Assembly: GCF_000092105.1 (NCBI RefSeq)
Contig: NC_014148.1
Location: forward strand, 4,860,001 to 4,892,000
Reading direction: 5' to 3'
DNA length: 32,000 nt
Source of the DNA: Planctopirus limnophila DSM 3776
GTDB taxonomy: Bacteria > Planctomycetota > Planctomycetia > Planctomycetales > Planctomycetaceae
Below, in pieces: positions 1 through 32,000 of the stretch (positions are counted from its first letter, which is position 1; the number at the start of each line of letters is the position of its first letter). The position numbers and the translations under genes are program-made. The notes below the pieces were generated by a model. That model was not told where the DNA came from. It saw only the letters and a list, made by a program, of their open reading frames with translations, and did not search any database.

Positions 1-1820
1 CGCCCATCCTTCGTGACGATGTGGTTGCGAATGAACGTGAACTGGCCCAATCGTCCTGGCAGCAATCTGGGTTTGCTCCAGGCCCGGCCCTGATTGGGAC
101 TGGTCATGATCCATGATTGCCAGTTTCGGCCCCACGTTTCAGAGTGCGTCGAAAAGAACATGGTTAACTTGCCGCGATGCACCATCACCTCGGTCGCACC
201 TTGTCCACTGGTGAGACCACTGCGCGGCAGACCGGTGGGAACCTCCTGGATCGCAGACCAGGTCTTTCCCTGATCCAGACTTTTGACGACGCCTATGTAG
301 TTCCCTGGCGATGGTTCGATGTCGTCACCCGCCAGCAGGTAGAGCGCCCACGATTTATCCGGCAACTGACGCAGTGTCGTGTCGCAAACCAATTTGTTCG
401 GTGTGATACCATCATAGGCAATCGTTGTACGGTCGAACTCCGCATTCTGCAGAGCTTTGTCTTTCCATCGACCCTGCGAACCTTCGACCATGGCGAGAAG
501 TTTCACGTCAATTGGCTGCGCCACGGGGTCTTTTTTCACGCCGGGCAATTTTGATTCGAGAAGCCCGCCCATGGCCTTGGTGATCACTCCCTGAAGGCGT
601 GCATCGTGTGAAACAATTTTTCCAGCTGCCACATCCTCTTCCCGAAAAACAGCCAGCTGCACTTCCCGCTCTTTCGCCCGCTCGCGGTCATACGAAATGT
701 AGATTCTTCCATCGGGAGCCTGAAAACCATCCGGGTAGGAAACTCCTCCCCGGTCATCGAGCATCAGTCCGCCGCCCCAGGTTTGGCCCTCATCATGTGA
801 GAGGAACGCCATCAGTCGTGTCCGATGTTTTGTGCGTTCATCCACCTGGCCATGCCTGACCAGCAGCAGGCTTCCTGAAGCCAACCGACGGATATGAAAT
901 CTCGTCGGGATATGCGGCATCGCCATTTCAGGCTGACTCCAGGTCTTTCCCTGATCTTGCGAGAGACTTTCAAACATCCCTTCTGTGGTGCGGGCCAGCA
1001 TCCAGAGTGTGCCATCCTTGCGTTCGATAATCATATGTTCGTCAAACTGCGGGCCAGGAAAGGCGACGCCGCCACGATAGTTCCACGTCTTTCCTTGATC
1101 TTGGGAAACCAGGACATTGGCCTTGCGGTAAGGGTCGAGTTCTGGAGCAGCGGTTTTGAGTTCCGCAGGACCGATCTTGCCGCGATCCCATAATGAAACG
1201 GGAAGCATCCATTCCCCCGACTTGAGGACAGTCGGTTTATTGAGCGTGCAACCATCCCAGATCCGGCGTGGAGCCGACCAGACAGGAGATGCAGCATCGG
1301 GGTCATCGCACGTGATCGCCCAGTTCCCGGCACGACCATCAAAATAGCCCATCGATTGATCGAAAAAGAGCCAGAGTCTGCCGGTGGGATCAGTCCATAA
1401 ATTTCCGACAAGAATCCGACGCTTCAAACCTGTGGGTGCTTCGGGTGGATCAATGACCAGTTGTGGCGACTTCCACGTCTGGCCATCGTCATCACTCAGG
1501 CCCAGCACAAAAAATCCTTTCTCGCTGTCTCCACCCGCCACCCAGGCGGCCCACAAACGTCCTTTGGACGTTCGTTCAATCCCGATGGTCATGGAGTAGT
1601 CAAGCTGCTCCGGCGAATATTCGGGCCCGGGATGGGTCTGAATCACCGGTGGAACCAGCGAAAGATCCAGAATCTCGCGTCCGGGCAAAGTCTCTGCCCC
1701 CAGAGTGACTTGCCCTCCCAGAAAGCAGCACACTCCTCCCAGGAATAACAAACTCAGACAGCGGGTGAACTCTTTGAGGTTCTCAGAAACAACAATGTAT
1801 AAAGCGCGCGACCGAGGCAT
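1..1820 (-). CDS. BNR/Asp-box repeat, sialidase-like glycoside hydrolase with N-terminal signal/anchor; C-terminus lies beyond the left window edge
   Basis: Not in the ORF track, probably because there is no in-window stop. My reverse-complement translation from ATG (1820..1818) stays open to position 1. It starts MPRSRALYIVVSENLKEFTRCLSLLFLGGVCCFLGG. It contains repeated S-x-D-x-G-x-T-W Asp boxes: SDDDGQTW, SQDQGKTW (twice), SHDEGQTW, SLDQGKTW and a degenerate SPNQGRAW. These are arranged as two propeller-like halves. Confidence 0.8.
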   Translation of the reverse strand, partial: MPRSRALYIVVSENLKEFTRCLSLLFLGGVCCFLGGQVTLGAETLPGREILDLSLVPPVIQTHPGPEYSPEQLDYSMTIGIERTSKGRLWAAWVAGGDSEKGFFVLGLSDDDGQTWKSPQLVIDPPEAPTGLKRRILVGNLWTDPTGRLWLFFDQSMGYFDGRAGNWAITCDDPDAASPVWSAPRRIWDGCTLNKPTVLKSGEWMLPVSLWDRGKIGPAELKTAAPELDPYRKANVLVSQDQGKTWNYRGGVAFPGPQFDEHMIIERKDGTLWMLARTTEGMFESLSQDQGKTWSQPEMAMPHIPTRFHIRRLASGSLLLVRHGQVDERTKHRTRLMAFLSHDEGQTWGGGLMLDDRGGVSYPDGFQAPDGRIYISYDRERAKEREVQLAVFREEDVAAGKIVSHDARLQGVITKAMGGLLESKLPGVKKDPVAQPIDVKLLAMVEGSQGRWKDKALQNAEFDRTTIAYDGITPNKLVCDTTLRQLPDKSWALYLLAGDDIEPSPGNYIGVVKSLDQGKTWSAIQEVPTGLPRSGLTSGQGATEVMVHRGKLTMFFSTHSETWGRNWQSWIMTSPNQGRAWSKPRLLPGRLGQFTFIRNHIVTKDG

Positions 1821-2083
1821 GAGCACGTGCCTTTCTCGCAAAAAAGGAGGAGATGTCAATCCGTGATGTAAACAAACCAGCTGTCAAACAAACCCAGGTG
1901 GCAAACAAAACCGAGTGGCAAAGAGCAAAGTCATTGACCAGCAGCAACTTCTTTGTAACGACTTGCCCGGCTCAAGGACAGAGGCCACAAGGCTCCCCAA
2001 GAGCAACAATCTTAAGAATCACCACAACCTCTTCGTCATGAACGACATGATGGAGAAACATTTTCATCTATACAGACTCTCTC

Positions 2084-2150
2084 TAGAATCTACGGACATT
2101 TAGACCCAAAGATAATCAACAACAGCCGTCATTGAATGTGTAGAATCTAC
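2084..2150. promoter_or_regulatory. Two copies of the palindromic motif TAGAATCTAC (2084-2093, 2141-2150) in the AT-rich divergent intergenic region; candidate operator pair
   Basis: Exact 10-mer repeated 57 nt apart. The second copy reads GTAGA-A-TCTAC, a perfect palindrome, and ends 13 nt before the ATG at 2163. Confidence 0.3.
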
Positions 2151-2162
2151 AAGGCATTACTT

Positions 2163-2429
2163 ATGAAATCACAGCTAACAAACGCTGGTAATACGATTGT
2201 TCCGGCGTATCTTGCACTCCTTGCGAGGGGATTGTCGATTGTCAAAGAACCATCAGCATTTACTGAGTCAGGCATGATTTGGGTTGCCGAAGACACAACG
2301 ACTCAGTTTTCTGCCGAAGATCTGGTAACGCTCCTGGGCTTGGTGGCCATGCAAGAAACTCGGGGAGCAGGTTGGCAGGCATCGGACGAAGAAATTGAAA
2401 GTTTCTTCGCGAAATATGGTGTGCCTTGA
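2163..2429 (+). CDS. Small soluble hypothetical protein (88 aa from ATG 2163; the track ORF starts at ATG 2136)
   Basis: ORF track 2136..2429. Balanced, protein-like composition. The stop overlaps the next ORF's start. I recognise no family. Confidence 0.45.
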   Translation: MKSQLTNAGNTIVPAYLALLARGLSIVKEPSAFTESGMIWVAEDTTTQFSAEDLVTLLGLVAMQETRGAGWQASDEEIESFFAKYGVP

Positions 2430-2803
2430 AAGATGATTTATTCAAATTGCGTGAGCCTGATATCACTCAGATGGATCCTGTCACTCAGCTTCAAACGTCG
2501 AGACAAGTGCCACTTTGGCGAATGGCTCGAATTCTGGGCTGGTCGCCTCTGGTGATGGCCATCCCGGTTTTCTTCATCATTGCCGAATGGATTCCTGACC
2601 GGAATCATGGGAGCATTGCCGACGGTTTTCGAAAACTCAATGTCTTCCTGGAAGTGATGGCCCCTTTGGCGATCATCTGTTGGGTGGCCGCAATCCTCAT
2701 CATGATCTGGGCAAGTTTCTACTCATCGGCTCACAGCCGACAGAATTGGCGGTTAGCCGCCTTGATTTTCCTGGTTGGCCTGACACTGTTACTGATGGCT
2801 TAG
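2426..2803 (+). CDS. Small integral membrane protein, about 3 TM segments, unknown function
   Basis: ORF track. The TTG at 2426 overlaps the upstream TGA (2427-2429); an alternative ATG lies at 2471. Hydrophobic stretches: SPLVMAIPVFFIIAEWI, VMAPLAIICWVAAILIMIWASFY, LAALIFLVGLTLLLMA. Confidence 0.55.
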   Translation: MKDDLFKLREPDITQMDPVTQLQTSRQVPLWRMARILGWSPLVMAIPVFFIIAEWIPDRNHGSIADGFRKLNVFLEVMAPLAIICWVAAILIMIWASFYSSAHSRQNWRLAALIFLVGLTLLLMA

Positions 2804-2894
2804 TATTGTTACTGCTCAGTACGCTCAACACGTCTCAAGCAATACTTCTCCAGTGTTCTCCCATGAAATTGACACGCCGCCTGCTGTTGAAGAT
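2758..2894 (+). repeat. Direct repeat copy 1: last 14 codons plus stop of the membrane gene, the intergenic spacer, and the first 10-11 codons of a Tat-signal ORF
   Basis: Hand alignment to 5747-5884 gives about 120 identical of 138 aligned columns with one 1-nt gap. Weaker similarity continues to about 2920 / 5915. Confidence 0.9.
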
Positions 2895-3045
2895 GGCATC
2901 AGCTTCTTGCTGGGACATTCTGTTCCCACTGAAGGCCTGTGATGCACTTGGGGGTTTGTCTTTCTTGATGATCAAGGGGGAGTTGGATAGGCAACTCGCA
3001 AGGAAATCAAAAGCTTCACGGGCAGTTTGGAGCCTTCTTTCCTGA
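2863..3045 (+). pseudogene. Truncated 5' remnant of a PhoD-like Tat-signal gene (MKLTRRLLLK...)
   Basis: It begins with the same ATG and MKLTRRLLLK as the intact gene at 5853. It then diverges and stops after 60 codons. It lies inside repeat copy 1. Confidence 0.5.
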
Positions 3046-3277
3046 TCGCTATTTGTACCGAAATGAGTGGCAACGCGTGTTCGCTGAAAATTGATGATCA
3101 TGCCGGCTGCCCGTTGGTCTTGGTTATCGGTAAGACAAAATGAGCAGCTAGCCTCTTCCGATCGATTACGTGCCACCTTTTTTGAGGGTAAGTCGTCCGA
3201 CAAACTTTTTGCTGTGCATGTGAAAAAATCGTGAGATTGTGCTGAACCTTTTTCCGTGAAGCAGGGAATCAAAGGGC

Positions 3278-3874
3278 ATGGAAGGCAATCGCACTTATTC
3301 CGAGAGCGAACTGATTCGCCGCATACAAGCGGGGGAGTCAGGTCTTTTTCAAGAACTTGCCCGCCGGCACTCAGAATCGTTGCTGCGTTGTGCCTTCACT
3401 CTTTGCCGAGACCAGCAGTTCTCAGAGGATCTGACGCAAGAAGCATTACTGGAAGGGTGGCGTTTCATCGGTCGATTCGATGGCCGGTGCCAGTTTTCCA
3501 CCTGGTTGTACGGAATTTTAAGGCATCGATTCTTGAAATCTCTCAGACAGAAGTCGCTGCAAGAACCGCACTCGTGGCTTCTCGATGCAGCTTCTCTCAT
3601 GACGGCTGAAACGATTGATCCTGTTCACCAATTGAAACTGAACGAAGACGCATCACGACTGCGGCAGGCGGTGGCTTTGCTTCCCGATGAACACCGCCAG
3701 GTGATCGAGCTTCGTTTTTTTGCCGAAGCGTCCCTCGAAGACATAGCGGCAGCACTCGATGTTCCGTTGGGAACAGTCAAATCGAGACTTCACAACGGTC
3801 TGGAAAAACTGCGGCAACAAAAAATCACTGTGAACCTTTTCTCGAACACCGGGGAATCAGGAGTGAAACCATGA
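3278..3874 (+). CDS. ECF-type RNA polymerase sigma-70 family factor
   Basis: Region 2: FQELARRHSESLLRCAFTLCRDQQFSEDLTQEALLEGW. Region 4 HTH: LPDEHRQVIELRFFAEASLEDIAAALDVPLGTVKSRLHNGLEKLR. Length is 198 aa. Confidence 0.92.
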   Translation: MEGNRTYSESELIRRIQAGESGLFQELARRHSESLLRCAFTLCRDQQFSEDLTQEALLEGWRFIGRFDGRCQFSTWLYGILRHRFLKSLRQKSLQEPHSWLLDAASLMTAETIDPVHQLKLNEDASRLRQAVALLPDEHRQVIELRFFAEASLEDIAAALDVPLGTVKSRLHNGLEKLRQQKITVNLFSNTGESGVKP

Positions 3875-4464
3875 TGCACGATTCACTCACACCTTGTGAA
3901 ACTCGCCTTGAGGAGATCAGCCTGCACGCTGCTGGCTGTCTGACGGAAAGCGAATCCCGCGAACTCCGGGAGCATCTTGGCCAATGTGCAGGATGCCAGG
4001 AGCGTTTTGTGGAAATGCAGAATCTCACAGGGGCCTTAAGGACTGCAAAACCTGAAGTTGATTCAGCCCGTGTGGCCCTCATCGAACAAACCCTTCTTTC
4101 GTTGAAGTCAGAGATACCCAGGAGAAAGCGATACTCTGTCACAGCGTTCGTGAGCGCCATACTGGTAGCTGCCGGTATTCTGGTGATGATAGGTCTTTTT
4201 AGCCCATTCTTCTCACGAGAACATCAGCCTTCAGTCGCGAGATCTGTCGATCCGACCCTGCCCACTCCTTCGCAGGTTGTCTCTGATGCTCCAGTCATCG
4301 TTGCGGATGCCTCCATTTCCCGGTCAGTGCCAACATTGATGGCACTTCGTCGAGCAGCGTCTGAGTCAGAGGAGTCCCTCGACAAACTCCTCGCTCAATG
4401 TTCGGAACATGTCTTTAACGATTCATCTCAACCTCCCTCTGTATGGCAAGGAAATGTACAATGA
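3871..4464 (+). CDS. Anti-sigma factor: zinc-finger (HC2-like) N-terminus, single TM, short extracytoplasmic tail
   Basis: ATGA overlap with the sigma gene stop. H-x3-C-x2-C motif (EHLGQCAGCQERF). TM segment AFVSAILVAAGILVMIGLF. Confidence 0.75.
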   Translation: MMHDSLTPCETRLEEISLHAAGCLTESESRELREHLGQCAGCQERFVEMQNLTGALRTAKPEVDSARVALIEQTLLSLKSEIPRRKRYSVTAFVSAILVAAGILVMIGLFSPFFSREHQPSVARSVDPTLPTPSQVVSDAPVIVADASISRSVPTLMALRRAASESEESLDKLLAQCSEHVFNDSSQPPSVWQGNVQ

Positions 4465-5693
4465 AACGAACAACGACCCTGCTGATTCTGGGATTACTGA
4501 TATCTGGCGGAACTTCTTCACATCTCCGTGCTGAAGTCGTTCCTCAATCGGCGCCAGTTGTCAAGATGGCTGCTGCTCCCAACGCGGCTGTTATCTACTG
4601 GCAGGCCTTTTATGCGATCCCGAATCTGACTGAAGAGCAGAAGAAGGTTCTCGAAGCCGCCATTTCCAGCGACGAAGCACCAGTTTCTGATCAGCTAAAA
4701 CCAATTTTTGCTCAATACCGTATTGCCTTGCATGAAATGCAGCGTGCCCGCCAGGTGACTCCTTGTGACTGGCAACTGGACATGAGCGCTGGCCCCGAAT
4801 TACTGCTACCGCACGTCCAGAAATTGCGAGAACTCAGTCGCGTTAGTCTTCTCAGGGCTCGACAGCGGTTTGCTGAGGGTGAGAACGATGCAGCGATCGA
4901 TGATGTTCTGGCAACTCTGAAAATGGCGCGGGATTGTGCCAGCAGTCCCCTTCTGATTTCGATTTTGGTCAATGCCTCGATTGAAAAGGCCGCCATTGAC
5001 CTTCTGGCCCGCCAACTTCCGGCGTTAACAAAAGATCAACGGGATCGTCTTGAAAAAGAACTTGCACTGCTGCCACCAACGGTCACTGTTGCCACTGCCA
5101 TGCAATGGGAAGGCGAGATTTTTGGTACCTGGTTGAAACGAAAACTAGAAGCCGAGATTCGACAGCAGGGCAATTCTCCCTCAATCGAAAAACTGTTTGC
5201 AGCGCTTTGTCTGTCGATCGGTGTCCCCTGCAATTTGGATCCCAAGCCAGAGGATCGTGAGGGACAGCGTCGGGCCGAGTTAATCAGAACTTTGTCAATT
5301 GCTGATATTCATGCACAAATTGATCAATTGAGCGATGATTTCAATACTCTGGCCCAAATTGCCAGCCTGCCGATCGATCAGCGAAAGGCCAAAGTCGACG
5401 CCTTTGAAAAGTCGATTGAAGCTGCCAAACAGTTAAAGGACAAGGCCGATTTAAGACGCTGCCTGACCATCACAGCTCTGCCATCAATTGGAAATGTCAT
5501 CACTCGTGAAGAGCAACTGCATATTCGTCGTCAGTTACTGGAACAGGCGTTAAGGGTCCTCCGGGACGGTGAGAATTCATTGACACCAATCGACGGGAAA
5601 ATGGTTCGATATCAGAAAATGGCCCATGGCTTTGAACTCCATTTATCAAGCAGCTCTGGTGATGTCATCTTGAAGGTTGGCACCGAGAGTTAG
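4461..5693 (+). CDS. Secreted, helix-rich protein of unknown function; third gene of the ECF module
   Basis: The ATG at 4461 forms an ATGA overlap with the anti-sigma stop. Signal peptide MKRTTTLLILGLLISGGTSSHLRAE. About 410 aa. No family recognised. Confidence 0.7.
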   Translation: MKRTTTLLILGLLISGGTSSHLRAEVVPQSAPVVKMAAAPNAAVIYWQAFYAIPNLTEEQKKVLEAAISSDEAPVSDQLKPIFAQYRIALHEMQRARQVTPCDWQLDMSAGPELLLPHVQKLRELSRVSLLRARQRFAEGENDAAIDDVLATLKMARDCASSPLLISILVNASIEKAAIDLLARQLPALTKDQRDRLEKELALLPPTVTVATAMQWEGEIFGTWLKRKLEAEIRQQGNSPSIEKLFAALCLSIGVPCNLDPKPEDREGQRRAELIRTLSIADIHAQIDQLSDDFNTLAQIASLPIDQRKAKVDAFEKSIEAAKQLKDKADLRRCLTITALPSIGNVITREEQLHIRRQLLEQALRVLRDGENSLTPIDGKMVRYQKMAHGFELHLSSSSGDVILKVGTES

Positions 5694-5746
5694 ACTCATC
5701 GTTCCAGGGAAATCAAGATGATGTTCCATAACGATTGATCGGACGT

Positions 5747-5884
5747 CGCCTTGATTTTCCTCGTTGGTCTGACACTGATACTGATGACGTAGTATTATTA
5801 CTGCTTCAAAACGCTCAATACCTCTCATGCAGTACCTCTTCAGAGTTCACCCATGAAATTGACACGCCGCCTGCTGCTGAAGAT
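5747..5884 (+). repeat. Direct repeat copy 2 (partner of 2758-2894)
   Basis: See copy 1. It contains an orphan ALIFLVGLTLILMT-stop fragment, the spacer, and the true start of the PhoD-like gene. Confidence 0.9.
5748..5792 (+). pseudogene. Orphan 3' fragment (14 codons plus TAG) of the membrane gene that ends at 2803
   Basis: It translates ALIFLVGLTLILMT* against ALIFLVGLTLLLMA* at 2759-2803. An in-frame TGA at 5736-5738 lies just upstream, so there is no gene body. Confidence 0.5.
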
Positions 5885-7829
5885 TGCCCCTGTGGTTCTG
5901 TTGGGACAGTCTTGTATTTCCCGCGCTTTTGCTGCTGCCGTGCCACCGTTTGGAGAGAAGTATCCCAACCTGGAATCGCTGACGACCGGCGAGTGGTGGA
6001 ACAAAGGGGCGCTGGCGGCAACGCCGAATGCGAACAAGAACGCCAAGGGCAAAACCAAAGCGGCTGGCGGTCCGGCGGCACCGCCTTCGATGAATGTGCC
6101 GCGAGATGAGGTGGTCTGCTTCGCGTATTACACGCAGCAGAATGGCGTGCTGAAGCTGAGTGCCCAGCTCTTTCCACTAAAGCCCGATGAAGAGCGTGTG
6201 GCCAGGCTCGAAGTCCGACCCGCAGGCGAAGACTGGAAGGAGATCGCCAGAACTGAGGTGCTTTATCCGGGTTGGGATGCCCATTTTCGCGTCGAGGGCT
6301 GGGATGGTTCAAAGAACGTTCCCTATCGAGTGCGTCACGGCGAGAAGGCCATGTTTGAAGGCCTCATCCGTCGCGATCCTGTCGAGAAAGAGGTGATCGT
6401 TGTCGCCAACATGAGCTGTAACAGCAGTCGCACCATCGGACCACGCACAGAGATTGTCGATAACCTCCGCGCTCAGGATCCTGATGTTCTTTTCTTCGGT
6501 GGTGATCAGACCTATCGCCACACCGAACACACTGCCGGCTGGATTGAATTCGGCTTGCAGTTCCGCGACATCATCCGCGACCGGCCCACGGTCTGCATTC
6601 CCGACGATCACGATGTCGGCCATCCGAATCTCTGGGGCGAAGAAGGTGGTCAATCGCACATCGAAGGCGATGCGGACGGAGGCTATCGGTACCCGGTCGC
6701 ATACGTCAATCAGGTCCAGCGGCAGCAATCATGGCATCTGCCCGATGCACCCGATCCCGCGCCAGTCAACCGGGATATTTCGGTCTATTTCACGCGAATG
6801 ACTGTCGGTGGCATCGACTTTGCCATTCTCGAAGATCGAAAGTTCAAGACCGGTCCTGCTGGAATGATCCCGCAGATGGGACCGCGTCCTGACCATATCA
6901 ATGATCCCTCGTATGACCCGAAGAGTATTGACCTGCCTGGTCTCGAACTGCTCGGCCCGCGACAGGAGAAGTTCCTGCACGAGTGGTCGCAGGATTACAG
7001 CGGCGGTGCCGAGATGAAATGTGTTCTTTCTGCGACCGCCTTTTGCGGAGCGGTCCATATGCATGGCGGACCGAACAGCCGACTGCTGGCCGATCTCGAC
7101 TGCAATGGCTGGCCGCAAAGTGGTCGCAATCGTGCTCTCCGGGAGATTCGTCGCGCGTGGGCTCCGCATCTCTGTGGCGACCAGCATCTGGCGGTCGTCG
7201 TCAAGCATGGTATTGAGACGTTCGGCGACGGCCCGTTTGGTTTCACCAGTCCCGCCCTTGTGAACACAATCTATGGTCGCTGGTGGCATCCGCTGGATGA
7301 GCAGGCCGGGCCGAATCCCGTTCCGAACAGCCCATTGCCCTGGACTGGTGATTTCAAAGATGGACTTGGCAATCCGATCAGCATGCTGGCCTACGCCAAC
7401 CCCGAGAACATTCAGAACGAACAGCAAAGGGCCGATGGCTACGGCCTGATCCGTTTCGACAAGAAGTCGCGAAAGATTACGTTCGAGTGCTGGCCGCGGT
7501 TTTCAAAGGTCAGCGAAGGAGACAAAGCCCAGTTCCCCGGCTGGCCAGTGACCATTGCGCTCGATGCTAACGATGGTCGCGCGATTCAAGGCTGGCTGCC
7601 GGAACTGATCTTCGAAGGGGTTGAGAATCCTGTGGTTCAGGTGATCGAGGAAGCGACTGGAGATATTCTTTACGCAGTCCGCGTGCAGGGAACCCGCTTC
7701 CAGCCACGGGTCTATTCGACTGGTAAGCATACGGTCAAAGTGGGCCGGGACCGACCGGACGCTCAGTCGATGGAAGGCCTGGAGCCTCGGCCAAAGGACA
7801 TGGCCGGAAGTCGCCAGGTCAAATTCTGA
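5853..7829 (+). CDS. Tat-exported PhoD-like / calcineurin-like metallophosphatase
   Basis: Twin-arginine signal MKLTRRLLLKIAPVVLLGQSCISRAFA. Metallophosphatase-like motifs VVANMSCN, FFGGDQTY, IPDDHDVGHPNLWG, LCGDQHL. Length is 658 aa. Confidence 0.8.
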   Translation: MKLTRRLLLKIAPVVLLGQSCISRAFAAAVPPFGEKYPNLESLTTGEWWNKGALAATPNANKNAKGKTKAAGGPAAPPSMNVPRDEVVCFAYYTQQNGVLKLSAQLFPLKPDEERVARLEVRPAGEDWKEIARTEVLYPGWDAHFRVEGWDGSKNVPYRVRHGEKAMFEGLIRRDPVEKEVIVVANMSCNSSRTIGPRTEIVDNLRAQDPDVLFFGGDQTYRHTEHTAGWIEFGLQFRDIIRDRPTVCIPDDHDVGHPNLWGEEGGQSHIEGDADGGYRYPVAYVNQVQRQQSWHLPDAPDPAPVNRDISVYFTRMTVGGIDFAILEDRKFKTGPAGMIPQMGPRPDHINDPSYDPKSIDLPGLELLGPRQEKFLHEWSQDYSGGAEMKCVLSATAFCGAVHMHGGPNSRLLADLDCNGWPQSGRNRALREIRRAWAPHLCGDQHLAVVVKHGIETFGDGPFGFTSPALVNTIYGRWWHPLDEQAGPNPVPNSPLPWTGDFKDGLGNPISMLAYANPENIQNEQQRADGYGLIRFDKKSRKITFECWPRFSKVSEGDKAQFPGWPVTIALDANDGRAIQGWLPELIFEGVENPVVQVIEEATGDILYAVRVQGTRFQPRVYSTGKHTVKVGRDRPDAQSMEGLEPRPKDMAGSRQVKF

Positions 7830-7979
7830 TACGGATTCCAATAAACAACTGCGTCGGCGGGTGGCTGGGGTTGAGTCTGCGAACCCCCAGCGATTTTTGG
7901 CATGAACTGGGGGTTCGCGAAGACGCTCAACCCCAGCCACCCCATACCAGGGAGCGCGGTCGAATACTGGAATCCGTAT
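7829..7979. repeat. Three-tier nested palindromic element immediately after the PhoD-like stop codon
   Basis: Outer arms: ATACGGATTCCA (7829-7840) / TGGAATCCGTAT (7968-7979). Middle arms: GGGTGGCTGGGGTTGAG (7859-7875) / CTCAACCCCAGCCACCC (7926-7942). Inner arms: GCGAACCCCCAG (7879-7890) / CTGGGGGTTCGC (7907-7918). All three pairs are perfect complements. Confidence 0.85.
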
Positions 7980-8251
7980 GAGTAGTTGTAAATCAACATT
8001 GAGGATTCAAACCGCGCAGATTGTGAACAGCGTGATGAGGCGCTCAGCTGAGTCCCCGATTTCTTTGAGCCTAAGCACATCGCTGTACAGGTTTTTGAAC
8101 AGATGTCGATGCCAGCGTCTTGCGGGTGCATGATCCACTTCCCTAGAATACTCGTTACTCCAAGACGGGCTCGTCTGCCAGATCAGACGATGTGTGGCGA
8201 CTCCCGTTCAATTCAAGCTCTTTCCTTCAGCGAAACCCAGGGAAAACCTTT

Positions 8252-9193
8252 ATGAATGAGATCATTACGGCTCTGATCATCGTGGGAGTGATCTTCCTCG
8301 CGATCATTGGCATTATTCTCTTCATCGCCCTGGCTTCGTACTTCAATCTGTGGTTGCGGGCCTCCTTTGCCGGTGTGCGGATCAATCCTTTTTCGCTGCT
8401 CTTCATGTCGCTGCGAAAGATCAATCCGCCGCAGATTGTCGATGCACTCATCATGTCCACCCAGTCGGGAATTTCCGGCATCACACGCTCCAAACTCGAA
8501 GCTCACATGCTGGCGGGCGGGAATATCAATACCGTTGTCCGCGCGTTGATTGTGGCTCACCGGGCGAATATTGACCTCGACTGGGATACCGCATCGGCGA
8601 TTGATCTCGCGGGCCGCAATGTGTTGGAAGCTGTTCGTACAAGTGTCGATCCCAAGGTGATTGATTGCCCCGATCCGGCTCACTTCGGACGCACCACACT
8701 CGATGGCGTCGCTCGCAACGGCATTCAGCTCAAAGCCAAAGCCCGCGTCACTGTGCGAACCAACATTTCCCAACTGGTCGGTGGTGCGACTGAAGACACG
8801 GTGATTGCCCGCGTGGGTGAAGGGATCGTCTCGGCGATTGGTTCGTGCCAGACCCATTACGATGTCCTCTCGAATCCTTCACTGATCGCCAAGGCTGTGC
8901 TGGATAAGGGGCTCGATTCCCAGACCGCTTATGAGATCGTCTCGATCGACATTGCCGACATCGACGTGGGTGACAACATTGGTGCCCGGCTCCAGGCCGA
9001 TCAGGCAGAAGCTGATAAGCGAATCGCCCGTGCCAAAGCCGAGGAGCGTCGAGCTCGGGCCGTTGCTGCCGAACAGGAAATGCGGGCCCTTACAGTCGAA
9101 AACCAGGCGAAAGTGGTGCTGGCCGAAGCCCAGATTCCACTGGCCATGGCAGCCGCCTATCGCAATGGTTCACTCCGTGCAAATCCAAAGTAG
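8252..9193 (+). CDS. floA: Flotillin-like protein FloA (UPF0365 / YqfA family, SPFH-related)
   Basis: Close resemblance, from memory, to Bacillus FloA along its length: N-terminal [98 protein letters not shown] prefer the ATG at 8252 to the track start at 8192. Confidence 0.9.
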
Positions 9194-9242
9194 TGCGGCT
9201 ATATCATCCTGCAGGTGATCCATCACCCGCTTGACAGCAACC

Positions 9243-9274
9243 GTGTTGTATTTCACCAGTGTTGTAAATCACCA
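9243..9274 (+). repeat. Tandem 16-nt direct repeat GTGTTGTA(TT/AA)TCACCA x2, about 30 nt upstream of speA
   Basis: 9243-9258 and 9259-9274 differ at 2 positions, and a partial third unit GTGA follows. The consensus hexamer TTGACA at 9231-9236 and the palindrome GGTGAT-CC-ATCACC at 9214-9227 lie just upstream. Confidence 0.7.
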
Positions 9275-9302
9275 GTGACTCCTCAGCGATAGAGCAACCT
9301 CC

Positions 9303-11213
9303 ATGTCCATGGACGAAGAACAACTGCAGGTTGTGCAGAACGTTTACGGAGTCGAAAACTGGTCAGCGGGATACTTCGATATCAATTCGAAGGGCCATCT
9401 GATTGCGAGGCCCGCCGCCGATGATCCACGATCGCTCGATCTGTTCGAGCTGGTCAATTCCCTGCGCGATGAACGGAAGTTGCACACTCCACTGCTCCTG
9501 CGATTCCCGCAGATTCTCACCAATCAGCTTAAAAAGCTGGCCACATCTTACATTCAGGCCATCGAAGAATACGGCTACCAGGGCCGACACTTTCCGGTCT
9601 TCCCGATGAAGGTGAATCCTCGTCGGGAAGTTGTCGAAGAGTTTCTCAAAGACTCAGCCCGCTTCAACGTGGGTCTGGAATGTGGTTCCAAGCCCGAACT
9701 TTATGCCGGCCTGGCTCAGGTGCAGCATCCCAATTCGCTGCTGATCTGTAATGGCTTTAAGGATGATTCGTTTATTCGCCTGGCCATGCTGGGGGTCGAA
9801 GCGGGCAAGAACGTCGTCATCGTGATTGAAAAGCTCAGCGAGTTGATCACCACGCTCAATCTGGCAGATGAAACCGGCGTCATGCCCATGATCGGACTGC
9901 GATCAAAACTGTATTCCCGCGGCTCTGGCAAATGGGCCTCTTCGGGTGGTGATTCCGCCAAGTTTGGTCTGACGACGTCTGAGCTGCTCGATTGTGTCCG
10001 GCTGCTTAAAGATCGTGGCCGACTGAGTTCACTCAAGCTCCTGCACTCGCACATCGGCTCACAGATCACGGAGATCAAACGCGTCAAAATGGCGATGAAG
10101 GAAGCCGCCCGCGTTTACGCCAAACTCCGGCAACTGGGCACTCCCATCGATACGATGGATATCGGTGGCGGCCTGGGTGTGGATTACGATGGCTCGAAGA
10201 CCCGCTTTGAATCCTCGATGAACTACACGGTTCAGGAGTTCGCGAACGATGTGGTCTATACGATCAAATCGGTCTGCGATGAAGAGAATGTGCCGCATCC
10301 ACATTTGGTGACCGAGAGCGGCCGCATGATGACGGCGTATCATGCCGTCCTGATTACCAGCATTCGCGATGAGATTGAAACTTTTGCCGATGATAAGCCC
10401 GAAGTGACTGTTGATGATGACGACCCGCAGGTGATTGTCGAACTGAAAGCGCTTTGCGACGGGATCAATCGCAAGAATTTCACTGAGTTTTATCACGACG
10501 CACTCGAGCACAAAGACGAACTGCACACGCAGTTCAATCTCGGGCTGATCAGTCTGGAAGACAGGGCCAAAGGGGAAGTCCTCTTCTGGGAAACGTGTGC
10601 GCGGGCATTGAAAGAAGCTGATGGCGTCAAATCGCCACCTGAAGAATTCGAAGACTTACGGCGTATTCTGGCTGCGAAGTACCTGTGTAATTTTTCGCTC
10701 TTTCGCTCGGTCCCTGATAGCTGGGCCATTGGGCAACTCTTCCCGATTATGCCCATTCATCGGCTCGACGAACCTTTGACCGATTTTGCGACACTTGTGG
10801 ATGTCACCTGCGATTCGGATGGGCGGATTGACAAATTTGTCGATCTGAAAGATGTGCGGGAAGTTCTTGAGCTTCACAAATGGAAGCCGGAAGAGCCGTA
10901 TTATCTGGGGATTTTTCTAGTGGGTGCCTATCAGGAAGTGATGGGAAGTTTCCACAATCTGTTCGGGCTTCCCAATGAGGCGCATGTGGTGATGGATGCC
11001 GAAGGAAGGTGGCACATTACCAAGCTGATTCAGGGGAGCAAGCTGGGAGAGATGGTGGCCTTTGCCCGTTACGACCGGGCACAGCTGCTGGCCAATTACA
11101 AGCAGCAGCTCGAGATTCGCAGGCAGGCTGGCAACCTTTCCGAAGAACGCCTGGATCAACTGGCTCTGGCTTATGAGGCCATGATTTCTGATACCACTTA
11201 TCTTTCACGTTGA
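9303..11213 (+). CDS. speA: Biosynthetic arginine decarboxylase
   Basis: 636 aa. The N-terminus YGVENWSAGYFDINSKGHL, the PLP-fold motifs FPMKVN, HSHIGSQ and DIGGGLGVDYDG, and the overall length are typical of SpeA. Confidence 0.95.
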   Translation: MSMDEEQLQVVQNVYGVENWSAGYFDINSKGHLIARPAADDPRSLDLFELVNSLRDERKLHTPLLLRFPQILTNQLKKLATSYIQAIEEYGYQGRHFPVFPMKVNPRREVVEEFLKDSARFNVGLECGSKPELYAGLAQVQHPNSLLICNGFKDDSFIRLAMLGVEAGKNVVIVIEKLSELITTLNLADETGVMPMIGLRSKLYSRGSGKWASSGGDSAKFGLTTSELLDCVRLLKDRGRLSSLKLLHSHIGSQITEIKRVKMAMKEAARVYAKLRQLGTPIDTMDIGGGLGVDYDGSKTRFESSMNYTVQEFANDVVYTIKSVCDEENVPHPHLVTESGRMMTAYHAVLITSIRDEIETFADDKPEVTVDDDDPQVIVELKALCDGINRKNFTEFYHDALEHKDELHTQFNLGLISLEDRAKGEVLFWETCARALKEADGVKSPPEEFEDLRRILAAKYLCNFSLFRSVPDSWAIGQLFPIMPIHRLDEPLTDFATLVDVTCDSDGRIDKFVDLKDVREVLELHKWKPEEPYYLGIFLVGAYQEVMGSFHNLFGLPNEAHVVMDAEGRWHITKLIQGSKLGEMVAFARYDRAQLLANYKQQLEIRRQAGNLSEERLDQLALAYEAMISDTTYLSR

Positions 11214-11409
11214 GAAATTTCCTCGTGGCTCGATGAAAGATTTCTCGGCGGCCAGTTCCTCAGCTTCATTCGAAGTGATGAGTCCTCAGGAAGCATGAAA
11301 GTCATCCTCATTCGACCCGCGTGAACTCAGTCGCCCCAGAGACTACAATCGCACACAGATGAGGACATTCTTCATCCTGCGGATTTGTCTATCGATCAAG
11401 TGACCTTCC

Positions 11410-12249
11410 ATGAATCATCCAGCCCCACAGCGAGATCTTCCTCCACCTTCAGCCATTCTCCGCGAAGGCTGGCACTGCCTGCACATCTACTATCAGGTCA
11501 ATCAGGCCCATTATGCCCGTCTGACAGACAGCCAGCGGGCGAGCGGCCGCGAAGAACTTTTAGAACTGCTCCGGCCCGATGCCCCTGAGGCTCCTGTCCG
11601 TTTACAGACGTCTGTCGTGGCGGGGCATCGGGCTGATCTTTCGCTCATGCTGATGGATGCCGACCCCTTCAAAATTGAACGGCTGCGGCAGAAGATCCGG
11701 GCCAGTACCTTGGGTGTCGCACTCGATCCAACTTACTCATTCGTCTCGATTACCGAGGTTTCAGAGTACGTTCCCACCGTCGAGCAGTTCGCTGAACGAC
11801 TGATTCGTGAAGGTGGCAATCCCGAAGAACCAGCTTTTCAGGCCCGGGTGAATGGGTATCGCCAGCGACTCCCGATGATGAATCAGCAGCGTCTCTGCCC
11901 GGATTTCCCCGCCTGGCCCGTGATGTGTTTTTACCCGATGAATAAGGCCCGGCTTCCACTCGCCAACTGGTACGAAGAGCCTTTCAGTGTGCGCAGTGCC
12001 TTGATGGCCGAACATGCCACCAGTGGCATTGCTTTCGCAGGGAAAGTCTCGCAGCTCATCACCGCTTCCACTGGACTCGATGACTGGGAGTGGGGTGTCA
12101 CTCTCTGGGGACGAACTCCGGAATATCTCAAGGAGATTGTTTACACCATGCGGTTTGACCATGCCTCGGCTCACTATGCCGAGTTTGGACCATTTTATAC
12201 GAGCTACATTCTCGACCCGAAAGACGCACTCGATCATATCCGCCTGTAA
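11410..12249 (+). CDS. hemQ: Chlorite dismutase family protein, HemQ/ChdC-like (coproheme decarboxylase type)
   Basis: Family motifs CFYPMNKARLPLANWY, RSALMAEHATSG, GLDDWEWGVTLW, VYTMRFDHASAHYAEFGPF. Confidence 0.85.
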   Translation: MNHPAPQRDLPPPSAILREGWHCLHIYYQVNQAHYARLTDSQRASGREELLELLRPDAPEAPVRLQTSVVAGHRADLSLMLMDADPFKIERLRQKIRASTLGVALDPTYSFVSITEVSEYVPTVEQFAERLIREGGNPEEPAFQARVNGYRQRLPMMNQQRLCPDFPAWPVMCFYPMNKARLPLANWYEEPFSVRSALMAEHATSGIAFAGKVSQLITASTGLDDWEWGVTLWGRTPEYLKEIVYTMRFDHASAHYAEFGPFYTSYILDPKDALDHIRL

Positions 12250-12257
12250 CGATTCTG

Positions 12258-12294
12258 CGGGTTGTTTGCCGCCACTTGAAGGCAGCAAACCCCG
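12258..12294 (+). terminator. Imperfect GC-rich hairpin after the hemQ stop; possible terminator
   Basis: TTTGCCGCC (12265-12273) / GGCAGCAAA (12281-12289) with one mismatch, extended by GGG/CCC. There is no clean T-tract. Confidence 0.35.
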
Positions 12295-12455
12295 AGACAA
12301 GTACAGAGTTCTGTTCACTTTTGAGTAAACAGGGAGTTTCCGTCTTGCGAACGCTCCACAGGTGGCGGGAGAATCCTGACGGACGCACGGTCGTTATTGG
12401 TCGTGCAATTTTTGACGTTGAGATATTCAATCTCCTTTCACGCAGGTGGTAATCC

Positions 12456-13397
12456 GTGGCTGCGACAGTACTCGTCACTGGTGGTGCAGGTTTTGTGGGA
12501 AGTCATATTTGTGACCGTCTCATTGAGCGAGGCGACAAAGTCATCTGCCTCGACAACTTTTTCACAGGCCGCATGGCCAATATTTCTCACCTGAAAGATC
12601 ATCCGCAGTTTCAACTGGTGGATCACGATATTGTCCATCCGATCACACTTGATGCCGATCGCATTTACAACATGGCTTGCCCTGCTTCGCCAGTGGCTTA
12701 TCAGTACAACCCCATCAAGACGATCAAGACCTCGACATTGGGGATGATCAACATGCTGGGTCTGGCCAAGCGCTGCAAAGCCCGCATCCTGCAGGCCAGC
12801 ACTTCGGAAGTTTATGGCGACCCGGTGGTACATCCTCAAACCGAAGATTACTGGGGGCATGTCAATCCGTTAGGGCCACGCAGTTGCTATGACGAAGGGA
12901 AGCGCGTTGCTGAATCGCTGTGCATGAACTATCACCTGGCTCATCAGCTCGAGATTCGCATTGTCCGCATCTTTAACACTTACGGCCCGCGGATGGATCC
13001 CAACGACGGGCGGGTGATTTCGAACTTTATCACACAAGCTCTCAAAGGGGAGCCACTCACTGTCTATGGTGATGGCAGCCAGACCCGTTCCTTCTGCTAT
13101 GTCGATGATCTCGTGCGCGGCATCATGGCACTGATGGATCAGGGGATTCATACTGGCCCGGTGAATATCGGAAATCCAGGGGAATATACCATGCTCGAAC
13201 TCGCAGAGCAGGTTCTCAAAGCCACAGGTTCAAAGAGCACCATCGACTTCCGCCCCCTGCCTCAAGATGACCCGAAACAGCGCTGCCCGGATATCACCCG
13301 CGCGAAAGCGATGCTGAAGTGGGAGCCGCAGATTCCACTGGCGGAAGGTCTTGAGAAGACCGTCCATTACTATCGACAGCAGCTGGGTATTGACTAG
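12456..13397 (+). CDS. UDP-glucuronate decarboxylase (UDP-xylose synthase), SDR family
   Basis: [13 protein letters not shown] Rossmann motif, [23 protein letters not shown] (YxxxK). Colinear with UXS-type enzymes. GTG start at 12456. Confidence 0.9.
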
Positions 13398-13421
13398 TTT
13401 CGAACGTTTGGATTGATCAAC

Positions 13422-13739
13422 TCAAGCGACCTTTTCGGTACCTGCTGGAATGATTCCCAAAGCAGCGCAAATCGCATCCACCTGCACCGTAGACAATGGT
13501 CCCAGACCTTCCAGGAAGTCGTTTAGCTGTGCGGAAGTGATGTCTGCTGACTGACACAGCAGTTCCAGTGGGATCTCTCGATGTTCATGAATTTGCCGAC
13601 GTAACCATCCTGAATGTGTCAGCTCACCAGCAGCCTTCATCGCACGAACCAACCCGGCACTGTCTTTGACTCGACCAGCCTGAGCAGCTTGTTGTTTTGC
13701 CCGGAGTTCCTCCGGACTGATTTTGATTTCTTTCATCAT
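13422..13739 (-). CDS. XRE-type helix-turn-helix protein, HigA-like antitoxin candidate
   Basis: 105 aa. C-terminal HTH IPLELLCQSADITSAQLNDFLEG...LSTVQVDAICAALGI. The start forms an ATGA overlap with the upstream ORF's stop (13736-13739). Confidence 0.6.
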   Translation of the reverse strand: MMKEIKISPEELRAKQQAAQAGRVKDSAGLVRAMKAAGELTHSGWLRRQIHEHREIPLELLCQSADITSAQLNDFLEGLGPLSTVQVDAICAALGIIPAGTEKVA

Positions 13740-14080
13740 TCCTCCGTTGGCTCATAAGCGGTGACTGGCAAAACTGTCATGGTATCAATCATCTCGTAGA
13801 CACAAATCAACCACCGCAACAAGAATGGGCACGGATGCTTCGATCGCGAGACGTAGTACTCTTTTCGCCTTTTCGATTGTAATGATGTGACTAGCCAGGC
13901 TGGTGGACAGGTTTCGGAAATGCGTGTTCGCAATTTTTCAAGCGTACGGCGATAATGCAATCGACGCGCAAGTATGCGATACAACTTGAGCAGAGCATCT
14001 GAGAACCGGTTGTCACTCCCTTGAGTGATCTCAATTGTGATTGCCGATGATCTTGAACATTTTCTTCCGGGATCTTTCAT
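13736..14080 (-). CDS. Small basic protein, RelE/HigB-superfamily toxin candidate (start uncertain)
   Basis: Translationally coupled upstream of the HTH gene, which is the HigB-HigA order. The segment [22 protein letters not shown]...[21 protein letters not shown] loosely recalls the PPGNRLE-L-G-R-G-YS-R...W-ICF motif of plasmid-killer HigB proteins; this is a memory-based match. Track ORF is 13736..14146; in-frame ATGs lie at 14092 and 14080. Confidence 0.4.
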
Positions 14081-14810
14081 GTCCGTAGTCATCTCGCCGC
14101 AAACCCTCACGGAACTGGCACTCTTCGATACTCCCACGATCTGCAATGCGGTCGAGCTTTGGGATCTCCGGCCTCGTAATGAAGGCTACATGAATTCGTC
14201 CATCCGGGCCTGCTTTCCGGATCTTCCACCGATGGTCGGCTTTGCTCTCACCAGCACCTTCCGCAGCCAGAAGCCACCCCGTGGCGGAGATGCTTACGGC
14301 AGCATGGGTGCACAAGTTGAAGCCATGGCCAGTATTCCCGGCCCGCCCGTGATCGTTTTTCAGGATCTGGATGAGCCCGTCGCTTCGGCCACATTCGGCG
14401 AAGTGATGTGTACGACCTATCAAAGTTTTGGTGCCAAAGGCATCATCACCTCTGGTGCCGGTCGCGACCTCGATCAGGTCGCTCCCCTCAAGTTTCCCGC
14501 TTTTACCAGTGGCTCCATCGCTGCCCATGGGTATTGCCATATCCTCGCGATCAACGTCCCTGTCACAGTGGGTGGCATCACCATCTATCCCGGCGATCTG
14601 CTTCATGGCGACCGCAATGGAGTGAGTACCATACCGCCGGAAATCGCGAGCGAAGTTCCCGATGTCTGCCGTGAACTTGCGAAAGCCGAAGCCATTGTCC
14701 TCGGTTACCTCAAAGATCCATCTCGAACAGTCGCAGGCTTTAACGATGCTCGCAAAGCCTGTGCGGCTCATATTGCTGAGGTCAGGTCACGATTGCTTAA
14801 AACTCATTAA
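14079..14810 (+). CDS. RraA family protein (RraA / HMG-aldolase-like fold)
   Basis: [65 protein letters not shown] prefer the ATG at 14079 to the GTG at 14025. Confidence 0.8.
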
Positions 14811-14812
14811 GT

Positions 14813-15964
14813 CTATTGAGCAGCCTGATCCCGTAAGCGCTGCACAGTGCGGGCAATGATGGAAACCGCACTCATGATTTCCTCGCGCGTGGTGAATCGC
14901 CCGAGGCTCAATCGAATCGAGCACTTGGCAAGCTCTGGCTGCACCCCCATGGCCAGCAGGATGGGGGAAGGCTCCATCGAACCACTGGCACAGGTGCTGC
15001 CAGCCGAACAGGCGATACCAGCCAGATCGAGATTCACCAGCAAAGCCTCTGCTGGCACATTTTCGAAGGCAACTTGAATGGTATTGGGCAGGCGGCTTGA
15101 AGCCTCGATTCCAAACACATGAGCCGGGGCAGAACTATCGAGAAGATGATCCTCCAGCAGTTTCCTCAACTCGATCATGCGCTGATATGCGGAACTTCCT
15201 TCCCGGGCAAACAATTCCAGGGCTTTCGCCATTCCCGCAACCAGTGGTGTGAACTCTGTCCCCGCCCGGCGATCTCGTTCCTGGTGCCCGCCCGTGAGCA
15301 GTGGTGTTAACCGCGCTGCTGGCGAAAGGAGCAAACCCCCAATTCCGCGCGGGCCATGAAACTTATGACTGGCAAAACTGATGGCGGTCGCACCGGTCTT
15401 TCGAAACGACACCTCTTCCAGTGGCATTTTGCCAATCATCTGCACGGCATCTAGATGCAATGGAATGTTTCGATCGCGGCAGGCATGGCTCCATGGATCA
15501 ATCGGTTGAATCACACCAGTTTCATTATGCCCCCAGAGAATCGTCACCAGTCGGACATCATCCCAGGGAATCTCGCACTGGTCGGGTGTTCTCAACTCAC
15601 CTTGAGAATTGACAGGAATTTCGAGCAGCTTGTGACCTTGCACCATGGCCAGCCAGCGGCAGGTTTCTACGGTGGCAGGATGTTCTCCCGAGCCCATCAC
15701 AATGACGCCGGGCCGGGTTCCCACGAGACCTCGCAGCGCCAGATTGATTGATTCCGTTCCTCCTGATGTGAAGATCAATTCCTCAGGAGCGGCGCCGAGC
15801 AGGCTCGAAATCGATTCCCGACTGTCATCCAGAACTCGTCTGGCACGTCGGCCCATGGCATGGCGCGAACCCGGATTGGCCCAGGCTTCCTGCTGACAGT
15901 TCGAAACCACTTCAACCACCTCAGGGAGTGGTTTCGTCGTGGCATTATGGTCGAGATAAATCAT
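14813..15964 (-). CDS. Cysteine desulfurase, NifS/IscS class (PLP-dependent)
   Basis: MIYLDHNATT start (ATG 15964; the track's GTG is at 16015). PLP-lysine motif SFASHKFHGPRGIGGLL. Active-site loop CSAGSTCASGS. Confidence 0.9.
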   Translation of the reverse strand: MIYLDHNATTKPLPEVVEVVSNCQQEAWANPGSRHAMGRRARRVLDDSRESISSLLGAAPEELIFTSGGTESINLALRGLVGTRPGVIVMGSGEHPATVETCRWLAMVQGHKLLEIPVNSQGELRTPDQCEIPWDDVRLVTILWGHNETGVIQPIDPWSHACRDRNIPLHLDAVQMIGKMPLEEVSFRKTGATAISFASHKFHGPRGIGGLLLSPAARLTPLLTGGHQERDRRAGTEFTPLVAGMAKALELFAREGSSAYQRMIELRKLLEDHLLDSSAPAHVFGIEASSRLPNTIQVAFENVPAEALLVNLDLAGIACSAGSTCASGSMEPSPILLAMGVQPELAKCSIRLSLGRFTTREEIMSAVSIIARTVQRLRDQAAQ

Positions 15965-16086
15965 GCCTTGATCATTACCATTGCCAACTCGCTTGTCGAA
16001 GCTATTCGTCGCCACCTCGTTCTAGCCCAGGTTTTGAGAGAACAAGGTCTCAAGAATCTGGCGAGATTAAACATTGTCGAAAGAGA

Positions 16087-16989
16087 TCACTTCTGCAGGT
16101 TCGCTTTGAAAAAGGCAGTCACTCTCTGGGGCGTGTCATTTTCCCGGACATCGTGCTGCTTTCCCTTGGCAATATGATAGGTCACATCGCCACCATTGGC
16201 TTTGAGTGCGTTCACCAGAAGCTCACTATGTTTGATGGGAACGATGTTGTCGCGATCGCCATGCACAATCAGAAAAGCGGGAAGCTGATCTTTTTGGATA
16301 TAACTCAGCGGATTGGCGGCCTTCACTTTGGCAGCATTGTTCTGAATCGGTCCGCCGATCAGCCTTCCCAGAGTGTCATCGGCCTTCGATTGACCATAGA
16401 GCGAAAGATCGGTCGGCCCGCAGAAATCAATCACTACTTGCACGTTACTTTTACTTTCAAGATTTGCACCCACATCAAAGATCGAATCGGCCCCGGTGGT
16501 TCCTACCAGACTGGCGAGGTGACCGCCGGCGGATTGACCCCAGACACCGACACGCTCGGGATTGTAGCCGAACCTGGGGGCCTGCTTTTTCAACCAGCGA
16601 ATGGCAGCCTTGCAGTCCTGAATCTGTGCCGGAAAGGGAGCATCCGTCGAAAGCCGGTAGCCAATACTCGCTACTGCAAACCCTTCATTCACGAGAAAAC
16701 GCGCTGGTGAATAGTCATGATTTCCACTTTCCCAGCCGCCACCATGAATCCAGATCACGAGTGGCCAGTTCTTTCCGGTCGCTGGCAGGTAGACGTGCAG
16801 TCGTTGCCTCTGATGGCCATTTTCGACATAGGCCACATTTCGGGCTGCGGGTGTCTCTGGCCCAGTCTGTGCCGCAGCAACACCGCTGGAGACAATCACG
16901 CCTGTCAGCACCAGGCAAAGAGTCGTCAACGCATGGAGGGGGTGCAGCAGATCAACCGAATCGCAATTCCGTCCGAGCCCTGTTGGCAT
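16087..16989 (-). CDS. Secreted or anchored alpha/beta hydrolase (esterase/lipase type)
   Basis: Oxyanion motif VIWIHGGGW. Nucleophile elbow GQSAGGH. C-terminal HGDRD and QHD. N-terminal hydrophobic segment. I prefer the ATG at 16989 to the TTG at 17043. Confidence 0.85.
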   Translation of the reverse strand: MPTGLGRNCDSVDLLHPLHALTTLCLVLTGVIVSSGVAAAQTGPETPAARNVAYVENGHQRQRLHVYLPATGKNWPLVIWIHGGGWESGNHDYSPARFLVNEGFAVASIGYRLSTDAPFPAQIQDCKAAIRWLKKQAPRFGYNPERVGVWGQSAGGHLASLVGTTGADSIFDVGANLESKSNVQVVIDFCGPTDLSLYGQSKADDTLGRLIGGPIQNNAAKVKAANPLSYIQKDQLPAFLIVHGDRDNIVPIKHSELLVNALKANGGDVTYHIAKGKQHDVRENDTPQRVTAFFKANLQK

Positions 16990-17408
16990 CTGTTTGTCCT
17001 GCAATGAAATGTGAATTTCCACGGGAAGTAGCGATCTGATCAACCTCGTAAGTTATCCAGTAAACAACAGCACGTTGTGACCTGCGAAGGCATGCCTGCC
17101 CAGAGCCGCAAGCATGGCACATTGCATACATCACATCGAACGCTGTCAGGTCATAGAAAACGTATCAGGGATTGCCCGCGATGGCCTCGATTTTGACATC
17201 TCCTCCACACGACGAGCAAGCCCCTGCTTTCGCGACTGATCCCCTGTCTGGTTCAGATACCTGCCACAACGAACCTCGCTCAATAGATCTCGCAGATTCG
17301 TCCAGAAGACTTTTCACACTCAATTCTTGAGGTCAGGCCTCAAATGGGCCATAGTGAGATGCTGCCGTGATCAGAGTCATTGTTGGTTTTCTGAGAGGGA
17401 TGGTCATC

Positions 17409-18182
17409 ATGAAGTTGTCTTGCTGGGGCACGAATCGACCCCGTTTTGTCAGAGTTGCCATGATCAGTTGTGCCGTGCTGGTCGCCGGTGCGGGAATCGT
17501 GAGTTCTGGCGAATGGGTGAGCGGGATTCGCTGGGCTGAGCCTGTTGTCGTGACACCTGGCACAAATCCCGGCGATCCCCCCTGCGATGCCCTGGTGTTG
17601 TTTGATGGCAAAAGTCTTGATCAGTTTCAGGGTGGCGAGAAGTGGGTCATTGAAAATGGCTATGCCATTGCTAAGGGTGGGGGGATTTCATCGAAAGAGA
17701 GTTTTGGTGACTGCCAGCTCCACATTGAATGGGCCACTCCCGAAAAGGTCGAAGGCAAAGGCCAGGGGCGAGGCAACAGCGGTGTCTATCTGATGGGTCA
17801 GTACGAGATTCAGATTCTCGACTCGTTCGAAAATCCGACTTACTTCGATGGTCAGGCCGGTTCGCTCTATAAGACCAAGCCACCTCTGGTCAATGCCTCC
17901 CGCAAACCCGGCGAGTGGCAAAGTTACGACATCATTTTCAATGCGCCCCGATTCAGTGCTGAAGGGGCTCTGCTTAAACCCGGGTATGTGACCGTTCTTC
18001 ACAATGGTGTCTTGATTCAGAACCACACGGAAATTCTCGGCATGACCGCCTGGGATTCTCCCCCCAAGTACAAGGCCCATCCACCGGAGGCTCCTTTCCA
18101 ATTACAGTTTCATGGCAATCCTGTCCGGTTCCGCAACATCTGGATTCGTGAGATTCCCGAGATTGCAGCCGAGCGGCCTTAA
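17409..18182 (+). CDS. DUF1080 (3-keto-disaccharide hydrolase-like) domain protein with signal/anchor
   Basis: LFDGKSLDQF, EW...GNSGVYL, YEIQILDS, GEWQSYDIIF, LHNGVLIQNH, and a C-terminal FRNIWIREI. A GAGAGGGA Shine-Dalgarno-like sequence precedes the ATG at 17409. Confidence 0.85.
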   Translation: MKLSCWGTNRPRFVRVAMISCAVLVAGAGIVSSGEWVSGIRWAEPVVVTPGTNPGDPPCDALVLFDGKSLDQFQGGEKWVIENGYAIAKGGGISSKESFGDCQLHIEWATPEKVEGKGQGRGNSGVYLMGQYEIQILDSFENPTYFDGQAGSLYKTKPPLVNASRKPGEWQSYDIIFNAPRFSAEGALLKPGYVTVLHNGVLIQNHTEILGMTAWDSPPKYKAHPPEAPFQLQFHGNPVRFRNIWIREIPEIAAERP

Positions 18183-18346
18183 CGACTTACGACCAGCCAA
18201 CAGAGTACAGACCGTTACAGATCAGAACTGACTGGTGTGTGGCTGATTTTGCACGGATGGCAGTAGCGGCCACGCGAGCAACCGATTAGCGTACTGAACA
18301 TGATATGACTCGCCCGTGAGGGAGCGCTTTCAAGCCTCCGGGCGAG

Positions 18347-19381
18347 ATGTCCGACAAAGAGAACGGTATGTCCTCCACACCCTCAGGGCCAACAACTTCG
18401 AAGGCAGACGATGATCAATCGTCGTCGTCTCGACAGCCCCTGCATTGGGGTCATCTGCTCGCCAAGCTGGGGGCAGCGAATATTGATCGCCGCTGGATTT
18501 TTCTGTTGATGCTGCTGGCCGTGGGTATTCCTGTCCTCACTAAGGCAACATTCCCGGAAAAGCCGACTGCGAACGTCAAAGCGGTGTTCAATCATATTGA
18601 AGAGTTGAAGCCGGGCTCACGCGTGCTGGTTTCGATGGATTACGACCCGGCCTCTGCAGCCGAACTGAATCCGATGGCGGTTTCGTTCCTCCGTCATCTC
18701 GCCAGCCGGGGGCACAAGATTTATCTGATGACGCTTTGGCCAGCCGCATCCCCGCTGATCAATGAGAACACCAATGAAGTCCTGAATGATGAGTTCGCCG
18801 AGAAGAATCTCGAATATGGCAAAGACTGGATGTTTCTGGGCTATCAGGCCGGCGAGGTGGTCGCCATCAAGAAGGTGGCAGACAATCTTCGCGCCCTTTT
18901 TCCCACGGATGCCCGAGGAACCAGTCTGGAAAACATTCCGATGATGGAAGGGATCCATAAGCTAAAGGACTTTGATCTGCTGCTGAATGTTTCGGCAGGT
19001 TATCCGGGGGCCAAGGAATGGGTGCAATATGCCACCACGACCACACGCACACCGATGGCGGTTGGTTGCACTGGAGTGCAAGGCCCGCAGTTGTACCCTT
19101 ACATTCCGGATCGCGTGCTGGGGATTCTCGCTGCGATTAAAGGAGCCGCTGAATACGAAGCCGCTCTTTCTGAAAAGTATCCCAGGTTTGCAGAGCCCAA
19201 ACTCAACGAAGGTTTACAGCGTATGGGGCCACAACTGTGGGCCCATCTGTTGATGATTTGCCTGATTGTGACTGGCAATATTCTGTACGTCCTCTCGCGC
19301 TGCTTCCCGCTCAATGTTTATGGTGTGGGTGCAAATTCTCATCGAGCCGATGTCACTCCTGCTCAAGGAGGGCCGGCATGA
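18347..19381 (+). CDS. Bitopic membrane protein of unknown function: disordered N-terminus, TM, about 230-aa extracytoplasmic domain, C-terminal TM
   Basis: ORF track. TM segments WIFLLMLLAVGIPVL and LWAHLLMICLIVTGNILYVL. No family recognised. Confidence 0.7.
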   Translation: MSDKENGMSSTPSGPTTSKADDDQSSSSRQPLHWGHLLAKLGAANIDRRWIFLLMLLAVGIPVLTKATFPEKPTANVKAVFNHIEELKPGSRVLVSMDYDPASAAELNPMAVSFLRHLASRGHKIYLMTLWPAASPLINENTNEVLNDEFAEKNLEYGKDWMFLGYQAGEVVAIKKVADNLRALFPTDARGTSLENIPMMEGIHKLKDFDLLLNVSAGYPGAKEWVQYATTTTRTPMAVGCTGVQGPQLYPYIPDRVLGILAAIKGAAEYEAALSEKYPRFAEPKLNEGLQRMGPQLWAHLLMICLIVTGNILYVLSRCFPLNVYGVGANSHRADVTPAQGGPA

Positions 19382-20382
19382 ATCAGTCAGCCGATATGGC
19401 ATCTTCCACAGATCTAGGAGTCGCGGGCAGTCCTCCGCGGGATTTCTGGTGGAAGTTTCAAATCTCGTTGATGGTTATTGGCCTTTGTTTTCTGGTGGGC
19501 TGGGGCGTTTATAAGCAAGGTCTTTACGGAACAGTCTACGTTCAAGCCCAAACGATTAAGGCCAAAAACAACACTCTGATTCCGGATTATATCGAGTTGA
19601 AACCTAATGCCACGGACGAAGAGAAGGCCAAAGGTTTTATCTCGTGGCAACGAACGTTAGGAGTCTGGCTGGCGGCAGCAATTACGCTGGCTGTCTTTTC
19701 ATCGCTCTTTCGCGACAACATGTTTTACAAACTGGCCGAGTCGCTGATGGTGGGTGTCTCTGCCGGCTACTGGTTTGTGGTCGCCTTCTGGTCAAGTCTG
19801 GTGCCGCTGGTCTTCGCGAAGTTGCTTCCGGATCTGGCTCAGGCGACAGTGCTCCCTGGTTTGCAGATTCCTCCAGGCTCGTGGCGGATTTTCGGGTATA
19901 CCGCTCCTGATCTCTCCGCACTGTTTCCATTACTTCTCGGAGCCATGCTGCTGGCCCGACTGATCCCTTCATTCAGCTGGCTGGCAAGGTGGCCGTTAGC
20001 TCTCATTGTGGGAACGATGGCAGGGCTGAGGCTGGTCTTGATTATCGAATCAGATTTTGTCGAGCAGATTCGAAGCACCATCCTGCCACTGGTCGTGATG
20101 GTCCCGAACAGTGCTGAAGCCGGTGCACCACTCAAAATCGACTGGCTGCTCTCGCTGCGAAATACGTCGATTATTGCCTGCGTGATCAGCAGTCTCAGCT
20201 ACTTCATCTTTTCAATTGAGCATCGCGGGGCGTTTGGCAGGCTGTCGAGAATGGGAGTCTTTGTGCTGATGATCACCTTCGGTGCATCATTCGCCTATAC
20301 CGTCATGGGCCGAATTACACTCTTGACCATGCGGCTCGAATTCCTGTTCAAAGACTGGCTGCAGTTCGACTGGCTGTTGTAG
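19378..20382 (+). CDS. Polytopic membrane protein of unknown function (about 7-9 TM)
   Basis: The ATG at 19378 forms an ATGA overlap with the upstream stop (19379-19381). Many hydrophobic segments. No family recognised. Confidence 0.7.
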   Translation: MNQSADMASSTDLGVAGSPPRDFWWKFQISLMVIGLCFLVGWGVYKQGLYGTVYVQAQTIKAKNNTLIPDYIELKPNATDEEKAKGFISWQRTLGVWLAAAITLAVFSSLFRDNMFYKLAESLMVGVSAGYWFVVAFWSSLVPLVFAKLLPDLAQATVLPGLQIPPGSWRIFGYTAPDLSALFPLLLGAMLLARLIPSFSWLARWPLALIVGTMAGLRLVLIIESDFVEQIRSTILPLVVMVPNSAEAGAPLKIDWLLSLRNTSIIACVISSLSYFIFSIEHRGAFGRLSRMGVFVLMITFGASFAYTVMGRITLLTMRLEFLFKDWLQFDWLL

Positions 20383-20452
20383 TAATCCGCTCACCGGTGC
20401 AAGTTACGTAGAAGCAAAATTTTTGCATCACTCAACAAAGAGAAATGCAGAA

Positions 20453-20530
20453 GACCCTCACCCTGCCATCTCCCACGCAGACGCGGGCGAGGGTTCAAAA
20501 GCCACATGCGGATGGCGTGGCCACCCTTGG
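20453..20530. repeat. REP-like palindromic intergenic element (truncated copy) between convergent genes
   Basis: The core 20469-20495, TCTCCCACGCAGACGCGGGCGAGGGTT, matches the reverse complement of 29851-29877 at 26 of 27 positions. Confidence 0.75.
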
Positions 20531-20566
20531 CTCGCGATCACGCTAAGTTGTGATGGTATGAGGTCG

Positions 20567-22147
20567 TTACAGTACCGGCCCGGGAGTCCAGGGGAAGAAT
20601 TCATCGTCTCCGAAGCCTTGCTGCTCGCTGCAGGTCTTTTCACCACTGGCGACTTTGAGAACCTTCCGTAGCAGATTTTGGCCTGTCTGTGAGATCGAAG
20701 CTCCGGAAAGGACGCGACCTGCATCAAAATCCATCTCTTCCGAAAGTCGCTCGAATAACGAGGTGTTGGTGGAAATTTTGAGAGTAGGAGCGGGCTTGGA
20801 GCCAAAGCAACTTCCCCGGCCTGTGGTGAAGCAAACGACATGGGCACCACTGGCAATCAGGCCGGTCACACTGGCAGGGTCGTAGCCGGGTGAATCCATA
20901 AAGTTCAACCCGCGATGACGAACCCGCTCGGCATAATCGAGGACATCGACCAGTGGCGAAGCACCACCTTTGGTAATCGCTCCGAGCGATTTCTCGACAA
21001 TCGTCGTCAGGCCACCCTCTTTGTTCCCAAACGACGGGTTGCCATCGAGCGTGGTGCCGAACTTAGCGGCGTAGGCACGCCACCAGGCGACTTTATCAAG
21101 TAACTTCTGAGAGACTTCTGAATCGATCGATCGCGATGCCAGAAGATGCTCGCCACCAAATATTTCCGGCGTCTCCGCAAGGAGTGCTGTCCCACCCTGA
21201 GAAATCAGCAGATCGCTGGCGACACCAAGTGCTGGATTCGCCGTCAGGCCGCTGAAGCCATCACTGCCACCGCACTTCAAACCCATCACCAGTTCGCTGG
21301 CGGGGATCGATTCTCTCTGGCACTTGTTTGCTTCGGGAAGAAGTTCTTTTAAAGCCGCCAGCGCGCGTTCAATCGTTCGGCGGACTCCACCCGCTTCCTG
21401 GATATTGACCAGCAATGGTGGTGCCGACTGCTGAACTTCACCGGAACGCCGCAGTTGCACAAGTCCTTCCTGTTCGATCAGAAAAGATCCCTGTCCTGTT
21501 TCACAGCCCAGCCCGACCAGAAGATAGGCTCCAATGTTGGGATGCCTGGCATATCCACCCAGAATGCGTGCCAGCTGCCGATGATCTGTCCCGCCAAACT
21601 CCATGGCACAGCCACCACTATGCACCAGCGGGATGACTCCATCGACGTTTTCGTACTGGTTCAGAAGATCTTGTGAAATGGCACGCACAATTTTTCGCAC
21701 CACAGTGGAAGAACAATTGACTGTGCCGATAACTGCCACATAGTTTCGCGTGGCCACCCGGCCATCAGGCCGCCGAATCCCGGCAAACGTCATCTCATTT
21801 TCAACATGGGTTGTCGGGCTTGTTGATCGATCATGAGATGAACTGGCTGAATTCGGCTTCGCCAATTGCTGGCAATCCTCCGGCCCCATCACTCGTACAT
21901 TGTGAGTATGCACATGTTCGCCTGCCAGAATATCTCGTGAAGCGATGGCGAATGGCTGGCCGTACTTGAGAATGGGTGTTCCTGCTGCGATCGGAAGCAA
22001 GGCCACCTTGTGCCCGGCACGCACTGGTTGCCTGATGAGAAGTTCCTGGCCTTCGTGCGTCACAGAACCCGCTGGCAGATTCTGTGTTGCCACCGCAACA
22101 TGATCCACTGGCGATAACTGCAGCAATCGAGGTGGCTCTGAGAACAC
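20567..22147 (-). CDS. UxaA-family sugar-acid dehydratase (altronate / galactarate dehydratase type)
   Basis: 526 aa. N-terminal SAF-like segment (DHVAVATQNLPAGS...GHKVAL). Central GLGCETGQ. C-terminal region VVCFTTGRGS. GTG start at 22147. Confidence 0.9.
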   Translation of the reverse strand: MFSEPPRLLQLSPVDHVAVATQNLPAGSVTHEGQELLIRQPVRAGHKVALLPIAAGTPILKYGQPFAIASRDILAGEHVHTHNVRVMGPEDCQQLAKPNSASSSHDRSTSPTTHVENEMTFAGIRRPDGRVATRNYVAVIGTVNCSSTVVRKIVRAISQDLLNQYENVDGVIPLVHSGGCAMEFGGTDHRQLARILGGYARHPNIGAYLLVGLGCETGQGSFLIEQEGLVQLRRSGEVQQSAPPLLVNIQEAGGVRRTIERALAALKELLPEANKCQRESIPASELVMGLKCGGSDGFSGLTANPALGVASDLLISQGGTALLAETPEIFGGEHLLASRSIDSEVSQKLLDKVAWWRAYAAKFGTTLDGNPSFGNKEGGLTTIVEKSLGAITKGGASPLVDVLDYAERVRHRGLNFMDSPGYDPASVTGLIASGAHVVCFTTGRGSCFGSKPAPTLKISTNTSLFERLSEEMDFDAGRVLSGASISQTGQNLLRKVLKVASGEKTCSEQQGFGDDEFFPWTPGPVL

Positions 22148-22204
22148 AGCAGGCTCACTTTTCCAGGCGACTTGACTTTTTGCAGTGACGCGATGACGAA
22201 CGGC

Positions 22205-23473
22205 TTATTCGAGCTTACCCCACTCGATAGCGAGCTGAATCAGTACTTTGACAGCCACTTCCATTTCATCGAGGCTGGCCCATTCGAGTGGCGAATGCGG
22301 GTTATGCTGGCCAGTCGAGAGATTCGGGCAAGGCAAACCTTTAGCCGTAAGGAGAGAACCATCCGTTCCGCCACGAATGATACTCAATATCGGTTCGATC
22401 CCGGCGGCTTTCATGGCAGCCAGAGCCTTCGGCACAGCTCGGGGTTCTTTGGCCAATCCGTCGCGCATGTTGCGATACTGCGGATGGATCGCGATTTCGA
22501 TCGTGGCACGCGGATATTCGACCTTCAACGACTCTGCGATCGATTGCAGGATCCGGGCCTGTGCTGCTAATCCGCTGGTTTCGAAGTCTCGCAGAATGAG
22601 CCGGGCGGAAGCTTGGGCCACTCCCCCTTCGAGATGGTAAGGATGAATAAACCCGTCGCGGCCGTCGGTTGTTTCTGGTGAAACCGCGAGTTTAGGCAGG
22701 CGCGCGATGAGTTCACTCAGAATACGAATGGCATTGACCATGACTCCTTTGCCGACAGAAGGGTGGGTGTTGACCCCTTTGACAGTGATCACGGCCTGAT
22801 CAGCCGAGAATGTTTCGTTATCGACGACACCTTGCCCACCACCATCGAGTGTGTAGCCGCAAATGCAGTCGAGAGCCGCCAGATCGAGATGATCGGTGCC
22901 GCGGCCTATTTCTTCATCGCAGGTAAAGCAGAGCCGGATCGGCCCATGGGGAAGATCACTGCGCATCAGTTCTCGCGCAGCCTGCATGATGACAGCCACG
23001 CCCCCTTTATCATCGCCACCCAACAGTGTCGAGCCATCGGTCGTGATGATGGTGTGTCCCACGGCAGCAGCCAGTTCGGGCTGTTCGGAAGGGCGATGGA
23101 TCTGCCGAGGGTCGGCTGGCAGATGAATGTCCCGGCCATCGTAATGGCGATGCACAATGGGCTGAACGTTTTTCCCACTGTACTCAGGTGAAGTATCGAC
23201 ATGAGCAATCCAGGCAATCGCGGGAAGTTTCTTCCCCCCGGCTCCGTCCGGAATGGTCGCTGGGACTGTGGCCATGACGACCCCGTGAGGACTCATCGAA
23301 CAATCGGCCAACCCCATGGCCTCACATTCCGCGAACAGCAGTCGGGAGAGATCGAGCTGGCTCATGGTGCTGGGAACAGTCTGGCTGGTTTCGTCCGCCG
23401 TCGTTTCGATGCGCACATAGCGCAAGAATCGTTCCAGGAGTTCATCTCGAAAATGGCAAGTAGCGGGAGTCAT
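22205..23473 (-). CDS. pepT: Peptidase T-like M20B tripeptide aminopeptidase
   Basis: LLERFLRYVRIET, AHVDTSP, TTDGSTLLGGDDKGGVA, CDEEIG, IRGGTDGS, HNPHSPLEW. I prefer the ATG at 23473 to the TTG at 23488. Confidence 0.9.
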   Translation of the reverse strand: MTPATCHFRDELLERFLRYVRIETTADETSQTVPSTMSQLDLSRLLFAECEAMGLADCSMSPHGVVMATVPATIPDGAGGKKLPAIAWIAHVDTSPEYSGKNVQPIVHRHYDGRDIHLPADPRQIHRPSEQPELAAAVGHTIITTDGSTLLGGDDKGGVAVIMQAARELMRSDLPHGPIRLCFTCDEEIGRGTDHLDLAALDCICGYTLDGGGQGVVDNETFSADQAVITVKGVNTHPSVGKGVMVNAIRILSELIARLPKLAVSPETTDGRDGFIHPYHLEGGVAQASARLILRDFETSGLAAQARILQSIAESLKVEYPRATIEIAIHPQYRNMRDGLAKEPRAVPKALAAMKAAGIEPILSIIRGGTDGSLLTAKGLPCPNLSTGQHNPHSPLEWASLDEMEVAVKVLIQLAIEWGKLE

Positions 23474-23762
23474 GGACAACCTTTGCAAACGAAGCTCACT
23501 ATGCAGAAACGATACGGCTTAGCGTGACTGTGTTTCTCAGAAAAAGCGAATGAACAAGGCAATCGAAGCAACTGGCACGCGAGCTGCTGTTATGGTTCTT
23601 CGGCAGATTCTGCCGTCGCTTCCACGAGTTGAATGTTCAGTACATGCTCCTCGGAAAAGGTGTCTGCAGAAGTTTGTCTTGAGCTAAATTGTTGCGGAGG
23701 ATAACTTCCGCATGCTTCGCCGAAGTTGCGAGTCATGGATGACGATCACTTCGGGCCAGATG

Positions 23763-23797
23763 CGATTGGTAAAAACGCTAGTAAGTTTTACCAATCG
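23763..23797. promoter_or_regulatory. Perfect 12-bp inverted repeat CGATTGGTAAAA-N11-TTTTACCAATCG, ending 43 nt before the thioredoxin-protease ATG
   Basis: Arms at 23763-23774 and 23786-23797 are exact reverse complements. It could be an operator or a 5'-UTR hairpin. Confidence 0.4.
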
Positions 23798-23840
23798 TTC
23801 TGGAAAGATTTACAAGTCGAACAAGGCAAGGAGGCCTTGC

Positions 23841-26147
23841 ATGGATCGAGATTCGACCATTGCACGCCATGTTTCGCCCACGACCGAGTCGTTTGCAGGA
23901 CAGGTTCCCGGCTGGTACGGAGAAATCCCATCGGCTGATCAACCGGTGCCTGTTGCCGATAGCTCCCGTCGGCCTGCGGAGGTGAACTCCCTCCCTGAGA
24001 CAAAGCTGACTCAGGAAGCATCGAGAGTTTCCCGCTCAGCCGTAGTCTCTGAATCGGGCGTTGAATCTTCCAATAAGTCATCTCTGCATTCTCGATCTCA
24101 CGATCAAGTTTCTAAGCCTGCGAAGACACAGGCCCATGCCTTGCAGATTGCCCTGTCCCATCGCTCGATCATTGCTGAAGCGGATGCAACAGCCGAGGCG
24201 ACAACTCCGGAAGTACCGGTTGCTTCTGCTTTTGAGCCTGAGCTTCCAGCGACAATCCGCAGTTCTCGATTTTTCGTTCACGGCAAACTTTCCCGCACAG
24301 CAGGTCTCGCGAGTGCCATGGCTCTCACGATGACCTTGCTAGTGGCCGCCGTGGTTGCCATTGTCTGTCCCACGACATGGCCGGCTGGTCTGGGGGGTTC
24401 GAATCAGACGCTGAAAGCTGCAGGGACACCGGCCAACTCTGTCGTACTCGACTTTACCGCTTCCTGGTGCGGGCCCTGTCAGCAGATGAGCCCGATTGTC
24501 TCGAAACTGCAAAGACAAGGTTATGCGATTCGCAAAGTGGATGTGGATCAGGAACCCAATCTCGCCCGTCAGTTTCGCGTTGATTCCATGCCCACATTTA
24601 TCCTCGTGATCGACGGCAAAGAAGTGAATCGCATTGTCGGCATGACCAACGAAGCTCAATTGCGACGGATGGCTGAGCAGGCCGTGCAGGGTTCACAACT
24701 CGCACGTGGTCAGCAGGAGCGACTGGCAGTTCCAGGTTCAAAACCACTGCCCAAGACCAATAGTTCACCATTCGATGCCGACGGCGTACCCACCACGGTG
24801 TTGGGTGAATCATCGCGTCTGGAAGCAGAAATTGTCTCCAACCCTCGCAATGCCCCCGCCGCTCCCCGCACTGGAATTCTCAATTCGATTAGCGAAGGCA
24901 TGGGCCTGACCCGATCGGCCAATCCTTCTATTCCTGCAGAACCTAAGCCACCGGCAGCTCCCGCCAACGAACTCTTTCGCGGGAACAATGCAGAAGACGA
25001 TGCCGAAATGACAGTGGCTCATGTTGATCCCACTTTGGCCAGTGTGCGTATTCGAGTTCGCGACAGCCAGGGTGGAATGTCGAACTATGGATCGGGAACC
25101 ATTGTCGATAGCCAGGCTGGCCGCACGACGATCATCACCTGCGGGCATATTTTCCGTGATCTGAAATCCAAGCCTGTTGTCGAAGTGGATGTCTTCCAGG
25201 CTCAAGGGAGTCCTCGGACCTACCTTGGCGAAGTGATGGATTTCAATCTCGATGCGGATGTGGGTCTGATCATGATTCCCACCGAAAAGGCCGTTTCTTT
25301 GGCCCGGCTATCCCCTGTGGATGTGAGACTCGGGCCGGGCGAAGAGATGTTCAGTATTGGCTGCGGTGGAGGCGCCAATCCTTCACGCGAAAGTCACAAG
25401 GTGACAGCCATCAACCGTTACAACGGGCCGGAAAACATTGAATGCACAGGAGTGCCGATTCAGGGTCGCTCCGGTGGCGGGCTGTTCCGAGCCGATGGTC
25501 AATTGGCTGGTGTGTGCATTGCTGCCGATACGAAAGAACGCCGTGGTCTTTATGCCGGTTTGGAACCCATCTGCACCATGCTCGAAAAGCATCGGCTGGG
25601 TGCTCTCGTTCGACGAGAAGGTCGAGGCCGGGCGAATACGGCTGTCGCCAGTGCCGCCCGCACGGCTGATGCAGGAAGTTCGTCTGAAGCCATGGGTGAC
25701 ATCCTGATGGCTGGGGGTGGTAACAATCGCGCAGTTTCAGGTGCTGCGGGTAGTAATAACAGTGGCACGAATGCCGCTGCTGAGGCCGCATTGATGAATC
25801 AATCGCCCGATGCGGAAATCATCTGCATTGTGCGTCCACGCGGTGGTGCGGGAGATAACAGTCGGATTGTGGTTCTGAATCGTGCCAGCCAGACGTTCAT
25901 GACCTATCTGATGGGAGAGGTTGACTCTCAGTCGCAGCGTCTGCCGGTTTCACTCCGAGTGGACGACAACCAGCGGCAGACAGCTTCGTCGGTGTCTGAA
26001 AAATCAGTGGCCGCCGTTGAACCTGCCAGAGAGCCTGCTCGTGAAGCTCTCGGGCCGAGACCGTGGGTTTCGAGCAATTCGACCGCCTTCAAGCGACAGG
26101 TTTTGCCGCGAAGGGAAGAACTTGTGCCTCTGACAGAACGGAAATAG
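23841..26147 (+). CDS. Membrane-anchored fusion protein: disordered N-terminus, TM, thioredoxin domain (WCGPC), trypsin-like serine protease domain, disordered C-terminus
   Basis: An AAGGAGG Shine-Dalgarno sequence lies 7 nt before the ATG at 23841. TM segment GLASAMALTMTLLVAAVVAIVC. Thioredoxin domain VVLDFTASWCGPCQQM...MPTFILV (WCGPC codons at 24465-24479). Protease triad context: GSGTIV...TCGHIF (His), DADVGLIMI (Asp), GRSGGGLF (Ser codon at 25470-25472). Confidence 0.85.
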   Translation: MDRDSTIARHVSPTTESFAGQVPGWYGEIPSADQPVPVADSSRRPAEVNSLPETKLTQEASRVSRSAVVSESGVESSNKSSLHSRSHDQVSKPAKTQAHALQIALSHRSIIAEADATAEATTPEVPVASAFEPELPATIRSSRFFVHGKLSRTAGLASAMALTMTLLVAAVVAIVCPTTWPAGLGGSNQTLKAAGTPANSVVLDFTASWCGPCQQMSPIVSKLQRQGYAIRKVDVDQEPNLARQFRVDSMPTFILVIDGKEVNRIVGMTNEAQLRRMAEQAVQGSQLARGQQERLAVPGSKPLPKTNSSPFDADGVPTTVLGESSRLEAEIVSNPRNAPAAPRTGILNSISEGMGLTRSANPSIPAEPKPPAAPANELFRGNNAEDDAEMTVAHVDPTLASVRIRVRDSQGGMSNYGSGTIVDSQAGRTTIITCGHIFRDLKSKPVVEVDVFQAQGSPRTYLGEVMDFNLDADVGLIMIPTEKAVSLARLSPVDVRLGPGEEMFSIGCGGGANPSRESHKVTAINRYNGPENIECTGVPIQGRSGGGLFRADGQLAGVCIAADTKERRGLYAGLEPICTMLEKHRLGALVRREGRGRANTAVASAARTADAGSSSEAMGDILMAGGGNNRAVSGAAGSNNSGTNAAAEAALMNQSPDAEIICIVRPRGGAGDNSRIVVLNRASQTFMTYLMGEVDSQSQRLPVSLRVDDNQRQTASSVSEKSVAAVEPAREPAREALGPRPWVSSNSTAFKRQVLPRREELVPLTERK

Positions 26148-26207
26148 TCCCTTTCCGGCCATTTGCAGTCCAAGTTGGGACGAATTCCAGAAGATAAATC
26201 GATTTCG

Positions 26208-26243
26208 CAGTGGCCAGGCGTGTACTGGCCACTGTATTTTTTT
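26208..26243 (+). terminator. Rho-independent terminator
   Basis: CAGTGGCCAG (26208-26217), loop GCGTGTA, CTGGCCACTG (26225-26234), then TATTTTTTT. Confidence 0.8.
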
Positions 26244-26475
26244 GAAAATCGACTTGTTTTCCCCTCGTCTGGCGGTCGAAATCTCGTGATGAGAATTCGG
26301 CGAATGTTACGGGACACCTAATTCCTGGTCAGAGCGATTGATCTTTCTCGGGAAAAACAACGTTTTCATCTAGGCCAGGTGCTTGGATCGGCGAGATTGA
26401 CTCCTTGGAGAGGGCTTCTGGCCGATTCTGCCGGACGAATTTTCCCGAACTTGGTGAATTTTGTCCGGGTTTATC

Positions 26476-26504
26476 TTGGCCAAGGCGGTTTGTGTTCGTA
26501 TTAT
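26476..26504 (+). promoter_or_regulatory. Sigma-70-like promoter candidate (TTGGCC-N17-TATTAT)
   Basis: -35 at 26476-26481 and -10 at 26499-26504, with a 17-nt spacer. It lies about 40 nt upstream of the ATG at 26543. This is a pattern match only. Confidence 0.25.
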
Positions 26505-26542
26505 CCCGCAGTCGAAACACTCAACTTAGGGTCAAACCGAGT

Positions 26543-26869
26543 ATGCCACAGACCATGACAATCCACACCCCGGCAGTTTTGCCAGCTCCGCTGAGCTTTG
26601 CGGAGTCGGGTTTGGGTATTGGTGGTCTGCGTCGCTGGCTCTCGGCGATGAATGCCCGCATGTTTTCCGGGCGTCTCAGTGTTGTCTACCGCCGCCGGGC
26701 CTCAGCGATTCGCCATGATTCGGCCATTCGCTCGCTGGCCTTGGTTGATCAGGTGATGACGCTGGCCACAGGTATCAGCAAACGCACTCGGCTTTCCGCC
26801 TGCACTCATGCACTTCGGCTGGATGGTTCATTGTGCCTTTTGAGTCGAACACCCCTCCTCAAGCGATGA
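26543..26869 (+). CDS. Hypothetical Arg/Ala/Leu-rich 108-aa protein (doubtful)
   Basis: Internal ATG of track ORF 26405..26869. No Shine-Dalgarno sequence, no recognisable family, and basic low-complexity composition. Confidence 0.3.
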   Translation: MPQTMTIHTPAVLPAPLSFAESGLGIGGLRRWLSAMNARMFSGRLSVVYRRRASAIRHDSAIRSLALVDQVMTLATGISKRTRLSACTHALRLDGSLCLLSRTPLLKR

Positions 26870-27054
26870 TACCGCTGCCCGCAGCCGGCGGGGGTAAACA
26901 AACGGTCGCTGCAGTGAGCTATCTCGCGGACGGCGTTCTTTAGGTTGAACAGAAGGTTTACTGTTTGACGCTTCTCTGGCAGCCAGTTACTGGCTGAACA
27001 ACAGGCGATCTTCCAAACACCTTCTGATTCTGTCACCTCTGCCTGGTTTTCGAA

Positions 27055-27171
27055 TCTCAGTGACTCAATTGCTAATAAGCAATTCAGCACAATGCCCGAA
27101 CTTCAGTGATCTGGCAGGTTTGAACTCCAGACAGTCGTGCGACTCTCAGTGACTGAGATTTCTCAGCCACT
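27055..27171 (+). promoter_or_regulatory. Motif cluster in the decarboxylase leader: TCAGTGA x3, an 11-mer x2, a palindrome and a hairpin
   Basis: TCAGTGA at 27057, 27103 and 27146. Exact TCTCAGTGACT at 27055-27065 and 27144-27154. AATTGC-TAATAA-GCAATT at 27067-27084. Hairpin at 27148-27171 with one mismatch. Confidence 0.35.
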
Positions 27172-27221
27172 CAGGTCGCAGAGCAGAGACCAAACGAATG
27201 TCTTCAGCCGCATGGAGTGAA

Positions 27222-27317
27222 ATGAAGTTTCTCGCCCCGTTTTTTCCCGTTCGCATCCCCCACCGGCAAAAGATTGCCGTTTACCTGCTGGAGCGTTGTC
27301 ATGGCTGCAATTCTTGA
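27222..27317 (+). CDS. Candidate 31-codon upstream ORF (MKFLAPFFPVRIPHRQKIAVYLLERCHGCNS) overlapping the decarboxylase start
   Basis: My own reading. GGAG at 27214-27217 lies 4 nt before the ATG at 27222. The TGA at 27315-27317 is 17 nt inside the downstream CDS and in a different frame. It is below the track's length cutoff. Confidence 0.2.
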   Translation: MKFLAPFFPVRIPHRQKIAVYLLERCHGCNS

Positions 27318-28479
27318 TGACCGTACTGCATCCGCTGTTGGCTACCGCGTTGCTGAACCTGTCGTTTCTTTCGAGCAGGCGAAGGAACTCGCCGCCGAGT
27401 ATGGCACACCTCTCATGTGTGTCTCTCGCTCGGTTGTCGCTCGGAACTATGAAATTCTTCAGGCAGGTCTTCCTGGTGTGGAGCTGTTCTACGCTGCCAA
27501 GAGTAATCCTGACCTGACCATTCTCCGCACGCTGCGCAGGCTGGGTGGCTCTGTGGATATCTGCTCTGTCGGTGAACTGAAAGCTGCTCTTCAGGCAGGT
27601 TTTACTCCCGAGCAGATGCTGCACACCCATCCCTGCAAGACGGTCGATAATCTCATGACCTGCTACGAAGCCGGCGTGCGTCTGTTCGTTTATGACAATG
27701 CGACAGAACTCAAGAAAGTTCATCGCCTGACGCCTGATGTCGGCCTGCTGTTGCGAGTCGCCATGTCGTCAGCTTCCAGCATGATCAACCTCTCGGCCAA
27801 GTTTGGTTGTGCTCCTTCCGAAGCGGTTGATCTGCTCCGTCAGGCACGCGAGCTGGGCATGAATGTTCGTGGCATTTCGTTCCATGTGGGTTCACAAACT
27901 CTGGAGCCAGGCGACTACGACCGTGCACTGGCCAAAGTGCGGCAGATCTTTGATGACGCTGCCTGCGAAGGGATCGATCTCGAGATTCTCGATATTGGTG
28001 GCGGGATGCCCGCTCCCTATCGTGAAGCGATCATCAGCCTCGAAACGTATTGCGATATCGTCCGCCAGTCACTCGAAATCCACTTTGGCGACCTGCCTGT
28101 GCGGGTGATTGCTGAGCCGGGCCGTGTGATCTCTGCGGATACGCAGACTTTGATCACCAGTGTGATCGGGAAGTCTGTCCGTCCTAACGGAGCGACACAA
28201 TACATCATCGACGATGGTCTTTATGGTTCATTCTCGGGCAAGGTTTACGATCACACCGATTTCAACCTGATGGCCGAAAATCATCTGGATCGTCCCTGCT
28301 TCCCCTGTGTGGTCGCTGGCCCGACATGCGATTCCACAGATGTGGTCAGCCGTGATCAGGAATTGCCGAACCTGGAAATCGGCGAGCTGATTCTCGTCCC
28401 TTCGATGGGCTCATACACCAACGCCAGTGGCTCGACATTCAATGGTCTCGATCTTGTGAAGGCCATCGGCGTGGAGTAA
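27301..28479 (+). CDS. Type III PLP-dependent ornithine/lysine decarboxylase (eukaryotic-type ODC fold)
   Basis: YAAKSNPD (PLP lysine), FHVGSQ, LDIGGGMP, AEPGR, GPTCDSTD. About 392 aa. GGAG lies 7 nt before the ATG at 27301. Confidence 0.9.
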   Translation: MAAILDDRTASAVGYRVAEPVVSFEQAKELAAEYGTPLMCVSRSVVARNYEILQAGLPGVELFYAAKSNPDLTILRTLRRLGGSVDICSVGELKAALQAGFTPEQMLHTHPCKTVDNLMTCYEAGVRLFVYDNATELKKVHRLTPDVGLLLRVAMSSASSMINLSAKFGCAPSEAVDLLRQARELGMNVRGISFHVGSQTLEPGDYDRALAKVRQIFDDAACEGIDLEILDIGGGMPAPYREAIISLETYCDIVRQSLEIHFGDLPVRVIAEPGRVISADTQTLITSVIGKSVRPNGATQYIIDDGLYGSFSGKVYDHTDFNLMAENHLDRPCFPCVVAGPTCDSTDVVSRDQELPNLEIGELILVPSMGSYTNASGSTFNGLDLVKAIGVE

Positions 28480-28522
28480 TTCCAGGTCACTCATGTCGTT
28501 GATTGACGATGGCTGATTTTTG

Positions 28523-28559
28523 AACCGTTCGTGGTGGATACGCCATGAACGGTTTTTTG
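28523..28559 (+). terminator. Rho-independent terminator
   Basis: AACCGTTCGTGG (28523-28534), 8-nt loop, CCATGAACGGTT (28543-28554, one G-U pair), running into a T6 tract. Confidence 0.8.
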
Positions 28560-28568
28560 TTGGTCATT

Positions 28569-28592
28569 GAGGTCGAGGTCGAGGTCGAGATC
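28569..28592. repeat. Hexanucleotide microsatellite (GAGGTC)3 plus GAGATC
   Basis: Four tandem units read directly in the intergenic region upstream of ald. Confidence 0.8.
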
Positions 28593-28704
28593 CTATGAAT
28601 CTCGCCCTCTCGGCATCTGTTGACATCGCCCACAATGGCAATGACCGATATAGTGGAATGACAAGGCGTTCATTTCAGAATTGAGCTAGAGCGGAAGGGC
28701 GATC

Positions 28705-29805
28705 ATGCGGGTGGGTGTTCCGAAAGAAGTGAAGGTTGATGAGTATCGCGTGGCCATGCTCCCCGTAGGTGTCGAGGAATTGAAGCGTGTTGGACACACC
28801 GTGCTGGTTGAAGCGGGAGCGGGAGTCGGCAGTGGGATTTCAGACGAAGAGTATGCCGAGGCTGGCGCCCAGATTGTGGCAAGTGCGAAAGAAGTCTGGG
28901 ATCAGGCGGATCTGATCGTCAAAGTCAAAGAGCCACAGGCGGCTGAGTTCCCTCTGATGCGATCTGGCCAGGCGATCTTCACTTACTTTCACTTTGCCGC
29001 CAGTGAGACGCTCACTCGAAATGTGATCGAGAGTGGAGTGACGGCGATAGCCTATGAAACTTTGCGTGGGCCGCAGGGCGATTTACCGCTGTTGACTCCC
29101 ATGAGTGAAATCGCTGGCCGTATGAGTATTCAGGAGGGAGCCAAGTATCTCGAACGGCCACAACTGGGCCGCGGGATTTTACTGGCGGGAGTGCCGGGTG
29201 TGGCACCAGCTCATATTGCCATTCTGGGTGGTGGTGTGGTCGGGAAGAATGCGGCTCGAATTGCTGCAGGCTTTCAGGCCGACGTGGTGATTCTCGACAT
29301 CAACGTGGATCGGCTGCGCTATCTTGAAGACATCATGCCTCCCAATGTGAATACGCTCTTCAGTGACCGACATAATATCCGGCAGCAGCTCAAGCTCGCC
29401 GATCTGGTGATTGGAGCTGTGCTGGTGGAAGGTGCCCGAGCACCCAATCTGGTCTCTCGCGAAGACCTGAAGTACATGAAGCATGGAGCAGTGATTATCG
29501 ACGTGGCTGTCGATCAGGGCGGATGCGTGGAAACGACTCGGCCAACGACACATTCCGACCCGACATATGTCGTCGATGGCATTGTGCACTACTGTGTCAC
29601 GAACATGCCCGGCGCAGTGGGCCGTACCAGTACCTATGCACTGTGTAACGTGACACTCCCTTACATCCTCAAGATTGCGAAAGAGGGCGTGTTGCCGGCG
29701 TGCAAAGGCCATGCAGGGTTGAATCGGGCCGTGAATATTCATGCGGGTCAGGTGACGAATGCCGCCGTCGCCAAGACGTTCCACCTGCCCCTGACCGAAC
29801 TGTAA
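28705..29805 (+). CDS. ald: Alanine dehydrogenase
   Basis: MRVGVPKEVKVDEYRVAMLP, the Rossmann motif ILGGGVVGKNAA and VDVAVDQGGC. The 366-aa length is typical of Ald. Confidence 0.95.
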   Translation: MRVGVPKEVKVDEYRVAMLPVGVEELKRVGHTVLVEAGAGVGSGISDEEYAEAGAQIVASAKEVWDQADLIVKVKEPQAAEFPLMRSGQAIFTYFHFAASETLTRNVIESGVTAIAYETLRGPQGDLPLLTPMSEIAGRMSIQEGAKYLERPQLGRGILLAGVPGVAPAHIAILGGGVVGKNAARIAAGFQADVVILDINVDRLRYLEDIMPPNVNTLFSDRHNIRQQLKLADLVIGAVLVEGARAPNLVSREDLKYMKHGAVIIDVAVDQGGCVETTRPTTHSDPTYVVDGIVHYCVTNMPGAVGRTSTYALCNVTLPYILKIAKEGVLPACKGHAGLNRAVNIHAGQVTNAAVAKTFHLPLTEL

Positions 29806-29850
29806 CAGGCTTATTCACACCCAAATTCTGGGGCAATGTCCTTAGTCTGG

Positions 29851-30046
29851 AACCCTCTCCCGCGTCTGCGTGGGAGAGGGAAGAAAGGGTGGCAGGGGTC
29901 GGATGTCCTCATCCGCCCCCTGGTCAATCGAGTTCACCAGCACAGATGCATCGGTAAACTTCCTCATAACTCCCCATCAAAATGACTTCGAACAACCAGT
30001 ATCAAATGATCTGGGGGCAAACGAAGACGTTTGACCCCAGCCACAC
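29851..30046. repeat. Composite palindromic intergenic element: tight REP-like hairpin plus a long-arm hairpin related to the 7829-7979 element
   Basis: Hairpin CCCTCTCCCGCG-TCTG-CGTGGGAGAGGG at 29853-29880. GGGTGGCAGGGGTCGGA (29887-29903) matches 7859-7875 at 13 of 17 positions. 30011-30044 matches 7907-7940 at 27 of 34. Arms GTGGCAGGGGTC / GACCCCAGCCAC pair across about 130 nt. Confidence 0.75.
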
Positions 30047-30091
30047 AGACGAACTGTATTGGGCTTAAGCCTCGGATCATAAACGTGAAGT

Positions 30092-30122
30092 GGCCCGGAT
30101 GATTCTTATAACCATCCGGGCC
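30092..30122. terminator. Perfect 10-bp hairpin GGCCCGGATG-N11-CATCCGGGCC between convergent ald and exbD; possible bidirectional terminator
   Basis: Arms at 30092-30101 and 30113-30122. There is no strong T-tract on either side. Confidence 0.45.
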
Positions 30123-30146
30123 GCTTGAATTGCCTGCTGTGATAGA

Positions 30147-30653
30147 TCAGCTGTTTTTAGGAAGTCGCGGCGGGGCAAACTTGATTTTCTCGACATAGCG
30201 AACAAGCTGTTTGGTCTGCGGATCGATCTTGCCTGTGCAGTGTGAAACCGCCTTGATGACATACTCGTAGTGAAGTTCGTAGTCGGCATCGATCTCGACT
30301 TCGATATCTTTGGTGGCTGGGTTGCCGGGAGTGCCAATGATCTTGAGCACTTCGGCCCCTAAGGCTTCGAAAGCTCCATCTCCCACACCGAGATTACGCT
30401 CGCCAAATTTGAGCTGAGCGAGGTTTCCATTGGCATCGGAAATCAGCTTGATCTTGATATCCGGCACCAGAGGAGCATCGCTGCTCTGTTGTGACGACTG
30501 GCCCAGCGGCATGTTGATATCGAAGTTTCCTTCAGGAGCCATGATCTTCAGTTGGAGCATGAAGAAAATGAGCAGTTGAAAGACGATATCAATCATGGGT
30601 GCCATGGGCACATCCACTTTACCGCCCGTATCTGGTCTGCGTTTGCTGCCCAT
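30147..30653 (-). CDS. exbD: ExbD/TolR family biopolymer transport protein
   Basis: MAPMIDIVFQLLIFFML signature TM. I prefer the ATG at 30653 to the GTG at 30668. Confidence 0.85.
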   Translation of the reverse strand: MGSKRRPDTGGKVDVPMAPMIDIVFQLLIFFMLQLKIMAPEGNFDINMPLGQSSQQSSDAPLVPDIKIKLISDANGNLAQLKFGERNLGVGDGAFEALGAEVLKIIGTPGNPATKDIEVEIDADYELHYEYVIKAVSHCTGKIDPQTKQLVRYVEKIKFAPPRLPKNS

Positions 30654-30723
30654 GAAACTCGATCTCACTCACTGAACCAGGACGTCTCTCGATAGATCTG
30701 CTGATTTAAATAAAAAACTGTCG

Positions 30724-31203
30724 TCACTTCTCTTCCGAAATGGCCTTGAGCGAAAACTTGGTGTAGCCAATTTCCTGACACTTGCGAATCAGCTCCTGCA
30801 CTTTGCCTGTCGGTACCTCACTGTCGGCCCGGAGGATGACTGTCGTTTCGTCAATCGCCCCCTTTCCACCTTTGGCTTCCGCCAGTCGTTTTTCCTGTTC
30901 GAGGAGCGGACCGAAGTTATTGATCGTGAATTTATCACCGGCATAGAACACGATGGGCTCTTCGGAAAGTTTTCGTCCGGAGAGATCACGATCAAAGCCG
31001 ACGTTCAACACCAGCTCTTCTGCCGGCTTGACTTCGGGCGGTTTGGCCAGCAGGTCTTTCGGGAGCTTGACGCGTTCATCAGCCTTCGTGTTCTCGAAGT
31101 TGATCACCACCATGAAGAAGGTGAGCAACTGGAACACGATATCAATCATCGGCGTCATATCCGGTTCAATGACGCTGGTGTGATTCAGACGGCGCTTTGC
31201 CAC
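30724..31203 (-). CDS. exbD: ExbD/TolR family biopolymer transport protein
   Basis: MTPMIDIVFQLLTFFMVV signature. 159 aa. GTG start at 31203. Confidence 0.9.
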   Translation of the reverse strand: MAKRRLNHTSVIEPDMTPMIDIVFQLLTFFMVVINFENTKADERVKLPKDLLAKPPEVKPAEELVLNVGFDRDLSGRKLSEEPIVFYAGDKFTINNFGPLLEQEKRLAEAKGGKGAIDETTVILRADSEVPTGKVQELIRKCQEIGYTKFSLKAISEEK

Positions 31204-31318
31204 AAGTCGATTCCTGTGCGAATACGATCAGGGATGTCTTTAATTTTCAGAACAGAAATGTGACGGCTCATTTTTTCCTGAGCGACCAAACTCTTGGATC
31301 GCTCCAGGCTTGAACCGA

Positions 31319-32000
31319 CTAGCCCTGTGGGGCGGCAGCAGGAGCCGCAGCAGCAGGACGAGCCGCCGGGGCTGCTGGAGCAGCAGGTGCCGCTTGTGGT
31401 TTCATACCACTGAAACGGCTCATCAATCCTTCGCTGATGACACTGGCCTCGAACATAAACCGGGCAAAACGATTCTTATAGACAGTGAAGGCGACAATGG
31501 CGGGGATCGCCACAATGAGACCTTCCAGTGTCGTGAAGAGAGCCGTGGCGATACCGTCGGCCAGCTCGTAAGGCTTGGGCTGCTGTGTACTGGTCGCAAT
31601 CACCTGGAAGCTGAGCACCATCCCCTGGACAGTTCCCAGCAGACCGAGCATCGGTGCGACCGAGCCAATCAATGCCAGATAACCGATCTTCTGTTCCATC
31701 CCCAAGGCTTCGTCGTCGCCCACTTCCTGCATCGCGTTTTCGACTTCTTCATAGCCACGGGCGAGGCGAGCCATACCAGCTGCCAGGACTCGGGCCACGA
31801 ATGAATCATCACTTTTCGCAAGTTCGTAGGCACCGGGGTAATCGCGGGCGTTCAGCTTTTCTTCAAAGTCTTCTACGAAGTCAGCAGGAATGTAGTTCAC
31901 TTTGCGGATCTGCAGAAACAGCATCATGATGAGGGCCACCATGACGAACGAGACGAGCATGATCAGAAAGCCGAAAATACCCGAGGCGCGAATCATCCAC
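31319..32000 (-). CDS. exbB: MotA/TolQ/ExbB proton-channel protein, with the N-terminus probably beyond the right window edge
   Basis: MotA_ExbB core: GYLALIGSVAPMLGLLGTVQGM, ALFTTLEGLIVAIPAIVAF. The frame is still open upstream of the ATG at 31996. Pro/Ala-rich C-terminal tail. Confidence 0.85.
   Translation of the reverse strand, partial: WMIRASGIFGFLIMLVSFVMVALIMMLFLQIRKVNYIPADFVEDFEEKLNARDYPGAYELAKSDDSFVARVLAAGMARLARGYEEVENAMQEVGDDEALGMEQKIGYLALIGSVAPMLGLLGTVQGMVLSFQVIATSTQQPKPYELADGIATALFTTLEGLIVAIPAIVAFTVYKNRFARFMFEASVISEGLMSRFSGMKPQAAPAAPAAPAARPAAAAPAAAPQG

Follow-up and report, generated by a model that had tools for sequence, protein, structure and literature searches.

The interval between a BNR-repeat gene and a gene for a 658-aa protein with a Tat-type signal in Planctopirus limnophila DSM 3776 contains an ECF sigma operon bracketed by two diverged direct copies of one gene junction. 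Comparison of a 32,000-nt stretch of this genome (hereafter the window) with the equivalent loci of relatives recovered four alleles of the interval. The relatives keep the operon and lack the 1.1-kb segment that carries the first junction copy, which shows that the operon is a resident feature, common to all relatives examined, and that the segment is specific to P. limnophila. We favour, with moderate confidence, the reading that the junction (J) is native to the interval and acts as an anchor for recombination, that the downstream copy (J2) is the scar of a lost unit, and that the upstream copy (J1) came with a diverged partial unit.

The repeated junction and the genes around it

The two copies, J1 (2758..2922, forward strand) and J2 (5747..5913, forward strand), are identical in about 123 of 141 columns (~87%, one gap) over 2758-2897 and 5747-5887. 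A repeat search of the window recovers them as two pairs of blocks, namely 2758-2816 with 5747-5805 (59 nt, 90%) and 2816-2897 with 5806-5887 (82 nt, 85%), separated by a 1-nt register shift. Local alignment extends a weaker homology, with two additional small gaps, to 2922/5913 (score 189), and past 2922 is no better than alignments of shuffled sequences (21 against a mean of 18.9 and a maximum of 26). The longest identical block, CCCATGAAATTGACACGCCGCCTGCTG, is a 27-nt core at 2860..2886 and 5850-5876 (forward strand) that occurs exactly twice in the window against 0.00 expected; it contains an ATG (2863 in J1) and the beginning of a Tat signal peptide (MKLTRRLL), and is the same in all J copies compared. 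J1 comprises the last 14 codons and TAG stop of the small gene p125, a spacer of about 60 nt and the first ~20 codons of the Tat-signal gene, those beyond codon 11 being indel-degraded. Its ATG opens a stub ORF of 60 codons (2863..3045, forward strand; MKLTRRLLLK...) whose homology to the 658-aa gene is limited to those first ~20 codons. J2 holds the orphaned 3' end of a p125-like gene, its final 14 codons and stop (ALIFLVGLTLILMT-stop, 5748-5792; an in-frame TGA lies just before it at 5736-5738), followed by the spacer, the core and the start of the intact 658-aa gene. Judged by their sequences, J1 and J2 are true homologues of a single gene junction. The duplication proposed in the initial annotation (2758-2894/5747-5884) is thus real and beyond chance, as are the contents ascribed to each copy.

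No further J copies were seen in the window, and a scan of JGI metagenomes with a 23-nt core as the query returned just two contigs, both from this locus, which argues against a generic multi-copy repeat. An assembly artefact is excluded by an independent Logan contig that covers the region from end to end, and parts of it are also present in contigs of three further runs. Both window copies enclose a sigma-70-like match, albeit a weak one to the consensus; by eye, the hydrillae-type J has a poorer one. Single-strand folding of J showed no hairpin and nothing unusual (z-scores -0.1 to +2.1), and neither tRNAs nor Rfam families were seen at the locus. Domain searches of the window and the relatives' loci found no recombinase, integrase or intact transposase, in agreement with the initial annotation. 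The relatives carry a sub-threshold DUF4096 relic.

Between the copies lie the three genes originally described there: an ECF sigma factor (3278..3874, forward strand; Pfam Sigma70_r2/r4, NCBIfam sigma70-ECF) that is 96% identical to its P. ephydatiae orthologue, an anti-sigma factor (3871..4464, forward strand; zf-HC2 domain, a single transmembrane segment), and a 410-aa secreted protein as the third gene of the operon (4461..5693, forward strand). An ECF-promoter-like motif, TGAACC-N17-GAATC, is located just 5' of the sigma gene (3243..3270, forward strand) and again upstream of the anti-sigma start (3831-3858), giving two matches against 0.08 expected. The operon tail (5694..5746) meets the J2 relic at a junction (…GATTGATCGGACG followed by CGCCTTGATTTTCC) that is the same in the window, P. 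ephydatiae, P. hydrillae, contig L098 and the first J copy (Ja) of contig L097.

The left flank is a BNR-repeat (sialidase-like) gene (3..1883, reverse strand), present as the 5' part of an 823-aa gene that continues beyond the window, and BNR_2 (Pfam) is annotated on the same gene in L001/L004. It is 96.5% identical to its counterpart in P. ephydatiae, 94.0% to that in P. hydrillae and 92.6% to that in L095. The adjoining intergenic DNA (1884..2082) is common to relatives and reaches as far as the left breakpoint of the 1.1-kb segment found only in P. limnophila, BLAST homology stopping at 2082 for L091-L094 and at 2047 for L043. The right flank is the conserved 658-aa gene itself (5853..7829, forward strand), with 532 relatives in genomes of the Planctomycetes-Verrucomicrobia group. 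The label PhoD-like given to it earlier is weak: the Pfam PhoD match is sub-threshold (E=0.0075; 15.9 bits, where the cut-off is 27), neither NCBIfam nor PDB sequences gave a hit, and the gene can be termed only weakly PhoD-like.

The limnophila-specific segment and the alleles of the interval

The segment 2083..3220 (forward strand; GC 0.484), which carries p88, p125, J1 and the stub, is absent from L043 and L091-L096. Its breakpoints fall within 2083-2137 on the left and at about 3186-3221 on the right; the DNA flanking it is 92-100% identical to P. ephydatiae, and in its place P. ephydatiae and P. hydrillae share a filler of ~110 nt. At the left breakpoint a 10-nt direct repeat, TAGAATCTAC (2084-2093 and 2141-2150, spanning 2084..2150 on the forward strand), encloses 57 nt; its first copy begins where the ephydatiae homology ends, and its second sits at the onset of homology to the units of S95 and L097 (2137/2146). 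The gene p88 (2163..2429, forward strand; 97 aa if translation starts at an alternative ATG upstream, at 2136) codes for a small soluble protein whose 32 homologues are all about 88 aa long. It shows dN/dS of 0.16-0.28 against S95 and L097, no match in Pfam, NCBIfam or PADLOC, and an AF2 model (pLDDT 88) with no fold match in the PDB. Its stop overlaps the start (TTGA) of p125 (Plim_3782; 2426..2803, forward strand), a small membrane protein of 125 aa with 21 remote relatives, dN/dS of 0.42-0.52 and nucleotide identities of 87% to S95 and 79% to L097. By these ratios both genes are under purifying selection. Elsewhere, homologues of p125 and p88 occur in one-directional arrays of small genes, including Imm35 and SUKH immunity-type genes. 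The right-end DNA of about 300 nt (2923..3220) and the left-end 2083-2136 have no blastn or tblastx match in any relative locus compared, nor does the former match elsewhere in the window; a 145-aa minus-strand ORF at 2835-3272 has no Pfam match.

P. ephydatiae, P. hydrillae JC280 and related contigs from metagenomes and runs possess the BNR gene, ECF operon, J2 relic and Tat gene, and all lack 2083-3220. The operon itself is in place in P. ephydatiae, P. hydrillae and L091-L094 (L093 stops short of J2); for L097 and L098 the evidence is the junction of operon tail and relic, L097 having only 80 nt of the tail before Ja. Relatives whose contigs extend that far share the J2 relic and Tat gene at 91-95% identity. 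Allele A, seen in S95 (two short contigs, L095 and L099, joined over a 26-nt overlap), consists of the BNR gene, a divergent ECF operon, an IS relic, a 264-aa gene, p88, p125, a single J and the Tat gene. L095 and L096 both have the divergent operon at the equivalent position beside the BNR gene; the 38 nt 5' of the sigma ATG are identical to the window, although the operons themselves are just 70% identical. In allele B, found in the hydrillae-like L097/L087, the operon tail is followed by the Ja relic, an IS relic, a 267-aa gene, p88, p125, a second copy (Jb) and the Tat gene. Its unit of 1,964 bp, from the IS relic to p125, is enclosed by Ja and Jb (94.8% identical over 134 nt) and is independently supported by L087 (98.6%). 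Allele C (P. ephydatiae, P. hydrillae JC280, L098) comprises the BNR gene, the ECF operon, a solo J relic and the Tat gene, JC280 and L098 being the empty form of the L097/L087 site; comparison of Jb and the Tat gene with JC280 showed no divergent donor tract. Allele D, that of P. limnophila, is allele C with the 1.1-kb segment placed between the BNR gene and the sigma promoter, namely p88, p125, J1, 20 codons of a foreign Tat gene and ~300 nt more.

An allele with p125 abutting the Tat gene, for which the initial annotation proposed to look, thus exists in S95 (L099), but an ECF operon lies upstream there, so the site is not empty for ECF; likewise, an insert between J copies can be paired with its empty site (L097/L087 against JC280/L098), but the flanked unit is p88-p125.

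Identity changes sharply within these alleles. The p125 bodies of S95 and L097 are 79% identical, and at the left edge of J this climbs to 94% for J itself. The window and S95 agree at 96-98% over 2638-2727, at 93% in the bin spanning the edge (2728-2772) and at only 77-78% over 2773-2861, such that the p125 body beside J1 is 96-98% identical to S95 whereas J1 itself is 77-84% identical to the S95 J. J1 is the most divergent of the J copies (87% to J2, 84% to S95, 80% to hydrillae/L097) and differs by 13-20% from every other. These comparisons support the earlier suggestion that one J copy derives from a diverged (homeologous) source. The locus as a whole is a recombination mosaic, with blocks 100% identical to either P. 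ephydatiae or P. hydrillae.

Origin of the bracketed arrangement

The favoured reading takes J as the native junction between p125 and the conserved Tat-signal gene and as a recurrent recombination anchor, within an interval that is structurally polymorphic and accessory in Planctopirus and would be reshaped by both homologous and illegitimate recombination. Given alleles A to D as found, J2 would mark where a resident p88-p125 unit was lost, a scar of single origin that is common to alleles B, C and D. J and the Tat gene might then have served as homology for the re-acquisition of units, and alleles B and C could be linked by loop-out or loop-in between Ja and Jb. J1 would be the later arrival, carried in on part of a unit whose source lineage was more diverged, probably by conversion of allele C to allele D, the limnophila breakpoints being joined by an illegitimate or homology-facilitated route. 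The bracketing of the ECF operon would be a by-product of the J2 scar and the arrival of J1. The change from C to D is formally a replacement in both directions, because each allele has private sequence. The absence of 2083-3220 may also reflect a deletion allele spread by recombination, given that the polarity rests on three species and S95 in a visibly mosaic locus. In favour of the polarity, P. ephydatiae shares the filler allele with the more distant P. hydrillae at 85-88% identity, their normal local divergence, with no sign of recent transfer of a deletion allele, although the DNA beside the indel is 92-100% identical between P. limnophila and P. ephydatiae and these two are the closest pair in the BNR gene. 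On the other side, no donor of the segment was found among the loci compared, where 2083-2136 and 2923-3220 match nothing. Random insertion within 3.7 kb of a resident J2 is improbable, which hints at a local or homology-guided route.

A rival reading, which we consider unlikely, is that J1-ECF-J2 formed at one stroke in a relative outside the sample, by Campbell integration or by tandem duplication followed by deletions, and that P. limnophila imported just the left part (2083-3220) by homologous recombination, through crossovers in the BNR-side spacer and the conserved sigma promoter. It accounts for the foreign segment lying in the same interval and accords with the mosaic locus, and the 38 identical nt before the sigma gene, conserved even between the 70%-identical operons, offer a crossover site. 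However, neither the relatives nor the metagenome core scan yielded such a donor allele, J1 is distant from all other J copies, and the origin is moved further back and left unexplained.

Local relocation has a slender chance of being correct. It posits a B-like ancestor (ECF operon, Ja, unit, Jb, Tat gene), in which recombination between Ja and Jb left J2 and the excised circle re-inserted illegitimately upstream of the operon. Alleles B and C of the hydrillae-like strains suggest that such loop-out or loop-in happens, the route would explain why J1 lies close to J2 and how the resident unit was lost, and 2923-3220 and 2083-2136 could have adjoined in the circle. Yet no allele joins 3220 to 2083, J1 includes Tat-gene codons 11-20, which would be missing from a circle of the L097 type, it is an outlier even to limnophila's own J2, and its contrast with the p125 body in identity to S95 points to a different source lineage.

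The initial annotation had viewed the operon as cargo of a Campbell-type integration: an ancestor with the order BNR, p88, p125, J and Tat gene would have received a circle of ECF and J by a single crossover in J, and other species would later have lost p88-p125-J1. We regard this as very improbable. In its favour, the window has precisely the topology of a Campbell product, L097 shows it around another unit, and in S95 a 70%-identical version is swapped in, so that the operon is accessory-like. The check on composition also found GC3 of the operon (0.48-0.52) below that of the flanking core genes (0.59-0.64). Against the model, the operon has the same position relative to the BNR gene and the sigma promoter in all relatives, those with the relic form of J have the identical breakpoint, and the piece that varies in presence is 2083-3220, not 2898-5746. 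Moreover, S95 combines an ECF operon with an intact p125-J-Tat-gene junction, and the model requires either a pair of independent deletions that share both their ends and their filler or the spread of a deletion allele between P. ephydatiae and P. hydrillae without a sign of recent transfer.

Finally, it is scarcely credible that J is the attachment site of an integron-like or integrase-driven cassette system with the 27-nt core as crossover site: the core is invariant, the L097 stub breaks exactly at its end, and a J copy closes both the ECF operon and the p88-p125 unit in alleles B and D, but the start codon and Tat signal explain the conservation, the J1 stub breaks ~35 nt past the core, J does not bound the limnophila segment, J forms no hairpin, and neither a tRNA target nor any integrase, recombinase or transposase beyond the DUF4096 relic was found.

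Relation to known recombination systems

The L097/L087 unit between its direct repeats, set against the single repeat without a unit in the closely related JC280 and L098, resembles Campbell-type integration or loop-out, and J1 and J2, as direct repeats, could in principle allow loop-out of the ECF operon. The window differs in that the DNA between its repeats is resident, the repeats are 13% diverged with an identical block of just 27 nt, J1 arrived within a separate segment whose ends do not lie at J, and a circular form, a plasmid origin and phage genes are all lacking. J2, which retains the last 14 p125 codons with an in-frame stop upstream and has the same breakpoint in three species, fits one old deletion or loop-out and recalls a solo-LTR relic, although J is an ordinary gene junction and not the terminus of a mobile element. 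The small accessory genes of variable order, each followed by a junction copy, are reminiscent of integron arrays or of orphan immunity and toxin modules, as is the proximity of p125 and p88 homologues elsewhere to Imm35 and SUKH genes; unlike these, the locus lacks an integrase and attC-like hairpins, the limnophila breakpoints are not at J, the window has no toxin gene or immunity domain, and only two or three "cassettes" are seen.

At capsule and O-antigen loci, accessory cassettes are replaced between conserved flanks by homology-facilitated illegitimate recombination. Comparable features here are the BNR and Tat-gene flanks (92-96% identical) around an interior that differs in gene order or is 70-87% identical, the sharp changes of identity at the left edge of J and at the sigma promoter, and the 1.1 kb of foreign DNA that P. 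limnophila has for about 110 nt of resident sequence; the foreign piece differs in lying 3.7 kb from the homologous anchor of J2 and the Tat gene. On the favoured reading, the locus would represent ordinary recombination-driven variation rather than a mobile sigma cassette.

Gene content and the duplicated junction

The left flank of the region is formed by a BNR-repeat gene on the minus strand (3-1883), which extends beyond the window edge, and is followed by two small genes, p88 (2163-2429, with an alternative ATG at 2136 that would give a 97-aa product) and p125 (2426-2803), the latter being the 125-aa ORF Plim_3782 of Planctopirus limnophila DSM 3776. The roughly 475 nt 3' of p125 contain no convincing gene, and beyond them come the three genes of the ECF operon, namely an ECF sigma gene (3278-3874), a zf-HC2 anti-sigma gene (3871-4464) and the gene for a 410-aa secreted protein (4461-5693), and then the "Tat gene", which encodes a 658-aa protein with a Tat-type signal (5853-7829). 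The sigma protein exceeds the cut-offs of PF04542, PF04545 and PF08281, the anti-sigma protein scores at the zf-HC2 cut-off, and the stop of the sigma gene overlaps the start of the anti-sigma gene; the two qualify as a predicted ECF sigma/membrane anti-sigma pair. The motif TGAACC-N17-GAATC occurs exactly twice in the 32 kb (3243-3270 and 3831-3858, versus 0.08 expected), just 5' of the sigma ATG and just 5' of the anti-sigma ATG, and is a candidate for an autoregulated ECF promoter; no copy is found in the repeated junction described below or before the Tat gene. The "PhoD-like" label given to the 658-aa protein by the initial annotation is weak, as its score against PF09423 (PhoD) is 15.9 bits versus a gathering cut-off of 27 (E=0.0075), and its assignment to the PhoD alkaline phosphatase family is not supported; searches of NCBIfam and of PDB sequences with this protein also gave no match.

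The dN/dS values of p88 and p125 range from 0.16 to 0.52, and both genes are under purifying selection. Searches of Pfam, NCBIfam and PADLOC assigned no function to either product, to the secreted protein, or to the 264/267-aa protein encoded beside p88 in related alleles. The AF2 model of p88 is confident (pLDDT 88), and no PDB fold recovered with it by Foldseek was a meaningful match (E=0.25 at best, TM 0.3-0.4). The p125 gene is present once in P. limnophila, a remote search with its product recovered 21 small unannotated proteins, and a literature search by locus tag returned no paper. Distant homologues of p88 and p125 occur in contexts unlike this locus, in small-gene arrays with some immunity-like members. 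On L089 (2399-2935) and L101 (10857-11423), the distant p125 and p88 homologues belong to one-directional arrays of this type, among whose members are immunity-type proteins of the Imm35 (30.9 bits) and SUKH/SMI1-KNR4 (39.7 bits) families, neighbors that offer only a hint as to p88/p125 function.

The junction between p125 and the Tat gene, here termed J, is present in two copies that bracket the ECF operon. The first (J1, 2758-2897) and the second (J2, 5747-5887) are direct repeats of approximately 87% identity with a single 1-nt gap, as the initial annotation had recognized; its description of the 14 terminal p125 codons, of the orphan ALIFLVGLTLILMT-stop fragment with an in-frame TGA upstream, and of the 60-codon stub was likewise accurate. 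A 27-nt block including the ATG is identical in J1 and J2 and occurs nowhere else in the window. Weaker homology extends to 2922/5913 and then ends: the signal for a degraded Tat-gene remnant past 2922 does not rise above that of shuffled sequences, and an extension of the relic to the left of 5747 was judged not significant, given that it reaches only about 50-60% similarity, needs a 16-nt gap and is not sustained by local alignment. Both copies contain a sigma-70-like match overlapping the p125 stop codon (J1, 2780-2809, CTGACA-18-TATTGT; J2, 5769-5798, CTGACA-18-TATTAT), which by eye is poorer in the hydrillae-type J. The entire arrangement is covered by an independent assembly, and parts of it were recovered on contigs of three further runs.

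The ECF operon and the variable segment in relatives

Species-representative genomes were scanned with the 658-aa protein and the upstream contexts of the 80 genomic relatives that were kept were compared. P. hydrillae JC280 (L043) is the only one of these with the ECF operon upstream, and none of the 80 has p88 or p125 upstream of the Tat gene. Homologues of the sigma factor led further to P. ephydatiae (L092, together with L091, L093 and L094) and to the loci L095/L096. In all of these the ECF operon lies about 310-430 nt past the BNR gene, the J2 relic and the Tat gene then follow wherever the contigs extend far enough, and all relatives with a contig across the point where the operon tail meets the relic have an identical junction. 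No relative without the operon was found among those so examined. Positions 1-2082 and 3221-7829 are collinear with the relatives at 91-96% identity, and 2083-3220 is missing from them, its place being taken by a filler of about 110 nt common to P. ephydatiae and P. hydrillae.

The initial annotation had interpreted the ECF operon as the cargo of a Campbell-type integration. The retention of the operon in the relatives, taken together with the absence of 2083-3220, instead shows that the operon is resident and that the J1-bearing segment is the variable part. The polymorphic piece thus comprises p88, p125, J1 and the stub (2083-3220) and not the interval between the repeats (2898-5887). An allele with the membrane gene abutting the Tat gene, which the initial annotation had proposed as the empty site, does exist in the S95 allele described below; there, the operon is still found upstream of the intact p125-J-Tat junction. 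What survives of the integration reading is that direct repeats flank the operon, that the homology lies in the junction, that the source was homeologous, and that recombination took place at J.

The flanks of the indel are 92-100% identical between P. limnophila and P. ephydatiae, these two also form the closest pair in the BNR gene, and no region groups P. ephydatiae and P. hydrillae as sisters to the exclusion of P. limnophila. The filler shows the usual local divergence between P. ephydatiae and P. hydrillae (85-88%). Hence, the filler allele is likely to be the older one and the limnophila arrangement derived. The argument for this polarity is strong but not absolute, because recombination has made a mosaic of the locus, in which some blocks match P. 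ephydatiae and others P. hydrillae at 100% identity. Within positions 1-9000, the blocks 1126-1500, 4400-5000 and 5600-6050 are 99-100% identical to P. ephydatiae (L092) and the block 7250-7630 is 99-100% identical to P. hydrillae (L043), a pattern that indicates frequent homologous exchange among these species. The segments 2083-2136 and 2923-3220 have no blastn or tblastx match that would point to their origin, either in any of the fetched loci or elsewhere in the window.

Other features were noted elsewhere in the window. At 13394-14098, a second strain-variable segment of about 700 nt is replaced by about 147 nt in P. ephydatiae and in the hydrillae-like metagenomic locus L097 and is partly present in P. 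hydrillae; it holds overlapping ORFs of 105 aa, weakly matching the Cro/C1-type HTH_26, and 136 aa, both on the minus strand, which may encode a toxin-antitoxin-like pair. Between the Tat gene and a FloA-like gene, the spacer (7830-7978) aligns poorly in all relatives, with BLAST breaks at 7829/7979, and is flanked by an imperfect 34-nt inverted repeat (7820-7853/7955-7988). Another 34-nt inverted repeat, 91% complementary, has its arms 9.3 kb apart (20463-20496/29850-29883).

Alternative alleles and the boundary at J

The closest homologue of p88 (91% identical) lies on L099, which together with L095, from the same sample and with a 26-nt overlap, reconstructs an allele here termed S95. Its order is BNR gene, ECF operon, a 180-nt spacer, a relic of an insertion sequence (IS), a 264-aa gene, p88, an intact p125, a single J and the Tat gene. 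The S95 operon (L095 3767-5331 plus L099 1-933) is only about 70% identical to positions 3243-5639 of the window; identity reaches 93-94% in the BNR and Tat genes on either side, and the 38 nt that precede the sigma ATG do not differ at all. On the face of it, the whole operon looks to have been allelically replaced between conserved arms. The 180-nt spacer (L099 934-1113) has at its ends, as judged by eye, the arms of a near-perfect 24-nt inverted repeat (TAGGGCAGGCTCCCGGCTGCCTTC / GAAGGCAGGCGGGAGCCTGCCCTA), and may be a small hairpin element. The IS relic is a truncated ORF on the left edge of the p88-p125 unit (L099 1114-1356, minus strand; L097 ~215-560). S95 and L097 share its point of truncation, and its L099 version has a sub-threshold match to DUF4096, the N-terminus of IS4/IS5 transposases (27.3 bits versus a cut-off of 34.3, E=4e-6).

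A scan of 241 million JGI metagenome records with a 23-nt core of the identical block recovered only two contigs, L097 and L098, both of this locus. L097, which is 98% identical to JC280, has the order ECF operon tail, a relic copy of J (Ja), stub, IS relic, 267-aa gene, p88, intact p125, a second J (Jb) and the Tat gene; the stub breaks directly after the core, 1,964 bp separate the two cores, and the 134 nt shared by Ja and Jb show 94.8% identity. The p88-p125 unit was also assembled independently as L087, the ends of which lie within J sequence. The hydrillae-like L098 has a single J, as does JC280, and both differ from L097 exactly by the unit and one repeat, i.e. by a direct-repeat-flanked indel. 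Hence, a Campbell-like topology with an empty-site partner does exist, with the p88-p125 unit between the repeats. Divergence of L097 from JC280 is an even ~2% across Jb and the Tat gene, with no divergent tract that would betray a donor, which fits a loop-out or loop-in within the hydrillae lineage.

Comparison of S95 with L097 shows that identity rises sharply, from 82% (p88) and 79% (p125 body) to 94% (J) and 95% (Tat gene). The window is 96-98% identical to S95 over 2638-2727, falling to 93% in the bin that spans the left edge of J (2728-2772) and to 77-78% inside J. These jumps imply that the bodies of the units and J differ in history, with the break coinciding precisely with the start of the relic; re-acquisition of units by genomes that retain a relic, through recombination using J and the Tat gene as anchors, would be expected to leave this pattern. 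Among the eight J copies, J1 stands out (87% identical to J2, 84% to S95 and 80% to the hydrillae type), the others being 86-98% alike, a divergence that probably marks a source lineage outside the sampled species.

Several classes of mobile element were considered for the locus and rejected. As the initial annotation had noted, no integrase or transposase is visible: Pfam, NCBIfam and PADLOC searches with the ORFs tested across 2136-7829 returned no tyrosine or serine recombinase and no transposase. The window contains no tRNA or tmRNA, and an Rfam scan of it returned nothing. A site-specific integrative element is further disfavored by the differing breakpoints of the stubs, the one in L097 falling where the core ends and the one in J1 about 35 nt beyond. 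An integron-like cassette array is disfavored by the lack of an integrase hit and of an attC-type hairpin, single-stranded J folds being no more stable than shuffles on either strand (z -0.14 to +2.1). Against a transposon or IS with target-site duplication stand the absence of inverted repeats at the ends of 2898-5746 and 2083-3220, a repeat of 140-165 nt that is far too long, and a left breakpoint with only a 10-nt direct repeat. A generic multi-copy, REP/MITE-like intergenic repeat does not agree with two copies in 32 kb and the confinement of the JGI matches to this locus.

Proposed history and implications

What the comparisons show is a set of four alleles, a shared breakpoint of the relic, a repeat-flanked 1,964-bp indel, discontinuities in identity and a 1.1-kb replacement specific to P. 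limnophila, and the scheme favored here builds on these. J2 would be the scar of a resident unit lost in one old deletion or loop-out. J1 would have arrived with a diverged partial unit, extending from 26 nt 5' of p88 through codon 20 of the donor Tat gene, that also brought in 54 nt and about 300 nt of unmatched DNA and was joined into the BNR-sigma spacer by illegitimate or homology-facilitated recombination. The left breakpoint has a 10-nt direct repeat, TAGAATCTAC, bracketing 57 unexplained nt. The foreign segment lies suspiciously near J2, a proximity that two alternatives would account for: the import into P. limnophila of an arrangement that had already formed in a relative outside the sample, and the local excision and reinsertion of the unit. 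Taken together with the cargo model, which the residence of the operon contradicts, these alternatives might claim about a third of the total likelihood. A broader generalization, for which we see little likelihood, is that J (about 134 nt, from the p125 tail through the spacer to the start codon and its Tat-signal core) serves as a recombinase-free docking site, at which homologous recombination repeatedly adds, removes and reorders J-ended units upstream of the Tat gene, with the limnophila arrangement being one state of a homology-driven analogue of an integron array.

The scheme of loss followed by partial re-acquisition reveals no new mobile element or kind of mechanism, and the locus is a fresh instance of known locus plasticity. 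It constitutes a small recombination hot spot of Planctopirus with four allelic architectures, among them a recombinase-free indel between 134-nt repeats, and with phylogenetic signal that changes abruptly at a breakpoint inside a gene. Direct repeats around an operon do not prove that the operon is the mobile part, and the comparative data here reverse the polarity. For P. limnophila genetics, recombination between J1 and J2 could remove the ECF operon, and p88-p125 is strain-specific. On the whole, the locus illustrates how remnants of genes can serve as starting points for re-acquiring accessory genes.
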